Shown: positions 1 to 64,000 of the stretch, piece by piece
How positions within the stretch are numbered: the first letter of the stretch is position 1
How the letters are laid out: each line of letters opens with the position of its first letter
Source: Promethearchaeota archaeon
GTDB lineage: Archaea; Asgardarchaeota; Lokiarchaeia; Sigyniarchaeales; SOKP01
Assembly: GCA_030599585.1 (NCBI GenBank)
Contig: JAUVNS010000012.1
Location: 1 to 64,000, forward strand
Length of the DNA stretch: 64,000 nucleotides
Direction: 5' to 3'
Position numbers and translations under genes: made by a program
The notes under the pieces: generated by a model
Told to the model about the DNA's origin: nothing
Seen by the model: only the letters and a program-made list of their open reading frames with translations
The model's database searches: none

Positions 1-686
1 ACATTAAAGGATAGCTCGGCTTTACCATGTTTCTTATATCTCATTCTATTATATTCGTGTTCGCTCATTTTGTGATAGATCCATGTTGTATAATCGTCTC
101 TAAACGTTGCCAAGATTTTCCAGAGACCCAGATATGTCAGGAAAATAACAAAATTTTGATTATTCCTTTTGTTTATTGAAAAATCATTATTCGAAGAGAA
201 ATCGATTTTAGGACATTGAAGAAAATCCTTACCATCAATGAAAAAATCGTCATCTAACTCTTTAAAGAATTTTTTACTAATACGATTGAAGGTAGCTTTC
301 ATGATATCGCATGATTTTTTGATGAAACCGCCCACATCATCTAGTAGGAAACAAAGATGATTTTCAATTTTATAGTAATGCAATTTCTCACCATTTAATT
401 CCATCCATAAATACTTGTTCCCGTCCTTATATTTGGATTTTAATTCATTCAATTTTTTTAATGGGATAATTAAAGAGTGCTGATTTGTATCAACAGTTTT
501 AAGATTTGAAGGTTTCTTTTTCTTTACGTTTTTTAGCACTTGGTTTTGTTTATTCGTTAGTTCTATATTTTGCTGAGTTCTGTGATAGATCCTTTCCAAA
601 AATCCACGTTCTTTAATTGAACATAAATTAAAATTGATATCCTCTTTTTTTAACCAATTCCTAAAGCCACTTGAATTATTTTCCAT
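1..686 (-). CDS. Phage antirepressor-like (ORF6N/Bro-N-like) DNA-binding protein, 3' end runs off the window
   Basis: Not in the ORF track. By hand translation the frame is open from ATG 686 (upstream GGAGG) to the window edge. Contains ..TFNR..FIDGKDF..FLTYLGLWKILATFRDD, reminiscent of ORF6N-type domains. Confidence 0.5.
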   Translation of the reverse strand, partial: MENNSSGFRNWLKKEDINFNLCSIKERGFLERIYHRTQQNIELTNKQNQVLKNVKKKKPSNLKTVDTNQHSLIIPLKKLNELKSKYKDGNKYLWMELNGEKLHYYKIENHLCFLLDDVGGFIKKSCDIMKATFNRISKKFFKELDDDFFIDGKDFLQCPKIDFSSNNDFSINKRNNQNFVIFLTYLGLWKILATFRDDYTTWIYHKMSEHEYNRMRYKKHGKAELSFN

Positions 687-1002
687 GTTTTTGTATTCCT
701 CCACTAATCTTTTTTTTTTGAAAAAATTATTAGATAATAAACATGATACTGTTTATTATACTTTCACATTTAATTTAAAAATAATTATAGTATTTAAATA
801 TTATCATAAACAGTATATTATTTAGTATAATTTGTACTTTAGATTTCGAGGATTAGCCATTTAATTTAATTCATTTTTTTTTAGAAACTGATTACGGTGT
901 TGTATATTATATCAAAAAATAGCAATGTAGATAATACCTATGTTTAAATATTATATTAAATAGTATAATTTTTAGTATCATACTCATAAACTATTCAAGA
1001 AA

Positions 1003-1242
1003 ATGAAAGGAGAAACTGTTAAATTTCATAAATACGAAGGGAGTTCAGGAAAAATTAGCATACCTAGAGCTATAGCAAATAGTTTAAATTGGGAACATAA
1101 AGACGAATTAACTATTATTACAGCAACCCTTAGTAATCAAATTGGATTATTTATATTCAAGAAGGGGGGGCGCTTAAAATTAGATAGTGGAGTTTATGAA
1201 GTTGAAAAGGTTGAAAGCGATAAGATAGAAAAAAAGAAATGA
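1003..1242 (+). CDS. AbrB/MazE/SpoVT-like small DNA-binding protein
   Basis: 79 aa; motif GKISIPRAIANSLNWEHKDELTI; divergent from the antirepressor-like gene. Confidence 0.6.
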   Translation: MKGETVKFHKYEGSSGKISIPRAIANSLNWEHKDELTIITATLSNQIGLFIFKKGGRLKLDSGVYEVEKVESDKIEKKK

Positions 1243-1519
1243 CTATGATATTATTAATGAATGATTTTTAGATTTTTCAATATAAAATCAGCGATCAACT
1301 AGTTAAATCGTTTTTCTTTGCTAAATCTTCTTTTTTATTTACACTAGTATAAGCTATTCACTTATTTTTATTTATACTTCTATAAAGTAATTAACAGATG
1401 AGATAGACACAAAATGCAAGGTTTGAAATATCACACTCTTCACTAAATAATTATAGTTAACGGTTAGTAAGTATTCTTTTTAGGTGTTAAAAAAAATTAA
1501 TTAAAAATGCTAAATTATC

Positions 1520-2485
1520 TTATCTTTCTCTTCTTTTCAAATTATATTTTTTTTCATAAAAATGAGTGAACAACCTATAATTTATTGGTTCTCTTTCCTC
1601 AGAATCTAACTGATCCATTTGTCCCAAAATCTCGAATAGGATTTTTTTATCATCATTTTTTAAATCAAAGTCACCCCCTTCAGGAACATCTTGTGATACA
1701 ACTGGTGTAATGAGGTTTGGTGTGGTTATGATTAAGTTACCGATAAAACCCCAATGAGGATGATCAAACACTTTTGATATATAAGGCCACTTTTTTTTTA
1801 CTACGGTTGGACCAATCATAAAAGGTAATTTCTCCATAGGATTTAGAACTTGATTGTGATAAAATAAACTTACGGCATCAACCCGATCCATAATGTCGCT
1901 TTCTTTTACTAACTCATGAAGAATTTGCTCTGCTGCGAGATTCGCTTTAAAGAGATATGTAAGATCTATAAGCGCAATTTTCCGCCCATCTTTTATTTCT
2001 TCAAGCTGTTTTGCGGCTTTATCTAATAATGTACCTAATTTTCGATATATATGTTTATCTGGAACAAATTGACTATCCATTACTAATAATCCCTTTGGTT
2101 CTTCCGATTTTTCACTTAATGTTCTAGTGACGATTTCTATCTCCTTGTTTGGCTTTATTAATCCTCCAGTCAACGTGTTCGGTTTATATGACTTTAATTC
2201 ATTCCAAAACTTGTTTGTAATTTTACTCAAGTCATCTCCCCTATCTCCTTTAAAAAATTGGGGAGTTTTGACTTCTAAATAATATTCATCATGATCCTCA
2301 AAAAAGATATCACATCCCCTCGATTCAATCTCTATTTTTTCATACCCAATTATTTTGGAAATTACTCCTGCAATTTTTAAGATTGATTCCTTTTCAGTAG
2401 GGCGTAAATTATGGAATTTTTTTTTGCTTCCAATTTTGGGTTCAAGAAGATTGTAGATATCCTTATATATCATTAATATCATCAC
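1520..2485 (-). CDS. Hypothetical protein, possible PD-(D/E)XK nuclease fold
   Basis: 321-aa ORF; CDIFFEDHDEYYLEVK resembles a D...ExK catalytic motif. Start uncertain. Confidence 0.45.
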   Translation of the reverse strand: MMILMIYKDIYNLLEPKIGSKKKFHNLRPTEKESILKIAGVISKIIGYEKIEIESRGCDIFFEDHDEYYLEVKTPQFFKGDRGDDLSKITNKFWNELKSYKPNTLTGGLIKPNKEIEIVTRTLSEKSEEPKGLLVMDSQFVPDKHIYRKLGTLLDKAAKQLEEIKDGRKIALIDLTYLFKANLAAEQILHELVKESDIMDRVDAVSLFYHNQVLNPMEKLPFMIGPTVVKKKWPYISKVFDHPHWGFIGNLIITTPNLITPVVSQDVPEGGDFDLKNDDKKILFEILGQMDQLDSEEREPINYRLFTHFYEKKYNLKRRER

Positions 2486-2689
2486 CTAGGTTATATTTTG
2501 TTTCCATTTTTCAAATTCATCGGAGCTTTTGGGATTTAAAAATACTCTTTCTGGAATAATAAGATCAATTTCTATCTCAGTGAAAGAAATGGGTTCACCT
2601 TTATATCCACTTCTCTGATCGTAAGCATAATAGATTGGTTTTCTAAGATAGAGAGGTATTTTATGTTTTGTCAATTGACCATTCACCAT
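2486..2689 (-). pseudogene. Degenerate HNH endonuclease-like fragment
   Basis: YAYDQRSGYKGEPISFTEIEIDLIIP resembles the HNH CxYCG..IDHIIP motif with the Cys/His lost; short and apparently frameshifted near 2500. Confidence 0.4.
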
Positions 2690-3022
2690 CGTATATTAAA
2701 TATGATTTTAATCATAAATATTTTTAATTTTTTTCCGAGCTTGAATAGTGAAATATAATGTGGATAATTTTATGAGTAATTATAAGTCAGAATTTTCTAC
2801 CACTAGTTGATATCTTAAAAAGGAGGGAAATAAGGATTACTCCTTAAAAATAAATCATAATTTTATTCCAACTATAGATTGAGGGCAAAAAATAGTATTT
2901 ATGAATTTGAGACCTCTTAATCATTATTTACATTTTAAAAAAATTAATTAAACATGGAATATTCTTTCTCAATACAAATAGAGAAGAAAATGGAAATTTA
3001 GGTATAAAAGTACAATTTACAA

Positions 3023-3316
3023 ATGAAGGTTTTGAAAATGTTTTTACAGAGTCAACGAATGGATGTTTTAAAAATAACAATTCCAGAGCAAGAAATTCTA
3101 AAAGTATTAAAATTTAAAGAGGGAAATCTAGCAGTTATAATATCCGGTAAAAACATAGGACAGCTAGGAAAAGTTTCCACAATATTAAAAAGATTTGGTC
3201 CGAAAGCTAGTACAGTTTCTATACAACATAATTCAGAACATACAGAAACACTCTACGATTACACTTTTATAATAGGAGAGGATCAATCGGAGATAAATTT
3301 ACCAAATTCAGAATAA
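3023..3316 (+). pseudogene. rps4e: 3' fragment of ribosomal protein eS4 (S4e), C-terminal KOW region only
   Basis: MDVLKITIPEQEI..EGNLAVIISGKNIGQLGKV..TLYDYTFIIG matches the S4e C-terminus and sits at the S4e position before uL5. Roughly the first two thirds of the protein are missing. Confidence 0.85.
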
Positions 3317-3337
3317 AATTATAAGAGGAACTAAATA

Positions 3338-3943
3338 ATGTCATCGAAAGCAGCGAGAGAAATCAAGAAAAAATCTATAAAAGAGCAAGAGAAGACATTT
3401 GAAGAAATGTGGGCTAACCCTATGAAAAAACCATATTTAGAAAAGGTTGTACTAAATATTGGAGTGGGTGCAGGCGGTGAAGAACTAGAAAGAGCAGCTA
3501 CAGTTTTAAAAACTATTTCTGGCAAAACTCCTGTGAAAACACTTTCTAAAAAAAATGTAAAAGAGTTCAATTTGCGAATCGGACGACCAATAGGCACAAT
3601 GGTAACTATTAGGGAAGAAGAAGCAGAAAAGTTACTAAAACGATTACTTGTTGTTAACAATGATAAGTTTCTTAGAAAGAGTTTTGATAATTACGGAAAT
3701 TTCGGTTTTGGTATAACTGAACATATCACCATTCCCGGAGTTGAATATGATAATGTTATTGGTATTTGGGGTCTTGATGTAGTCGGGAGAATCGTAAGAC
3801 CTGGAATGAGAGTTAAATACAGAAGAAAAAGTAGAGCAAAAGTTCCCAAACGCCATTATGTATCTAGAATAGAAGCGCAATACTTCTTGAAAAAGAATTT
3901 TGGCGTCGAAATTGTAGACAAATTAGAATTAGATTATATTTAA
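3338..3943 (+). CDS. rpl5: 50S ribosomal protein uL5
   Basis: NPMKKPYLEKVVLNIGVG, FDNYGNFGFGITEHI motifs; operon order. Confidence 0.97.
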   Translation: MSSKAAREIKKKSIKEQEKTFEEMWANPMKKPYLEKVVLNIGVGAGGEELERAATVLKTISGKTPVKTLSKKNVKEFNLRIGRPIGTMVTIREEEAEKLLKRLLVVNNDKFLRKSFDNYGNFGFGITEHITIPGVEYDNVIGIWGLDVVGRIVRPGMRVKYRRKSRAKVPKRHYVSRIEAQYFLKKNFGVEIVDKLELDYI

Positions 3944-3962
3944 ATAGACAAAATTGATGATT

Positions 3963-4109
3963 ATGCCGCAAGGTAAAATAGGTAAAGGTCAAAGAGAGTG
4001 TAGACGATGTCATACTCATAGAGGTATAATAAGAAGGTATGGCTTGTATATATGTCGTCGATGTTTTTACGAAATTGGAAAAGATATTGGATTTTATAGG
4101 TATGATTAA
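3963..4109 (+). CDS. rps14: 30S ribosomal protein uS14 (Zn type)
   Basis: Below the ORF-track cutoff. MPQGKIGKGQRECRRCHTHRGIIRRYGLYICRRCFYEIGKDIGFYRYD (48 aa), between uL5 and uS8. Confidence 0.95.
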   Translation: MPQGKIGKGQRECRRCHTHRGIIRRYGLYICRRCFYEIGKDIGFYRYD

Positions 4110-4137
4110 AACAATAATTTAGTATGAGGTGTAGAAA

Positions 4138-4521
4138 ATAGCGAATACATTAGCCGATATGTGTAATAATCTTAAAAACTCAGAAAGAGCGAAGAAGAAG
4201 GAAGTAACCATTAGTCCTGCATCAAAATTAAACCAAATGGTTCTTAGAATCTTTCAACAACACGCATATGTCGGAGAGTTTGAAAGGTACGACGATGGCA
4301 GGCAAGGTAAATTCAAAGTAGCGTTGTTAGGTAAAATTAACCATTGCGCTGGTTTAATGAGGCTTAATCACAATGTCTCGCAATTCGAATCACTTGAAAG
4401 GAAGTTACTACCAGCGCCTGGTCTAGGAATAATCGTGTTAACTACAAATCAAGGTATTATGACTATGAAAGAAGCCGAAGAGAAACATATCGGCGGAATG
4501 ACGCTGTGTTATGTCTATTAA
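4138..4521 (+). CDS. rps8: 30S ribosomal protein uS8, probable ATA start at 4138 (first ATG is at 4159)
   Basis: uS8 motifs DDGRQGKFKV and VLTTNQGIMT. The conserved N-terminal ANTLAD lies upstream of the ATG, and GAGGTG at 4126-4131 is spaced for 4138. Confidence 0.93.
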   Translation: MANTLADMCNNLKNSERAKKKEVTISPASKLNQMVLRIFQQHAYVGEFERYDDGRQGKFKVALLGKINHCAGLMRLNHNVSQFESLERKLLPAPGLGIIVLTTNQGIMTMKEAEEKHIGGMTLCYVY

Positions 4522-4543
4522 AAGTGGAAAAAGGTAGAGATAA

Positions 4544-5122
4544 ATGGTAAAAGTAGCATTTTTTAAAGAAGAACTGGAAATTCCGAAGGGAGTTACTGTT
4601 ACCCTTGACGGAAACCATCATATTACTGTAAGTGGACCCAACGGAAAGATAACAAAAGACTTTTCGCATATAAGAGGTATAAAGGTTACAATTGAAGAAA
4701 ACCTTATGACTTTCACAACTAACTTCCCAAAAAGTGGAACCCTTGCTTTAGTAAAAACTATTATCAATCTAATTAAAAATTTAATAAATGGCGTTCAAGT
4801 TAACTATAAGTATATTTGTAAAGTATGCTATAGTCATTTTCCATGCACGGTGGAAGTAATACCTGATAAAATGGAAATTCATGTTGTTAACTTCCTTGGA
4901 GAGAGAGCTCCAAGAGTTACTAAATATCTGAAAAATGTAGATGTTAAAATTGACGGCGAGGATGTAATATTAACTGGACCCGATAAAGAAACATTAGGTC
5001 AAACTGCCGCGAACATAAAAAAAGCTTGCCGAATAAGAAAGAAAGACCCGAGAGTCTTTCAAGATGGTGTATACCTCTATAAAATTCAAAGTGGAGACGA
5101 AATTACCTGGGAAGTAAAATAA
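4544..5122 (+). CDS. rpl6: 50S ribosomal protein uL6
   Basis: YSHFP, NFLGERAPR, KDPRVFQDGVY. Confidence 0.97.
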   Translation: MVKVAFFKEELEIPKGVTVTLDGNHHITVSGPNGKITKDFSHIRGIKVTIEENLMTFTTNFPKSGTLALVKTIINLIKNLINGVQVNYKYICKVCYSHFPCTVEVIPDKMEIHVVNFLGERAPRVTKYLKNVDVKIDGEDVILTGPDKETLGQTAANIKKACRIRKKDPRVFQDGVYLYKIQSGDEITWEVK

Positions 5123-5137
5123 AATGAGGTAAGAGAT

Positions 5138-5602
5138 ATGGAACAAAAAAGATTATTAGAACTTAGGAAAAAAATAAATAAGAAGCGCCCCTCCTTTAGA
5201 AGAGTAGAATCTTGGAGATATGTAAGAGTGAAAGATTCTTGGCGAAAAGCAAGAGGAATTGATTCACGAACTCGAATAAAATCTAAATCAGGAGTCAAAT
5301 CACCTTCACCTGGGTATAGAGGCCCTAAAAAGATACGTGGATTACATCCATCAGGATATGAAGAGGTAAGAGTCGAAACCATTGATGATTTGAAAACCTT
5401 AAATAATAAAAAACACGCAATTAAAATATCTACTCAGTTAGGCGTTAAAAAAAGAATACGCTTAATAGATTATGCTAAAAATAGAGGATTTAAAGTCCTT
5501 AATATAGGAATATCGCAAGGAGAGATTGAAAGTCTAGAAGCAGCCCTTAAATCTTCTATTGACGATCTGGATGATGATGATTTATTTGAAGACGAGGATT
5601 AA
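5138..5602 (+). CDS. rpl32e: 50S ribosomal protein eL32
   Basis: WRKARGIDS, GLHPSGYEEV; acidic tail. Confidence 0.96.
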   Translation: MEQKRLLELRKKINKKRPSFRRVESWRYVRVKDSWRKARGIDSRTRIKSKSGVKSPSPGYRGPKKIRGLHPSGYEEVRVETIDDLKTLNNKKHAIKISTQLGVKKRIRLIDYAKNRGFKVLNIGISQGEIESLEAALKSSIDDLDDDDLFEDED

Positions 5603-5640
5603 CATAATTCTCATAATTATATAATTTCATGTGATAAGAA

Positions 5641-6096
5641 ATGAGTTTAAAAGCCCAAAAAAGAATGGCAGCGGAAATTTTGAAATGTGGTGAGAACCGG
5701 GTTTATTTCGATCCATACTTAATAGATGATATAAAAATGGCAATCACTCGAGAAGACATCCGCAATTTGGTAAAGGAAGGTATTATTATAAAAAAATATA
5801 AAAAAGGCAATTCAAAATATAGAAAGAACCTACTTCATGAACGCAAAAAAAAAGGTAGAGCTAGAGGTATAGGAAAACGAAAAGGAAAAAAAGGAGCCCG
5901 ATATCCAAAGAAAAAAAAGTGGATGAATCGAATTCGTCCTCAGAGACGGGAGCTTAAAAAGTTAAGAGATCGAAAATTGATTACTACCGCAACTTATAGA
6001 AAGCTATATAAAAACGCGAAAGGCGGAATGTTTACTAGCGTTGCGCAAATGAACCGTTACATTAAAGAAAAAGATTTAATTAGAAGAGGTAGATAA
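5641..6096 (+). CDS. rpl19e: 50S ribosomal protein eL19
   Basis: LKAQKRMAAEILKCGENRV, AITREDIR. Confidence 0.97.
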   Translation: MSLKAQKRMAAEILKCGENRVYFDPYLIDDIKMAITREDIRNLVKEGIIIKKYKKGNSKYRKNLLHERKKKGRARGIGKRKGKKGARYPKKKKWMNRIRPQRRELKKLRDRKLITTATYRKLYKNAKGGMFTSVAQMNRYIKEKDLIRRGR

Positions 6097-6099
6097 ATT

Positions 6100-6693
6100 A
6101 TGGCAAAAGGACCAAGATATCGAAGACCGTTCAGAAGGAGAGCAGAAGGAAAAACAAATTACCACAAAAGATTAAAATTATTAAAATCCAAAAAGTTAAG
6201 AGCTGTAATTAGGGCTTCAAATAATCATATCACAGTACAGATTGTTCAATCTAAGCTAGGAGGAGATAAAATCATTGTCTCTGCACATTCTAAAGAATTA
6301 ACAACCAAATTTGGATGGAATGCAAATACGGGAAACATTCCCGCAGCATATTTAACAGGCTTTCTAGCAGGAATAAGAGCAAAAAAGCAAAATGTGCAAG
6401 AAGCAATCCTTGATTTGGGAATATTTTATCACAAAAATCGAGTGTTGGCAGCATTTAAAGGAATTGTAAATTCTGGTTTAGAGATACCTCATAAAGAGGC
6501 TTTCTTTCCTGAAAATATCGAAGAAACTGTCAATGGCTCTCACATTGAGAGATATGCAAATCTTCTAAAAACCGAGAACCCCGAAAAATACGAACAAGTT
6601 TTCTCAGGGTATTTAAAAAAAAATAATGTAAATCCATTAAAAATCAGTAAAGTTATTTCCAATACATTAAAACAAATTGAGGAAAGTGCTTAA
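6100..6693 (+). CDS. rpl18: 50S ribosomal protein uL18
   Basis: RRRAEGKTNYHKRLKLL, NIPAAYLTG. Confidence 0.97.
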   Translation: MAKGPRYRRPFRRRAEGKTNYHKRLKLLKSKKLRAVIRASNNHITVQIVQSKLGGDKIIVSAHSKELTTKFGWNANTGNIPAAYLTGFLAGIRAKKQNVQEAILDLGIFYHKNRVLAAFKGIVNSGLEIPHKEAFFPENIEETVNGSHIERYANLLKTENPEKYEQVFSGYLKKNNVNPLKISKVISNTLKQIEESA

Positions 6694-6705
6694 AAGGTGA
6701 ATTAA

Positions 6706-7347
6706 ATGAGTCGACAGAGAAATCAGAGACGTCCAAGAACTCCGAGACCTATTAATGAAGGTTGGATTCCTAAGACCAAACTTGGAGAACTCGTACAAAG
6801 TGGATTAATCACTTTAGATAAAATATTTGCGAACAATCTTGTCGTTAAAGAAAAAGAAATAATTAATGTTCTTCTTCCACAACTTCAAGAAAGCGTTATT
6901 ACAATAAATATGGTACAACAAATGACCGCTAGCGGTCAACGATCTAGATTTAAAGCGGTAGTTATCGTTGGAGCTGATGGTTTTATTGGTGTTGGTTCCG
7001 CTAAATCTAGAGAAGTAGGACCAGCAATTAGAAAAGCAATTGACAGAGCGAAACTTGCCGTGGTTCCTGTTCTTAGAGGGTGTGGTAGTAAAGAATGTGG
7101 TTGCGGACATACTCACAGCGTACCTTTTAAAGTAGATGGAAAGTGCGGTTCTGTCAAAATACACTTAATTCCTGCTCCGCAAGGAGTTGGATTAGTTTGT
7201 GCTGATAAGGTAAAACAAGTGTTAAAGTTGGCTGGGATAGAAGATATATGGAGTAAATCGTTCGGAGATACACGAACTAGCGAAAATCTAGTAAAAGCTA
7301 CCTTTAATGCTCTTAAGAATGCTCATAAATTTAATTTCAATTTATAA
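6706..7347 (+). CDS. rps5: 30S ribosomal protein uS5
   Basis: WIPKTKLGELV, RGCGSKECGC..HSVPFKV. Confidence 0.97.
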   Translation: MSRQRNQRRPRTPRPINEGWIPKTKLGELVQSGLITLDKIFANNLVVKEKEIINVLLPQLQESVITINMVQQMTASGQRSRFKAVVIVGADGFIGVGSAKSREVGPAIRKAIDRAKLAVVPVLRGCGSKECGCGHTHSVPFKVDGKCGSVKIHLIPAPQGVGLVCADKVKQVLKLAGIEDIWSKSFGDTRTSENLVKATFNALKNAHKFNFNL

Positions 7348-7363
7348 CTGATGAGTGGTGTAA

Positions 7364-7900
7364 ATGATGGCTGAAAATAATGTAATTGTAAGAAAAAAAT
7401 CAAAAACTAAAACTCCGAAACCCCCTGTGTTACACTTTGCAATTCGTATAAGGGGCGCACCAGGAATGAAACGCACAATTTTAGATTCTTTAAAAATGCT
7501 AAGAATGCACAAAGTAAACCATGGAGTCCTTATATGGGGCGAAAAGAGTTACTTAGGCATGCTTAATAAGTGCAAAGATTATATTGCCTATGGCGAAATT
7601 GACGAAAAAACGCTCTTACGCTTGTTAAGAACCAGAGGAAAAGTTGAAGGAAATAAACCACTCACAGATGAACACATTAAAAATCTAACTAAATACAAAG
7701 ATCTGAAAGAATTTTCAAAAGCGCTTTTAACTGGAGAAATTAAATATCGAACACAAGATGTGTATAAAATAAAACCAGTTTTTCGGTTACATCCCCCAAG
7801 AAAAGGACACCGCGGAACGATTAAAAGACATTACCATGAAGGCGGAACTTTGGGCTACGTTGATCAGTTTATAAATGTAATACTTCACAAAATGATCTAA
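7364..7900 (+). CDS. rpl30: 50S ribosomal protein uL30
   Basis: AIRIRG, KPVFRLHPPRKG. Confidence 0.96.
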   Translation: MMAENNVIVRKKSKTKTPKPPVLHFAIRIRGAPGMKRTILDSLKMLRMHKVNHGVLIWGEKSYLGMLNKCKDYIAYGEIDEKTLLRLLRTRGKVEGNKPLTDEHIKNLTKYKDLKEFSKALLTGEIKYRTQDVYKIKPVFRLHPPRKGHRGTIKRHYHEGGTLGYVDQFINVILHKMI

Positions 7901-7918
7901 TTAAAAGGGGTAAATAAA

Positions 7919-8401
7919 ATGACGAGAAAATATCCTAAAAGAATACGAAAAATGAGAGGAACTCGAACTGTAGGCTATGGAAGAGTTGGTCAACACCGAA
8001 AAGCGGGTCAAAGGGCTGGAAAAGGAAAAACAACTGGATGGAAGAAAAGTAAAAAATCCTATTATCTCAAACAAAAAGAATTAGGATTTCCCGATCCTGA
8101 TTGGGATTTTGGAAAGAAAGGGTTTAAGAGACCGCAAGATATTAGGCGGATTTACAATGTAAACACCTTAAATATTAAAGACCTTGATTTAACAATTGAA
8201 GATTTAACTCAGAAAAACATTGCTACGAAAACAGGAACGACGTATTCGATTAATATGAAAGACCTTAATGTTCAAAAAATCTTGGGTCGCGGTGAAGTCA
8301 ATAATAAAATCAATATCACCGTTGACAAAGCTTCTAAACGAGCGATCGAGAAAATTGAATCCGCTGGTGGCAAAGTTACTCTTCTAGCAGCAACAGAATA
8401 A
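7919..8401 (+). CDS. rpl15: 50S ribosomal protein uL15
   Basis: RKMRGTRTVGYGRVGQHRKAG, KIESAGG. Confidence 0.97.
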   Translation: MTRKYPKRIRKMRGTRTVGYGRVGQHRKAGQRAGKGKTTGWKKSKKSYYLKQKELGFPDPDWDFGKKGFKRPQDIRRIYNVNTLNIKDLDLTIEDLTQKNIATKTGTTYSINMKDLNVQKILGRGEVNNKINITVDKASKRAIEKIESAGGKVTLLAATE

Positions 8402-8450
8402 TAGTTTAACCTTTAAATTTAGCTTATTTCTTATTTATATTTCTCTACGT

Positions 8451-9113
8451 CTAATCCACTAATTTCATTATTACTTGAATTAATCCTGGTAAGAGAAATA
8501 CAAACACCAATATATTTCCTATTAAGTGAACCGTAGTAAAAACTAGTCCGAATAAATAGGACGCAATAAAATAATCCATTGAAGTAGATACAGTAAATCC
8601 ACCGAACAAAGTGCTCAAAATATCGAACAAAAACGTTAGAATCCCTCCAATAACACCAAATATAACCATTACTTGATATACGTACAAATCTTCTCTCGGT
8701 TTAAAGAATTTTCTATTCAGCATAAAATTCTTTGTCAAGCCACCAGATAATCCTGTTAATGAATAATGAATCAATTGATAAATAAAAAGTGGGGGCGGAG
8801 AAGGCCCTAATGGGTTAAAAAAAGTAAAAATGGATGCGCTCAATAATCCAATTATTGCACCTTCTTTTTTGCCCATAATAAAACCCGATAAGAAGATCAT
8901 TAAAGTAAAAACCTCAATATTGGGGATGTATGCCATTGCATATCCCAAAACAATTGCCAAAGCCGTAAATGTGGCAATAAGTGAAATTCGAAAAGATTTT
9001 CTTTCTAACCATACTGAACTATTCACTCTTTCAGAATTTAATATCTTTATATCGTCGGTTTTTGAAATTTGAGCGGTTAGAGGAACTTTAGTTGTTTCTT
9101 TTTTAATACTCAT
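8451..9113 (-). CDS. ECF transporter S component (CbrT-like, possibly cobalamin)
   Basis: Multiple TM helices, A-x-F-x-A-L and IPNIEV motifs; divergent from a DUF4430-like gene. Confidence 0.7.
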   Translation of the reverse strand: MSIKKETTKVPLTAQISKTDDIKILNSERVNSSVWLERKSFRISLIATFTALAIVLGYAMAYIPNIEVFTLMIFLSGFIMGKKEGAIIGLLSASIFTFFNPLGPSPPPLFIYQLIHYSLTGLSGGLTKNFMLNRKFFKPREDLYVYQVMVIFGVIGGILTFLFDILSTLFGGFTVSTSMDYFIASYLFGLVFTTVHLIGNILVFVFLLPGLIQVIMKLVD

Positions 9114-9234
9114 ATTTTTAAGTTTTCAACTGAATTATTTAAAACTCTGAAAGGTAAATATCATAATTTTTCACAATTTTTAAATATATAGGATAATATA
9201 TCCTAGTATAAATTACCTAATTAAAAACAAAATT

Positions 9235-10638
9235 ATGAAAAAACACTGTATATTGCTAAGTATTTTAACCTTAACCTTAACATTTCAAGCTATATTTTTA
9301 GTATCAATCCCAAATGTAAGAGCTAACCAAGAAATCCCAGAAGAATTTTATCAAACTCTTGCTCTAAACAGTACTTATGTCTACAATGTTACTCAATTTG
9401 GCGGCGATTTGAATTGGATTGGATTTGATTGGGCGTCAAAATATAATACTACTACTAATATTGGCGGACAAATCTCTGTAAACTTCACTGGCTTTCACGA
9501 TAAAGATCCAAGCGATATATACAACTTATTCGGAAGTCCAATGTCATATATGGATATTGAATTTCTAGACAATCAAGCGGGAATGCTGATTTCGAACCAT
9601 ACTTTTAACAATGTATCGAACGGCGAAGCGGCGTTTAACATGCTCTTAGGATATAACGCATTTCAATCGGGTTTTTTAGTTCCTATTAACAACCTAACAA
9701 AACTTAAGGAGCAAGCTTTAGCACAAGATGCTGGATATATGCCAGGAGATATTACTATTGAAGAAACGTATAGTTTCATTTCTTTCGACTTTAAACAAGA
9801 TTCTGGTGCACAAAACACTACCTTAGTTTACGAAAAACAAAGCGGATTATTAGTGTGGGCAAGAACTAAAATGATTCCAATTACAAATCCTTTAGGTTAT
9901 ACATTAGAATTGTTTTTAACAAATTACTCTCTGGATTTCGATGAGCTGTACGTTTACAATGTGTCAAAGTTTGAAGGTGCTGCCTTTTGGTACGATTGGG
10001 ATTTCAATTATATAGATACATGGACTACTAATCCAGGTGGTTTGGTTACAATAAATTTCACTGATTATTACTTAAAAGACCCAGGAGAACCCGGATGGGG
10101 TATGGATGCGTTTCCTTCTGATATGAAAAGGGCTTGGTTCGACATAGAAGTCTTTTATAGCGGATATTTCGGTCCAATAGGTCCAATAATTTCGCTTAGT
10201 AACATATCTAACCGTGAGGCAGCCCTACAGATGGGAATCGGATTCGGAGGACTCCAATCTGGTTATTTGATGCCTTCAATTGATAACATAACTTTCGTAA
10301 AACAGTTGGCTTTAGCTGCTGCTAATCCTGGGGAAGTTACGATCGATGAAACCGAATTAACAATAAAAATTAGTTACGAACAGGTAGGTGGATTTGAACA
10401 GATGACGCATTTAATTTACGAGAAACGAACCGGGCTTTTATTGTGGGTAGATACATTATTAAATCCATACGTTTTAGAAATGAGTATCAATGGATATTCA
10501 CCCCCAGAAACACCTTCACCACCACCAACACCTGAAGAATTGATACCTTCTTTCCCAACCTTGTTGATTGGAATAATTACAGTAGGAGCCTTATTACTAG
10601 TTACTGCGAAAACACGCAAGAAGTCAAAGTTTATTTAA
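9235..10638 (+). CDS. Secreted, C-terminally anchored surface protein with an internal domain duplication
   Basis: Signal peptide; two repeats (YVYNVTQF..TTNIGG..YEKQSGLLVW and YVYNVSKF..TTNPGG..YEKRTGLLLW); Pro-rich linker; IPSF-TM-basic tail. Confidence 0.8.
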   Translation: MKKHCILLSILTLTLTFQAIFLVSIPNVRANQEIPEEFYQTLALNSTYVYNVTQFGGDLNWIGFDWASKYNTTTNIGGQISVNFTGFHDKDPSDIYNLFGSPMSYMDIEFLDNQAGMLISNHTFNNVSNGEAAFNMLLGYNAFQSGFLVPINNLTKLKEQALAQDAGYMPGDITIEETYSFISFDFKQDSGAQNTTLVYEKQSGLLVWARTKMIPITNPLGYTLELFLTNYSLDFDELYVYNVSKFEGAAFWYDWDFNYIDTWTTNPGGLVTINFTDYYLKDPGEPGWGMDAFPSDMKRAWFDIEVFYSGYFGPIGPIISLSNISNREAALQMGIGFGGLQSGYLMPSIDNITFVKQLALAAANPGEVTIDETELTIKISYEQVGGFEQMTHLIYEKRTGLLLWVDTLLNPYVLEMSINGYSPPETPSPPPTPEELIPSFPTLLIGIITVGALLLVTAKTRKKSKFI

Positions 10639-10670
10639 AATTTTTATTTTTATTTTTTTAGGAAGATTTT

Positions 10671-11054
10671 ATGAGAAAGAAAGTAAAAAATACAATTATT
10701 GTTCTTGTTGGAGTATCGTTACTAGCGTCTTTACTTATTTTTAATTTAAGTTTGTACAAAAAACCCGAGCCTTTGGAATCTGTCAACGATATATCCTTAT
10801 CAGTAGACTTTAACAATGGAACAGTCAAAACAAGGCTAAATTTTACTCTTGATGGTGGAAAAACTACCGCTCTAGATGCATTAGATAAGTGGTGTGAAAT
10901 TGATTATGACGACTTTGGTTGGGGAATTATCGTAAGAGAAATTGATAATGTTAGAGGGAGTTGGATATACAAGGTTAATGGGTTTGGCCCTAGTATTGGG
11001 GCTTCGGTATTTACCTTGAAAGATGGAGATTTAATTGAGTGGCAACTCGTTTGA
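10671..11054 (+). CDS. DUF4430-like (transcobalamin C-terminal-like) membrane-anchored protein
   Basis: N-terminal TM; TALDAL..GIIVREID..WIYKVNG..GASVFTLKDGDLIEW. Confidence 0.75.
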   Translation: MRKKVKNTIIVLVGVSLLASLLIFNLSLYKKPEPLESVNDISLSVDFNNGTVKTRLNFTLDGGKTTALDALDKWCEIDYDDFGWGIIVREIDNVRGSWIYKVNGFGPSIGASVFTLKDGDLIEWQLV

Positions 11055-11082
11055 AAATTAACACGCTTATTTCTAAATAAAA

Positions 11083-11520
11083 TCACGACGTATGTAAATC
11101 AGTCGTTTCAATTCTCTTAAGAATAGGCTCCATTTCTCGAAAAGATTTACGCATTTTGTGGAAATAGTAGCCAAGTTTATAACCTTTGGAGCAATTCGTT
11201 AATAGCATGAATTTATTATCTACATCGCCAACTAATATAATGGTGTAACCTTTTACTCCCCTAATCACGATTTCTCTTAGCTCTCCTTGACCCAAACCCG
11301 TACTGATTTTTTCTCCCAACGAAATTAAAGTAGCAGGACTTGCACTATAAATATCTGCTACGATATCCGCTGTTTCAGAGCTAGCTATTCTTAATCCCGT
11401 TTTTGAGACAATTGCGCTCCCCTCCAAATCTGTGGAGCTCTCTAATTGTTCTAGACTACGCATTATCTCGGCTAATAGTTCACGATCGATGTTAATTTCA
11501 GACGAATGAATTTTTTCCAT
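11083..11520 (-). CDS. Roadblock/LC7 (MglB-like) domain protein
   Basis: LEGSAIVSKTGLRIAS..GELREIVIRGVKGYTII. Confidence 0.85.
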   Translation of the reverse strand: MEKIHSSEINIDRELLAEIMRSLEQLESSTDLEGSAIVSKTGLRIASSETADIVADIYSASPATLISLGEKISTGLGQGELREIVIRGVKGYTIILVGDVDNKFMLLTNCSKGYKLGYYFHKMRKSFREMEPILKRIETTDLHTS

Positions 11521-11546
11521 TTTTTCACCTTAATTAATATTATAAA

Positions 11547-12989
11547 TTAATTTAGCAAATTTAAATCTTTTTTAGATTTCAGCGTAAAACTCCTTAATTC
11601 TTTTAGAGTAATTTTATCCCCTTTTTCTATGGTTTTGTTTTTATCTTCAATTGATACGATCAATAAACCTTTAGTTCCAAATGTATCAACAATTTTTGAA
11701 AACGGAGGTTCCAACTTTCGACCGATTAATTTTTTTGCCCCCTCAATACTTTGTGCTAAACTACGGCAAATAACACCTTGGGGGTGCTCTGAATTTTGAA
11801 CGAATCCTTTTTTCAATTTGTATTTGTATAAAATAGGAGGTTGATGGAGAATTTTGATCAAATCAGCAGACCCGAGTATTCTTAAAGTTGTTGGTGGAAG
11901 ATCAAGTCTGCTAATCAACAATGTTGATCTTTCTTTGTTAAAAAAAATCTTCTCATTTAACCATAGGTAAGCCTTGTATTTTATTAATTCTCCAGTTCTC
12001 TCTAATTGAATCTTTTTTTGGTTATCTATATAATATGGAAATAGAAATCCTGTTAATGTAAACATCCCTACTGTGACATGAACTTGGGTTCCAAATTTCG
12101 TAATAGGTTTAAATAGTTTATTCTGATTCACTTGAATTTCAATTATATCGCCCAACTCGAACGAATTCTTATTATTTGTAGCATAGCAACCACGATATAC
12201 TTTTTTTATATCCAGTCCTTTTAAATTAATCCCAACCCTATCTCCTGCTTTAGCAGAACCAACTTCCTGGTGAAAAATTTGAATAGATTTCACCTTACCA
12301 GATGTGTTTACTGGTATAACATCTAAATTCTGATTAATATCCAATTTTCCTTTTAATATTGTTCCCGTTATTATTGCTCCTCGTCCCTTTATCGAAAAAT
12401 GATGATCTATAGGGATAATTACGCTCCCTTCATAATCTCTTTTAATTTTTAATTTCTTGATTTTTTCTAATATCCCATGTTTTAAACCCTCAAATCCACT
12501 CTGTTCTTTAGCTGAAACGGTATAAATAGGTATTTCTGAGCCAAAAGAAGTAGATCTAAAAAAATCCTTTATTTTTTCAACTTCAATATCAATATTTCCC
12601 TTGAATAGATCCGTTTTATTTAGTATAACGATGACATCTTTTATGTTGAGTGAATCAATCATTATAAGATGTTCTCCGGTTTGAATCTGAGGGCCCTTAT
12701 TGATATCAATAACTATTAAAGCACAATCTATTATTTCTACTGACGCTGCGGATATTTTAATTAAATCAGCGTGTCCTGGTCCATCGACTAAAGTTATTAA
12801 ATAATTGTCTAAAATGAAACTGGTAAATCCCAGATCTATAGTTATCCCCCTTTCTTTACTCTGTGGATGTGCATCAATTCCTGCAGTTGAAATTATTTCG
12901 CTTAGCACTGAAGCGATTGCAGTTTTTCCTGAATCTATGTGCCCATATAAACCCAAATGAATAGGCACTTTCTTCTCAATTTCTATCAT
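11547..12989 (-). CDS. selB: Selenocysteine-specific translation elongation factor SelB/EFSec
   Basis: GHIDSGKT, ERGITIDLGF, DGPGH, NKTD; archaeal/eukaryal-type C-terminus (SRLDLPPTTLRI, FGTKG); near tRNA-Sec and SepSecS. Confidence 0.92.
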   Translation of the reverse strand: MIEIEKKVPIHLGLYGHIDSGKTAIASVLSEIISTAGIDAHPQSKERGITIDLGFTSFILDNYLITLVDGPGHADLIKISAASVEIIDCALIVIDINKGPQIQTGEHLIMIDSLNIKDVIVILNKTDLFKGNIDIEVEKIKDFFRSTSFGSEIPIYTVSAKEQSGFEGLKHGILEKIKKLKIKRDYEGSVIIPIDHHFSIKGRGAIITGTILKGKLDINQNLDVIPVNTSGKVKSIQIFHQEVGSAKAGDRVGINLKGLDIKKVYRGCYATNNKNSFELGDIIEIQVNQNKLFKPITKFGTQVHVTVGMFTLTGFLFPYYIDNQKKIQLERTGELIKYKAYLWLNEKIFFNKERSTLLISRLDLPPTTLRILGSADLIKILHQPPILYKYKLKKGFVQNSEHPQGVICRSLAQSIEGAKKLIGRKLEPPFSKIVDTFGTKGLLIVSIEDKNKTIEKGDKITLKELRSFTLKSKKDLNLLN

Positions 12990-13168
12990 CTATGTGATTT
13001 AATAGTAATTTAAAGTTAATATTTTTTAATATAAAAAAACCTAAAAGATAAATCCGTAATTTTAAAGCTGGTATCGATTTTAATTATTGGACTCCAAATT
13101 ACATTTATTACAAATGTAATATCTTTTTATTATATCTTGTTTTAATACATACCGAAAAGTGAGTAGTT

Positions 13169-14038
13169 ATGGCAAAATACTGCGTCTATTGCGGAAATCC
13201 GTTAAAAAATGAGGACAAATTTTGTATTATCTGTGGGAAACCCGTGTTAGCAGGTGTTAAAAAACCAGAAAAAACTGGTGTAGAAAAAGCTAAAGAAATC
13301 ATTAAGAATAAGAGAACACCCCGAGAAGAAATTGCAGAAGAAATTTTTGGAGACGACGAGAGTTTATCTGAGAAACCAGATAAAAAAGCGAAAAAGAAAA
13401 AAAAGAAAAAAACTGAGGAGGATCATGTTGAGAAACCTCTCCCGTTTGAAGTAAAAGAACAGATGATTTTGAACATTGAATACAACGATATCAAATTAAA
13501 TAAAGAAATTTTAGTAGATAAGTTAAAGGAAATTCAAAAAGAAATAAAAGATCCCCGATATGACGTAGATGAAGAATATAATAAATCAATTAACATAAAA
13601 GTTACTGCCATTAAGACTTTAATAGCAGAGCTAAAACAGAAAGAAAGCGACTTAGAGCCAAAGATGGATAAACCTTTCATAGTTCAGAGAATTCAGAACG
13701 ATATCGATAAAAAAATTTATCAATTAAAGAACCTTTCAAAGGAATTTAAACTCCTCAAAGTGGATAAAGGTTCGTTTGAAAAATTACGAAAAAAGTATAA
13801 AGAAGAAAAAGAGAATCTCGAATCTGAGAGAAACGATTTAATCGTAGGTATGAAACTTTGGATTCAAGAGCTAAAAATGGAAAAGATTGAAATTCGGGCG
13901 GATAAAAATCTTAACAAAGGAAGATTCTCAGCAAAAGAAATATCAGACGAAGCTTACGAAGTAAAAAACAAGGAATTTGAGATAAAAATTAAAAAGATCG
14001 ATGTAAAGATCAAGACATTAGAAGATCTTACGAAGTAA
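13169..14038 (+). CDS. Zinc-ribbon plus CdvA-like coiled-coil protein
   Basis: N-terminal CxxC..CxxC; C-terminal coiled coil with KVDKGSFEKLRKKY..GRFSAKEISDEAYE. Confidence 0.6.
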   Translation: MAKYCVYCGNPLKNEDKFCIICGKPVLAGVKKPEKTGVEKAKEIIKNKRTPREEIAEEIFGDDESLSEKPDKKAKKKKKKKTEEDHVEKPLPFEVKEQMILNIEYNDIKLNKEILVDKLKEIQKEIKDPRYDVDEEYNKSINIKVTAIKTLIAELKQKESDLEPKMDKPFIVQRIQNDIDKKIYQLKNLSKEFKLLKVDKGSFEKLRKKYKEEKENLESERNDLIVGMKLWIQELKMEKIEIRADKNLNKGRFSAKEISDEAYEVKNKEFEIKIKKIDVKIKTLEDLTK

Positions 14039-14092
14039 TCTAAATAAACCTAAATTTTTAATTTGGTTGAAATATTATTAAAACTGATCACT

Positions 14093-14218
14093 ATGAGAAA
14101 AAAACTAATTGGTTTAATTGTGCTCGTTGTGGCTATCTCCCTTTTGACGATAGGTTTAATAAATAGCGAGTATCTTTTAATTAATTCTCTTTACGATCAG
14201 ATGAATTTTATTCCTTAA
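14093..14218 (+). CDS. Small single-TM protein (41 aa)
   Basis: Not in the track. MRKKLIGLIVLVVAISLLTIGLINSEYLLINSLYDQMNFIP fills the gap between two genes; basic N-terminus plus a hydrophobic helix. Confidence 0.6.
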   Translation: MRKKLIGLIVLVVAISLLTIGLINSEYLLINSLYDQMNFIP

Positions 14219-14234
14219 TCAATTAATTTAAAAG

Positions 14235-14585
14235 TTAGTCCCAATTTTTTTTCCTAGCTGATGCAGTTGTGTTCTCTAAAAATCCCTTCTTTTGATACTT
14301 TTTTTCTTGGGATTTTCTATACTTGTTAGCATCTTTATAATGTAATTTACAAAGATAAATTTTATGTTGCTTGTTCTCATGGTATTTTAATTGCGCTTTC
14401 TCTACATACGCCTTCCACTTATTTTCTGAAAGCGATCTTATCGCACTTTCTTTACAATCTTTAACAGAACAGTTTTTGCCTTTACTAGCAATTGCGCTAA
14501 GGTCACCTTTTTCTCTAAGTTCTTTTGGCAGCTTCACTTTTAACCACTTAGTAAAAATTTTATTAGGAACGATTATTATAATCAT
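14235..14585 (-). CDS. Small basic Cys/His (putative Zn-binding) protein; real start probably near 14537
   Basis: CSVKDC...LCKLHYK pattern. Confidence 0.65.
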   Translation of the reverse strand: MIIIIVPNKIFTKWLKVKLPKELREKGDLSAIASKGKNCSVKDCKESAIRSLSENKWKAYVEKAQLKYHENKQHKIYLCKLHYKDANKYRKSQEKKYQKKGFLENTTASARKKNWD

Positions 14586-14621
14586 AAAATATTTACCGTC
14601 TTAAATTTTTTCCTAAAACAA

Positions 14622-15326
14622 ATGGATTCTTTAATATTCAACGAAGCTCTCATAAAGAGTAAACTTTTTGATTGTGATTCACCTTCACGCATTTCACTAA
14701 AAGACGATTTTTTTACGCGTTCGGCAGTGCTTTTTTCAATAATTCCTTACGAAAATAAACCCTACGACTTAATTCTCATTCATCGTTCGAATTTAGGAAC
14801 AAGACATAGGGGTGAAATGTCATTTCCTGGCGGGAAATTTGAAGAAGATAAGGACAAAACAATAAAAGATACCGCATTGCGAGAATCTGGAGAAGAAATT
14901 GGAGTTTCTAGGGAAAACATAAAGATTATTGGGTGTCTTGACGACTTTCCAACCATGACCAAGTATATTATAACACCTTTTGTGGCGGTTATTGATAAAA
15001 ATCAACAGCTAATAAGAGAAGAAAGAGAAGTCCAACGAATATTGAAAATTCCTATAGACTTTTTCACGAGTAAAACTCAATTTCGAGAACAAACTATTGA
15101 AGTAGATGGTAATAAGTTTCCCGTTTTTTATTTTAATTACTTTGATAAAGACAGCGGTCAAAAATATACCGTATGGGGGGCAACTGCTTACATGATTGTG
15201 ACTTTTATTGAAACTGTATACGGATTTACTCTCTCGAGCTTAGGTCTTAAGCGATTCAAGTTGGAAAAAATCAAAGATTTGAAAGAATACATAAAGTACA
15301 GGGACAAAATTACTAAAAAATTTTAA
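14622..15326 (+). CDS. Nudix hydrolase, CoA pyrophosphatase (NUDT7/8-like)
   Basis: HRGEMSFPGG..TALRESGEEIG; VWGATA. Confidence 0.88.
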   Translation: MDSLIFNEALIKSKLFDCDSPSRISLKDDFFTRSAVLFSIIPYENKPYDLILIHRSNLGTRHRGEMSFPGGKFEEDKDKTIKDTALRESGEEIGVSRENIKIIGCLDDFPTMTKYIITPFVAVIDKNQQLIREEREVQRILKIPIDFFTSKTQFREQTIEVDGNKFPVFYFNYFDKDSGQKYTVWGATAYMIVTFIETVYGFTLSSLGLKRFKLEKIKDLKEYIKYRDKITKKF

Positions 15327-15359
15327 TCAATTAATCATACATGCGAAGAGCGTTTATCA

Positions 15360-16028
15360 ATGGAATTCATATTTAACGAAAAACTAATCAAAAAGAAATC
15401 AAAAGATTTTAAATCTCCTGATCGCCTTGCTATGTCGCACGAGTATTTTATTAATTCTGCTATTATATTTCTTATTATTCCTTACAAAAATAAACCATAC
15501 GATTTAGTTTTAATTCGAAGAACTAAAAGCACTACTGATAAGCATTCAGGTGAGATGTCGTTTCCAGGAGGAAAATTCGATCAAACATTAGACTCCTCTT
15601 ATCTAGATACAGCCTTAAGAGAACTAGACGAAGAACTTGGAATTCCCCAAAATAAGGTTAGTATCTTAGGTTGTATTGACGATCATCTTACACCTAAAGG
15701 TTTTGTTATAACTGCGTTTGTAGCTTTTATTAGCCCGGATACAAAAATGGCAAAGCAAGATAGTGAAGTAAAAGAAATTGTTAAAATCCCCATTACTTTT
15801 TTTGCGGATAAAAAAAATTTTAAAGAAAGAACGTATAAACTCAAAGACGAACTAATTGGCGTCGGTAAATATAACTATTTCTCTCCAGATAATAAAAAGT
15901 ATGTCATATTTGGAGCAACGTCTCATATAATTGTTAATTATATAGATACCGTCTACAATTTAGGTCTTATGACACCTGGCTGTCGTCGAATTAATTGTGA
16001 GGATATTAAAGACAGAATTATATCTTAG
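15360..16028 (+). CDS. Nudix hydrolase, CoA pyrophosphatase (tandem paralog)
   Basis: HSGEMSFPGG..TALRELDEELG; IFGATS. Confidence 0.88.
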   Translation: MEFIFNEKLIKKKSKDFKSPDRLAMSHEYFINSAIIFLIIPYKNKPYDLVLIRRTKSTTDKHSGEMSFPGGKFDQTLDSSYLDTALRELDEELGIPQNKVSILGCIDDHLTPKGFVITAFVAFISPDTKMAKQDSEVKEIVKIPITFFADKKNFKERTYKLKDELIGVGKYNYFSPDNKKYVIFGATSHIIVNYIDTVYNLGLMTPGCRRINCEDIKDRIIS

Positions 16029-16291
16029 CAATTGAAATCTTATTATTAAAACTTCACGACATTTAATCTTAGTCATCAAAACGTTAACACACATGTTTGG
16101 GTGTAACTTATTCAGATTTAGAAGATTCTAGGCTTGTAAGCAAGATTAAAATAGAATAAATAATTATTGATACATATTCAATACACACGATTACACAAAC
16201 ATTTATATATGAAAAAAATAATATATTAATTAGAAACAATAAAATTAAAATAAAAAATAAAACAAAAAAAAACAAATTGGAGGAAATAATT

Positions 16292-16378
16292 ATGACTTAT
16301 AACAAAAAAATTGAATTAAACGACATAAAATGTAAAGTATATTCCCAGGTTTTAACAAGTTCTTTTGTTAGCCACTAA
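16292..16378 (+). CDS. Micro-ORF A, 28 aa (MTYNKKIELNDIKCKVYSQVLTSSFVSH)
   Basis: GGAGG at 16279-16283, 8 nt before ATG; homologous to micro-ORF B; followed by T tracts. Confidence 0.6.
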   Translation: MTYNKKIELNDIKCKVYSQVLTSSFVSH

Positions 16379-16536
16379 ATTTTTAATAATTTTTTAATTT
16401 TTTATGATACACAACACAAAACACAAAAATAAAATTACGATAATAAAAATATAAAACAAACCTCACAAAAAAAATTCCAAATCTAAGAAAAAACACCACA
16501 AAAAAAAACCCAAAAAAAAATATGGAGGAAATGAAA

Positions 16537-16614
16537 ATGAATTATAATAAAAAATTGACAGTAGCAGACCTAAGAAATAAGATTGATTATCAACTTTCAA
16601 GAGTATATTATTAA
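16537..16614 (+). CDS. Micro-ORF B, 25 aa (MNYNKKLTVADLRNKIDYQLSRVYY)
   Basis: GGAGG at 16524-16528, 8 nt before ATG; homologous to micro-ORF A; followed by a long T tract. Confidence 0.6.
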   Translation: MNYNKKLTVADLRNKIDYQLSRVYY

Positions 16615-16775
16615 ACCTTTTTTTTTTCTATTTTTTTCTCCTGAACCACTCTTTGATTCCATCACTAATCTAAACCTAAAGACATTTTAATAGACAAAAA
16701 TCAGATAATTAAATAATATCGAAAAATTCAATTAAAATAACTAATAATATACCTTAAAGAAATATTAGAAAAATT

Positions 16776-16926
16776 GGCCCCCGGCGGTCGGGGTGGTCCC
16801 AGACGCTGGGCTTCAATACCTTTACAACAGCTATAGATGAAGAAACCCAGTTATCCTGCGAAGGGATAGGGGTTCGATAAGGAAAAAGGTATCCTTTTTC
16901 CAAGAAAATCCCCCTGGGGGCCGCCA
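16776..16926 (+). tRNA. selC: tRNA-Sec(UCA) with two introns (16817-16844 at 37/38; about 16879-16908 in the T loop)
   Basis: 9-bp acceptor GGCCCCCGG/CTGGGGGCC, 7-bp D stem with TGGT loop, 6-bp anticodon stem, TCA at 16813-16815, long variable arm, 4-bp T stem, G73 and encoded CCA; 24 nt upstream of SepSecS. Confidence 0.93.
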
Positions 16927-16950
16927 TATTTACATTTTAAATAAAATTCC

Positions 16951-18327
16951 GTGATATTAGTGGTTGATTTTAGTAAGATTATTGATTATTTCAAGAGTAC
17001 ACCGATTCCTCCAAATATGTTAAACAGAGGCCAGTTAGTCTTGAATAATTTTTTAAAACCTATGAAAAACTTGTTTGAACAAAAAAATGTCCCTCAAAAG
17101 CCTTGGAGCGAAAGTCAAATCGAATTTTTGCTCCAAACTCTTTCTAATATGGACACTGATAAAGACGATAAAGCGTCTCGCGTAGGAGAGCGTGAAGCAC
17201 GAATCGCATCGAGTTTACACTTGAAAACTTCCGCAGGATTCTGCCATGGTGTAGGGAGAAGTGGGTTCTTAACAGCGCCACAACCTAAAGCTCCTGGTGG
17301 ATCGATAATGTACGAGCTTAGTAATTATTTAGCTCTTAATTTTCTAAAAAAATTTGGTTTACCAAATGTCAAGAAGGCTATAGTAGTTCCACTGTGTACG
17401 GGTATGTCTTTATCGTTATGTTTAGGAGCTCTCCGTCCGGATTGGAACGACGACAAACTGCGCAACAAGAGAACTGTTATTGTTCCACAGGTTGATCATA
17501 ACGCACTTATCAAAGCCTTTACTCTGATTGGTGCTAAAATGAAAATTGTGAAGGGCAAGAAGTTTGGAGATGCCGTGAGAATCCCAATTGAGGATATTAG
17601 AGCCAGTTTGGACGATGATTGTTTTGCGGTGCTCTCATTAACGAGTTTTTTCCCTCCTCGAGAACACGATAACATTAAAGAGATTAGCAAATTTGCCAAA
17701 GAACATGATTTGGTTCACATTGTCATCAATGCTTACGGCGTACAGAGCCCGGAGTGGATGAATTTAATCCGAATTGGTCTCGATGCGGGCCGAATAGACG
17801 CAATTATTCAATCAACAGATAAGAATTTCTTGACACCAATCGGTGGTGCTGTAATAGCATCTCCATCTGAAGATGTTATAACAAAGATAAGTCAAGCGTA
17901 CGCCGGTCGCGCCTCTGCGACCCCAGTTGTGAACTTTCTTATTTCAATGTTATCTTTAGGCATCGAAGGTTATCAACAGTTATTAGATGAGCAGCAACAA
18001 AATCGAAAGTTGTTAGAAGAGAAATTAAGAATCGTTGCTGAAAAAAATAACGAAAACATTTTCGATGTTTTCAATCCTGTAGCTGTCGCCATGTCTTTAA
18101 ATAACTTAAAGAATGAACAACTATATGCGCTCGGAGGTGCTCTTTACAACTTAAGAGTTACGGGACCGCGAGTATATAATCCCGAGGAAAAGATTTTTGG
18201 CACTTGTTGCGCAGATTTTACTACGCCCTATATAGTTTTAAATGCAGCGATAGGAGTTAACTCTAACGATATTATTTCAGCTGTAGAGAGATTCGAAAAA
18301 GCTTACAACCAAATAACATCTAGATAA
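16951..18327 (+). CDS. spcS: O-phosphoseryl-tRNA(Sec) selenium transferase (SepSecS)
   Basis: VGEREAR, HGVGRSG..QPKAPG, QSTDKNFLTPIGG, YAGRASA. Confidence 0.95.
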   Translation: MILVVDFSKIIDYFKSTPIPPNMLNRGQLVLNNFLKPMKNLFEQKNVPQKPWSESQIEFLLQTLSNMDTDKDDKASRVGEREARIASSLHLKTSAGFCHGVGRSGFLTAPQPKAPGGSIMYELSNYLALNFLKKFGLPNVKKAIVVPLCTGMSLSLCLGALRPDWNDDKLRNKRTVIVPQVDHNALIKAFTLIGAKMKIVKGKKFGDAVRIPIEDIRASLDDDCFAVLSLTSFFPPREHDNIKEISKFAKEHDLVHIVINAYGVQSPEWMNLIRIGLDAGRIDAIIQSTDKNFLTPIGGAVIASPSEDVITKISQAYAGRASATPVVNFLISMLSLGIEGYQQLLDEQQQNRKLLEEKLRIVAEKNNENIFDVFNPVAVAMSLNNLKNEQLYALGGALYNLRVTGPRVYNPEEKIFGTCCADFTTPYIVLNAAIGVNSNDIISAVERFEKAYNQITSR

Positions 18328-18416
18328 TTTTCTTACTTTAACCTTAATTTTTATTTTAGCCTAAATAAATATAAATAAAAATTAATAGACCTATATTATA
18401 ATAAAATATCAAGGGT

Positions 18417-19103
18417 TTGATCATGGAAAATCTACTTCTAAATCAGTTTAATACCATTATAACCGCTAAGTGGCCTTCTACGCAAATTGAGGAGAGCTAC
18501 GATAATTTGACACAACGAGAACTTTTTGAATTGGCGTATCATACTTGTAATTCTGTAGCAATGAGAAGCATTCTAATAAAACTATCCCGGTCTGAGAATA
18601 AAGGCAGTTTTCAAGCGGTGCTCTATTCTAATACCAAAAAATTTACAAATATCGAAGCTCTTGAGAACACCTTAAGAATTACCAAATATTTTCCCGAGGG
18701 AAGCACTGGAGATAAATTAACTACCGAAATACACCCAAAACTAAAATCGAGAAAAACCAAATTCGCTTCTAAAGATAGTGCAATGAAAACCGATCTCCTT
18801 AAAACAATATTAGTAGAGCGAAAACTGGACGAGTGTTCTAATTTCGTAGTTTTAAGAGACATTAACCAAAAAGTCTATTTCGCTATCGGCGATGCCAGGG
18901 AAAGTGCTGCTGTCGTACCAATGTTCATGGAAGCAGAAGGAGCAAGTTTGGTTCAGTTAGCTCTAAACAAATGGATGAGCACCGTTCAAACATTCGATCA
19001 AGAAAAACCCTTTCCAGATAACTCTGTTGCCGGGTTGCTCAAAAACTTAGTTCAAATCAAGAAGTGGCTCTTGAATTTAATTAGTACTAACTTAGATAAG
19101 TAG
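18417..19103 (+). CDS. Hypothetical protein
   Basis: 228-aa ORF, no recognised motif. Confidence 0.7.
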   Translation: MIMENLLLNQFNTIITAKWPSTQIEESYDNLTQRELFELAYHTCNSVAMRSILIKLSRSENKGSFQAVLYSNTKKFTNIEALENTLRITKYFPEGSTGDKLTTEIHPKLKSRKTKFASKDSAMKTDLLKTILVERKLDECSNFVVLRDINQKVYFAIGDARESAAVVPMFMEAEGASLVQLALNKWMSTVQTFDQEKPFPDNSVAGLLKNLVQIKKWLLNLISTNLDK

Positions 19104-19151
19104 CTGTATTCTTGGATATAAATTACATCTAATAATAAAAAGGAGATAAAA

Positions 19152-19301
19152 TGGGCCATCGGGGATTTGAACCCCGGCTCTCAGGCGTCTACTGACACGA
19201 TCAATTTTATATTTCTTGTCTGATCGTGGGTCACTTATAAGACCTGCGCTTGTTGGCCACGCTTGCTACAAACGGCGTTAACCAGGCTAAGCAAATGGCC
19301 C
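19152..19301 (-). tRNA. tRNA-Ile(UAU) with two introns (D arm 21/22 at 19252-19278; anticodon arm 38/39 at 19187-19234)
   Basis: Acceptor GGGCCAT/ATGGCCC with A73, D stem GCTT/AAGC, anticodon arm CAGGT-CTTATAA-GCCTG after splicing, T arm CGGGG-TTCAAAT-CCCCG; both inserts fold into BHB-like motifs. Confidence 0.85.
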
Positions 19302-19500
19302 AAAACTTCAATTAAGCAAATATCCTTTTCCAAATACATAATTCGGAAAAAACTGATATTTATATACTAGAATCCTTTTGCTTCAATTATAAAATCAAAA
19401 AGCACAAAAACATAAAAATTTTTTTATTGGTGTAATCTGTTATATTAATAATTAAAATCATAAAAAGAGAACTTTCAAAAAATACGTTAAAACGAAATAG

Positions 19501-19914
19501 GTGCACATAATGGCAGAAATGCTAACCGATTTATTAAATTCAATTTACACAAGAATAGCTCAACTTGGTCAAGCAATACAAGGATTGAAAACATCTTTAG
19601 ACGGGCTCAACCAAAACATTGAGCAGAAAATCTCCAATTTAAATGAAAAACTAAAAGAATTCTCTGGTGAAATAGAAACCACTAAAGGCAAGCATATTGA
19701 AGTTTTAAAAGACATTGGAGAAGGGACAAAACGAGAGTTGATAAAGATTCAGGAAGGATTAGGATTAGACTCGCTTGCAACATTAATATCAAATCTGGAA
19801 GAGTTTGAAAAATTATCCGGAGAAGTACTTAACCAAGATACCGTTAATTTGTTACTTTCCGAAGCAATTAGTTCAGTAAAAAAAATGAAAGAAGGAAACC
19901 AAACAAAAATATAA
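19501..19914 (+). CDS. Coiled-coil hypothetical protein
   Basis: Heptad-rich helical ORF; likely start ATG 19510. Confidence 0.75.
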   Translation: MHIMAEMLTDLLNSIYTRIAQLGQAIQGLKTSLDGLNQNIEQKISNLNEKLKEFSGEIETTKGKHIEVLKDIGEGTKRELIKIQEGLGLDSLATLISNLEEFEKLSGEVLNQDTVNLLLSEAISSVKKMKEGNQTKI

Positions 19915-19951
19915 AATAATACAGAGTAAATTTTTAAGAGTTGAGAATGGT

Positions 19952-20374
19952 ATGGCCGAAAAATTGTTGGACAACATGATTACTAAAATTAATCAAATTA
20001 CAACGTCGCTTGACGGAACTATTGCTCAAATCACCCAAATGAGCACTGCGATTCAAAATATGTCGCAGCGATTTTCTGAGGAAACGATTTCTGTTAACGA
20101 AAACATCAGACTTATAGTAGAAGTCCTAAAACAATTTCGTATGAAGTCAAGTGAGAACCTACAAGAAATTTCAGACGATTTTAATACGAAAATAAAAGAA
20201 CTGTACGAAAAAAAATCTATTGAACTTATAACTGAGGAGGAAAAGAAAGCTATTGAAATGATAAAACAAGCTTCTAAAGCCGTTTCTAATAACCTCTATT
20301 ATGCTCAATTATTAAACATAATTCAGTCCATAAGAGAAGAGACTAATAGGATTATCAGTAGTAGAGACCAGTAA
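19952..20374 (+). CDS. Coiled-coil hypothetical protein, probable paralog of the upstream gene
   Basis: Similar size and N-terminus (MAEKLLDNM..KINQI vs MAEMLTDLL..RIAQL). Confidence 0.75.
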   Translation: MAEKLLDNMITKINQITTSLDGTIAQITQMSTAIQNMSQRFSEETISVNENIRLIVEVLKQFRMKSSENLQEISDDFNTKIKELYEKKSIELITEEEKKAIEMIKQASKAVSNNLYYAQLLNIIQSIREETNRIISSRDQ

Positions 20375-20440
20375 ATTTTTAATTTTTATGATTTCGTTTG
20401 ATTTATATTATTATTAAATAATTCAAAGAGTTGATTAATT

Positions 20441-21343
20441 GTGCCGATGGGTAGTTTTGTGGTATTACTTCCTTTAGATGCCGATTACAAGATATTAGGT
20501 TATTATAATAAGGAGGGGAAATCTGAATTTGAAATCACAAATGATTTGTTTCTTAGACTTAATTTAGATCACTCAAAAAATGAATTTACATTATTAAAAC
20601 TAAAAGAATATAGACTCTTTTCATATATATACAATTTCAAAGGAAAATTAGCACGAAAAGCTTCAGGAGTCATCATTGGATTATTATTTAATGAAACTGA
20701 CAAACCAGAAAAGTTTCGTTCTGCTTTAAAAGAAGGAGCTGAGGCGGTTGAAGTTTTAGGATTAAAAGTTTTAACCATGAATCCCGAACAATTTGAACCG
20801 TTATTGAAAGATATCTATTTAGCGCATTTAGAGCCATTAGTTGATATCCTCAAACCTGAAGCTTTAAAAGCTAGCATCATTGCAGTCACGAAATTGATGT
20901 TAAGTGGGGGAAAACAAGAAAGAAAAATAGCCCAAGATTTATTGAAAAAAGTAGAAGAAGGAGAACACAGCAAAATCACAGAAAACTTTAATAATGCGAA
21001 TAACGCCTTGAAAACATTAGAATACGAGAAAGCATCAAAATTATTTAAGAGGGCTGCTGAAATTGCTAAAGAATTATATATTATCGATATTGCAGAATCG
21101 CTAAGAGAGAAGGCTAATTTTTCAGGAGACGTCCCAAGTATGGCAAAAGCAAGAGATAAATTAGTGCGTGAGGCGAGAAATTTCCTAAAAGGAGAAGATT
21201 TTCATTCAGCGTACATATCTTACAAGAAAGCTAGCGACTTATCTAAAAAACTCGTCGATTTTAGTAAAGAAGAAGAATACAGGTTAAAATCGAAAGCGCT
21301 TGAAGAATTCTCTAAAGTTGATGAAAGATATAAGAAAAAATAA
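20441..21343 (+). CDS. Hypothetical protein with C-terminal helical (TPR/MIT-like) repeats
   Basis: YEKASKLFKRAAEIAKEL and FHSAYISYKKASDLSKKL repeats. Confidence 0.65.
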   Translation: MPMGSFVVLLPLDADYKILGYYNKEGKSEFEITNDLFLRLNLDHSKNEFTLLKLKEYRLFSYIYNFKGKLARKASGVIIGLLFNETDKPEKFRSALKEGAEAVEVLGLKVLTMNPEQFEPLLKDIYLAHLEPLVDILKPEALKASIIAVTKLMLSGGKQERKIAQDLLKKVEEGEHSKITENFNNANNALKTLEYEKASKLFKRAAEIAKELYIIDIAESLREKANFSGDVPSMAKARDKLVREARNFLKGEDFHSAYISYKKASDLSKKLVDFSKEEEYRLKSKALEEFSKVDERYKKK

Positions 21344-21415
21344 TTCTAACCCATTAAAACAAAGATATTTATTTTAAAACGATTTTTAAACACTTTTTAA
21401 TAAAGCATCAACAAA

Positions 21416-22225
21416 ATGGATAAAATAGATAACCAAGTTATCGGTTTGATTACTGATTTTGGAGCTAGGGGGCAGCACTATGTAGCAAGCATGAAGGGGA
21501 TTGTACTAAACATTAATCCTAAAGCGAATATTATTGATATCGCTCATAACATAACTCCTTTCTCAATTATAGAAGCTGCTTATGTTATCAAATCTACTTA
21601 TTCGCTATACCCCAAAAATACAATATTTATTATTGTAGTAGACCCAGGAGTAGGTAGTAGCCGAGAGATTATTTTAATAAGAACTAAATCGGGATATTTT
21701 TTTATCGGACCAAATAATGGGATTTTTACAAATGTATTTGACTCTAGCGAAATTTCGAAATGTATTCATATTAAAAACGAACAATATTTTAACATCCCCG
21801 TCTCAAAAACATTCCACGGAAGAGATATTATGGCTCCTGTTGGAGCTTATTTATCCAAAGGTGTTAACATTGATAAATTTGGTTCAAAATTCCCTGTTAC
21901 CAAACTAATTGACTACCCAATCGAGCTCAAAAAAATTTCAGATAATGAGATTAAATGCACAGTTCAATATATTGATGAATTTGGTAATATAATTACAAAC
22001 ATAAAAGAAAATTATGTTATTTTTAATGAAGGTACAGAAATTGCAATTAGAACGAGAGAACAAAAAATAAGGGGAAAATTTGTGACATTTTTCAAAGAAG
22101 TTTTTGTTAATTCACCCTTATTTATTGTCGGATCGAGCGGATTCCTTGAAATATCAAAAAATCAGGGCAATGCTGCAAGCGACTTAGGGTTGAAGGTTGG
22201 AGATATTATAACAATTGAGCTATAG
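21416..22225 (+). CDS. SAM hydroxide adenosyltransferase (DUF62, chlorinase/fluorinase family)
   Basis: LITDFG, VVDPGVGS, GPNNG, TFHGRDIMAP. Confidence 0.92.
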   Translation: MDKIDNQVIGLITDFGARGQHYVASMKGIVLNINPKANIIDIAHNITPFSIIEAAYVIKSTYSLYPKNTIFIIVVDPGVGSSREIILIRTKSGYFFIGPNNGIFTNVFDSSEISKCIHIKNEQYFNIPVSKTFHGRDIMAPVGAYLSKGVNIDKFGSKFPVTKLIDYPIELKKISDNEIKCTVQYIDEFGNIITNIKENYVIFNEGTEIAIRTREQKIRGKFVTFFKEVFVNSPLFIVGSSGFLEISKNQGNAASDLGLKVGDIITIEL

Positions 22226-22236
22226 GAGGTAAAGAT

Positions 22237-23388
22237 ATGGATGAAGAAGTAATAGCTTGCATTTCTGATGAGAACATAAAATTTTTACATTCAGGGCAAA
22301 TAGAAAAATATGTATTTCCTATGCGTAGAGGGGAAGCTCATAAAAAAGGAGTGAGCCATCTTGTAATTCGCTTATTTGTATTCACTATAACTCCTAATAA
22401 CCAATTTTATTATCTAGTTCAAAAACGTAATAAAATGAAAAAAAGCCTTCCTGAATACTATACAGACTCTGCTTCGGGGCATGTTTTATATAAAAAAAAT
22501 CTAAATTTATATGATATACAAGAGGAAGCAAAAAGAGAATTAACAGAAGAATTTGGCATACTCCCAAAACTCCTTGAAAAATTAATATTTTACGATTTAT
22601 TTTCAGAGGAGGATAATGGGACAACTGAAATTGCTTACGTTTTCTTAGGATTAGTTAATCACAGTGTAGAATTGAAACCTAATCCCGATGAATTAGAAGT
22701 TGGCAGTAGTCGTTTTTATACTAAATCTGAATTATCAGCAATATTAAAGAATGAAAAATCAGAAAATTATTCTAAAGTAATTTGGAATAAATTATTTTTG
22801 GTGGACTTAGAAGAAATTCTAAGGCTTAATCTTAGTAAAAATAAGAAAATTTCATCAAAAAAAGAGATAGCTTTATTCCTTGGGAGATTTCAACCACTCC
22901 ATCACGGTCATATTTACATGCTTAACAAGATTTTAAAAACATATAACATCATTAAAATTGGTGTAGGAAGTTCTCAGATTTCTAAATCAAAACTCAATCC
23001 TTTTACATATGAGGAGAGAGTCAATTTTATAACCTTAGCGTTAAACAAAAGAGGTATACCCTCACAAAGGTTTAGGGTATATCCCATTCCCGATATTTTC
23101 AATGCAAGTAAGTGGGTAAATCATGTTATTTCTATTGTTGGAAGCTTTGATACTATTTTTTCTAATAGCGATTGGGTTCGTCAACTTTTTCAGATTGAAG
23201 GATATATTGTAGGTGAAAAAATAGGAATTTTTAAGAAGAAATATAACGCATCAAATGTAAGAAAATTAATTAGCAAGGATAACAAGAACTGGACGACTTT
23301 AGTTCCAAAAGAGGTAGTGAATTTAATAAGAGATTACAACGGAATTGAACGTATCAGAATCTTATTTAATAAAGTGGATGTAGTTTGA
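22237..23388 (+). CDS. Nudix (IDI-like) plus nicotinamide-nucleotide adenylyltransferase fusion
   Basis: N-terminal SASGHV..EAKRELTEEFGI; C-terminal GRFQPLHHGH, NPFTYEER. Confidence 0.85.
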   Translation: MDEEVIACISDENIKFLHSGQIEKYVFPMRRGEAHKKGVSHLVIRLFVFTITPNNQFYYLVQKRNKMKKSLPEYYTDSASGHVLYKKNLNLYDIQEEAKRELTEEFGILPKLLEKLIFYDLFSEEDNGTTEIAYVFLGLVNHSVELKPNPDELEVGSSRFYTKSELSAILKNEKSENYSKVIWNKLFLVDLEEILRLNLSKNKKISSKKEIALFLGRFQPLHHGHIYMLNKILKTYNIIKIGVGSSQISKSKLNPFTYEERVNFITLALNKRGIPSQRFRVYPIPDIFNASKWVNHVISIVGSFDTIFSNSDWVRQLFQIEGYIVGEKIGIFKKKYNASNVRKLISKDNKNWTTLVPKEVVNLIRDYNGIERIRILFNKVDVV

Positions 23389-24455
23389 ATAACAAGAACT
23401 ATTTAAAGATCGACGGTTCTCTGGGAGAAGGAGGTGGAGCAATTTTACGCCTTAGCGCTGCTTATTCGATTTTATTTAAAAAACCTATAGCAATAAAAAA
23501 TATCCGGGCTAATAGACCAAATCCTGGCTTAAGGCTACAACATCTTCTTGGATTAAAATCATTATCAGATCTATCAAATAGTACATTAAGTTCTTGTAAT
23601 ATTGGAACTCGAGAATTAACGCTAATACCTAATCTTAAAAACGAAGTAAAGAGTAACCTTAGCTTAAAGGTAAATACTGCAGCGAGTATTGGTTTGTTAT
23701 TACAACCCATTCAAATTGCATGTTTAGGGTTCAAAAAACCAGAAAAAATTGAGATAAAAATTAGAGGTGGTGGCACGTTTGGCAAATGGGCACCCTGTTT
23801 AAATTATCTTACCGCAGTTACCTATAAAATTTTTGAAGCTTCAGGATTAAAAATTAAGATTGACATCCATAAGCACGGATTCTATCCAAAAGGAGGAGCG
23901 CAAATAGATTGTCATATTTATCCCCCCCCAAAAACCTTGAATCCAATAAATATAACAGAATTGGGTAATGTAGAAAGAATCCATGGGGATATAATAATAA
24001 CAAATCAATTAAGGAGGAATCGAGACAATATTGGAACTAGAATTAGAAAAATTATTCAACAGAAGCTAAAAAGAGACTTAAATATTGAAACTGACATTAA
24101 ATTTACATGGGTAGATTCAATTAGTCCGGGTGTGGGAGTGTTTTTATGGGCTCAATCAGACACAGGGGCAATAATTTCATCAGGAACGATATTAGGAGAT
24201 AAAAAAACTTCCTCCGAGAAACTAGGTAATATAACAGCTCAAAAAATAATCTCTTACATACAAAATGAAATTCCTATAGATAATTACCTAAGCGATCAAT
24301 TAATTCCGTTAATGGCGTACATAGAAGAAAAATCATGCATAAAAGTATCAGAAATAACTAATCATACGAGAACGAATTTAGAGTTATCTAAACGATTTAC
24401 TAAAAAAGATTATAAAATTGTTAAGTCTAACAACTTCTATAAAATTCATTTTTAA
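23385..24455 (+). CDS. rtcA: RNA 3'-terminal phosphate cyclase
   Basis: IDGSLGEGGGAILR, RPNPGL..QHL, GFYPKGG, YLSDQL, catalytic His in NHTRTN. Confidence 0.95.
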   Translation: MNNKNYLKIDGSLGEGGGAILRLSAAYSILFKKPIAIKNIRANRPNPGLRLQHLLGLKSLSDLSNSTLSSCNIGTRELTLIPNLKNEVKSNLSLKVNTAASIGLLLQPIQIACLGFKKPEKIEIKIRGGGTFGKWAPCLNYLTAVTYKIFEASGLKIKIDIHKHGFYPKGGAQIDCHIYPPPKTLNPINITELGNVERIHGDIIITNQLRRNRDNIGTRIRKIIQQKLKRDLNIETDIKFTWVDSISPGVGVFLWAQSDTGAIISSGTILGDKKTSSEKLGNITAQKIISYIQNEIPIDNYLSDQLIPLMAYIEEKSCIKVSEITNHTRTNLELSKRFTKKDYKIVKSNNFYKIHF

Positions 24456-24616
24456 AAACAACTTTATACAAAATGAATTGATTACATCATCAAATCGAAA
24501 AGTGTTCGAATTTAATTTAAAAATACCTTTAAATTCAAAAAAACCCTTTAGTGAAGAAATATTTAAATGATGATAATTATATGATTAGTATAAAAATTTA
24601 GAAGTGCTAAAAAACC

Positions 24617-25516
24617 ATGCCTCGCTGTCCTAGATGCGGTAACGATAACAGAATGGACTCGTACGTTTGCGCTTTCTGTGGTCGACGGCTAAGAATCGAA
24701 AGAATAGAAAACTTTTCTATTTTTAAGCGTATTGAAGAGGATTTCACTTCTCCTGCTCGCTGGTACGTTACAATACTGTGGCTGTTTACTAAACCAAATA
24801 GAGCTTTTTGGAATATTAACCACAAAAGGAAAGAAGCGCCGGGCCTAAAAATTCTGTTGTTCAATGCGTTGCTTTACGGATTAATGGGTTTAGCTTTTTT
24901 TTCGCATATTAATATCACATCAATCCCACCCTTAACATTAGGAAGGTTTTTTATTGATTTGGCGGCTTTCATGGCGTTTTTTGCATTTGGATTTTTGTAT
25001 TATTTAATATTTGCATCAATTCTTATTTGGATTTTTTCCAAAGGCGCAAATATTGCCGTAGATTTTTCAGAACGATTAGAAGCTCGTTTTGGAGATAAGG
25101 ACGATGAAACCGAGAAATACAGCGAGGCCGAAATGAGCCCTTTTAGCATCTATAAAGGAGGAACATTGCATCAACAACAAGCCTCAAAATTCAATATGAT
25201 GTTAACCGCGTTCGCACCATATTTATTGATAAACGCAATTGAAATTCTTATAATTCTGATTGGATTACCTACCATCGATATACCAAGTGTATTCTCTTTT
25301 GAAACTTTAAACGCTCCGTTGTTTGCTTCACCGGTGTGGACTGTTCTTCACCTAATTGAAGCGTTAACAATTGCTATTTGGGTTCCCATTCTAATTTCTC
25401 TTTCTATTAGGGAATTGTCCAACTCATCTACATTCAGAGTGTTAATATCATCACTAATAATAGGGGTAATTGTTGCCGTACTCTTTTATTTCTTACGCCC
25501 TACATTTATTTTTTAG
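24617..25516 (+). CDS. Zinc-ribbon plus Yip1-like multi-TM protein
   Basis: CPRC..CAFC; LFTKPNRAFWNI followed by about 5 TM helices. Confidence 0.7.
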   Translation: MPRCPRCGNDNRMDSYVCAFCGRRLRIERIENFSIFKRIEEDFTSPARWYVTILWLFTKPNRAFWNINHKRKEAPGLKILLFNALLYGLMGLAFFSHINITSIPPLTLGRFFIDLAAFMAFFAFGFLYYLIFASILIWIFSKGANIAVDFSERLEARFGDKDDETEKYSEAEMSPFSIYKGGTLHQQQASKFNMMLTAFAPYLLINAIEILIILIGLPTIDIPSVFSFETLNAPLFASPVWTVLHLIEALTIAIWVPILISLSIRELSNSSTFRVLISSLIIGVIVAVLFYFLRPTFIF

Positions 25517-25537
25517 TTCAAGATAGAAAGGATCTGG

Positions 25538-26170
25538 ATGATGAAAAATCACAAAAAAAATGATTTAGAGACAAATTCTAAATTAGAATCCGAAATATAT
25601 GCTGTAATTAAAACAATATTAAATTTAGCTCAAAAATACCAAAGTGGGAGTTTAAAAGATAGTTTCTTTCAGAAATCAATTAAAAATGCTATGAGCAATT
25701 TACTTACAATTAATATCTCATTAAGCAAACATAATTTAATCCTTTCAGAAATGTTGGAGAACATGAATTACGCAGACGAATACTATCAAGCAATTGATAT
25801 CATTAATAAAATATCCCCGCTTGAATTTCCTGCTGAAAAATACTCGAAATCGGTGAGTTCCTCATTTCTCGAAATCCCTAAACTCACTTCTGAAATAACT
25901 TCTTCGTTTATAACGCTTATGGACGCATTAAAATTGAGCGATTTTCACGACGAAGACTTAATCTTTGGTCTTTTTACTGACTTGAAAAATCAATTTGACA
26001 AGTTTCCTGGTTTAGAATTAAGCAAAGTAAAGCTTCAAAAAGTACATCAAGAATACAAGAATAATCATCGAAGAATTAACACAAATAAGAACTATAGAGA
26101 TTTAATCGCAGACGAATTATACGCATTGTTTAACGATTTCAAAAGAAAGTTGAATCTGGAGCTTAAATAA
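25538..26170 (+). CDS. Vps28-like ESCRT-I subunit
   Basis: SEIYAVIKTILNL..Y and TSEITSSFITLMDALKL match the two Vps28 signature segments. Confidence 0.8.
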   Translation: MMKNHKKNDLETNSKLESEIYAVIKTILNLAQKYQSGSLKDSFFQKSIKNAMSNLLTINISLSKHNLILSEMLENMNYADEYYQAIDIINKISPLEFPAEKYSKSVSSSFLEIPKLTSEITSSFITLMDALKLSDFHDEDLIFGLFTDLKNQFDKFPGLELSKVKLQKVHQEYKNNHRRINTNKNYRDLIADELYALFNDFKRKLNLELK

Positions 26171-26255
26171 AAATGAAAAAATTAATTAACTTTTCATGCT
26201 TTAACAGTATAGAAATTAAAGTTTCGAATTTAAGTAATTAACACAATAAAGGTAA

Positions 26256-26540
26256 TTGTTTGCAATGCCAAGACCAGGTCTAAGATCGAAAGCTCAGCAC
26301 CGAAAAAAATTAAAAACTCCAGGAAATGTTAATGTTACTCATTATTGGAGAAAAAACCCCAGTAAAGCGGTGTGTGCTATCTGTAAAAAACCACTTCAAG
26401 CCATACCAAGATTAAGACCCGCCAAAATGACAAAAACAAATCGCGTGTCAAGAAGGGCAAATCGACCCGAGAGTGGAAGGTATTGTGCTAATTGTTTACA
26501 AACTCTTCTCAAAGAAGCAGTTTGGCAACCTTCAGAATGA
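26256..26540 (+). CDS. rpl34e: 50S ribosomal protein eL34
   Basis: KTPG, CAICKKPL, RPESGRYCANC; likely start ATG 26265. Confidence 0.93.
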   Translation: MFAMPRPGLRSKAQHRKKLKTPGNVNVTHYWRKNPSKAVCAICKKPLQAIPRLRPAKMTKTNRVSRRANRPESGRYCANCLQTLLKEAVWQPSE

Positions 26541-26625
26541 TTCACTCTGGAAATTTCATTAATATTAAATATTTTCTAGTTATTATTTCATATAATTACC
26601 TCAATCAGTTTTGTGATTAAGAAAA

Positions 26626-27174
26626 ATGATAATTGCTCTATCTGGATTACATGGAACTGGTAAATCTACAATTGCCAAATTGTTAGCAGAAAACCTTGGT
26701 ATACTCTATTATTCAACAGGCAAGGTGTTTCGTGATTTAGCAGAAGAAAATAGTATGACATTGGAAGAGTATACTAACTATGTCGAGAAGAATCCAGAGA
26801 TCGATAAAAGCTTAGATAAAAAAGTAGTGGACATGGCAAAAAAGGGTAGTATTATTATCGATAGTCAATTAAGTGGACATTTGCTAAAATCCATTGCTGA
26901 TTTCAAGATACACTTAACGTGCCCTCTGAAAATTCGAGTAAAAAGAATGGCAGAAAGAGATCAAAGCTCCTACGATGCAAAATTAAAGGAAACGACTTTA
27001 AGGGAAGAATCTGAACTAAAACGTTTTAATAAACTTTATAACATTGATTTAGGTGATAACGACTTTATTCAAAATTTCTTCGATTTAATTATTGACACTG
27101 AAAGGTTGTCAATTGAAGAAGTGCTACAAATAATTTTAAAAGAGTTAGAAAAAATAAAACAAAACGATTTCTAA
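26626..27174 (+). CDS. cmk: Cytidylate kinase (archaeal type)
   Basis: IALSGLHGTGKST; between eL34 and eL14. Confidence 0.92.
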   Translation: MIIALSGLHGTGKSTIAKLLAENLGILYYSTGKVFRDLAEENSMTLEEYTNYVEKNPEIDKSLDKKVVDMAKKGSIIIDSQLSGHLLKSIADFKIHLTCPLKIRVKRMAERDQSSYDAKLKETTLREESELKRFNKLYNIDLGDNDFIQNFFDLIIDTERLSIEEVLQIILKELEKIKQNDF

Positions 27175-27298
27175 CAAAAATCGTAAAAAATTTATTATTA
27201 AAATTATTTCTAAATTTACTAAAAATAGTACATTTTTTCTGAATTCTTTGGTTTTCAGAAAAGATAAAGCTAATAAAATTAATTTGGTGACGAATTAA

Positions 27299-27571
27299 AT
27301 GAGTGTATATGATATAGGACGCGTTTGCGTTAAAACGACAGGAAGGGAAGCTGGAAGATATTGTGTTGTGGTTGATATTATCGATAAAAATTATGTGATA
27401 ATTGATGGATTGAATGTTCGGAGACGACGAACTAATTACAAGCATCTCGAACCCATATCCGAAACGATCGATATAAAAAAAGGAGCCTCGCATGACAAGA
27501 TAGAGGAAGCTATTAAAAAAGCTAAACTCGAGAAGAAGTTAAAGGAAACAGTTTCTATCCCTATAAAATAA
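27299..27571 (+). CDS. rpl14e: 50S ribosomal protein eL14
   Basis: IGRVCVKTTGREAGRYCVVVDIID. Confidence 0.96.
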   Translation: MSVYDIGRVCVKTTGREAGRYCVVVDIIDKNYVIIDGLNVRRRRTNYKHLEPISETIDIKKGASHDKIEEAIKKAKLEKKLKETVSIPIK

Positions 27572-27611
27572 AAATCAATTTATAAACAAAATAAGTATAG
27601 TAGCATAAGTG

Positions 27612-27646
27612 AACGCCGCTAAAAAGCGTCGTTATCTTTTTTTTTT
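27612..27646 (+). terminator. Hairpin plus T10 tract after rpl14e (terminator or processing signal)
   Basis: AACG-C-CGCT-AAAA-AGCG-T-CGTT followed by ATC and a run of T immediately before tRNA-Ser. Confidence 0.45.
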
Positions 27647-27746
27647 GCAGATATAGCCAAGCGGTACGGCGCTGGTCTGGAATGGTAATCTTAACCAGTA
27701 AACCAGTGTGTGAAAACACTCGAGGGTTCGAATCCCTCTATCTGCG
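27647..27746 (+). tRNA. tRNA-Ser(GGA) with an 18-nt canonical 37/38 intron (27683-27700)
   Basis: GCAGATA/TATCTGC acceptor with G73, CTGGT-CTGGAA^A-ACCAG, long variable arm, GAGGG-TTCGAAT-CCCTC; CTGG/CCAG splice helix. Confidence 0.95.
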
Positions 27747-27773
27747 TTTTAATTTTACTTGATTGAAGGCTAA

Positions 27774-28448
27774 TTAAACGTCCGGAAACTCCAATCCTTT
27801 AGCTTTACTTCCACCCATCATTTGTTCCATTCCTCCCTGCGCTTGAGTTTGCAGTTTCAACAATCTCTGAATAAGGGTGTTAATCCCAAAGCTACAGAGG
27901 AAATACCACGCAGTAAAGTTAATCCATCCAGCGTTCACTCCAATTGTTTTGATATAACCATATACAAAAGCAGTCCATTCTGGACTATTGCTCGTCCATC
28001 CAGCCATCATTGTTCCAATGAGTGGTAGATCGTTCCCATTCATTGGTGAAAACGCAACTGGATTGGATTGTCCAAACAGACCTCTTACTACAGAAAATAT
28101 TACTATCATTGGAACGAAAGTAATGCACGATGGTAGCATACGCTTCAACGACATTTTTTGTTGCGAAGTTTTGATCATACTATCTAACCGTTCCCAACGC
28201 TTTCTCAATTTTTTGTATTTTTCGGGGTCAGTCTCAGCTAAATCTATAATTTTGGCTTTCTCCTCGTCATGCGCTTTCTTAATGACTTGTTTTCTATTTA
28301 TCTCGCTAGTATCCACTAACCATTTCGTTAATCCTGTACTAATTAGAGCCGTTGTTGTAGCCATTAGAATGATGAATATCATGGACCCCGGCGGGTAGCT
28401 TATCAAATCAAGAAAAGCATTTGATTCTTGTATTAATAACAAAAGCAT
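27774..28448 (-). CDS. DUF106 / EMC3-TMCO1 (Oxa1 superfamily) membrane insertase
   Basis: TM-coiled coil-TM layout, ITFVPMIVIF and WYFLCSF motifs; downstream of secY. Confidence 0.88.
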   Translation of the reverse strand: MLLLLIQESNAFLDLISYPPGSMIFIILMATTTALISTGLTKWLVDTSEINRKQVIKKAHDEEKAKIIDLAETDPEKYKKLRKRWERLDSMIKTSQQKMSLKRMLPSCITFVPMIVIFSVVRGLFGQSNPVAFSPMNGNDLPLIGTMMAGWTSNSPEWTAFVYGYIKTIGVNAGWINFTAWYFLCSFGINTLIQRLLKLQTQAQGGMEQMMGGSKAKGLEFPDV

Positions 28449-28525
28449 AGTTATAATGAAGAAATTTTAATAATTTATTAAAGTTTTTAGCAAAAAAATA
28501 AAAAATAGGCAGTAGAAATTTTAAT

Positions 28526-29977
28526 CTAATCCATACCCAAGAACGACCGCATGCCCGGATACTGCATCGCAGCCATTTCCTTAGCGAGGGACTCGCTGTA
28601 CTGATGCACGATTCCTATAGCTATTAGAAGTCCCGTACCTGAAGTCAGTGCACCTAGAGAATCGGCGAAGAAACTCATTACTGCTATTATTATTCCGTTC
28701 AGTATCACTAGCGTGGGGATGTATCTCTTTAAAATTCTCTCAATGATTTTATCTGAGCTTCTAAATCCCGGAATTTGCATCCCAGAATCAATTATCTGTT
28801 GAGCAATATCGCGCGGCGCCAACCCTGAGACATCAACCCATACACGGCCGAGCATTACACAGAGAAATATGAAGAAAATCAGGTATATAATAGCTCTTAT
28901 TGGATCGGCCAATAATTGTTCCAAACCCTGAGGTGGGGTGAGAAAATAAAGCAACCCAAAATTTGGCACAAGGTAGTTACCTGTTGCCCCTCCAGCTGGG
29001 ACATCGTCGAAACGGCCGATGAGATCTATCAGAAAATCGAAACCTTGTCCTCTAAGCGTAGAATTGGGTCCTGCGAGCATCTGTCCAAAAAATAGAAAAT
29101 TCGCGTATAAAGCATTAACTAAAATGACCGGGATATTTGAGACATAGAGTAATTTCATTGGATACTTTCCTTTGAAACCTCGATACCCCTTGTACGCCAA
29201 GGGGATTTCGACCCGGGTGGACTCGAACCATATTACGATCAGAAAAATAACCAGCGTAGTAATACCTCCGAAAAGAGATGGTAACCTATTGCCTCTGAAA
29301 AAAAATTCTCCAATATCGTAGCTTGGATCCCCTAAGGCCTGGAAAAATCCTACTATAACCCCTCTAGCGACACCATCATCAGCAGCGATAAAGCTAAACA
29401 AATTCCAAAAGACTTGACCAGCAACACCCGTAGCGATAAATAAAGATACTCCGCTTCCAATCCCCCATCCCTTTTGTAGTAATTCATCAAGTAAGATGAT
29501 AACGAGTCCAGCAAGAAACAACTGTAAAAATACAAATGTTCCATTAGTAACAGTTAGCTCGCCAAAAGCTCCTCCAGCAATATAAGCAACTATATTGAAT
29601 ATCGTCAGAAACATCGCGAACACTTTTTGAGAACCGCTAAACATCGATCTATCGTAGGGATCGCTCATATCAACTTTAATAATTTTAGAGCCAAGTAATA
29701 GCTGCATAATTAATCCAGCTGTTACTATTGGACCAATTCCTAATTCTGTAAGCGTTCCTCGCTGGCTTGCCAATATAACTCTTAACCAGTAATAATAATC
29801 TGTCGTCTCAGTAACATTTACCCCGTAAAGAGGAATATTTGACATAATCAAATAAATTACCAGTGCCACTACAGTCCACAATAATTTTTCTTTGAAACTT
29901 ACTTCTCTTTGCGGCGATTTAATCTCAGGCATTACCCTTACGAATGGAGTAAAGAATCTTATAAATTTTCCTGTCAT
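28526..29977 (-). CDS. secY: Protein translocase subunit SecY/Sec61alpha
   Basis: ELGIGPIVTAG, GIGSGVSLFI, YPMKLLYVSNIPVIL, IPGFRS. Confidence 0.98.
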   Translation of the reverse strand: MTGKFIRFFTPFVRVMPEIKSPQREVSFKEKLLWTVVALVIYLIMSNIPLYGVNVTETTDYYYWLRVILASQRGTLTELGIGPIVTAGLIMQLLLGSKIIKVDMSDPYDRSMFSGSQKVFAMFLTIFNIVAYIAGGAFGELTVTNGTFVFLQLFLAGLVIILLDELLQKGWGIGSGVSLFIATGVAGQVFWNLFSFIAADDGVARGVIVGFFQALGDPSYDIGEFFFRGNRLPSLFGGITTLVIFLIVIWFESTRVEIPLAYKGYRGFKGKYPMKLLYVSNIPVILVNALYANFLFFGQMLAGPNSTLRGQGFDFLIDLIGRFDDVPAGGATGNYLVPNFGLLYFLTPPQGLEQLLADPIRAIIYLIFFIFLCVMLGRVWVDVSGLAPRDIAQQIIDSGMQIPGFRSSDKIIERILKRYIPTLVILNGIIIAVMSFFADSLGALTSGTGLLIAIGIVHQYSESLAKEMAAMQYPGMRSFLGMD

Positions 29978-30240
29978 GGTTCATCAGTTAATATCTTTAA
30001 AGACTAATTTCTTTTTAAATAAAATAAAATTTTCTCAAATGAGAAATGTAATTAAACTAAAAATTGAATTTTAAAAAAACTTTTTGATTTAAGAAGGCAT
30101 TCACTTGAATAATTGATATCCTAACAAATAGATTGAGCTTAAATAAATATAAAGTAGAAAAAAATAATAGAAAAAAATAATTTAGTTTATTACAAAATTA
30201 AATCTAATTCAATTTCTTTACACGCCTTAACTTTTTAGAA

Positions 30241-30540
30241 CTAGAATAAGGATCCAATGCCAGTAGGTTCCTCTTCCTCTTCTTCCTCTTCTTCTTTCTT
30301 TTGCTTCTTTGAAGCTCCTTTTGTGGGTTCTGCAGAAGTTGCGGGGGCAGCCATTACGGGAGCCGCAGCAGCAGAACTTAGAATCGTTTCAATGTCAGTC
30401 TCTTTAAGTCCAGCTACTACTTTTGTAAGTTGGGCTTTGTCAACATCCACATCGGCAGCTTTTAATATTTTTTCAATGTTGGTTTCAGTGATATCTTTTT
30501 GTGCTTTATGCAATATTAAGGCAGCATATATTGTTTCCAT
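30241..30540 (-). CDS. rpl12: Ribosomal stalk protein P1/aL12
   Basis: IYAALILH, Ala-rich hinge, acidic tail ending GIGSLF. Confidence 0.96.
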   Translation of the reverse strand: METIYAALILHKAQKDITETNIEKILKAADVDVDKAQLTKVVAGLKETDIETILSSAAAAPVMAAPATSAEPTKGASKKQKKEEEEEEEEEPTGIGSLF

Positions 30541-30617
30541 TTTTTTAACCTCTTTTTTATTTTATCCAATTAATTTTAAAATTTGTGTTAGTTTATTTCG
30601 TCAAAAAATCTATTTAA

Positions 30618-31595
30618 TTATCCAAATAATCCTCCGATTCCGACTTCTTCATCTCCCTTACCATCTTCCTCTTTGGATTCATCTTTTTTACTCTCTTTCT
30701 TTTTTTTCGTTTCAGGAACTGGTAGATCTCCGCCAAGAACCATTGCACTTATAGCATTAGCATTTGAGGCAGCCTTTCGAATGTATTCATCCCGTAGATC
30801 CTCAAAATATACGGGCAATTTGAAAAGTAGTCCAAGAGCTCCTCGGTGTGCTTTTTGAATCATAGGTTTTATGGTTTCTTTGTCTACAATACCTAGTTCT
30901 AAAGCTAAATTCTGAGCAGAGAAATATGCTGAAGCTAAGTCCTTTTGGAACTGTTCCATGTCCATGTATAGTATTTCTTTTGGAATGATTCCACCATCGC
31001 TCCAAGCGTAATGAATCTTTATAAGAGATTCAATTGGGTTTACTCCTAATTTCTTTAAAACAGCAGCTTGCTTTACATCAACAATATCCCCAGCATGATG
31101 CGTTTGCGTATCTTCTCTAATCCAAATTGTATCATTTTGAATACTCGTTGGAAGTCGTAATGTCATGTTTAATTCGCTGATAACTTGTCCCGTAGGTAAG
31201 CCTGTGTCACCGGCACTTACCCAAATATCAACAGGTGTAATTTCATTGGGTTTAGCAGGAACCATCCATTCGCTTTGATTAAATATCTTTTTTAACTCAA
31301 AGATGTTAAGATTTGTGAAACAGAATGCAGCTTGTCCAGGAATTTTCTCAGCAAATTCATCTAAATTTTCTTTTTTAGATTCTTTTCTATACCTATCGAT
31401 CGCTCTAAGTTGAAGGCTCTTTTTTGACATCCTTATGGTTGCTTTTCCTCTTAAAATTTTGCGCATTTCTTGAATTTGCCTATCGTTAAGTTTTGCCACC
31501 TCTATTACAGCAACATTACTATTGTCTTTAAACAAACCCACTAAATGCTCAACTTCATCCAACTTCCATTGAGGTATTTCATGTTTACCAATCAC
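30618..31595 (-). CDS. rpl10: Ribosomal protein uL10 (P0)
   Basis: IPQWKLDEV, AGDTGLPTG, tail GIGGLFG. Confidence 0.96.
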   Translation of the reverse strand: MIGKHEIPQWKLDEVEHLVGLFKDNSNVAVIEVAKLNDRQIQEMRKILRGKATIRMSKKSLQLRAIDRYRKESKKENLDEFAEKIPGQAAFCFTNLNIFELKKIFNQSEWMVPAKPNEITPVDIWVSAGDTGLPTGQVISELNMTLRLPTSIQNDTIWIREDTQTHHAGDIVDVKQAAVLKKLGVNPIESLIKIHYAWSDGGIIPKEILYMDMEQFQKDLASAYFSAQNLALELGIVDKETIKPMIQKAHRGALGLLFKLPVYFEDLRDEYIRKAASNANAISAMVLGGDLPVPETKKKKESKKDESKEEDGKGDEEVGIGGLFG

Positions 31596-31599
31596 TATT

Positions 31600-32328
31600 T
31601 TACACCTCTATACTCTTTAAAAATTGTTCGTCAACCTTAATGGGATGTCCCATAGTTGTTTTCAAAAACATGGATTTAATATTATTATATCTATGGGGCA
31701 TTTGATCAGCGACATAATCCACTATAGCCTTTAAATTTTCGAAGACTCTATCTTCCTCCATTGATTTTTTCCCTATTCTTACTTGGATGAGGAGTTGTTT
31801 CTTCAGCTGAATTCTGATTATTTTTAGGTATCTCTCTATCGCTATTCTTAGATCCTCTGGACTTGATACGATACCATAACCACTTGGAAATGGTTTTGGC
31901 ATCTTCCCTAATGGTCCAAGAAACCTAGCCAAATATCGCGCTACGCTTGGCATCATTTTATCTTCGACTATAAAAAAATCGTATTTCTTCACGAATTTCT
32001 TCTTTACTTTTTTCTCTTCGTTGTTCAATTGGACTAATCCATCAGTATCAATCGTCTCTAATCCTAAGTTTCGGGCTTCTAATAGAATTTCATCTGAAGC
32101 TATTACACATACATTGGGTTTATCACTTGTTACAGTATTGTTAGGTAGTACTATTTCCTTGTCTATCCTCTGTTTAGGGTCGTTTAAATTAAGGTCTTTC
32201 AGATTAATAATTAAATCAATTGATTCGTCAAATTTCCTAACCTTATCTTTAAATCCCTCCTTTTTTATAACAGAGTGCTCGATAGCTGCGTTAATCGATT
32301 TCTTTAACAATTTATCGTCAACTTTCAT
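31600..32328 (-). CDS. rpl1: 50S ribosomal protein uL1
   Basis: RKFDESIDLIINLK, LGPLGKMP, KTTMG. Confidence 0.96.
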   Translation of the reverse strand: MKVDDKLLKKSINAAIEHSVIKKEGFKDKVRKFDESIDLIINLKDLNLNDPKQRIDKEIVLPNNTVTSDKPNVCVIASDEILLEARNLGLETIDTDGLVQLNNEEKKVKKKFVKKYDFFIVEDKMMPSVARYLARFLGPLGKMPKPFPSGYGIVSSPEDLRIAIERYLKIIRIQLKKQLLIQVRIGKKSMEEDRVFENLKAIVDYVADQMPHRYNNIKSMFLKTTMGHPIKVDEQFLKSIEV

Positions 32329-32331
32329 ATT

Positions 32332-32866
32332 TTACATCTCCCCCTGAATTTTATCATCATATTCTCCAGCGTCAATTCTTTTTTGTATATCTCTTGGATT
32401 ACTACCCTCAACTGTTGCACCAATAGAAAGAGCTGTTCCTATAACAGTTTTTACAGCGTTTTTGAAAGTTTTAGCTAAGAATATGTCCTTTTTAGCGTTT
32501 GTAACAGTAATCACCTGTTCAAGAGTTAAATCACCAGATTTCTGTTCAGAACTATTTACGCTTCCTTTTTCTATTCCCAATTCCTTCAAGAGGAGTGAAG
32601 CTGTACTTGGGGTTTCTACGAAAATCTCAAATTGCTTGGTTTCAGGATCGCACTCAATTCTAATTGGGACGGTTAATCCCTTAAAAAGCATGGTTTTTTC
32701 GTTAACGGCGTCCACTACGTCCTTAATGTTTGCATAGAAAATTGACTTAATTTTCATTTATGCCAGTAGGACCTACGGCAGGCCCAATAGGGGGACCACC
32801 ACTAGCAGCGCCGCCTGTGACTTGAGCATGTACAACCACGCGCCCTTTTTCCTTCTCTTTACTCAA
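32332..32866 (-). CDS. rpl11: 50S ribosomal protein uL11, split gene: exon 1 32866-32758, exon 2 32729-32332 (168 aa joined)
   Basis: Exon 1 (TTG 32866; alternative GTG 32875) encodes MSKEKEKGRVVVHAQVTGGAASGGPPIGPAVGPTGI. Exon 2 continues NIKDVVDAVNEKT..GLTVPI..TPSTASLLLKELG. The two parts are in different frames unless the 28-nt insert is removed. Confidence 0.92.
32730..32757 (-). other. Putative 28-nt BHB-type mRNA intron in rpl11
   Basis: ATGAAAATTAAGTCAATTTTCTATGCAA; 7-bp internal stem, 4-bp central helix GCAT/ATGC, two AAA bulges. Cutting AA^A on both sides restores GGC ATA AAC ATT AAG. Confidence 0.8.
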
Positions 32867-33190
32867 TTTATTCACTCTTTTTGTTAAATTAACTATTTAA
32901 AGCCTACATTTTAAAACGCAGAACAAATTATTTGATTCAAACCAAAATTTCCAATATCTTTAATCATATCGGAACCGTAATCGTTTACGTTCTAAGTTTT
33001 GAAAAATATAGACTTAACTTAGTAAATTGCTAAATGAAGTGAACCTAAAAAATTTTATGAAATTTCACAATTGTTGTCGATCTGAATTTATTTATCTTAT
33101 TAATGATATGATTATTTGAGAAAAAGAAAAGAGTAATTTCAGAGCCAAATCTATTCAAATTTAAGAATTTTTAAAGGTTAAGATTTAACG

Positions 33191-34039
33191 ATGATAATCT
33201 GGATTCTAAATAGCGAGTCGGGTATAAAAATATTATATAAATCATTTTTGAAAACAGATGCTGATGAGGATATTGTATCTGGTTTTCTAACAGCTTTCCA
33301 TCATTTTTCTATGGAAGAATTTCATCAATCGTTAGAATCTATAGAAATGGGGGGTTTAAGATGGATTTACATATTAGAACCAAAATTTAAGTTGTTATTT
33401 GTTGTTGCAGATGTAAAAGAAGTAAAAACTGAGATTTTAATGGGCAGGCTTAATGTGTTAAAAGAAGCCTTTTTAAAAGAATTCGAAAAAGTTTGGATTA
33501 AAAAAAAACATAGTTGGGATGGGAATATGAAGATTTATATGCCATTCCTTAAAGTAATAGAAGATTATTACGGTCAGTGGGAGGAAGTGGAATCATTAAC
33601 CCAAGTCGCAGATTTTTTCGATATTTTAGGGGTATTTCAGCAGATTTTTATCTTGTTAAGAAACATTTTAGAAAAAAAAATGTACACTAAATCAAAACAC
33701 ATAATCTTAGATCGAATACAAAAAGTTTACAACAATTTTAGAGAAGAGGAAGAGTACAAATCACAACCCGAATTGGAAAATATTACTTTTTCTAAAGAAT
33801 CTTGGTTTAACATTATTGATATTAACTTGTTAAAGTGCGAAAAAGAAGTAATCACGAAATATTTAAAGTTGTTCCTTCACGGAACAGTTTCAATTTTAAT
33901 AAAAGTTAAGGGTAAAAATTTGTGTTTAAAATACTTTCATGAAGAAAGAATTTACTCTTATATTTACAATAACATGGGACTCTTAAAGGATTTAAATTTA
34001 GACATGTTTTTTTTAAAATTATTTTTATTACTCAAGTAA
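33191..34039 (+). CDS. Longin-like N-terminal domain protein
   Basis: IWILNSESG..DEDIVSGFLTAFHHFSME..LESIEMGG. Confidence 0.7.
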   Translation: MIIWILNSESGIKILYKSFLKTDADEDIVSGFLTAFHHFSMEEFHQSLESIEMGGLRWIYILEPKFKLLFVVADVKEVKTEILMGRLNVLKEAFLKEFEKVWIKKKHSWDGNMKIYMPFLKVIEDYYGQWEEVESLTQVADFFDILGVFQQIFILLRNILEKKMYTKSKHIILDRIQKVYNNFREEEEYKSQPELENITFSKESWFNIIDINLLKCEKEVITKYLKLFLHGTVSILIKVKGKNLCLKYFHEERIYSYIYNNMGLLKDLNLDMFFLKLFLLLK

Positions 34040-34050
34040 AAGACATCATT

Positions 34051-34254
34051 TCAGAACCTACAGCAAAGGCGTCTACCGTAATCGAGATTATGTTTTAAAT
34101 ATTCATCAGATAATATTTTCATAATCTCTTCATAATTCAACTCTGTCTTATAAACCTTGTTCACTTTATCGGGAATATCCTCAATTTCTACTCCGGGAGT
34201 TGAAACTAATCTAAAGATCTCATTTTTAACTTCTTCAGATATTTCTTCTGTCAT
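34051..34254 (-). CDS. Small hypothetical protein (possible HTH, C-terminal CC)
   Basis: 67-aa ORF fills the intergenic space with a plausible composition. Confidence 0.6.
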   Translation of the reverse strand: MTEEISEEVKNEIFRLVSTPGVEIEDIPDKVNKVYKTELNYEEIMKILSDEYLKHNLDYGRRLCCRF

Positions 34255-34375
34255 ATAATTATTATTAAGAAAATTAAGTGAAAAATGTTATCGTTAATTT
34301 TGAAAACCTCCCGCACATTATAGAGATTTTTTAATATAAATCTCCTTAGAGTGCTATAAAATATTAGAAAACAAA

Positions 34376-35053
34376 TTATACTTGTTCTAAAATAACTTCA
34401 TGAGTAATTGTACCTATTTTTTCAATAGAAGCTTCTATCACATCTCCTGGTTGTATCGGACTTATTCCACTTGGAGTACCTGTTGCGATAATATCTCCTC
34501 TTTTTAATGTTACAAATTTAGACAAATATTCTAGCGTTTGAGGGATTTTAAATAACATATGCTTAGTATTTGAGGATTGTCTTGTTTGTCCGTTAACTTT
34601 TAATTGGATTGATAAGTTATGAGGGTCGGAAATCTCACTACACGGAACGATTCTCGGTCCTATCGGACCAAAAGAATCGAAATTTTTGCTTCTATACCAT
34701 GGCAGATTTATATTTCTATCGCTTTTTTGCATGGTCCTTGCTGTCATATCCAGAAAAATGGTATATCCTTGTACATAATCCATGGCATTTTCAGCAGAAA
34801 TGTTTTTACATGTTTGAAAAATAATAAAAGCGAGTTCAACTTCGTGATCGACTCTATTATATTTCTCGCTTTCATATAGAATTTTCGGGTAAATTATAGG
34901 TTCATTGTCAGTTATAAGCGTATTCAATGTCTTGATAAAAAAGACAGGTTCAGATGGAATGGGTGCATTTGTTTCTTTTATGTGATCTAAATAATTCCGC
35001 CCTAAACATACTATTTTCGTTGGATTTATCGTAGTTTTTCCAATTTTTACCAT
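34376..35053 (-). CDS. Fumarylacetoacetate hydrolase family protein
   Basis: KIVCLGRNY, VDHEVEL, GDIIATGTPSG. Confidence 0.92.
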   Translation of the reverse strand: MVKIGKTTINPTKIVCLGRNYLDHIKETNAPIPSEPVFFIKTLNTLITDNEPIIYPKILYESEKYNRVDHEVELAFIIFQTCKNISAENAMDYVQGYTIFLDMTARTMQKSDRNINLPWYRSKNFDSFGPIGPRIVPCSEISDPHNLSIQLKVNGQTRQSSNTKHMLFKIPQTLEYLSKFVTLKRGDIIATGTPSGISPIQPGDVIEASIEKIGTITHEVILEQV

Positions 35054-35749
35054 TTAACTTGCCACCTCTTCTATAACAACTTTATTTGATAGGGTCCCAA
35101 TTTTTTCGATCGAAGCTTCTATGATATCTCCCGGTTTGATTGGACCTATGCCTGACGGGGTTCCTGTAGCCACGATATCTCCTGGTTCCATAGTAAAGAA
35201 TTGTGTAATATTTTCTAACAGCTCCGGGATTTTGAATAATAAATGCTTTGTATTTGACGATTGCTTAATTTCTCCGTTTAGTTTTAGTTCGATTTTAAGA
35301 TTGTGGGGATCACCGATTTCTCGATGTCCTACAATTCTGGGACCTATTGGACCGAAAGTATCTAACGCTTTTGAGCGAAACCATGGTAATCTTGACGCTA
35401 TGTCTTTAACTTGTATCTTTCTAGCGGTAATATCGTTAAATATAGTATAACCTAGAATATAATCGTACGCATTGTTAACTTTTACATATTTGCACTTATC
35501 TTTTATAATAAAAGCTAACTCTACTTCGTAATCAACCCGTTTATACTTACGATTGTTAAATATCCAATGTGGATAAATAATTGGTTCACCGTCTGAGATA
35601 AGACAGTTTAAAGTCTTTGGAAAAAGAACTGGTTCTTTTGGTACCGCTAACTTCGTTTCTTCGATATGATCCATGTAGTTAGTACCAACGCAGATGATTT
35701 TTGAAGGATTAATCTCCAAGTCTCCTATTTTCATCCTATAACATGACAC
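35054..35749 (-). CDS. Fumarylacetoacetate hydrolase family protein (tandem paralog)
   Basis: KIICVGTNY, VDYEVEL, GDIVATGTPSG. Confidence 0.92.
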   Translation of the reverse strand: MSCYRMKIGDLEINPSKIICVGTNYMDHIEETKLAVPKEPVLFPKTLNCLISDGEPIIYPHWIFNNRKYKRVDYEVELAFIIKDKCKYVKVNNAYDYILGYTIFNDITARKIQVKDIASRLPWFRSKALDTFGPIGPRIVGHREIGDPHNLKIELKLNGEIKQSSNTKHLLFKIPELLENITQFFTMEPGDIVATGTPSGIGPIKPGDIIEASIEKIGTLSNKVVIEEVAS

Positions 35750-35871
35750 CCGTTAAATATTTCCGTTTTATTAAATACAAATATTAGTTATATCATTTAT
35801 TAGAATAGATTGATTATGAATATTAAAGTTAGGATTGAAATATAAATTATCGTTTAATAGAAGGATATATC

Positions 35872-36429
35872 ATGTCAGAAGAAAAACATATTGAATTCAA
35901 AAATAAGATGACTATTAGAATAGCAGTAACTGCGATTTTAATCGCTGTTGGAGTCGTTTTGAGTTATCTAAATCCATTTGCTTACTTTACAATTGCTGGA
36001 ACTAAAATAAATCCTTTCGCCCATCTAATTAATGTTTTGAGTGGTGTTTTATTAGGATTATTATTCTCTATAGTTACTGCTCTTGGTATTGCTATCATTC
36101 GTTATGCTACTGCAATCGGGTCTATTCACGCTTTTCATGGTGGTATTTCAGGGGCCCTAATTGTGGGTATTGCTTCATACATTTTACAAAAAAAGAAGCC
36201 AAAATATGCAGAGTATGCTGCCTTTGTAGAACCAATAGGAACAGTATTCTTAGGAGGGACTATCGCTGAAATCATAGTCCCCATCTACGGAATATTTTCG
36301 ATGGAAGGGGTACTTGTATATTGGAGTTTATTCTTCTTACCATCTATTGTAGGTTGCGCTATTGGTTTTATAATATTAAAAATCCTCAAAGATTCTGGAT
36401 ATTCATGGGAAAATTTTACAAATAAATAA
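35872..36429 (+). CDS. thiW: ECF transporter S component ThiW (thiazole precursor)
   Basis: PFAHLINVLSGVLLG, GSIHAFHGGISGA, EPIGT. Confidence 0.8.
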   Translation: MSEEKHIEFKNKMTIRIAVTAILIAVGVVLSYLNPFAYFTIAGTKINPFAHLINVLSGVLLGLLFSIVTALGIAIIRYATAIGSIHAFHGGISGALIVGIASYILQKKKPKYAEYAAFVEPIGTVFLGGTIAEIIVPIYGIFSMEGVLVYWSLFFLPSIVGCAIGFIILKILKDSGYSWENFTNK

Positions 36430-36453
36430 TCTTTTTACTTTTTCTTAATAAAA

Positions 36454-37032
36454 ATGGAAGAATTAGACTTTGAAAAATACTTTGGACACAGAACATTATT
36501 ATATGGAGAAACTAATACAGGAAAAACTTATTACACTGCTAAATTTGTCCAATATCTCTTAGAAATCAAAAAAATTACCCCTGAAGATATAAGCATCTTG
36601 GATTTTGCTCCAAAATTAGCTTATTTTAATAATTTAAAGATCGGTGGGAGAATACAAGATTACTATGAAAATAGCGTAAAATGTAACAATATAAATTTTA
36701 AAGGAGATATTATTCCCCCCCGCCTAAAAGCTAAGAATAAAAATGATATGTACAACAATATTTGTCATAATTTCAATAAAATATATGAAATTATAGAAAT
36801 TTATAACATTAGCCCAACTCCAGTATTAATTATCAACGATATCTCTCTATACCTGCACTTAGGGAGCACTAGATACTTAATTAATACGATAAATAAATCA
36901 AATACTTTTTTTGGAAATTCTTATTATGGATCATCTATTAGCAGTAAATTCTCGAAGCTAATAAGCATCAAAGAAAAGAGAAAAGTTGAATCTCTTCTAA
37001 AAAATGTAGAAAACTCTTTTACGACGACTTAA
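36454..37032 (+). CDS. P-loop NTPase, uncharacterised
   Basis: LLYGETNTGKT Walker A; INDISLYLH. Confidence 0.75.
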   Translation: MEELDFEKYFGHRTLLYGETNTGKTYYTAKFVQYLLEIKKITPEDISILDFAPKLAYFNNLKIGGRIQDYYENSVKCNNINFKGDIIPPRLKAKNKNDMYNNICHNFNKIYEIIEIYNISPTPVLIINDISLYLHLGSTRYLINTINKSNTFFGNSYYGSSISSKFSKLISIKEKRKVESLLKNVENSFTTT

Positions 37033-37166
37033 TTTGTTTTTCTTCTTCGATTTGATTATTTTTCTTTTAAATTATAATTGTAAACGATAATAATCACTCC
37101 AAATATTTACAATCAATAGTTTGTAAAATTACAAATTTACTACTAAATAAATGAGAAATTTTAAAG

Positions 37167-38018
37167 GTGGATAATAGAATGCCTAGTTTGAAAGGAAAAA
37201 CTGCTTTTATTACGGGAGCGAGTAGAGGAATTGGGAAAGCGATAGCTATGAGATTAGCTGAAGATGGGGCGAATATCGCAGTAGTAGCTAAAACTAAAGA
37301 TCCACATCCAAAACTACCTGGAACTGTGTACTCTGCTGTCGAAGATATCGAGTCTGTTGGAGGAAAAGGTATTCCTTGCATTGCTGATATAAGATTTGAG
37401 GACCAAGTCCAATCAGCTGTCGAAGCAACTGTAAAAGAATTTGGTGGGATAGATATTTTGATTAACGATGCCAGTGCGATAAGTCTGACTCCTACTCTAA
37501 AAACTCCAATGAAACGGTTTGATTTGATGGTTTCTGTAAATGTTCGTGGAACATTTTTATGTTCAAAGTTATGTATCCCATATTTAAAAAAATCTGATAA
37601 TCCTCACATATTAAATCTCTCGCCACCTTTAAACATGGACTCAAAATGGTTTGCTCATCATGTAGCTTACACAATGTCAAAATATGGTATGAGCATGTGC
37701 GTTCTTGGTATGGCTGAAGAATTTAAAAAAGAAGGAATAGCAGTTAACGCTTTATGGCCTCGTACTGCAATTGCTACCGCTGCGGTAAAAAACCTATTAG
37801 GAGGAGAAACTGCATTCAAGCACTCAAGAAAACCGGAAATTGTAGCTGATGCGGCGTATATTATTTTAACAAGACCCAGCAGAGATTATACAGGTAATTT
37901 TTTCATTGACGACGAAGTGTTAATTGAAAATGGAGTAACTGATCTTGGAAAATATTCTGTTGTACCAAACGCGCGACTCACACCAGATTTCTTTCTTTAT
38001 GGTGGGGGTCAAACTTAG
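37167..38018 (+). CDS. Short-chain dehydrogenase (HSDL2-like)
   Basis: TGASRGIG, PHPKLPGT, YTMSKY. Confidence 0.9.
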   Translation: MDNRMPSLKGKTAFITGASRGIGKAIAMRLAEDGANIAVVAKTKDPHPKLPGTVYSAVEDIESVGGKGIPCIADIRFEDQVQSAVEATVKEFGGIDILINDASAISLTPTLKTPMKRFDLMVSVNVRGTFLCSKLCIPYLKKSDNPHILNLSPPLNMDSKWFAHHVAYTMSKYGMSMCVLGMAEEFKKEGIAVNALWPRTAIATAAVKNLLGGETAFKHSRKPEIVADAAYIILTRPSRDYTGNFFIDDEVLIENGVTDLGKYSVVPNARLTPDFFLYGGGQT

Positions 38019-38149
38019 TTTTTTTTAAATTCAGATACACTATTCCTTTGTTCAAATCAAGATATTTTGGTAAATATTATTTAAGAAAGTTATTTAATAC
38101 ACTCATACTCTTAAGTATTAAAAAAAATATTAAACGCTTAAAATAAGAG

Positions 38150-38812
38150 ATGATTAAATTGAAAACAAAAGTACGAGTTGTACTGTTCGGACCTCCCGGA
38201 AGTGGAAAAGGCACATTTTCTTCTCAAATAAAAAAAATATTACCGGATATTCCACATATTAGCACAGGGGATATCTTTCGAGAAAATTTAAAGAACGAAA
38301 CACCCCTTGGTTTAAAGGCTAAAGAATATATGGATAAAGGTGAGTTAGTCCCAGATGAGGTAACTATTGATATGGTTGGGGATAGGCTTGATAAAGAAGA
38401 TGTAAAAGAACATGGATTCATATTAGATGGTTTTCCGCGAACTGTAAATCAAACTGAAGCTTTAACCGAGATAACTGAAATAGATTTATTCCTTTTATTA
38501 GATGTAAGTCGTGATATCATAACAAAAAGAATTTTAGGAAGATACTCTTGTAAAAATTGCGGTGAAATCTTTAATAAATACACTCTTCCACCAAAAACAG
38601 AAGGTATATGCGATAAGTGTGGTGCTGAAATAAAATTTGAGCAAAGAAGCGACGATAACGAAGAAACATTAAAAAATCGTTTAGACACTTACGAGAAGAA
38701 CGCAAAACCAATAATAAAATACTACAAAAAGAAAAAATTACTAAAAAAAGTGAACGCTGAAAATACATTAGAATTAACCGAAAATGATATTAGAAAGATA
38801 TTAGAAGTGTAA
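38150..38812 (+). CDS. adk: Adenylate kinase (bacterial type, Zn LID)
   Basis: GPPGSGKGT, STGDIFR, LDGFPRT, CKNC..CDKC. Confidence 0.93.
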   Translation: MIKLKTKVRVVLFGPPGSGKGTFSSQIKKILPDIPHISTGDIFRENLKNETPLGLKAKEYMDKGELVPDEVTIDMVGDRLDKEDVKEHGFILDGFPRTVNQTEALTEITEIDLFLLLDVSRDIITKRILGRYSCKNCGEIFNKYTLPPKTEGICDKCGAEIKFEQRSDDNEETLKNRLDTYEKNAKPIIKYYKKKKLLKKVNAENTLELTENDIRKILEV

Positions 38813-38847
38813 AATTATTTTTACTTTAATTTTTTTATAGGTTTATA

Positions 38848-39597
38848 ATGAAATATAAAATATGTATTGCAATTCCAATTAAATCAGCTGATCTTAATAT
38901 AAACAAACAAGTTATAGAAACTGCGCTAGAAAAAAGCCCTGATTTAATTGAATTTAGATTTGATTTTATAAACGAAGCTAAATTGATCACCCACTCCTTA
39001 CTAAAAGAATTAGTGGCTACCATCCCTCCTAAAATCCCAACAATATTAACCTTTAGAAGAAAACAGGAGGGAGGGCAATATGATTTGAGTATGAATGAAA
39101 GGTTAGATGTTTTAAGACATTTAATTGAAGTAAAGCCAGACTATATAGATATTGAAATTAACTCAGAATCCGAAGTTTTAAAAAACCTTATTGATTTGGC
39201 TTACGATAACAAAGTAAAATTAATCTTCTCTTATCACGATTTTGAAAAATTGGTTACATACGACGAAACAACTGAAATACTAAATAGGTTTGATGAAAAG
39301 TTAAAACATGAACTATCCATTGATGGAGATAAAATAAAAGAAAGTATCTTTAAAATTATATCGACGGCTCAAGTTTTTGATGACAACGTACAAGTTTTAA
39401 ATGTAAGCAAAAAACTTTCTCAGCAAAATAAGAAGTTTGTATGTTTTGCTATGGGGGATGTAGGGCTATTGTCTCGAATATTATGCGTTAAATTTGGATC
39501 TTTATGGACATATGGCTCTCTGGAAGAACAAACTGCTCCTGGGCAAATCAAAATTGAAAAAATTAGAGAAATACATCAATTATTGTATGAAAATTGA
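38848..39597 (+). CDS. aroD: Type I 3-dehydroquinate dehydratase
   Basis: IEFRFD, TFRRKQEGG, SYHDF, TAPGQ. Confidence 0.92.
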   Translation: MKYKICIAIPIKSADLNINKQVIETALEKSPDLIEFRFDFINEAKLITHSLLKELVATIPPKIPTILTFRRKQEGGQYDLSMNERLDVLRHLIEVKPDYIDIEINSESEVLKNLIDLAYDNKVKLIFSYHDFEKLVTYDETTEILNRFDEKLKHELSIDGDKIKESIFKIISTAQVFDDNVQVLNVSKKLSQQNKKFVCFAMGDVGLLSRILCVKFGSLWTYGSLEEQTAPGQIKIEKIREIHQLLYEN

Positions 39598-39610
39598 TGA
39601 AATCTATGAT

Positions 39611-39784
39611 TTATTGGGCCTTATCAAACACAAGTCCGCAATTTCCGCATTTTATTCTCTTTTTATAAACCGGAGATCCCTGCATTGAGTAATAGAGCAC
39701 CTGTGTTTTATCTGGTACCTCGTGTAGCTTTCTCGGGTTTTCTTCACCGCAATCTGAACATTTAAATCGTTTAGTTTCTGCCAT
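39611..39784 (-). CDS. Small zinc-finger protein (57 aa)
   Basis: Not in the track. MAETKRFKCSDCGEENPRKLHEVPDKTQVLYYSMQGSPVYKKRIKCGNCGLVFDKAQ, two CxxC pairs. Confidence 0.8.
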   Translation of the reverse strand: MAETKRFKCSDCGEENPRKLHEVPDKTQVLYYSMQGSPVYKKRIKCGNCGLVFDKAQ

Positions 39785-39950
39785 CGTTAAATTAAATATA
39801 TATCTTGATTATATTTTGAACAAATAATAGTTTCTATAAATATAAATTTAGGGTTTACTATAAATTTGCGTTCTGTTATCTTTACGAATAGAAGTTAGAT
39901 TAAATTCATACTAAATTATGATATTTCTACAATATTCAAATTATAAATAA

Positions 39951-40370
39951 TTACCAAAATGCCTTTTCCATTTTTTTTATCGGGTCATCTAAAGAATCTT
40001 CAATATCCTGTTCAAAATTTGAAAAAATAGATACATCGTTATCCCAATTATCTATAGTTTCTTTAGAGTATACCGTAAAAAATTTGTCCATTACACTTCT
40101 TAATTCTTGAAGGACTTTTTTCGGCTTAATTTTTTTATCTGAATTTGCAATAAAGATAAAATGAGCCCGTTTTAGTATTGTGAAGCGTTCGTTGCCCAAT
40201 TCAAAATTAGATAGCCCATCCTGGGCGATTTGTTCAGCAAACGAATTTAACGCAGTCAAAAGAGCTCCAAAAAGTTGTTCGTCTAATGTTTCCTCATAGA
40301 CTCTACTAAAGACAACTATACCCCCCTCGGATATTATCCACATGTCTCGTATAATCTTATTCGAAACCAA
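39951..40370 (-). CDS. Longin-like domain protein
   Basis: WIISEGGIVVFSR..DEQLFGALLTALNSFAEQI..LSNFELG. Confidence 0.75.
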   Translation of the reverse strand: MVSNKIIRDMWIISEGGIVVFSRVYEETLDEQLFGALLTALNSFAEQIAQDGLSNFELGNERFTILKRAHFIFIANSDKKIKPKKVLQELRSVMDKFFTVYSKETIDNWDNDVSIFSNFEQDIEDSLDDPIKKMEKAFW

Positions 40371-40589
40371 AAAGCATCACTTAGAGAATTAATTGATTTA
40401 ATCTAAAATCGACTAGAATTATTATTTTATATTAGTTAATAAGTTTTTTTAATGTTAATATAAGTATTAAAAGTATTAAAATCGTCAAAACAGTCTTAAT
40501 AAGGCAACAAAATTCTAAAAAATCTAGAATAATTATTTTTTTTTCAATAAATTAAACTCTAAAGATTTTTAAAAGAAAATTTTGATATA

Positions 40590-41345
40590 TTGGTTATGAC
40601 ATATACGCCATTTAGTAACAATATTTTGCCAATATTCTTCTATTATCTTGGTCTTATCGTTTTCAGTATTGTAATGACAATATTGATGATTAAGAAATGG
40701 AGAGAGCGAAAAGTTAATCCGCCTCTTTATCTTTCAATTGTATTTGTTTTACTTACAATTGCCTTAATAACTCTTACGGTAGGTCTAGGTGAAGCGGTAT
40801 TTTCTGGTTTTTTTAAGGAAATCTACAGAATTTCTATACCCATTTCCTATAGCATGATACTAATAGCAGATATTTTCCTTTTTGTCTTTGCGAAAGTAAT
40901 TACTGGTAAAGGAAAAAAAGCTCTAGTACCACTAATAATATTTGCTCTCGTAATAATCTTTGTTTTATTCCTTCCTTGGAACTGGTGGGGGGTACCTCCT
41001 GAAGATTATGTGGGGCAATTAAATATTCGACTCTATACAACGCTTTCTGTCATTCTCTATTCCTACACTGTTTATATCTTCATTGCTGGATTTTGTAGAA
41101 AAGCAAGGAAACAAACAGAAGATGCTAAAGCAAAAGCGGGTTTAACGTTTTTGTTTTTATCCATGATGTCCATGATAGGCTTCTTTCTTATGTTTATAGC
41201 TGACACTTTACTTATTACTCTTACTGATCATCCTGGATATTCTGAATTTATTTATATTGCTTGGATCTTTGCGATTTTATTCTTTATTTTTACCTATCTG
41301 TCGTTGGTTATGCCAAAATGGCTGGTGGAAAGGATTGAGAAATAA
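40590..41345 (+). CDS. Seven-TM membrane protein, unknown function
   Basis: About 7 hydrophobic helices, no soluble domain. Confidence 0.75.
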   Translation: MVMTYTPFSNNILPIFFYYLGLIVFSIVMTILMIKKWRERKVNPPLYLSIVFVLLTIALITLTVGLGEAVFSGFFKEIYRISIPISYSMILIADIFLFVFAKVITGKGKKALVPLIIFALVIIFVLFLPWNWWGVPPEDYVGQLNIRLYTTLSVILYSYTVYIFIAGFCRKARKQTEDAKAKAGLTFLFLSMMSMIGFFLMFIADTLLITLTDHPGYSEFIYIAWIFAILFFIFTYLSLVMPKWLVERIEK

Positions 41346-41380
41346 TTTAGCAGAGAGTAAAATTAATTTTTTCTTTTTTT

Positions 41381-41920
41381 TTATTGAAGTTTAGATTGCG
41401 TAAGAATTTCCTCAACGATTCTTTCAACCGGTTTTTCAGTAGTATCGATGATGATCTCTGCTGCTGATTTATAATAAGGTTCTCTATAATGCAATAATTT
41501 TTCTATTTCTTTAAATGGTTCTTCTTTATTGATAATTGGCCTGTTTTCTTTTCCTTCACCCATTGCTCTCCTATATATTACTTCAGGAGTAGCAGTTAAT
41601 AAAACTATTTGGCATGTCTGTTTTAAAATTTCAATATTTTCTTGATTTAAAACAACTCCCCCACCACAAGATATAATCGATTTTTTTAATTGAGCTGCTT
41701 GTTTACACGCCTCACGCTCGTATTCTCTGAACAAAGCTTCTCCGTCTTCAGAAAATATTTTTGGGATTGATTTACCAGCCATCTTCACGATTAAGAGATC
41801 GGTTTCTATAAAAGTATAATTCTCTCCTAAATGTTCCTTCAATGCTTTTCCTACAACAGATTTACCTGTAGCCATAAACCCAATTAAAGCAATAGATTCC
41901 TTAGGCATCCATTCAAACAC
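41381..41920 (-). CDS. aroK: Shikimate kinase (AroK type)
   Basis: GFMATGKS, GEALFREYE, SCGGGVV, RP. Confidence 0.92.
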   Translation of the reverse strand: MFEWMPKESIALIGFMATGKSVVGKALKEHLGENYTFIETDLLIVKMAGKSIPKIFSEDGEALFREYEREACKQAAQLKKSIISCGGGVVLNQENIEILKQTCQIVLLTATPEVIYRRAMGEGKENRPIINKEEPFKEIEKLLHYREPYYKSAAEIIIDTTEKPVERIVEEILTQSKLQ

Positions 41921-41969
41921 TATTCTATTTATATTAACTTCATTTAAAAGAAAAAAAGAATATTAAAAG

Positions 41970-42524
41970 TTATTTCATCGAAAAACCGTGCGTTTCCAAT
42001 ACGCGATTCTCTAAACCGATATAATTTCCGTTTAAATAGGCAAAACAATTAAATTTTTCAGGATCTAATTTCCCATTTGTAACTAATTTCTCATCAGAAT
42101 GAGTTGCGACTACTTCACCAAAGTAACAAACATGAGAACCAAGCTCAACTCTTTTTATGACTTTGCATTCCATGTTCCATGGAAACTCTTTCACCATCGG
42201 GACTTTAACCAGTGCTCCTTGTTCTTTGGTTAGATTCAATTCCTTCCATTTATTCACATCCCTTCCCGACTTCGTCCCACAGTAATCCATTTCTTTCAAT
42301 TGGTCTTTTGTAGGGTAATTAATGACAAATTCTCCATGTTTTTCGATTAATCCATAGGAATGCCTCATTGGTCGCATTGATATTGCGATGATGGGAGGTT
42401 TTGCGCATACTTTACCTACATAAGCGAGAGTGATTAAGTTCGCTTCTTCACCAATTCCTACCGATATAACTGCTGCGGGCATTGGGAACATCGATATTCC
42501 AGTGTTAAGATCAATCTTTTTCAT
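41970..42524 (-). CDS. Flavin reductase-like protein
   Basis: PMPAAVIS, CGTKSGRDVNK, MECKV..GSH. Confidence 0.88.
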   Translation of the reverse strand: MKKIDLNTGISMFPMPAAVISVGIGEEANLITLAYVGKVCAKPPIIAISMRPMRHSYGLIEKHGEFVINYPTKDQLKEMDYCGTKSGRDVNKWKELNLTKEQGALVKVPMVKEFPWNMECKVIKRVELGSHVCYFGEVVATHSDEKLVTNGKLDPEKFNCFAYLNGNYIGLENRVLETHGFSMK

Positions 42525-42632
42525 TTCTTAAATCCATCCTTTTGTAGTATTCTTCGGTTAGCTAATTAATTATATATTAATTTTATTCTTAAACATATTA
42601 ATAGTTTTAAATTTAATAATTGTTGTAATAAT

Positions 42633-43505
42633 ATGCTGAATAACCCGTATATAGGAGCACGTACTAATATTCTATGCGTAATTGGGCATCCCATCGAGCA
42701 TAGTATGAGTCCAATAATGCATAATGCGGCACTTAATGAACTGTCCTTAGATTACGTTTATTTAGCTTTTGATGTAACCCCTACTGATCTAGAAAAAGCA
42801 GTATTAGGGTTTAAAAAAAGTAATATCAAGGGTATAAATGTCACAATTCCTCATAAAGAAGCAATAATCCAATATTTAGACGAACTTGATCCTCTTTCAA
42901 AACAAATTGGAGCAGTTAATACCATTAAAAATGAAGGGAGTGTGCTACTAGGAAGAAATACAGACGCACTTGGAGCTAAACAAGCATTATTAGACGCTGG
43001 ATTCAAAATCGATGGGAAAAAAGCATTAATATTGGGCGCAGGTGGGGCTGCTAGAGCAATTAGTTTTGCGTTATCTGAAAAAATTGACGAAATATTTATC
43101 AGTAATAGAACGGAAGAGAGAGCAATTAAGCTAGCTAAAGAATTACAAGACAAGACAAAGATAAAAGCTACAGGTAAGGACATGAGCGAAAAGACTCTAA
43201 GAACTCTAGCATATTCTGTTGATATACTCATAAACACAACTCCGATTGGGATGTATCCCAAGATTGATATATCACCAATATCTAGAGATTTACTCAATGA
43301 AAACTTATTTATTTTTGATATCATATACAACCCTCTTCAGACTCGATTACTAAAGGATGCGAAAGAAATCGGTTCTAAAACCCTAAACGGGTTAGATATG
43401 TTTATTAATCAAGGAGCTTTAGCATTTGAGTGGTGGACAGGTAAAAAACCGAACGTTAAATTAATGAAAGAAAAAATTATTGAACAATTAGGTAATAAAC
43501 AATGA
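42633..43505 (+). CDS. aroE: Shikimate dehydrogenase
   Basis: HSMSP, NVTIPHKE, GAVNT, NTD, GAGGAARA. Confidence 0.95.
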   Translation: MLNNPYIGARTNILCVIGHPIEHSMSPIMHNAALNELSLDYVYLAFDVTPTDLEKAVLGFKKSNIKGINVTIPHKEAIIQYLDELDPLSKQIGAVNTIKNEGSVLLGRNTDALGAKQALLDAGFKIDGKKALILGAGGAARAISFALSEKIDEIFISNRTEERAIKLAKELQDKTKIKATGKDMSEKTLRTLAYSVDILINTTPIGMYPKIDISPISRDLLNENLFIFDIIYNPLQTRLLKDAKEIGSKTLNGLDMFINQGALAFEWWTGKKPNVKLMKEKIIEQLGNKQ

Positions 43506-44404
43506 CGCAAAAAAAAATCACAATTATTGGTGGTTCAGGTGGTATGGGTAAGGTTTTTGGAAGATACTTTAAACGCCATGGTTTTGAGGTAACAATATAT
43601 GCTCGAAATAAGGAAAGATTGAAGGCTGTAGCTACTGAAGTAGGTGTATATTATGAATTCTCCCTTGAAAAGAGCGTAAAACAAGCCGATATTGTAATGG
43701 TAACTATTCCAATTAAGTCTACTCCAGATATGATTAAAAAAATTGGACCCTATTTGAAGGAAAATGCCTTAATCTTTGATATTACATCAATTAAGAAAGC
43801 AGTATTCGAAGCCTTAGAAGATTTAAAAAATACATTTCCTGTAAATTGCATTTCGTTGCATCCTATGTTTGGTCCTGGAATTAAGGACATGAAAAATTAT
43901 GTTATAATAGTGCTAAAAATAGGAGGAACTGACAAATACGACGTAATCATAAATAATCTCTTAGATATGTTCAGATCAGATGGATTGATCATAACCGAAA
44001 CTTCCCCAGATATTCACGATAAAAGGGTAGCCCTTACCTTAGGCGTGCCACATATGTTGAACATTCTATTTTTAAATCTCCTTAAGAACGCAAATGAACC
44101 ACTGAACGAATTAACTAAATATACTGGAACGACTTTCTTACTTCAAAAAGTATTTGCTGAGAGTATTATCCAGAGAGAAATGGAAATGTTTGGGGAGATT
44201 CAGATGGAAAATCAACAATTTCTTACAATTTTAGAAATGTTTGAAAAATTATTGAAAAAATATAGGAAATCAATCGAAAATAAAGACATGAAAGGCTTTA
44301 ACGAAATATTTTCGCAAGGATTAGATTATTCCAAAGAAGATAATCATTTTGAGAATTCTTATAAGTATTTTTATGAATTTATGAAGATTTTAAAAGGAAA
44401 ATAG
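43502..44404 (+). CDS. tyrA: Prephenate/arogenate dehydrogenase
   Basis: IIGGSGGMG, DITSIK, HPMFGP, HD. Confidence 0.9.
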   Translation: MTQKKITIIGGSGGMGKVFGRYFKRHGFEVTIYARNKERLKAVATEVGVYYEFSLEKSVKQADIVMVTIPIKSTPDMIKKIGPYLKENALIFDITSIKKAVFEALEDLKNTFPVNCISLHPMFGPGIKDMKNYVIIVLKIGGTDKYDVIINNLLDMFRSDGLIITETSPDIHDKRVALTLGVPHMLNILFLNLLKNANEPLNELTKYTGTTFLLQKVFAESIIQREMEMFGEIQMENQQFLTILEMFEKLLKKYRKSIENKDMKGFNEIFSQGLDYSKEDNHFENSYKYFYEFMKILKGK

Positions 44405-44427
44405 AAATAGAAAAAATAGAAATAATT

Positions 44428-44805
44428 TTAGTTAATTTTAGTTCCACAGAATGCGCAAAATTTCAATCCTTCTCTCTCGCCGATTTTCACGCCACAATTA
44501 GAGCAAAATTTCGACTCTTCAGCAATTTGAGCATTAATTTCCACGTAATTCTCTGTTTCTTTATGGTTATCAATCTGCGATGTTTTGATATTAAGAACGC
44601 TATCATTTTGATTATTAGAGATAGGTTGGCAAATCGATTTACAATGGACGCAACGATTTGGTTCTTTACCGTAGTAGATTGCGAGATAGATAAGAACGAA
44701 AAATCCTGCTGATAAGATACATAATATGATTATTAAACATAAATTTATATCCTCTCTTACTGTGAGAACATTCGTTTTACAATTCGGACAATATTTAGAT
44801 GCCAT
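44428..44805 (-). CDS. LITAF-like CxxC-TM-CxxC protein with C-terminal zinc ribbon
   Basis: CPNC, hydrophobic segment, CVHC, then CSNC..CAFC. Confidence 0.75.
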   Translation of the reverse strand: MASKYCPNCKTNVLTVREDINLCLIIILCILSAGFFVLIYLAIYYGKEPNRCVHCKSICQPISNNQNDSVLNIKTSQIDNHKETENYVEINAQIAEESKFCSNCGVKIGEREGLKFCAFCGTKIN

Positions 44806-45234
44806 ATACTTTACCTTTTCAATGCTTTTCGTATAAAAATCTTAATACTTAATTAAAACATAAATTTGATAAATTATAAAAAATCTGGAGTCCAGTTTTT
44901 AGACAATTGTTTAGAGACAAAAATATTTCGAAAATAAAAATCGTGGAGTTAAAAATAACTAAGTTGAAAAATAAATAAATGAATCTTGTAGTGAGGGTTC
45001 AACCACGGAAAATTTAACATCCTTTCAAGTTTATAGCACAGGAAATTTTGGTGTACTTAATATCTTGGTTGATAAGATATGGGTAAACAATAACAGAATT
45101 TATTTTAGAGTAAGAAAAATAATTACAAGTAAAAAAAATTACTTAAAAAAGGAAAAGTATCCCAATATTTATTCTATTCATCAAGAGGATGTATTTAGCA
45201 TAAGATGCAGATTATACCTATGAAAATCTATATC

Positions 45235-45621
45235 CTAAACTTTTGATCCACAATGGGCACAAAACTTTGCGAGTTCGTTTAGTAGTGTCTCGCCACAATA
45301 TGAGCAATACTTAAGTTTTGAAGTTTCGTTGGCCTTAACCTTTATATCACTGTTAATATCGTTATAATGTGTTTTTTGATTTTCGGCTTGAACATAAGTT
45401 GACGCTTGAACACCAAGTTCTGATTTCAACGATATTTGAGCGTGACAGTGAATACAACGGCTTTCAGGTTTATTATAATATATTACTAAATATATTATTA
45501 ACCCGATTCCCCCGGTAAAGATCAGAAGAATTATTATAAGCGGCCAATTTAAAGCCTCTCTTACTAACAACACATTTTGGTTGCAATTAGGGCAATATCC
45601 TACACGATTTCTTGTTGACAT
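45235..45621 (-). CDS. LITAF-like CxxC-TM-CxxC protein with C-terminal zinc ribbon (paralog)
   Basis: CPNC, hydrophobic segment, CIHC, then CSYC..CAHC. Confidence 0.75.
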   Translation of the reverse strand: MSTRNRVGYCPNCNQNVLLVREALNWPLIIILLIFTGGIGLIIYLVIYYNKPESRCIHCHAQISLKSELGVQASTYVQAENQKTHYNDINSDIKVKANETSKLKYCSYCGETLLNELAKFCAHCGSKV

Positions 45622-45874
45622 TATTTATCTTCAATAGTTCTTAAACTTAAAATTTTTAAAGATATATAAGATAATGTAAAAAATAACCACTTTAAAATTT
45701 TTACCGCTGATATCTTTAAATTCTAAAAAGTTGTTAAATAGTATAATTCTGGCAAAACAATTTGATAAAACTTCTTAACAACCTAAAACTTAGAATTGTT
45801 ACGCTACGTATTATATAATGTAAAATAGACATATTTTTACAATTAATTTTTATAGATTCAAATAATAGAAATAC

Positions 45875-46504
45875 ATGATAAAAACTATGCAACAAACATT
45901 ATTTATCGTCCTCGACGGAATTGACGGCGCAGGAACTACGACTCACAGCAAATTATTAGCAGGATTTTTATCCTTAAAAGGGTTAAAAACTTATTTAACT
46001 CGAGAACCCTCAAGTAGCGAAATTGGGAAGTTATTAAGAATATATTTAAAAGACGAAAGAATTCCTGCATCTACTGATGCTCTGCTATTTGCTGCCGATA
46101 GAGTTCTCCATTATAAAAACGAAATAAAAAAAAAATTAGAAGAGGGCTATATAGTAATATCGGATAGATATATAGAATCCTCGATTGCTTACCAATCAAG
46201 TCAATCCGATGAAATTACCATCGAATGGATAGAAAATTTAAATCTGTTTGCTGGTGAACCAGATCTTACAATAATATTGGATATAGATCCAAAAATTTCA
46301 TTATCAAGAAAAAATCAAGAATTTTTAGAGAAATTCGAAGACACTTCATTACTAGATAAAGTAAGACAAGTATACCTTACCCGTGCTGAAAAATTAGGAT
46401 ATTCAATAATAAATACCAACAATATTATCGAATTAGTCCAAACTGAGATTCAAGAAGTCGTTCTGAATAAATTAAAAGAAAAAGGAATTGGTATTAAAAA
46501 ATAA
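45875..46504 (+). CDS. tmk: Thymidylate kinase
   Basis: DGIDGAGTTT, LLFAADR, SDRY..SSIAYQ. Confidence 0.93.
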   Translation: MIKTMQQTLFIVLDGIDGAGTTTHSKLLAGFLSLKGLKTYLTREPSSSEIGKLLRIYLKDERIPASTDALLFAADRVLHYKNEIKKKLEEGYIVISDRYIESSIAYQSSQSDEITIEWIENLNLFAGEPDLTIILDIDPKISLSRKNQEFLEKFEDTSLLDKVRQVYLTRAEKLGYSIINTNNIIELVQTEIQEVVLNKLKEKGIGIKK

Positions 46505-46513
46505 AGAAATTGA

Positions 46514-47791
46514 GTGCGAAATGAAATGAGTTATACAATCGCTGAAAAGGTTTTAAAAGAGCATTCAAATCTTAAAGAAATTTCTCCTGGACAATTTGTA
46601 GATTGCGATATTGATATGATAATGGTACACGAACAATTGGGTGGTAGAATTCATCTGGAATATGATAAACTTGGAATAGACTATATCTGGGATCCGGACA
46701 AGGTTTTTTTTATATTAGATCATTGGGTACCTCCTCCAACGATTTCCTCAGCTCAAATGCACCAGGACGCAAGAAAATTTGCTGAAAAATATAAAATCAC
46801 TCATAATTATGGATACCAGCAAGATAAAGGAATATGTCATCAAGTATTACCTGAAATGGGTTTTGCAAGACCAGGTATGTTAATTGTTGGTTCTGATAGT
46901 CATACGACAACCTATGGGGCTTTTAACTGTCTTTCAACAGGGATAGGTGCTACCGATGTTTCTGTGGTGTTTGCCACCGGTAAATTGTGGTTTAAAGTTC
47001 CTGAATCAATCAAGATTAATTTGCATGGACACTTTGAAAAAGGAATAATGGCTAAAGATTTTATATTGTCACTGATCGGAGATATCTCCACTAAAGGAGC
47101 CTTATATAAATCCTTGGAATTTCATGGAGATGGCGCTAAAAATCTATCAATAGATTCGAGAATGACAATCACTAATATGGTTGTAGAAGCTGGTGCTAAA
47201 TTCGGGATTTTTCTCCCAGACGATAGGTTGAAAGAATGGTTAGCAAAGCGAACAAGTAAACAATATAGGAATGTTGTTCCGGACGAAAAAGCAGAATATC
47301 AACAAGAATTAAGTTACGAATTATCAGAAATTACTCCTACGGTTGCAAAACCCTCCAACCCAGGAAATATAGCTAAAGTTGAAGAAGTTGAGGGGACTGA
47401 AATAGATCAAGCTTTTTTAGGAAGTTGTACTAATGGTAGAATAGAAGATTTAAGAATAGCAGCCAAAATTTTAGAGGGAAACAAAATTCACCCTAAGGTT
47501 CGAATGATAGTAACTCCTGCCTCAAAAGAAATTTACTTACAAGCTTTAAAAGAGGGATTATTAGAAATTTTTTTACGCGCTAATGCTATAGTTACTAATT
47601 CGACTTGTGGTGCGTGTATTGGGGGCCACTTAGGGGTTTTAGGTCCTAATGAAGTATGTATTAGTAGCACAAATCGTAATTTTAAAGGTAGAATGGGGGA
47701 TCCAACTTCAGAAATTTATTTGGCATCACCAGCTACAGTTGCTGCATCAGCAATAAATGGTAGCATAAAAGATCCACGGGGGGTGATCTGA
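46514..47791 (+). CDS. leuC: 3-isopropylmalate dehydratase/homoaconitase large subunit
   Basis: GICHQV, GSDSHT, GSCTNGR, CGACIG, NRNFKGRMG. Confidence 0.88.
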   Translation: MRNEMSYTIAEKVLKEHSNLKEISPGQFVDCDIDMIMVHEQLGGRIHLEYDKLGIDYIWDPDKVFFILDHWVPPPTISSAQMHQDARKFAEKYKITHNYGYQQDKGICHQVLPEMGFARPGMLIVGSDSHTTTYGAFNCLSTGIGATDVSVVFATGKLWFKVPESIKINLHGHFEKGIMAKDFILSLIGDISTKGALYKSLEFHGDGAKNLSIDSRMTITNMVVEAGAKFGIFLPDDRLKEWLAKRTSKQYRNVVPDEKAEYQQELSYELSEITPTVAKPSNPGNIAKVEEVEGTEIDQAFLGSCTNGRIEDLRIAAKILEGNKIHPKVRMIVTPASKEIYLQALKEGLLEIFLRANAIVTNSTCGACIGGHLGVLGPNEVCISSTNRNFKGRMGDPTSEIYLASPATVAASAINGSIKDPRGVI

Positions 47792-47793
47792 TT

Positions 47794-48285
47794 ATGGATC
47801 TAATAAAAGGGTATGCGTATATTCTAGGTGATGACATTAGCACTGACGATATCGTTCCAAGTCATACTCTGACGATGAGAGATTCTAATGACATGGTTAA
47901 ACACACCTTAGAATTCTTAGACCCGCATTTTTCCAAAAATGTTGACAAAGGAAATATCATTTTCGCAGGAGAAAACTTTGGAACGGGTAGTTCCCGCGAA
48001 GAAGCTGTCCATGTCTTTAAACTTTTGGGTATTAAGGCTGTTGTTGCTCGATCTTTTGCTAGAATATATTTTAGAAATCTTATAAATAGCGGTATACCAG
48101 CTATTAGTTTGAAATGGAACTTAAACCAGTTTGTTAAAGAGGATGTCATAGAAATTTTATTGCTAAAAGGACTTATTATTAACAAATCACAAAATACCAC
48201 TCTTAACTTTGAAAAAATTCCAGAATTTTTAATGGATATATTGGAGAACGATGGTGTAATTAACCAACTAAAAAAAATCCTTTAA
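47794..48285 (+). CDS. leuD: 3-isopropylmalate dehydratase/homoaconitase small subunit
   Basis: DDISTDDIVP, NFGTGSSREEA, SFARIYFRN. Confidence 0.88.
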   Translation: MDLIKGYAYILGDDISTDDIVPSHTLTMRDSNDMVKHTLEFLDPHFSKNVDKGNIIFAGENFGTGSSREEAVHVFKLLGIKAVVARSFARIYFRNLINSGIPAISLKWNLNQFVKEDVIEILLLKGLIINKSQNTTLNFEKIPEFLMDILENDGVINQLKKIL

Positions 48286-48291
48286 TAACCA

Positions 48292-48828
48292 CTATTTTGT
48301 TAGATTTTCTATTTCTTTTTGAATAGTAGCAATTCTTTCTTTAGCTTTAATAAGTATCTGAGTCTTTCCATATTTGGAAAACCACTTTTCAAACCTCTGT
48401 TCTATCGAAACATCCTTTGTACCAGATATATGTTTATCAGCAAGACAAATGATCTTTTCTTCAAGAGTTAATGGCATGTAATCTCTTTCAGGTAACCCTA
48501 CTTGTTTGGCATCTTCTTTATCTAATCCTCCTAACATGTGAGTCTCGCAAATTCTCGCAAGACGCTTTGAAAAACCTCTTTCTTTTAGGATATTAGCTCC
48601 AATTATACCATGCTTGAAATCATGAGTTTTAGATCTACCAATATCGTGCAATATTCCTCCAATTTCAATTAAATCTTTATCAATGTCTTTATCATCTATT
48701 TTATCTGCTATTTCTAACGCTTTTTCCGCAACCTTTAACGAATGACGCCTTACATGATAGGAAACTTTTAATATTTTTAACAAATCAAAAGCAAAATCGC
48801 TGTTAGGTAGAGTTTCTTCACTTGCCAT
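48292..48828 (-). CDS. HD-domain phosphohydrolase (HDIG)
   Basis: HSLKV, LHDIGRS, EEKIICLADK. Confidence 0.88.
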   Translation of the reverse strand: MASEETLPNSDFAFDLLKILKVSYHVRRHSLKVAEKALEIADKIDDKDIDKDLIEIGGILHDIGRSKTHDFKHGIIGANILKERGFSKRLARICETHMLGGLDKEDAKQVGLPERDYMPLTLEEKIICLADKHISGTKDVSIEQRFEKWFSKYGKTQILIKAKERIATIQKEIENLTK

Positions 48829-48939
48829 TAATCTTTAAGAATTAATTATTTACTTTAAGGTTTAGTTATTCAATTGAGCGTTATATATAATTCGACAATT
48901 AAAAAATAGTATGGATGAATTCAAGAAAAATGATATTTT

Positions 48940-49434
48940 TTAGTAAACTTCTTCATACGGTCCGCTAATAAAACCTCCTAACAAACCTCCAATAACAGCT
49001 CCTAAAATAGCGCTTAAAATTCCACCAACTGTCACAAAAAGCTGAGCTCCTTGAAATAGAGCCATTAAATCTTCTCCAGAGATAACGCTTAATAACATCC
49101 AAATTAAAAATCCAATGATAATTACTAAGCTACTTGCGATAACACCTCTTTTTAAGCCTTTAGAAATAGTACCGCTCACATAACCGATAAAAATACAAGC
49201 TAAAACTTGTGGAGCAAAAAATTCTGTAATGGAGGGAGTTCCTGTAAAAAAAGCAAGTAAATCAAATTTAAAGTTCGCTCCTATTTGTAAAATGATTACT
49301 TTTAATATATCAGTTTGTAAATAAATCTGTATTTGAATAATAGTGGCTTCCATATTAAAAAAGAAAACTGTGAAAAAGCTAAACACTATACCAACAATTA
49401 TACCTAACACTAACCGATACGAAACCATTTTCAA
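48940..49434 (-). CDS. Small multi-TM membrane protein
   Basis: 4 TM helices with Gly-rich GxxxG runs. Confidence 0.75.
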   Translation of the reverse strand: MKMVSYRLVLGIIVGIVFSFFTVFFFNMEATIIQIQIYLQTDILKVIILQIGANFKFDLLAFFTGTPSITEFFAPQVLACIFIGYVSGTISKGLKRGVIASSLVIIIGFLIWMLLSVISGEDLMALFQGAQLFVTVGGILSAILGAVIGGLLGGFISGPYEEVY

Positions 49435-49611
49435 TTACCATATTAGAATTATTAGAGACTAATAATAATCTTAATAATTGTGATGTATTAAATCTTTAGT
49501 TATAAGAGAATTAAAGGAATGCTTTTAATAAAATATTAAAATTATGACGTTTTATTTAATTTATCACGATTATATTTGATATACTAAATCGCTTACTTTA
49601 GGTTATTTATT

Positions 49612-50502
49612 TTGGCTAAAAAAAAGAAAAAGACCGATTCTAACGAGGATTCTGAAATAGAAAAAGAGGATAATAACACCTCAGATTTAGAAAAAGAATT
49701 CGAAAAAGAATTTGAGGAAGATTTTGAAGATGAATTGGATTTAGAAGAGGAACTTGATTTACTCGATACAGATGATATGGACGCTGAGGTTGGAGAAATC
49801 GAAAAGATTGTCGATAAAGACGAAGCAAAAAAACAGTTATACCTAAGTACTGGTATCCACATTGGAACTAAGTTATTATCTGGTGATGCTAGGCGATTTA
49901 TTTATAGACAAACCAATTACGGGTTGTACGTAATAGACTTAACTCAAACCGACGAACGCCTTCTCACAGCTGCTAAATTTCTTAGTAAATATGTGGAAGA
50001 AGGTAGCGATAAAATAATTGTCTCATCCGTTAGAAGATACGGAAAAGAACCCGTGAAAAAATTTTGTAAAGTGCTCGGGTGTCGAGCAATTACCGAACGG
50101 TTTATTCCTGGATCTTTGACAAATCCTATGATCGAAGATTACATTAAAGACGCATCGGTTGTAGTCATCGTTGATCCTCACGCTGATAAAGTTATCTTAA
50201 GGGAAGCCAAGTTGGCTCGAATTCCTGTAGTATCATTGTTTGATACTGACGATATCCTTGACGGTATCGACCTCGCAATTCCCGCAAATAATCGAGGGAA
50301 AAAAGCTTTAGGACTCGCTTTTTGGTTTTTGGCGAGACAGATTTTGCTGGAATTGGGTAAAATTTCAAGCGAAGACGATTTTCCTTACACGTTGGAAGAA
50401 TTCACTTCAAAAATCGTACCGGTTTATCGTCAAGAGAACGCACCACCGCAACGACAGTCAAGATCGCCAAGATCGTCAAGATCGTCAAGATCGTCAAGAT
50501 AG
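49612..50502 (+). CDS. rps2: 30S ribosomal protein uS2 with acidic N-terminal and Arg/Ser C-terminal extensions
   Basis: YLSTGIHIGTK, RFIPGSLTNP, IPANNRGKKALG. Confidence 0.96.
   Translation: MAKKKKKTDSNEDSEIEKEDNNTSDLEKEFEKEFEEDFEDELDLEEELDLLDTDDMDAEVGEIEKIVDKDEAKKQLYLSTGIHIGTKLLSGDARRFIYRQTNYGLYVIDLTQTDERLLTAAKFLSKYVEEGSDKIIVSSVRRYGKEPVKKFCKVLGCRAITERFIPGSLTNPMIEDYIKDASVVVIVDPHADKVILREAKLARIPVVSLFDTDDILDGIDLAIPANNRGKKALGLAFWFLARQILLELGKISSEDDFPYTLEEFTSKIVPVYRQENAPPQRQSRSPRSSRSSRSSR
50458..50500 (+). repeat. 9-bp tandem repeat (TCAAGATCG, about 4.8 copies) encoding SRS/PRS units
   Basis: tcaagatcg ccaagatcg tcaagatcg tcaagatcg tcaagat at the 3' end of rps2. Confidence 0.9.
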
Positions 50503-50672
50503 TATAACGCAGTTATAATTTTATTGTTTAATTACCTATAAGTAATTTTATAAATTTGCTTCTCTTTTTTATTTGATTTCTTTCCCTTCTTTATATTCTA
50601 TGCTTATCACATTTTTAATCAATCTTTTATTTTCATTAATTAGAGAAGTTTTATATCAAATGTGAAACGATT

Positions 50673-51449
50673 ATGAAAAAAATTATAGCCTTTGCCGGAA
50701 AAGGGGGAGTTGGTAAAACAACAAGCTTGGTTCTTCTTTTAAAATATATCCTTGAAAAAAAAAGAGAACAAGATATTCTTGTTATTGACTCAGATCCGGA
50801 TGCGAATGTTGCGGATGTAATTGGTGAAGAAGTAAAATTCTGCGACACTATTGGAGGAAAAATGAAGGTTTTAAAAGATAAAATTCAAAGTTTGAAATTG
50901 TCACCTAACACTCCTAAAAATCAATTGATTGAGTCTGATGTTTACAATTGTTTGATTGAAATGGACGAGTTTGATCTATTAGAAATGGGTAGACAAGAAG
51001 GAGAGGGGTGCTATTGCTTTATCAATGACGTTCTTAAGCGGGTAATTGATACTCTTTCTCAAAACTACGACATAACCCTTTTAGACTCACCAGCTGGATT
51101 GGAACATTTCGCTCGTAAAACTGGTCGTGATGTCACTGACCTTGTAATCGTGTCGGACGCTTCAAAAATGGGGATTCATACTATGAAACGAATTTTAGAG
51201 ATAATAGCCGAATTAACGCTTAAATTTGAGCGTATATGGATATTAGGAAATCGCTTCCCAGAGGATTTAAAGAATATTTTAGCAGAAGAAGTTAAAAATT
51301 TAAATGATGACCGCGTTAAATTGCTTGGATTCATATCTAATAACGAGGAGATTAGTAAGATTAACATAATTGGTGGTAATTTAATTGATTTACCCGAAGA
51401 AAACTCATCCTATCAAGAAGCTAAAAAGATTTTTGCTAATATAATTTAG
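50673..51449 (+). CDS. cooC: CooC/AcsF-type nickel-insertion ATPase
   Basis: GKGGVGKTT, IDSDPDAN, GEGCYC, AGLEHF. Confidence 0.88.
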   Translation: MKKIIAFAGKGGVGKTTSLVLLLKYILEKKREQDILVIDSDPDANVADVIGEEVKFCDTIGGKMKVLKDKIQSLKLSPNTPKNQLIESDVYNCLIEMDEFDLLEMGRQEGEGCYCFINDVLKRVIDTLSQNYDITLLDSPAGLEHFARKTGRDVTDLVIVSDASKMGIHTMKRILEIIAELTLKFERIWILGNRFPEDLKNILAEEVKNLNDDRVKLLGFISNNEEISKINIIGGNLIDLPEENSSYQEAKKIFANII

Positions 51450-51585
51450 GTCTTAAATTTTCATTATTAAAGAGGATTGTAGTAAAATGATTATACATAT
51501 TTAGAAAGATGTTAAACATACAAAAATATTAAAAAGAACTGTATAATTTTAACTTCATGATTAATACCTTTTTGTCGAAATAGAA

Positions 51586-52917
51586 ATGAGGAAAAATACT
51601 CAAAAAAAATTAATTTTACTATCTTTATGCTTTATTATTATTTTCATAATTGTCAATGATAGGAATTTCTCAAATTATTCTCTGATTTATTATAAAGATA
51701 TTGATGAAAGCATTATTGCTAACAAGCCTAAAACTTCCGATTATTTGGAATTAGATCCCTTTATTATTCGTGATGGTGGTATAGGCCCTAGAGATTATAC
51801 TTGGGCAGGAGCTGCAAGCGAACCATGGTGTTCTGGAGGAGGTACTAAGAATAATCCCTATATCATTTCAAATATCATTATAAACGGTCAAACACAGGAG
51901 CTAAGTTGTATAAGAATTGCAACATCAACTGTTTTTTTTAAGATTGAAGATTGTATATTTTATAATTCTAGACATGTAGGCTACGCCGGAATTATGTTAA
52001 GCCATGTTTTAAATGGAGAAATAGTTAACAATAAATGTTTTAGTAATACAGTTGGAATAAGAATAGAAGATTCAGATAATATCAACATTACTAATAACAT
52101 AATCACCGATAATGAGTATGGTATAATGACGTTTGATTCTTCGCAAGTTGATATCTTATTTAATAATGCTTCAAATAACGATTATGGTAGTGGGATACGT
52201 GCATCTAATGGTGATTCTTATAATATTAGCGGAAATATAGCAAATAACAATCATTATGGTTTATCTGTGAGTAATTCAAACAACATTTTAATGGAAAATA
52301 ATTATGCCAAAGCTAATTACTATGGAGTCGGGATTTACTCAACTTTTTATAGCGTTGTATTCAATAATACAATCTTAAATAGTTATACTGGCATTGATTT
52401 TATGCATAGCGATAATAATGTTATCTCTGCTTGTGATATACAGAATAATTCCTATGGCGGCGGATTAGATATGTACGAATCCTTCAATAATAATTTTACC
52501 TTCAATAAGTTCTCTTACAATAACCCTGCCATACACCTGAGTTCGTGCGATTCAAATACCTTTGAACAAAATACTCTAATCTCAAATGAAAATCTGGCAG
52601 AAGGCGGCGCTGCAATAGCACTCTTCCAAAGTAGCTACAATCAATTTATTAGAAATACCTTACGAGACCACTCAACAGGGATATCACTATCGTACCAATC
52701 CAATAATAATACCTTCCTTAAAAATAACTTGTTTAATAATAGAGTATGCATTAGATGGGATACATCCTGTTTAGGTAATGTCTTTATCGATAATGTTTGT
52801 GGATATGATATACCAACAATTCTAGGATATAATCTATTCTTATTGCTTGGTATTCTATCCATTGCTGCATTCATTATTTACACAAAAAATAAGAAATCAA
52901 GGAATATTATTGCCTAA
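51586..52917 (+). CDS. NosD/CASH parallel beta-helix surface protein with C-terminal anchor
   Basis: Signal/TM, WCSGGGTKNNPYII, repeated N-N-x-x-GI motifs, ILGYNLFLLLG-TM-basic tail. Confidence 0.85.
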   Translation: MRKNTQKKLILLSLCFIIIFIIVNDRNFSNYSLIYYKDIDESIIANKPKTSDYLELDPFIIRDGGIGPRDYTWAGAASEPWCSGGGTKNNPYIISNIIINGQTQELSCIRIATSTVFFKIEDCIFYNSRHVGYAGIMLSHVLNGEIVNNKCFSNTVGIRIEDSDNINITNNIITDNEYGIMTFDSSQVDILFNNASNNDYGSGIRASNGDSYNISGNIANNNHYGLSVSNSNNILMENNYAKANYYGVGIYSTFYSVVFNNTILNSYTGIDFMHSDNNVISACDIQNNSYGGGLDMYESFNNNFTFNKFSYNNPAIHLSSCDSNTFEQNTLISNENLAEGGAAIALFQSSYNQFIRNTLRDHSTGISLSYQSNNNTFLKNNLFNNRVCIRWDTSCLGNVFIDNVCGYDIPTILGYNLFLLLGILSIAAFIIYTKNKKSRNIIA

Positions 52918-52926
52918 TATTCCATG

Positions 52927-53580
52927 TTATAAAAATTCATTAAGCTTCTTATTACGAAAATGTTTTTCTACTCCATTTCGCATTCCAGGCAATTCAAAGC
53001 ACTGATCCGGGATCATTTTCTTGAAATATTGCTTGTTCTCTCTTTCAGTTATGAATTGAGATTTGTATAGTGTTTCGAATATCTCTTCACCGGAAAATTG
53101 GATATCTTCGAAGTAAGGTACTATCTGACGCTTCTCACTAACAATTTCTACTACTTTTTTTAAAGGTTGATGAAATTCGCGAATTCTTCCTTTTTCATCT
53201 ATTATCCATGTTTTATGTGATTGTTCGTTATACAAACAAATAACGCATTGTGGCCACCTTTCATGAAAATAGACCAAAACGAGATCGATAACGTTATGCT
53301 TGAGCGATACAACTCCGAATAATACCCCACGATTGTTAATTTCCGTTCGCGTAAATTGTTTTGCCCGGTAAGCTTCAGTGAATACCTCTCGCATCATTTT
53401 ATTAATTTTTTTTGCCATTTGAGTTCCAGAATTACGTAAAATCGCTTCGGGAATCATCGTTATTTGTTGCTTTAACACTGGAGAATATCGAGAATGACGG
53501 TGAAGATTATTTATCAACTCTTCATGTGAATATCCTTTAGCACATCCAATGACTTCCAAAGGATCCTTTTTTTTTGCCAT
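52927..53580 (-). CDS. DUF4130-like partner of the DNA-modification radical SAM protein
   Basis: EAYRAKQFTR, HNVIDL..YFHERWP, YKSQFITEREN..KMIP; 5 nt downstream of the radical SAM gene. Confidence 0.75.
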   Translation of the reverse strand: MAKKKDPLEVIGCAKGYSHEELINNLHRHSRYSPVLKQQITMIPEAILRNSGTQMAKKINKMMREVFTEAYRAKQFTRTEINNRGVLFGVVSLKHNVIDLVLVYFHERWPQCVICLYNEQSHKTWIIDEKGRIREFHQPLKKVVEIVSEKRQIVPYFEDIQFSGEEIFETLYKSQFITERENKQYFKKMIPDQCFELPGMRNGVEKHFRNKKLNEFL

Positions 53581-53585
53581 TTTCC

Positions 53586-54914
53586 TCAGAAAATTTCTTT
53601 TATTTGTATTTCCTTATAATCTTCGTTAGAAAAGTTATGAAGAGTAGATTGAGTACGACCATCTATCAAGATGTAAGGATCTGCTCTCTTTAACACAACC
53701 CCCACAGCTCTTAAATCCTGTCTACGCTTAAAAACGAACTTTTGAGCTCGCAAATTGATTATTCTTTTAGCTGAAATTGGCCCAATTCCTGGAACTCGGA
53801 GTAATTCTTGGTAGGAGGCTTCGTTTGGGTTCACGCGCCTATGCTGCTTAAAATATTCCCTTGCCAGATGTATTTTTGGATCTCCCTTAGGTAAATTCCC
53901 TTCTTCTGTTACTACTCCTTCTAAATCTTTAAGTTTAAAATGGTAGATTCGCATTAACCAATCGCTCTGATACAATCTATGTTCTCTTTCTAAAGGCGCA
54001 GCTTGTCTATTTCCTAATGGGGTACCTTCGATCGGGATGAAGGAGGAAAAATACGCTCTCCTTAAATCAATTTTTTTATATCCCCAATCAATTCGTTTAA
54101 GTAACTCCAAATCTGTTTCGTGTTCTGCCGCTCCGACAACAAATTGAGTCGTCTGACCACAATTGAGTATTGGAGCTCCATCCCATCGGAATTTTTTATA
54201 TCCGTCACTACGTCGCTCCTTAATCATATTTTCTTGTTCTCTCAATTGGTTGTCTTCTTTTAAATCTTTCATAACTTTGAGGGCTTCTTCATTATGTCTA
54301 ATCCGAATCTGTTTTAACCACCGTTGTCGAGTTATTATATCATTGTAAAAATCTTTTTGTTCTGCGATTTCAGAAAGGTGATCTTTTGTGGAAGCTTCCG
54401 TATTAATTGAGATGCGATCAGAAAGAGATACTGCTTCTCTAATCAGAGATTGACTTACACCCGGTAGAGCCTTAAAATGTACATATCCACCGAAGTTATA
54501 CTTAAATCGAAGAAGTCTTATCGTTTCGAGCATTTCTTCTGTAGTTTGGTCAGCACTGCCACAAACTGCTGAAGATATGAACACGCCTTCCACCACATTC
54601 ATTGAATATAGTTTCATGAATGTACGGGCATATTCCTCTGGAGTGAAACTCATTTTACGCTTACAATTATGCGAAAAACAATACTTACAATTATATATGC
54701 ATTTATTAGTATATAGCGTTTTAAATAAACTCATACATCGACCATCAGGCGTGTAACTATGGCAAATTCCCGCGCTTATCGTGTTTCCGATCGACTTTTT
54801 TGGATCTCCAAAAAGATTTGGATATTTTTCAGTACGACTAGAGGCAGTACTAGCACATATATCGTATTTCGAATTTTCTCCTAAAACTCTAATCTTTTCT
54901 AAAGTAGATGGCAT
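53586..54914 (-). CDS. Putative DNA modification/repair radical SAM protein with HhH
   Basis: SKYDICAS, GICHSYTPDGRC, CIYNCKYC, REHRLYQSDWL, LLRVPGIG. Confidence 0.9.
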   Translation of the reverse strand: MPSTLEKIRVLGENSKYDICASTASSRTEKYPNLFGDPKKSIGNTISAGICHSYTPDGRCMSLFKTLYTNKCIYNCKYCFSHNCKRKMSFTPEEYARTFMKLYSMNVVEGVFISSAVCGSADQTTEEMLETIRLLRFKYNFGGYVHFKALPGVSQSLIREAVSLSDRISINTEASTKDHLSEIAEQKDFYNDIITRQRWLKQIRIRHNEEALKVMKDLKEDNQLREQENMIKERRSDGYKKFRWDGAPILNCGQTTQFVVGAAEHETDLELLKRIDWGYKKIDLRRAYFSSFIPIEGTPLGNRQAAPLEREHRLYQSDWLMRIYHFKLKDLEGVVTEEGNLPKGDPKIHLAREYFKQHRRVNPNEASYQELLRVPGIGPISAKRIINLRAQKFVFKRRQDLRAVGVVLKRADPYILIDGRTQSTLHNFSNEDYKEIQIKEIF

Positions 54915-55137
54915 TCTATTAATCCATTAAGAAAAGTAATTTATCTTTAAATTGCATATAAGTTAAAATCTTGAGATTTTCCTTATAAAAAGAGGGGGAT
55001 GTAGAATTTTCAATAATATTTTAGTAAATAATAAAAAAATATCTTTATTTTATTCTCTATTCTTTAGCAAACTAAAATCTATTTTTAGTTTATCAAATTA
55101 TATTTAATAAAAATCAATGGATTAAACAGAATTTAAA

Positions 55138-56955
55138 ATGTCTAAGTATACCGGTGGAGAGATTATCTCCAAATATTTGATAAAGGAGGGGATAAAGTAT
55201 GTTATCGGAATCCCTGGCCACGGAAATCTTCCGCTTGTAGATGCTTTCTTCAAAGATAAGGATAAAATTCAATTAATTCAACCCAAGCAAGAAATGTCTG
55301 GAGTTCATCTCGCAGTGGGATATTACAGAATCACTGGAAAGCCTTTATGTGTTTTCACATCAATTGGGCCTGGTGCAATTAATACCGCTATTGGAGTTGC
55401 CGATGCATACGTAGATTCATTTCCTTGTCTAATAATTACCGGAGATACGCACGTACACATGAGAGGTAAAGGTGTTCTCCAAGAGATCGAAAGAAAAAAA
55501 AATTCAAGCATGCCCAAAATTTTAGAACCTATAGTAAAGCGTAGTTTTGAAGTTGATACAGTTGGCCAACTACCTACAATAATGCAAAGAGCTTTTAATT
55601 ACATGCTAACTGGGAGAAAAGGTCCAGTACACATTGATCTTCCCATGGACGTACAAGCAAATAGTATTGATATTGAAATCCCTTTACCATTAGAACGAAG
55701 ATCCTCGGGAAGGATTATGGGAGACCTTAAAACTATTAAAAAAGCTGCAAACTTACTAAAAAGTGCTAAAAGACCCGTTTTATTTATTGGTGGAGGTGCA
55801 ATAGCTTCGAATTCTGGTGAAGAAGTAAAACTTCTAGCTGAAAAAATAGGTGCTGCCGTAGTTGTTACGATGATGGGAAAAGATATTATAGACAACTCGC
55901 ATCCCCTATATTGTTGGTCATCGGGCTCAAAGGGCACTACAATAGGATTAAACATGTCATCAAAAGCAGATCTAATTCTTGCTTTAGGTTGTAGATTTGC
56001 TGACGAAACAGCTAGTTCGTATAGACAAGGCATAAGTTTTTCTATACCTCCCTCAAAATTAATCCACATAGACATAGACCCACATGAGATTGGCAAAAAT
56101 TACCCCGTATCTGTTGGAATCGTAGGGGATGCAAAAGCATGTTTACGACAGATTTTACACGAATTAAGCAATTATTCAATCGATTACAAGAGGACCGACT
56201 ACTTTAAGGAAATGCAAGAAGAAAAAAAGAAATGGTTTGAATTTCTAGATAGCTATAGAGACGACTCTAAAGTCCCTGTAATGATAACAACCGTTTTAAG
56301 AGAAATTCGCAAATTTTTCGATCGCGACGCTGTAATTGTAACAAGTTCTGGAAATGTTCAAGCTCAGATGCTGCAAGAACTAGAATTTTACGAACCTAAT
56401 ACTTGTTTAACCGCTGGAGGTTTTTCAACAATGGGATATAGCGTTCCTGCAGCAATAGGCGCAAAATTGGGCTCTATAGATATCGGAAAACAAGATAGAC
56501 AAGTAGTAGCTCTCGTAGGGGATGGCGATTTCATGATGACCATATCAGAAATATCAATGGCAGTACAACTTGGATTGGATAAAATCTTTTTTATTGTCTT
56601 GAATAACCATGGCTGGATTGCTATTAAAGACTTACAGCAAGCTGCCTTTGGGGAGGATAGAGGGTATGGGACCGCTTTCGAAGATAATAACGGCAATACT
56701 TACTCTCCAGATTTCGCTAAAATTGGTGAAGCATTTGGTTGCTACGCTGAAAAAATTTCAAAGAAAGAAGAAATTGTCCCGACTTTAGAAAGAGCATCTA
56801 AATCTGGAAAGCCATCTGTTATTGAAATTGAAGTTCAAAGACAATACCCTCATACAGGATCTCCTGCTGTAGGTTGGTGGGATGTACCAAGACCCGCTTA
56901 TTTAGAAGAGCGTAGAAAACAATATGAAGAAGAAATAAAAGAAGAAAAACTGTAA
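55138..56955 (+). CDS. ilvB: TPP-dependent enzyme, acetolactate synthase large-subunit family
   Basis: GIPGHGN, SIGPGAIN, GPVHIDLP, GDGDFMM..NN. Exact substrate uncertain. Confidence 0.75.
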   Translation: MSKYTGGEIISKYLIKEGIKYVIGIPGHGNLPLVDAFFKDKDKIQLIQPKQEMSGVHLAVGYYRITGKPLCVFTSIGPGAINTAIGVADAYVDSFPCLIITGDTHVHMRGKGVLQEIERKKNSSMPKILEPIVKRSFEVDTVGQLPTIMQRAFNYMLTGRKGPVHIDLPMDVQANSIDIEIPLPLERRSSGRIMGDLKTIKKAANLLKSAKRPVLFIGGGAIASNSGEEVKLLAEKIGAAVVVTMMGKDIIDNSHPLYCWSSGSKGTTIGLNMSSKADLILALGCRFADETASSYRQGISFSIPPSKLIHIDIDPHEIGKNYPVSVGIVGDAKACLRQILHELSNYSIDYKRTDYFKEMQEEKKKWFEFLDSYRDDSKVPVMITTVLREIRKFFDRDAVIVTSSGNVQAQMLQELEFYEPNTCLTAGGFSTMGYSVPAAIGAKLGSIDIGKQDRQVVALVGDGDFMMTISEISMAVQLGLDKIFFIVLNNHGWIAIKDLQQAAFGEDRGYGTAFEDNNGNTYSPDFAKIGEAFGCYAEKISKKEEIVPTLERASKSGKPSVIEIEVQRQYPHTGSPAVGWWDVPRPAYLEERRKQYEEEIKEEKL

Positions 56956-56967
56956 AAGTGATATCTT

Positions 56968-57531
56968 ATGCCAGCTATCGAAATTAAATATGAAGAGATA
57001 TTTTTTGATCCTAAAGTTCAAACTATGTGTATTTCACCCAGTTTTACTTGTCCACATTACAACCATTCTCATAGTTGTCCACCATCTGTCCCTTATTTAG
57101 AACAAGAAATTTCTAACTATAACAAGTTTTATTTGATATATTCGAGATTTAATTTGGCAGAATACATCAAAGAAAAAAAAGAAAAACATCCAAAACGCAG
57201 CGAGCAGAGAATAAAATATTTTTTTTACATGAATAATCTCTATAAGGAAGATTTGAAAAAAGAAGTCGAGAATTTTGTAAACGATCTTGCAGATGAACCC
57301 AAAGAAATGCTGTTATTATTCGATGGAACATGTAGAATTTGTTTAAACGACCAAGATAAGGGATGTACGTTTGATAGTGGGAAACTATGCCGGTATCCTG
57401 ACAAAAAAATGATCTCAATGGAAGCTATCGGGATTGAAGTTATCAGAACCGTAGCTAAGTTGCCAAATAGAGATTTTGAATACCCCTCGAAAACATATTC
57501 ATATCGGTTTGGTTTAGTTTGTATTAAGTAA
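56968..57531 (+). CDS. DUF2284-like Cys-rich metal-binding protein
   Basis: C..CPHYN..SCPP, CRIC..C..CRYP..SMEAIGI. Confidence 0.8.
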   Translation: MPAIEIKYEEIFFDPKVQTMCISPSFTCPHYNHSHSCPPSVPYLEQEISNYNKFYLIYSRFNLAEYIKEKKEKHPKRSEQRIKYFFYMNNLYKEDLKKEVENFVNDLADEPKEMLLLFDGTCRICLNDQDKGCTFDSGKLCRYPDKKMISMEAIGIEVIRTVAKLPNRDFEYPSKTYSYRFGLVCIK

Positions 57532-57581
57532 TGATTATAAAATTCGATAATAAGAAATTCAATACTGTACTATTAAATTGA

Positions 57582-58880
57582 GTGGGAATTCTCATGAAAG
57601 ATTTTTCGGAATTATTTAAAGCTAAGCGTATAAATTACATACAATTTCAATTCACATCAATTCTAGGGGAATTTAAAGGTGTTGACTTCCCGGTAAAAAT
57701 ATGGGACTCCATGAAAGATGGAACTGGCATCGACGGGTCAAGTCTCGGATTTTTAAAAGCAGAACAAAGTGATATGAAAGTTATCCCAGATTTAAACACG
57801 TTTGCGATCCTTCCATGGAATCCTAGGGTTGGGAGATTTATATGCGATGTAACTGACAATAAAGGCAATGCTTATCCTACCTGTCCACGAGGAATATTAA
57901 GAAAAATAATTGGAAAAGCGACTTCGTTAGGTTATAATTTTTTAACAAGACCAGAATTAGAATGGTATTTCATAACAAATGACCAAGAGTTCGCAGATAA
58001 TGGCGGATACATGGATCTTCCCCCGAAAGACCCCTACCAAGAATTACGCCTTCAGATCTCTGACAATATGACAAACATGGGCATTGGTGTAAAAACAATT
58101 CACCACGAGGTCGGTCCTAGCCAACATGAAATTGAATTTCTCCCTAATAATGCTCTAATTCAAGCCGATAACGTACAAACAGCGAAATTGATAGTAAAAA
58201 TTGAAGCTAATCGTAACAATTTAATTTCTACATTTATGCCAAAGCCATTTCCATTAGTAGCGGGAAGTGGTTTGCATTTACATCAATATTTAGAAAAAGA
58301 TCAGAAGAATGTTTTTGCTGATGGAGACGCAAGTATAAGCGATATTCTCCGTTATTACATTGGTGGGATTCAAAAACATGCTGATTCTATCTCAGCGATT
58401 TTGAATCCAATCACAAATTCGTATAAAAGGCTTGTTCCTAATCACGAAGCCCCAGTTTATATATCTTGGGGTATAGGTAATAGAACTGCCTTAATTCGAG
58501 TACCTGGATACGAAAAATCTGCTAGACTCGAATATCGGGCTGGTGATGCGTCAATGAATATATATTTAGGAACAGCTATTCTACTCGCAGCTGGCTTAGA
58601 TGGAATAAAAAATAAAATCGAACCAAACACACCAGTCACAGAAAATATTGATAATTTATCTAAGGAAAAGCATCAAACTTTAGGAATTAAAAAATTACCC
58701 CAAGACCTTTCTAAAGCTTTAAAATCCTTCGAAAATAGTAAATTTATCCAGAAAAATCTTGGAAAACAATTTGTAGAAATTTTTGTGGATATTAAAAATA
58801 AAGAAATAGAAGAATACAAGATTGCTAAAAATGACGGAAAAGAAGCGGAATGGGAACTAAATAGATATTTACTACTATAA
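57582..58880 (+). CDS. glnA: Glutamine synthetase type I family
   Basis: IDGSS, HHEVGPSQHEI, FMPKP..GSGLHLH, NSYKRLVP, NRTALIR. Confidence 0.9.
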   Translation: MGILMKDFSELFKAKRINYIQFQFTSILGEFKGVDFPVKIWDSMKDGTGIDGSSLGFLKAEQSDMKVIPDLNTFAILPWNPRVGRFICDVTDNKGNAYPTCPRGILRKIIGKATSLGYNFLTRPELEWYFITNDQEFADNGGYMDLPPKDPYQELRLQISDNMTNMGIGVKTIHHEVGPSQHEIEFLPNNALIQADNVQTAKLIVKIEANRNNLISTFMPKPFPLVAGSGLHLHQYLEKDQKNVFADGDASISDILRYYIGGIQKHADSISAILNPITNSYKRLVPNHEAPVYISWGIGNRTALIRVPGYEKSARLEYRAGDASMNIYLGTAILLAAGLDGIKNKIEPNTPVTENIDNLSKEKHQTLGIKKLPQDLSKALKSFENSKFIQKNLGKQFVEIFVDIKNKEIEEYKIAKNDGKEAEWELNRYLLL

Positions 58881-58886
58881 AATACT

Positions 58887-60425
58887 TTATTTGTAGATCG
58901 CGTAATTTTCGTCTAAATTTTTCCTAAGGTTTAGTGAAAGATTAAACCTTTTAGCATAAAACTCAAAAATAATACTGTCTATTGATTTCTGTTCCTCAGA
59001 ATAATCGTAGGACAAATTTTTCTTCTTATTTTCAACAATTTTTTTAACCAGCAAACTTACAGCATCCATCGTTCCTTTATCAGGTTTAATAAAAGGTAAC
59101 GAGTGTATTCCAGTTAGTTGAATGCTATTAGTATTGTTTAAAATACCTTTAGATAAGTAATTGTATAACGAACTATTCAATAATCCTAAAAAATATTCAA
59201 TTGAGATGGAATTATCTTCAACAATAAATCCCATTGCTTTATTAGAATCCCAATAACACCCCTTAGGCATATAGCGCGCGGCTAATCTCGAACTAACACC
59301 ACTTACTACAATCCCTTCCTCTCCAAAAGGGACTGATTTAGGAATATCGTAAATTGGTATTGACTCTTGTTTCCAATCTAGAGCCTCCATAACAGGTCTA
59401 TAATATTGGTCCCCTCCACCTCTTTTTAAATAAGGTTTCCATCTTCCTGATTCCAGATCGATTCGAGAGATGACTTTAAATTTATCGCTTTTATTTTTAT
59501 TTCTACTATTCTTTCTAAAAATGGCCTCTAATTCAGTGTTTTCAATCGCGGCTATGAATTTCTTATTATCATGAGTATGCATTCCAATATAACCCTTTAT
59601 AAAAAGTTCAAGTTTAGGTGAGTTTTCAAACAAATCTAATATTTGGTCCTCAGCGTCCACGAAAAAGATGTTAAAAGGGAGCGATTTATACATCTTCTGT
59701 TTAATTTCGGTTATTATTGGAGGTTTCCAATATTCATCTTCGCTTTTAATACGCGGGATAATTTTCATAATGTTATTATCCCGAACTTGCTCGTTGTCAT
59801 CCTTGGAACACTTAGTAAGAATAATAATTACAGGGTAGGTACTTACTTTTTGCTTATCAAATAAATTAATTGGAGCAAGTAAAATCTCATTTATAACGCA
59901 ATTATTAAGAATAAAATTTCTTAATTTAGAATGTGTATTTAGAGTTAAAAACGAATCACTCATAATAAAGCCCAATTTCCCGCCCTCTTTTAACCGCCAT
60001 ATACCATTTACTATAAACATTGAATATGTTTCGTGAGCGTTGATCTTTCCATAAATTTTTTTTAGTTCAGTTCTGTTTTTCCTTACGTAACTACTTGCTT
60101 TATTCAAGTATGGAGGATTTCCAACAACAAAATCAAACTCTCCGTAAAATTCTGGAGTTATCGATAATAAGTTATCTAAATTTTTAAAACTCACTCCTAA
60201 ATTTTTAATTATTGGCTCATAAGTTGGATCTATATCAAAGGCATGAATTTGGTTTTGATTTACACCTGCTTTTATTAATGTTTCAACAAAAATTCCTGGG
60301 CCTACGCATGGATCCAATATTTTTTGACTTTTTTTAATCGTACCTAATTTGGACACTATGTATTCCGCGGTTTTAGGAGGAGTTAACACAACCCCCAATT
60401 CTTTTCCCATCAAATCCTTTTTCAT
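58887..60425 (-). CDS. N6-adenine DNA methyltransferase (TaqI/Eco57I-like gamma class), orphan
   Basis: ILDPCVGPGIF, VGNPPY, C-terminal TRD-like LGLLNS; no adjacent nuclease. Confidence 0.88.
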   Translation of the reverse strand: MKKDLMGKELGVVLTPPKTAEYIVSKLGTIKKSQKILDPCVGPGIFVETLIKAGVNQNQIHAFDIDPTYEPIIKNLGVSFKNLDNLLSITPEFYGEFDFVVGNPPYLNKASSYVRKNRTELKKIYGKINAHETYSMFIVNGIWRLKEGGKLGFIMSDSFLTLNTHSKLRNFILNNCVINEILLAPINLFDKQKVSTYPVIIILTKCSKDDNEQVRDNNIMKIIPRIKSEDEYWKPPIITEIKQKMYKSLPFNIFFVDAEDQILDLFENSPKLELFIKGYIGMHTHDNKKFIAAIENTELEAIFRKNSRNKNKSDKFKVISRIDLESGRWKPYLKRGGGDQYYRPVMEALDWKQESIPIYDIPKSVPFGEEGIVVSGVSSRLAARYMPKGCYWDSNKAMGFIVEDNSISIEYFLGLLNSSLYNYLSKGILNNTNSIQLTGIHSLPFIKPDKGTMDAVSLLVKKIVENKKKNLSYDYSEEQKSIDSIIFEFYAKRFNLSLNLRKNLDENYAIYK

Positions 60426-60452
60426 ACGATAATCTTATATTATATATCTAGA

Positions 60453-61622
60453 TTAAGTTTGGTTGTCTGAAGCTATTAAGTTATCGATGATCATTTCGCA
60501 TAATTTTTTTAAAAGAGGTACATCTACCTTATCTACTGTGTCGTGTATTGAATGTATGTATTCGTACGATTCTAGATCACCTATCCCAATACCATAAAAT
60601 TTCTTCTTTTTCAAATAGTAACCATCAGAAAAAGTTCCAAAATAGATTTTTTTTGGATTCCTCTTAATTTCTATCCCCTTTTTGTTCTTTAAAAACATTT
60701 CAAAGATAGTTTCCACTTGTTTTGACCTTTTTTTTCCCGGAAATAGGTATAAATTTCTTGCTATTGCATCAAAATTAAAAAAGAATGATTGTTCCTTATT
60801 TACCCCAGATATTATATTATAAAAATTCCTAATTCCCATAGTCCCGCATTCTTCAGCTCCAGTAAATACAAACCATAAGTTAAAATTTTCTAACCTTGAT
60901 TCTAGATTTGTAAAATGGTTTAATAATTCGAGTACAATTGCTATTCCAGAAGAGTTGTCAATTGCTCCTATAGATTCATCATTTGTAGTGTTTAATAAAA
61001 ATAGAATTGTAGCAATTAAGTTGACTCCTAAAACTACAATTCCTAACACATGGAGCTGTACATACAAAGAAGGAAGAAGATAGTTTCGAAAGATTAAGAT
61101 AAAAACTAGTATTATCCACGAAAAAACCCATGTTCGGATAATTCGAACCCGCCCAAGAATCGAAAATCTTTGTCCTTTTGAATCCAAATGGCACATAAAA
61201 AGGATATTTCCCATTTTGCGTTCTTCTTTTCCGTTGTCTCTCTCGTTGTGTTTAGCTCTAATTTTTACATAAAGATTTTCGGAATTCAATTTGTTCTTTA
61301 TTCTAATATTTTCTGGTTTCCTCGTAAGTAACAGTAAAACAACCATCAACATAGCTATGAAAGCTAAAGAAATGGGAATTATAATAGTAATTACATTTAT
61401 AAATAACAAAAAAAGGATAGCAAATCCTGAAACGAAAGCTATTTTTGGATAAACTCTACCAAAAAATGTGCTAAACACAAAAGTTTGACTCAGCGGATCC
61501 TGATTCAAATCTTCTACTTTAGAACGAGCTAATTTCAGCGCTTTTTTTTCACCATCCGTTCCTGATAATCTAGGAAATGAAAAAGTTGTTAAATTCTCTT
61601 TTAAACGTTTCTCATCGATCAT
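60453..61622 (-). CDS. M28 family membrane metallopeptidase
   Basis: CHLDSK, GAIDNSSG, GAEECG, IHSIHDT; TM insertions. Confidence 0.88.
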   Translation of the reverse strand: MIDEKRLKENLTTFSFPRLSGTDGEKKALKLARSKVEDLNQDPLSQTFVFSTFFGRVYPKIAFVSGFAILFLLFINVITIIIPISLAFIAMLMVVLLLLTRKPENIRIKNKLNSENLYVKIRAKHNERDNGKEERKMGNILFMCHLDSKGQRFSILGRVRIIRTWVFSWIILVFILIFRNYLLPSLYVQLHVLGIVVLGVNLIATILFLLNTTNDESIGAIDNSSGIAIVLELLNHFTNLESRLENFNLWFVFTGAEECGTMGIRNFYNIISGVNKEQSFFFNFDAIARNLYLFPGKKRSKQVETIFEMFLKNKKGIEIKRNPKKIYFGTFSDGYYLKKKKFYGIGIGDLESYEYIHSIHDTVDKVDVPLLKKLCEMIIDNLIASDNQT

Positions 61623-61641
61623 TTATCTACCCTACTATATT

Positions 61642-63306
61642 TTATTCCAAATAAGCTCCGTACTTAGCAGAACTTACGAGCTTTCTATAAATTCTTAAAT
61701 ATCCTTTCTTAACAATCGATTCCGGCCTTTTCCAATTATTTAATCTATCTTCTATTTCTTCTTTCGATACTATTAAGGTAAGCTGTCGATTAGCTATATC
61801 GATTTCGATCTCATCTCCATCACGAACGATTGAAATTGGTCCTCCATCGTAAGCTTCTGGACACACATGTCCGATACACGGTCCTCTTGTAGCACCTGAA
61901 TACCTTCCATCTGTAATCATGGCGACTGATTCACCTAATCCCATGCCGATAAGAACTGCTGCTGGTATTGATAATTCTCTCATCCCAGGTCCCCCCTTAG
62001 GTCCTTCGTTTCTAATTACTACTACATCTCCTTCTTTGATTTTATCTTCTGTTAACGCATCCATTATTTCCTCTTCCGATTCAAACACCTTTGCATATCC
62101 TTTATGATATTTCATCTTATCACTTACTGCGCTTTGTTTTATTATCGCTCCTTCTGGTGCTAAATTCCCTTTTAATACCGCAATTCCTCCCTCAGCAGAA
62201 ATTGGATCTTCTATAGATCTTATAATATGGTATTCGTGGATCATTACTTTTTCGAGGTACTCTTTTAAAGGGTCTCCTAAAACATTTATGGTTGATAAGT
62301 CTAGTTTCTTCGCTAATTTCTTCATCACGACCTTAACTCCTCCTGCTTCGTGAAACTCTGTGATCGTGTACTCAGACGAAGGTTTAAATTTAGCCAAAAG
62401 AGGGACAGATTTACTTAGCTCATCGAAATCAAAGTGGTTTAAAGAGCCGCCTATTTCGTGTGATAACGCGCACATGTGAAGAATCATATTTGTTGAGCCT
62501 CCAAAGGAAAGGGCAACTTTAGAGGCATTTATAATTGATTGATTAGTTATTAAAGTTAAAGCGGTTATTTTTTTTTCTACAAGATTTACTATTGCTTTTC
62601 CAGTTTCTCTACTCAATTCTTGACGTTCAGTTCCAATAGCACTTAGAGTAGCACAATCAGGTAAAGAAAGCCCTAATGCTTCAACAATGCACGCCATTGT
62701 GTTTGCAGTGCCCATCATATTACATGCTCCCGCAGAACAACAAGTTTGCGACTCAATAAGGTATAATTCTTCTGAAGTTATTTTCTTTGATTTATATTGA
62801 CCTATTGCCTCTTTTATATCGGATGTGACATAGGTCTTCCCTTTTAATGAACCAGTTGTAAAAGTTTTAGGCTCCATTATTCCCCCAGTTAGAAAAATAG
62901 TTGGAATATCGCACCTAACAGCTGCTAAAAGCATGCCTGGAATAATTTTATCACAAGAACAAATCATAACCATTCCATCAAACTCATAGGCTTTTATTGT
63001 GCTTTCAATTGATGAAGCGATGATTTCTCGCGTAGGTAAAACAAATTTAGAATTATTGCCTGAATTAGCAATTCCATCGCAAAGCGCTATAGTATTGAAT
63101 TCCATAGGCGTTCCTCCAGCATCTCTTATTCCGTCTTTTACAAATTCACTTAATTTACGTAAATGAATATGTCCGGGATTTATTTCATTCCACGAGTTCA
63201 CTATTGCTATTAAAGGTTTTTCCAAATCCTGATAAGAATATCCACATCCATGAAATAATGCTCTTTTATAAGCTAAAAGTGGATTCAATTCTTTTTTTTC
63301 TAACAT
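61642..63306 (-). CDS. ilvD: Dihydroxy-acid dehydratase
   Basis: [34 protein letters not shown]. Confidence 0.94.
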
Positions 63307-63416
63307 CGTATATTATCAAATCCGCTCATGGTTTAATTATATTTAACGTAAAATTACATCTAAATATTATTTTAAGGCATAATTCTTTTATCTAAATCTT
63401 AGGAAAGTAGATATTT

Positions 63417-64000
63417 CTAAAATCTGAGAGAGAGACAAGAAAGACCTCCATCCATCTTTTCAAATTCAGACATTTCAAGCTCTATGACTCTAAAACTAAA
63501 GTTTAGGAGTTGTTTCTTTAAGTTTACATACCCTTTTGGTATAAGCACATATTTATTTACCCTTAGGCTATTTGTTGCGTAAACTTCACTTTCTTGAACT
63601 TCAATGAGATTATACTTTCTAAAATCGGGATGGTTTTTAAATTCCCCAGATACAAGTAAAATTGCATCCCCTAAATAAGATATTCCCGTTTTTAAGTGGA
63701 GGACTTTTTTAAGAGGAACTGTGGTCGAAGAATATCCATATCTTTTTAAAATCCTCTTTAATTGATTAGCTCCTTCATCATTTGTTCTATTCGAAAGTCC
63801 TATGTAATAATGTTCTTCAACCTTCATTATGTCTCCTCCTTCTAACGTACCAGGATTTCTTATTGATTCCAATGTGTTGTAAAATGTCTTTAATTTATCC
63901 TTAATTTCAATTTGTTCACCCTGTCTACTTTTTACTCCAAAATTAGTTGTTACAGCGAAAGCTTCATCCACTATTGCAGTGTCTTCAACAAAAGTCGAAT
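63417..64000 (-). CDS. Dimethylarginine dimethylaminohydrolase/amidinotransferase family, 5' end beyond the window
   Basis: STFVEDTAIV (upstream of the track start), LEGGD, LHLKTG, DGGLSCLS. Confidence 0.88.
   Translation of the reverse strand, partial: STFVEDTAIVDEAFAVTTNFGVKSRQGEQIEIKDKLKTFYNTLESIRNPGTLEGGDIMKVEEHYYIGLSNRTNDEGANQLKRILKRYGYSSTTVPLKKVLHLKTGISYLGDAILLVSGEFKNHPDFRKYNLIEVQESEVYATNSLRVNKYVLIPKGYVNLKKQLLNFSFRVIELEMSEFEKMDGGLSCLSLRF

Follow-up and report, generated by a model that had tools for sequence, protein, structure and literature searches.

The spacer upstream of the selenocysteine tRNA gene (tRNA-Sec) in the window, by which we mean the whole 64,000-nt stretch of Lokiarchaeia DNA analyzed here, contains two short open reading frames, ORF-A and ORF-B. 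We consider it highly probable that these are paralogous micro-protein genes, each organized as a complete unit and encoding a product that would act in trans, and that the position beside tRNA-Sec is a landing site.

The stop codon of the upstream NUDIX gene (16028) and tRNA-Sec (16776) are separated by 747 nt, and inside this interval lie two equally built units, each composed of a TATA box, an A-rich leader nearly without G, GGAGG, 8 nt, an ATG, a short ORF, TAA and T-runs (Table 1). The NUDIX gene ending at 16028 is the second NUDIX gene. An earlier note on this DNA had described two units of one design, and its coordinates, Shine-Dalgarno (SD) spacing, ORF lengths, stop codons and T tracts all hold; the TATA-like TTTATATA is present at 16202-16209 as reported there, and the G counts given (none in 16234-16278, two in 16407-16523) are exact. 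The trailer TTTTCTCC that the same note had pointed out is also present, at 16634-16641, one base away from the position assigned to it.

Table 1. Features of the micro-gene cassette and its downstream neighbor (positions in the window)
Feature	Position	Strand	Support or detail
Cassette of tandem micro-genes (unit A, spacer, unit B) between NUDIX and tRNA-Sec	16104..16626	+	Order shared by contigs L101-L119 of other assemblies
Unit A TATA box TTTATATA	16202..16209	+	TTTA[AT]ATA 69-96 nt before ATG in 15/15 species-level loci
Unit A A-rich 5' leader	16234..16278	+	G absent over 45 nt; homologous leaders with 0-3 G per 48 nt
ORF-A Shine-Dalgarno GGAGG, within invariant TTGGAGGAA	16279..16283	+	6-8 nt before ATG, unchanged in all homologues
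ORF-A, 28 aa (MTYNKKIELNDIKCKVYSQVLTSSFVSH), ATG 16292, TAA stop 16376-16378	16292..16378	+	Homologues, pN/pS, single open frame
Unit A putative oligo-T terminator region, runs T5, T6, T6	16379..16405	+	T-runs of at least 5 within ~20 nt of the stop in 14/15 loci
A/C-rich, G-poor spacer, putative unit B promoter region and leader	16407..16523	+	2 G in 117 nt (A 78, C 22, T 15)
ORF-B Shine-Dalgarno GGAGG	16524..16528	+	ATGGAGGA unchanged in all contigs
ORF-B, 25 aa (MNYNKKLTVADLRNKIDYQLSRVYY), ATG 16537, TAA stop 16612-16614	16537..16614	+	Public variants, pN/pS
T-rich putative terminator region after ORF-B, runs T10 and T7	16615..16641	+	Both runs conserved
tRNA-Sec, neighbor outside the cassette	16776..16922	+	Rfam RF01852, 35.9 bits, two insertions

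The TTTATATA box of unit A and a TAATTAGAAACAA block located ~25 nt downstream of it are both conserved in alignment A1, and the latter is likely to represent the initiator region at which transcription would start. By the general rules of archaeal transcription, the oligo-T runs that follow ORF-A would terminate the message. The spacer preceding ORF-B contains a TATA-like AAATATAAA ~90 nt before the ATG as well as conserved ACGATAA and TTCCAAATCTAAG blocks, and its counterparts in 11 other contigs contain 1-5 G in 115 nt. Older spacer sequence begins at ~16627, past ORF-B, and includes the non-conserved TTTTCTCC. Farther downstream, one of the two insertions in tRNA-Sec is 31 nt long and matches the published lokiarchaeal tRNA-Sec T-loop intron of 31 nt (PMC4989117).

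We propose that each unit would be expressed from an archaeal TATA box followed by a leader of ~55-60 nt that is ~65-75% A and nearly G-free. A strong GGAGG sits 8 nt ahead of the start codon, and after 25-28 codons the unit would close with oligo-T terminators. The composition of the leaders is extreme for the genome: among 566 GGAGG-N5-10-ATG sites, the three units of the family are the lowest in G over the 120 nt upstream (3%), and in the same scan every one of the 164 genes encoding 100 aa or longer has more than five G in that interval. Being nearly free of G, the leaders are expected to be unstructured. The mRNA folds of units A and B are weaker than those of dinucleotide shuffles (z +1.4 and +1.2), and the alignment fold of unit A yields 0 kcal/mol, with no covariation and no conserved RNA structure. 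The G-poor composition is retained in all homologous leaders, which we take to reflect selection that keeps the ribosome-loading region open; bacteria have translational enhancers that are A-rich or CA-rich, a possible analogy for the G-free leaders. Judging from the strength of these signals, both ORFs would be translated efficiently. The earlier note had further suggested that pairing between the trailer TTTTCTCC and the SD could gate translation. This idea fails on two counts: (i) the trailer belongs to the older spacer outside the cassette and is not conserved, its position reading CTAC in two relatives (G145 and G138), TTCC or other letters in other contigs, and CTCC only in the window; and (ii) the minimum-free-energy fold leaves it unpaired with the SD. 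We therefore reject an SD/trailer switch.

Of the other 41 genus genomes, 13 yielded a homologue of ORF-A in peptide profile/HMM searches, one copy each, and more than 10 metagenome contigs carry one as well; a profile search also retrieved an N-terminally extended form in a sister genus. Against 400 Asgard genomes, the ORF-A profile gave no credible match past the genus and this sister genus. A scan of 185,579 species genomes with a degenerate pattern for the core KCK[IV]YSQVLT returned matches in seven Promethearchaeota (Lokiarchaeia) assemblies and at two bacterial places; the two bacterial matches were taken as chance. The frame, SD, promoter box and terminator are conserved among the homologues, and the TAA stop is common to all 15 species-level loci. 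No stop interrupts the ORF-A frame in 15 sequences, as compared with 18-61 stops in the other five frames, and the sole indel within the ORF is an in-frame insertion of 3 nt, a whole codon, in G002. The pN/pS of 0.32, which like that of ORF-B is computed from short, related sequences, lies below all 300 column shuffles. The same assembly holds a second copy on contig C8, 88% identical over 312 nt, and the two reading frames differ by five synonymous and no non-synonymous changes, all of them third-position transitions. One stretch inside ORF-A, TATTCCCARGTTTTAACAA, is nearly invariant, synonymous sites included, and may be under an added RNA- or DNA-level constraint. ORF-A and its homologues are missing from the public protein collection except where an upstream start lengthens them. 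A common gene caller minimum is 90 nt; ORF-A measures 87 nt with its stop and was overlooked because of this length.

The evidence for ORF-B comes from other sources. Searches of species-representative genomes gave no ORF-B homologue and a metagenome pattern scan for the ORF-B core gave no matches, and a cassette specific to the source genome, with ORF-B lacking orthologues, was at one point considered. This reading was overturned by the public protein collection, which contains this ORF-B solely in the 30-aa form that a gene caller predicts from the in-frame ATG at 16522, as an exact match, and by the contigs behind that match; the representative genomes showed no ORF-B because the cassette-bearing lineages are not among them. 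Nine further variants at 90% identity or more are present in the same collection. One more divergent variant (P0016) was recovered by searching 1.84 billion representatives with a profile, giving 11 variants in all. Another hit from that search, P0011, is a repeat protein of 882 aa that matches 15 residues many times, and was taken as spurious. The variant contigs derive from JGI, ENA, Logan and NCBI assemblies.

Among these contigs, ORF-B (9 unique sequences) has a pS of 0.176 and a pN of 0.047, corresponding to a pN/pS of 0.27, which decreases to 0.18 (7 unique sequences, pS 0.176, pN 0.031) when the hypervariable codon 2 is left out. The corresponding values for ORF-A at the Sec locus are 0.21, 0.066 and 0.32 (11 unique sequences), and for the first 900 nt of SepSecS on the ORF-B contigs 0.19, 0.016 and 0.08 (3 unique sequences), such that ORF-B and SepSecS on the same contigs show about equal synonymous divergence. 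In L101-L103, ORF-B and its SD are intact beside an ORF-A copy that has lost promoter and SD and is frameshifted by a one-base insertion. Regarding the start codon, we favor a 25-aa product initiated at 16537, since this ATG is unchanged in all contigs and lies 8 nt from the SD, and the ATG at 16531 is variable, reading ATA in some; initiation may also take place at 16522.

The two peptides are related to each other. They align without gaps, as the earlier note had claimed, with 8 identical and 14 positive positions over 20 residues (BLASTP E 3e-5), and end to end with one 3-residue gap. When 18,775 ATG-initiated ORFs of 20-40 aa from the whole genome were ranked against ORF-A, with the two ORF-A copies themselves set aside, ORF-B scored 35 and the next best 32 (z = 5.0). 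As judged by these comparisons, A and B are homologous, and the substitution patterns described above show that both reading frames are under purifying selection on their amino-acid sequence. The proposal of an unannotated small-peptide family under protein-level selection is thus borne out: the search for homologues, synteny and a dN/dS-type signal that had been suggested as a check found homologues with preserved frame and SD for both ORFs. By the same searches, the family is a new and narrow one, spanning part of one Lokiarchaeia genus.

We also analyzed the genomic surroundings of both types. Outside the tight clade that carries the tandem cassette, ORF-A has a bactofilin gene (PF04519, 232 aa) as its immediate downstream neighbor, 150-400 nt away in the same orientation and followed by a gene for an acidic coiled-coil protein; this arrangement is seen at 12 of the 15 species-level loci. 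All 11 other genomes with a bactofilin orthologue at least 55% identical have ORF-A directly upstream of it. The source genome also carries a bactofilin-side copy, the one on contig C8. This home of ORF-A, including the second copy in the genome, did not figure in the earlier note. The ORF-A/ORF-B spacer of the window is homologous to the ORF-A/bactofilin spacer of relatives, up to the SD and the start. The tree of unit A copies provides no resolution, and we therefore claim no donor locus. Type A would first have appeared beside the bactofilin/coiled-coil gene pair, and this pair is our best guess for its putative partner. A complex prediction combining the bactofilin (alignment A4) with ORF-A (alignment A5), in which the peptide was extended by 5 SD-overlapping codons, returned a score of 0.00 and counts as evidence neither for nor against.

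The same arrangement could be read differently, with the ORFs as cis-acting leader peptides (uORFs) whose translation, or ribosome stalling on them, controls the downstream bactofilin gene, or tRNA-Sec/SepSecS or ORF-B. Besides the upstream, same-strand position at the 12 loci, this reading would explain why unrelated-looking ORFs of 27-29 aa, with a like promoter, SD and T-tail, lie ahead of the more distant bactofilin orthologues in G009, G017 and G144, as if position outweighed sequence. However, the purifying selection acts on the amino-acid sequence itself, and no conserved or stable RNA structure able to switch is present. Each ORF is directly followed by T-runs, and the spacer contains a conserved promoter-like block of its own ahead of the next gene, although read-through into a common transcript would be possible. 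Moreover, nothing translatable lies between ORF-B and the tRNA, and ORF-A persists without the bactofilin gene in G131 and G139 as well as at the Sec locus. Weighing these points, we regard control in cis as very unlikely.

On cassette-bearing contigs, the gene order is NUDIX, in some cases two unknown genes, ORF-A, spacer, ORF-B, tRNA-Sec and SepSecS. ORF-B is found behind an ORF-A copy and ~160-190 nt before tRNA-Sec on every contig with enough flank (~19), a regularity that could indicate that the peptides belong to the selenocysteine system, either tuning tRNA-Sec/SepSecS expression or taking part in Sec decoding. The five closest species representatives speak against it. In G002, G004 and G137, the NUDIX/tRNA-Sec spacer is ~95 nt long and the cassette absent; in G145 and G138 it is ~260 nt long and retains short remnants that align to the 5' edge of the cassette, the ORF-B SD and the ORF-B 3' end. 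The spacer in the window measures ~750 nt with the cassette present, and in L101 and L104, where the two unknown genes are inserted, ~1.3-1.75 kb. In the SepSecS tree, cassette-bearing and cassette-free lineages interleave in one clade of ~90-94% identity, and the simplest reading is that the cassette was present in the ancestor of this clade and was then deleted several times.

A function in the selenocysteine system is unlikely because the cassette has been lost from these sister lineages, which keep tRNA-Sec and SepSecS. In addition, a tRNA-Sec/SepSecS probe matches 39 of the 42 genus genomes and the peptide family is found in only 14 of the 42, tRNA-Sec is preceded by a conserved upstream block of its own, and the wider home of ORF-A is the bactofilin locus. 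The Sec interpretation is accordingly rated as highly improbable, in agreement with the earlier note, which had called the link to Sec decoding positional only. We favor a history in which a copy of A and a paralogue B, derived from type A by deletion of three residues, would have landed together in the variable spacer ahead of tRNA-Sec in the clade ancestor, to be kept later in some lineages of the clade and deleted in others. The position beside tRNA-Sec would then be a landing site with no functional link, although a local function of ORF-B at this site may exist.

Searches of Pfam, NCBIfam, PDB sequences and the ESM Atlas with the peptides gave nothing above threshold. AlphaFold2 with the family alignment predicts a single helix (pLDDT 83). 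An amphipathic-helix reading of this model was rejected at a helical moment of only 0.03, and the fold is uncertain because the predicted helix is not amphipathic. Mean Eisenberg hydrophobicity is -0.02 for A and -0.23 for B, and neither peptide contains a hydrophobic or transmembrane stretch or a signal peptide. Their neighbors are NUDIX, tRNA-Sec and SepSecS, or bactofilin and the coiled-coil protein, and the genes inserted in L101 and L104 belong to no Pfam family; none of the conserved neighbors at the Sec or bactofilin loci is a transporter, receptor, immunity or processing gene. Small and mildly cationic peptides from stand-alone mini-genes, patchily present among close relatives, might be exported signals or leaderless bacteriocin-like toxins. 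This conflicts with the neighborhood just described, with a hydrophobicity near zero and a low helical moment in peptides devoid of export signals, and with the lack of a detected relation to the other micro-peptide family of the genome (hhalign probability 1.6%), and we give exported peptides hardly any credence. Finally, the notion that no genes exist here, the frames being chance openings in A-rich promoter/UTR DNA or the locus a nucleotide-conserved small non-coding RNA, can appeal to the fact that AT-rich DNA not uncommonly contains open frames of this length (25-28 codons) and that one stretch of ORF-A does not vary at its synonymous sites either, but is strongly disfavored, to the point of near-exclusion, by substitutions that pile up at synonymous sites in one frame only, an ORF-A indel that stays in frame, an invariant SD and SD spacing, the lack of RNA structure, and an ORF-B that diverges synonymously at the SepSecS rate with a nearly constant peptide.

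Based on these observations, we return to two micro-protein genes whose products, both small, mildly basic, soluble and cytoplasmic by prediction, would act in trans by binding a larger protein. Most characterized prokaryotic proteins of such size act in this way, and it is for this reason that partner binding appears the most likely mode of action. A more specific and tentative proposal, which we hold with low confidence, is that the A/B pair binds and tunes an Asgard cytoskeletal module composed of bactofilin and the acidic coiled-coil protein, and that the G-free leaders constitute a dedicated high-output translation signal of Lokiarchaeia. Alternatively, ORF-B, in view of the likeness of its N-terminal half to a SAP/HeH first helix described below, may be a minimal nucleic-acid or chromatin binder.

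The two micro-protein genes are cleanly supported by full expression signals and measurable purifying selection, and they raise the prospect that overlooked micro-proteins may regularly contribute to the gene content of Lokiarchaeia. Through its association with the bactofilin locus, type A offers a concrete candidate partner for an archaeal cytoskeletal protein, and the leaders, extreme in their lack of G, represent a candidate type of translation enhancer. At the same time, a tempting association with selenocysteine decoding is corrected.

Three known systems bear comparison with the cassette. First, leader-peptide attenuators and regulatory uORFs such as enterobacterial ilvL and leuL share with A and B the placement of a short ORF ahead of a larger gene in the same orientation, but A and B have neither alternative RNA structures nor a regulatory codon run, possess putative terminators of their own, and are under selection on the peptide. 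Second, a weak likeness to the first SAP/HeH helix (PF12949) is seen in ORF-B residues 5-15 (KKLTVADLRNK), with E ~0.1 in 8 of 10 variants (alignment A7); the match, which we treat as no more than a lead, reaches 12.5-13.1 bits against a Pfam gathering threshold of 28.9, covers 11 residues and misses the second helix, and in the PF12949 scan no ORF-A sequence matches. Third, A and B resemble the prokaryotic small proteins of up to 50 aa from unannotated sORFs (PMC11247407; bioRxiv 10.1101/511675) in being free-standing genes, here of 25-28 codons, each equipped with its own expression signals. Within the source genome, SD-led ORFs of 23-32 aa on contigs C22, C34 and C45 follow the same design (A-rich leader, GGAGG, ATG, ~24 codons and T-rich tail); kinship of these with A and B was rejected at an hhalign probability of 1.6%. 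Like known prokaryotic micro-proteins, A and B were missed by gene callers through their length and are conserved as proteins under purifying selection. They differ from them in being archaeal (Lokiarchaeia) and limited to a portion of one genus, in showing no detectable kinship with described families, and in having G-free leaders that are extreme for the source genome. By these features, A and B would be additions to the known class of unannotated prokaryotic micro-proteins.

In the window (16540–16542) and across the cassette-bearing contigs from other assemblies (L101–L119), the second codon of the micro-protein gene ORF-B stands for any of six residues (N, R, K, Q, T, H), with the rest of the peptide nearly identical; selection that is relaxed or diversifying may explain this variability, or the codon may influence initiation or the processing of the N-terminus. 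Within ORF-A, the stretch TATTCCCARGTTTTAACAA (window 16337–16355) of the micro-protein gene is nearly invariant among 15 homologues, synonymous sites included, and may be under additional constraint at the nucleotide level. The sole pairing predicted for this stretch is an invariant 4-bp GGAG:YUCC helix with the Shine-Dalgarno (SD) site, for which no covariation was found.

Homologues of the family from a sister genus are extended at the N-terminus (MAYEVKNESVWTDN...IDGIKCKIYSQALTHSFVSR), and in L120 an Lrp/AsnC-like gene lies directly downstream. Additional small ORFs occur at the bactofilin loci of relatives. Those preceding the more distant bactofilin orthologues begin MENSYEYYQKSKARN..., MKREEIIENWNQYLDFRYEY... 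and MKITNGLEEYKNMRAKLD..., look unrelated, and each carry a TATA element, an SD site and a T-tail of their own; the MENSYEYYQKSKARN... and MKREEIIENWNQYLDFRYEY... ORFs are conserved between G009 and G017. Four genomes (G010, G138, G145 and G137) share a conserved longer ORF, MNKEVKKMDIIKKADLNPRYFEEVKDLKRKCQSWQDY..., placed between ORF-A and bactofilin. Elsewhere in the assembly that contains the window, G000, further SD-led ORFs (MSKTRVKEVKFTKNFNPENLVFRF and relatives) have A-rich leaders and T-rich tails, and hhalign detected no relation between these and the ORF-A/ORF-B family.

Features of the window and of related loci
Feature	Location	Remark
tRNA-Sec	window 16776-16922	Rfam RF01852, 35.9 bits
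Tandem pair of NUDIX paralogues (234 aa, 222 aa)	window 14622-15326 and 15360-16028	5' of the cassette
NUDIX/tRNA-Sec spacer	window 16028-16776; L101:1676-3250; L104:1252-3200; L033-L037	
N-terminally extended homologues, 35-38 aa	L120:737-853; G075 (L028)	sister genus
27-29-aa ORFs	L062:1228-1490 (G017); L076 (G009); L077 (G144)	5' of more distant bactofilin orthologues
45-aa ORF	L016:1711-1845 (G010)	between ORF-A and bactofilin gene
SD-led ORFs, 23-32 aa	G000 C22:127393-127464(-), C22:129313-129384(-), C34:47716-47784(+), C45:4873-4968(-)	

The tandem NUDIX pair is kept in all related contigs. Among the close relatives compared, the spacer separating it from tRNA-Sec is an insertion/deletion hot spot, with length classes of ~95 nt, 260 nt, 750 nt and ~1.3–1.75 kb; the longest forms enclose two minus-strand genes of 125–153 aa, for which no Pfam family was found.

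As judged by its Rfam score, the window tRNA-Sec falls under the RF01852 gathering score of 47, and ARAGORN reported no tRNAs over the 64-kb window. The gene contains two insertions, one of 29 nt after the anticodon and one of 31 nt in the T-loop; a 31-nt T-loop intron has already been published for Lokiarchaeota tRNA-Sec (PMC4989117).

What the first reader, a model, noticed from the sequence alone, without database searches (positions are those of the whole stretch)
32332..32875. Candidate BHB-spliced mRNA intron in the ribosomal protein uL11 gene
Seen: the minus strand reads ..CCT ACT GGC ATA A|ATGAAAATTAAGTCAATTTTCTATGCAA|AC ATT AAG GAC... The intact uL11 N-terminus (GGPPIGPAVGPTGI) hits TAA inside a 28-nt insert (32757-32730), and the rest of uL11 is in another frame. 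The insert and flanks fold into a bulge-helix-bulge motif: outer exon-exon pairing, bulge AAA, 4-bp helix GCAT/ATGC, bulge AAA, one U.U pair and a perfect 7-bp stem GAAAATT/AATTTTC. Known: the archaeal tRNA splicing endonuclease cuts after the second base of each 3-nt bulge. Applying that rule gives GGC ATA AAC ATT AAG, which is GPTGINIKDVV, a gap-free 168-aa uL11. Archaeal protein-coding introns of this type are established mainly for crenarchaeal cbf5. The window also holds five tRNA introns of similar size (18-48 nt), three at non-canonical positions, which suggests a permissive endonuclease. Inference: this Asgard archaeon splices a core ribosomal-protein mRNA with the EndA/RtcB machinery, a possible prokaryotic analogue of HAC1/XBP1-type non-spliceosomal splicing. 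Automated annotation would hide it as a short uL11.
Basis: partly seen in the sequence, partly recalled or inferred. Interest (0 to 1): 0.95.

Follow-up and report, generated by a model that had tools for sequence, protein, structure and literature searches.

The report
tRNA-type mini-intron splits Asgard uL11
The only gene for the essential ribosomal protein uL11 in this Loki-type Asgard archaeon is broken by a 28-base insert shaped like a tRNA intron, and related genomes carry such inserts at four nearby sites, so the messenger RNA very probably has to be cut and rejoined by the tRNA-splicing enzymes, which published work shows for only one archaeal protein gene (cbf5).

Summary
The single uL11 gene (minus strand, 32866..32332) carries a 28-nt insert (32757..32730). 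Removing it gives GPTGINIKDVV, identical to intronless orthologues in the same genus.

The insert sits in a canonical bulge-helix-bulge (BHB) motif. The rule "cut after the second bulge base" gives exactly the frame-restoring junction.

New here: in this family of Loki-type Asgard MAGs, uL11 has such mini-introns at four sites within about 20 codons (A, B, D and C, which is this one). Genes carry up to three introns (G057, G216).
- All 39 distinct introns are stop- or frame-breaking. Of the 36 scored, 33 have a 4/4 central helix at the predicted cut.
- All 36 complete spliced genes give a stop-free 164-166-aa uL11.
- dN/dS is 0.075, against 0.069 for intronless genes.
- The site-C inner stem covaries.
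- Presence or absence of introns is scattered on the gene tree.
- The genome encodes alpha plus beta-like EndA subunits and RtcB.

Splicing is therefore inferred. Earlier notes of this scan report the same kind of intron in other Asgard genes. Verdict: a new member of the cbf5-type pre-mRNA intron class.

The parts
32758..32866 (-). uL11 exon 1. Likely start is TTG 32866; GTG 32875 is an alternative. It ends with ...GGC AUA A.
   Evidence: It aligns with the orthologue N-termini, and GAGTGA lies 6 nt upstream of the TTG.
32730..32757 (-). 28-nt BHB mini-intron (phase 1, splitting the Asn codon A|AC).
   Evidence: Removal gives GPTGINIKDVV, identical to intronless G003, G010, G056 and others.
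32332..32729 (-). uL11 exon 2, including the stop codon (32334-32332).
32760..32763 (-). Central 4-bp helix, 5' strand GCAU (exon 1).
   Evidence: Paired in 100% of cells across 17 distinct homologues.
32732..32735 (-). Central 4-bp helix, 3' strand AUGC (intron).
   Evidence: The variants GUGC and AUGU keep pairing through G.U.
32757..32759 (-). 5' bulge AAA. Predicted cut between 32758 and 32757.
   Evidence: with the cut rule taken from PMC2738675.
32729..32731 (-). 3' bulge AAA. Predicted cut between 32730 and 32729.
32737..32755 (-). Inner hairpin: arms GAAAAUU (32755-32749) and AAUUUUC (32743-32737), pentaloop AAGUC (32748-32744).
   Evidence: (5 of 8 pairs show changes on both sides).
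32727..32728 (-). Outer exon-exon helix, 3' strand (C32728, A32727). It pairs with G32764 and U32765.
   Evidence: The pairs are G-C/G-U in 17 of 17 and U-A in 16 of 17 homologues.
32747..32749 (-). Premature TAA reached by the exon-1 frame if the RNA is not spliced.
31600..32328 (-). uL1 gene immediately downstream (same operon, uninterrupted). Context only.

Best explanation
This is a genuine archaeal bulge-helix-bulge (BHB) intron inside the coding sequence of the single-copy uL11 gene. The rpl11-rpl1-rpl10 transcript folds locally so that GCAU (exon 1) pairs with AUGC (the 3' end of the intron). This 4-bp helix is flanked by two AAA bulges on opposite strands, by a 7-bp intron hairpin on the inside, and by a short exon-exon helix on the outside. 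The heteromeric (alpha-beta)2 splicing endonuclease cuts after the second base of each bulge. RtcB joins the exons and probably circularises the 28-nt intron. Only the spliced mRNA encodes the 168-aa uL11; unspliced RNA stops after 42 codons. Shown here: the anatomy, the exact junction, its conservation and covariation, purifying selection on the exons, single copy, and the presence of the enzymes. Inferred: the cleavage and ligation themselves, and which enzymes perform them. The intron belongs to a small family that occupies four sites (A, B, D, C) in the Gly/Pro-rich N-terminal segment of uL11 in this archaeal family, with rapid gain or loss between species.
For: (1) The junction is exact. 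Removing 32757..32730 gives GGC AUA AAC AUU AAG = GINIK, letter for letter as in intronless same-genus genes. (2) The BHB rule fits all four sites. Of 36 distinct introns scored (33 plus 3 from genus g16), 33 have 4/4 central pairs at the frame-restoring boundary, against a local background of 2-5%. (3) Site C covaries across 17 distinct sequences: 86.9% of cells are paired against 29-40% when partners are slid; 5 of 8 inner-stem pairs change on both sides; the central helix is 100% paired; 0 of 500 shuffles reach the observed score. (4) The genes are functional. All 36 complete spliced CDS are stop-free at 164-166 aa. dN/dS is 0.075 for intron-bearing pairs and 0.069 for intronless pairs. (5) There is one uL11 copy in a genome rated 100% complete. 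(6) It is not an assembly artefact. The insert is identical in G002; homologous inserts occur in at least 18 genomes; the N-terminal piece is on 11 contigs from three sources. (7) None of the 33 distinct introns tested can be read through in frame, and 9 of 33 cannot be crossed by any single frameshift. (8) The machinery is present: a catalytic EndA alpha subunit (Tyr/His/Lys present), a beta-like paralogue lacking the His, and one RtcB. PMC5829648 reports that Asgard archaea have the broad-specificity (alpha-beta)2 EndA with the L1 loop. (9) The cut position 'between the second and third bulge residue' is the documented rule for cbf5 (PMC2738675).
Against: In this genome the outer helix is only 2+2 bp. 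The minimum-energy fold uses a 5-bp register with an AAU bulge and an exon-1 hairpin, and the fold is not significantly more stable than shuffles (z = -1.56). At site C a single +1 frameshift (28-nt introns) or -1 frameshift (29-nt introns) could formally read through. Translation in archaea can begin on nascent RNA, so how splicing outruns ribosomes is unexplained.
Confidence: 0.88

Rival explanations
1. Programmed ribosomal frameshift or translational bypass. The ribosome reads or hops across the 28 nt, giving either uL11 with an extra 9-10 residues or a bypassed product.
For: At site C the exon-2 frame is open through the whole insert in all 16 distinct sequences, so one shift at AUA-A|AUG could connect the frames. 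cbf5 introns were once mistaken for frameshifts (PMC2738675).
Against: Sister species would need opposite shifts: +1 for 28-nt inserts and -1 for 29-nt inserts. 9 of 33 introns at sites A and B have stops in both relevant frames, and the in-frame 30- and 36-nt inserts carry stops. All four inserts split codons (phase 1 or 2), and there is no matching take-off and landing codon pair. Substitutions in the insert are compensatory in an RNA stem rather than synonymous. A 10-residue insertion would fall in the invariant GPTGINIKD motif.
Confidence: 0.04
2. Split or truncated protein. Unspliced mRNA yields a 42-aa N-terminal peptide and, from the ATG at the first intron base, a 141-aa uL11 lacking the N-terminal loop, perhaps as a regulated alternative (the 'switch' idea).
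For: In this genome the intron starts with ATG in the exon-2 frame, overlapping the exon-1 stop region. Annotation pipelines call the 141-aa ORF.
Against: The ATG is present in only 3 of 18 site-C introns (G000, G002, X058). Introns at sites A, B and D offer no such restart. Exon 1 is under the same purifying selection and encodes the invariant GGxASGGPPIGPAVGPTGI motif, which would be lost.
Confidence: 0.04
3. Decaying pseudogene or assembly/sequencing artefact.
For: The source is a MAG with 8.9% estimated contamination and 52 contigs. Some assemblies break at this spot (G021, G046, G216).
Against: There is a single copy in a 100%-complete genome. dN/dS is 0.075. The same or homologous inserts occur in at least 25 independently assembled genomes and on 11 contigs for the exact N-terminal piece. 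The inserts are structured and positioned to the nucleotide.
Confidence: 0.02

Closest known systems
cbf5 pre-mRNA intron of Desulfurococcales and Sulfolobales (Watanabe 2002; Yoshinari 2006; Yokobori 2009, PMC2738675)
   Same: A short BHB-type intron inside an archaeal protein-coding sequence. The cut is predicted between the second and third bulge residues. The host has a hetero-oligomeric (alpha-beta)2 EndA. Presence and absence are patchy among related species (gain and loss).
   Different: The gene differs (a core ribosomal protein, not a pseudouridine synthase), as does the phylum (Asgard, not Crenarchaeota). Here there are four intron positions within about 20 codons and up to three introns in one gene. 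Here the BHB is canonical (3-4-3) at sites A, C and D, whereas most cbf5 motifs are described as unconventional. Splicing of cbf5 was shown experimentally; splicing here is inferred.
Multi-intron tRNA genes of Asgard archaea (bioRxiv 10.64898/2026.10.13.758758)
   Same: The lineage is the same, the introns are of similar length (about 18-50 nt), and they sit at BHB motifs. They show repeated gains and a scattered distribution. The window itself holds three over-long tRNA genes.
   Different: The substrate here is an mRNA that must stay in frame. That preprint does not treat protein-coding genes (one unrelated mention). It found no route of intron copying, whereas the uL11 introns at different sites resemble each other.
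HAC1/XBP1 unconventional mRNA splicing
   Same: It is a non-spliceosomal, protein-catalysed cut-and-ligate reaction on an mRNA, and RtcB is the ligase for XBP1.
   Different: The nuclease there is Ire1, not the tRNA endonuclease. The sites lie in 7-nt loops of twin hairpins, not in 3-nt bulges. The process is stress-regulated and changes the C-terminus, whereas here splicing is obligatory to make the protein at all.
Haloferax volcanii BHB element in an mRNA 5' UTR (PMC7714728)
   Same: It is EndA processing of an mRNA outside tRNA and rRNA.
   Different: That element lies in the UTR, not inside the coding sequence. I saw only the title and abstract.

Membership tests
Archaeal BHB (EndA/RtcB-spliced) intron | Two 3-nt bulges on opposite strands separated by a 4-bp helix, with the 5' bulge on the loop side | tested here: met
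   GCAU/AUGC lies between AAA 32759-57 and AAA 32731-29. The central helix is 4/4 in all 18 site-C homologues and 100% paired.
Archaeal BHB (EndA/RtcB-spliced) intron | Flanking helices h (exon-exon) and h' (intron) | tested here: met
   h' is 7 bp after one U.U. h is short (G-C, U-A, mismatch, A-U, U-A), which is a relaxed outer helix. Sites B and D have 5-7-bp outer helices.
Archaeal BHB (EndA/RtcB-spliced) intron | Cutting after the second base of each bulge yields the functional product | tested here: met
   The predicted junction equals the sequence of intronless orthologues. All 36 complete spliced CDS are open and 164-166 aa long.
Archaeal BHB (EndA/RtcB-spliced) intron | Structure kept by compensatory change in homologues | tested here: met
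   5 of 8 inner-stem pairs change on both sides; 86.9% of cells are paired against 29-40% when slid; 0 of 500 shuffles reach the score.
Archaeal BHB (EndA/RtcB-spliced) intron | Host encodes a splicing endonuclease and an RtcB ligase | tested here: met
   Two EndA paralogues of about 200 aa, one with Tyr/His/Lys and one lacking the His, plus one RtcB.
Archaeal BHB (EndA/RtcB-spliced) intron | Excision seen in RNA (spliced junction, circular intron) | not testable with these tools
The spliced-junction pattern was not found in metagenome contigs.
Programmed frameshift / translational bypass (T4 gene 60 type) | One consistent shift, or matching take-off and landing codons, with the insert readable or hoppable in all carriers | tested here: not met
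   Opposite shifts would be needed for the 28-nt and 29-nt forms. 9 of 33 introns are blocked in both frames. All sites split codons.
HAC1/XBP1 Ire1-type splice sites | Cleavage in 7-nt loops of two hairpins | tested here: not met
   The predicted cuts lie in 3-nt bulges flanking a 4-bp helix. The presence of Ire1 was not searched.
Self-splicing group I / group II intron | Ribozyme core of hundreds of nucleotides | tested here: not met
   The insert is 28 nt. No Rfam intron family matches in the window.

The most novel reading that the evidence does not exclude
The N-terminal Gly/Pro segment of uL11 is a hot spot where one family of mini-introns has repeatedly colonised, moved between and been lost from four neighbouring sites. 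These introns share a 6-8-bp hairpin with a pentaloop ending in UC, usually followed by G. The self-complementary GGNCC (Gly-Pro) codons would supply ready-made exon helices, so that any insertion there is splice-competent. The similarity between introns at different sites would point to copying at the RNA level, for example reverse EndA/RtcB ligation followed by reverse transcription, or gene conversion. This would make it a natural system for the open question of how archaeal BHB introns arrive.
Probability: 0.3. Interest if true: 0.85.

Novelty: new member of a known kind. Interest (0 to 1): 0.72.

Why it matters
In the papers I could search, splicing of an archaeal coding sequence by the tRNA endonuclease is documented for one gene, cbf5, in Crenarchaeota. 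PMC2738675 states that no other case was confirmed, and none of the 13 papers that mention both Asgard and bulge-helix-bulge deals with mRNA.

Here an essential, single-copy ribosomal protein gene depends on this reaction in the closest prokaryotic relatives of eukaryotes.
- It shows that interrupted protein genes and obligatory mRNA splicing exist in this lineage without a spliceosome.
- It ties ribosome production to the tRNA-splicing machinery.
- Gene callers mis-annotate such genes: a 141-aa 'L11' is on record.

The four-site, presence/absence-polymorphic uL11 system offers a compact test bed for intron gain and loss.

Tried and rejected
- Spliced junction in metagenome contigs: an exact-pattern scan found nothing. 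This is uninformative, because the collection is mostly DNA.
- Genome contigs pattern: my first pattern had a wrong gap length; the corrected pattern worked.
- Genome-wide census of BHB-interrupted genes by motif plus ORF logic: there was no enrichment over decoy splice offsets (843 against about 784; strict set 100 against about 97). uL11 was recovered but buried in AT-rich noise, so the method was rejected as uninformative.
- ARAGORN with introns on the whole genome: the output was messy, with only 16 uninterrupted tRNAs and many mis-modelled ones. I did not use it beyond context.
- Multi-copy repeat: a search for further copies of the intron in this genome found only chance 15-17-nt matches, so it is not a multi-copy repeat.
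- 'Switch' idea (in-frame ATG at the intron start): the ATG is not conserved (3 of 18).
- Cross-check of earlier notes: the uS3 split is confirmed (78-aa and 186-aa ORFs around a hairpin insert of about 30 nt), but I could not place a canonical BHB register on it. The UppS Pfam match looked uninterrupted, and I did not pursue it.
It was redone from files.

Full report
**What is there**

On the minus strand the window carries an rpl11-rpl1-rpl10 gene row. The uL11 reading frame runs from TTG 32866 (GTG 32875 is an alternative) to ...GGC AUA A. It then enters a 28-nt insert (32757..32730) and stops at TAA 32749-47. The rest of uL11 continues in another frame from 32729 to the stop at 32334-32332.

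Pfam Ribosomal_L11_N matches in two abutting pieces, model positions 1-27 and 26-58. This is the only uL11 locus in a genome rated 100% complete with 52 contigs. Record titles of matching relatives name Promethearchaeota/Promethearchaeia MAGs, meaning Loki-type Asgard archaea.

**The motif**

The RNA can form:
- a 4-bp helix, GCAU (32763-60) with AUGC (32735-32);
- an AAA bulge on each strand (32759-57 and 32731-29);
- one U.U, then a 7-bp hairpin GAAAAUU/AAUUUUC with loop AAGUC;
- a short exon-exon helix (G32764-C32728, U32765-A32727, a mismatch, then A-U and U-A).

This is the 3-4-3 bulge-helix-bulge geometry as defined in PMC5829648. The documented cut lies between the second and third bulge residues (PMC2738675). 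Applying it removes exactly 32757..32730 and gives GGC AUA AAC AUU AAG.

Two caveats apply. RNAfold alone prefers a 5-bp GCAUA/UAUGC register plus an exon-1 hairpin. The local fold is also not significantly more stable than shuffled sequence (z = -1.56). The single-sequence fold is therefore weak evidence, and the case rests on comparison.

**Comparison within the genus**

A same-genus genome (G003) has an uninterrupted uL11 reading ...GPAVGPTGINIKDVVD..., which is the predicted junction. I searched all 42 species genomes of the genus and then fetched the loci. This showed small inserts at four positions within about 20 codons.

| Site | Position in protein | Length (nt) | Phase | Carriers |
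|---|---|---|---|---|
| A | GGS\|AS | 31-38 | 2 | 10 genomes, counting other genera |
| B | PPI\|G | 30-36 | 2 | 10 genomes |
| D | PAV\|G | 28-30 | 2 | 3 genomes |
| C (this one) | GIN\|IK | 28-29 | 1 | 18 genomes plus G216 |

Several genes have two introns (A+C in G005, G009, G020, G045 and G052; B+C in G016; A+D in G187). G057 and G216 have three (A+B+C). Eleven genus members are precisely intronless.

In a sample of 251 genomes from 30 families of the phylum, interrupted uL11 N-domains were seen only in this family (genera g1, g12 and g16). 225 genomes had an intact domain.

**Do all inserts obey the same rule?**

For every insert I took the boundary that restores the orthologous protein and asked whether it coincides with the BHB cut.
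- The central helix is 4/4 in all 18 site-C sequences.
- It is 4/4 in all site-A and site-D introns and in 6 of 9 site-B introns, where the others are 3/4.
- Overall that is 30 of 33 distinct sequences, whereas only 2-5% of neighbouring boundary pairs give 4/4.
- With the three further introns from genus g16, all 4/4, the count is 33 of 36. Three more distinct introns from G216 were found later and were not scored this way.
- Sites B and D have strong exon-exon helices of 5-7 bp, made by the self-complementary GGNCC Gly-Pro codons. Site B has a relaxed inner side.

On an alignment of the 18 site-C sequences (A1), the structure I specified pairs 86.9% of cells, against 29-40% when partners are slid. 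The central helix is 100% paired, with G.U variants. Five of eight inner-stem pairs change on both sides. No shuffle out of 500 reaches the covariation score.

**Are the genes alive?**

After removal of the inserts, all 36 complete genes give stop-free proteins of 164-166 aligned residues. They share an invariant GG(S/A/K)ASGGPPIGP(A/S/T)VGPTGINIKDVV segment.
- Pairwise dN/dS is 0.075 for intron-bearing pairs, 0.069 for intronless pairs and 0.079 for mixed pairs.
- The insert in this window is identical in a second MAG (G002).
- The exact 42-aa N-terminal ORF is on 11 contigs from NCBI, Logan and ENA.
- The 141-aa C-terminal ORF sits in a 70-member cluster whose 141-aa members are annotated as L11.

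Pseudogene and artefact explanations are therefore excluded for practical purposes.

**Other ways to read across the insert**
- None of the 33 distinct inserts tested is readable in frame, and the 30-nt and 36-nt inserts carry stops.
- 9 of 33 cannot be crossed by any single frameshift.
- At site C a shift is formally possible, but it would have to be +1 in 28-nt species and -1 in 29-nt species. It would also add 9-10 residues to an invariant motif.
- All sites split codons, and no take-off/landing codon pair exists.
- The in-frame ATG at the first intron base, proposed elsewhere as a switch, occurs in only 3 of 18 site-C introns.

**Machinery**

The genome has two EndA-family genes of about 200 aa. 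One carries the catalytic Tyr/His/Lys pattern, and the other lacks the His, as a structural beta subunit would. There is also one RtcB. PMC5829648 reports that Asgard archaea have the (alpha-beta)2 enzyme with the L1 loop that confers broad substrate range.

**Dynamics**

On a maximum-likelihood tree of the spliced coding sequences (36 rows, 495 columns), intron presence is scattered. The minimum numbers of changes are 7 (A), 6 (B), 12 (C) and 1 (D). For example, G000 (C) is sister to intronless G056, and G016 (B+C) is sister to three intronless genes. This is a single short gene tree, so the counts are rough and recombination could inflate them.

Introns at different sites resemble each other more than mononucleotide shuffles do:

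| Site pair | z | Shuffles reaching the observed score |
|---|---|---|
| B-C | 8.3 | 0 of 200 |
| A-D | 7.2 | 0 of 200 |
| C-D | 4.2 | 0 of 200 |
| A-C | 3.1 | 0 of 200 |
| A-B | 0.4 | 72 of 200 (not significant) |
| B-D | 0.1 | 88 of 200 (not significant) |

At all four sites the hairpin usually ends in a 5-nt loop NNNUC, mostly followed by G. This suggests one intron family spread over four sites, or a shared constraint. It is an observation with a simple null model, not a demonstration. There is no second copy of the intron elsewhere in this genome.

**Context in the same genome**

The uS3 gene is also split by a hairpin insert of about 30 nt. The window holds three over-long tRNA genes. 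ARAGORN finds only 16 uninterrupted tRNAs genome-wide.

Earlier notes of this scan list further BHB-type inserts in this genome and in many other Asgard genomes, some with RNA support. I treat those as leads, not as evidence for this gene.

**What is missing**

There is no direct RNA or protein evidence. My motif-plus-ORF census of the genome could not separate signal from AT-rich noise.

**Verdict**

This is a real BHB intron in an essential ribosomal-protein gene, mechanistically like the cbf5 pre-mRNA intron. It is new in gene and lineage, and in being part of a four-site, multi-intron, fast-turnover cluster. My confidence that it is removed from the RNA by the EndA/RtcB pathway is 0.88.

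Noticed in passing
L049 (G057:C27) and L077:1290-1620 (G216:C40): These uL11 genes carry three mini-introns (sites A, B and C) within about 60 coding nucleotides. The two genomes belong to different genera of the family.
   Followed up: partly
Loci L024-L049, L075-L077 (introns of sites A-D): Introns at all four sites share a short hairpin whose 5-nt loop ends in UC and is mostly followed by G. Similarity between sites exceeds mononucleotide shuffles for B-C, A-D, C-D and A-C.
   Followed up: partly
L073:1785-1880 (G000:C11, minus strand): The uS3 gene of the same genome is split into 78-aa and 186-aa ORFs. The insert is about 30 nt, with the hairpin GGGGAAAA/UUUUCCC, and lies between ...FELEN and PQIEVEE. 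I could not fit a canonical 3-4-3 register.
   Followed up: partly
window 16776-16922, 19152-19301, 27647-27746: Three tRNA genes are much longer than normal (147, 150 and 100 nt). Default ARAGORN finds no tRNA in the whole window, and Rfam passes only one at gathering score. Genome-wide only 16 uninterrupted tRNAs are called.
   Followed up: partly
G021:C14/C167, G046:C23/C63, G216:C161 (L030, L038, L043, L044, L080): Several assemblies break exactly in or next to the uL11 intron region. Two of them hold both an intron-free and an interrupted fragment. This suggests strain-level presence/absence polymorphism within samples.
   Followed up: no
window 32770-32800 and sites B/D in relatives: The Gly-Pro codons (GGNCCN) of the uL11 N-terminus are self-complementary. 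They form the 5-7-bp exon-exon helices at sites B and D, which may be why this segment collects introns. In this window they form a competing exon-1 hairpin.
   Followed up: partly
L074 (G000:C41:13434-14096): The Pfam Prenyltransf (UppS) match runs over model positions 2-219 without stops. An earlier scan note describes a 30-nt insert in uppS. I did not resolve the discrepancy.
   Followed up: no
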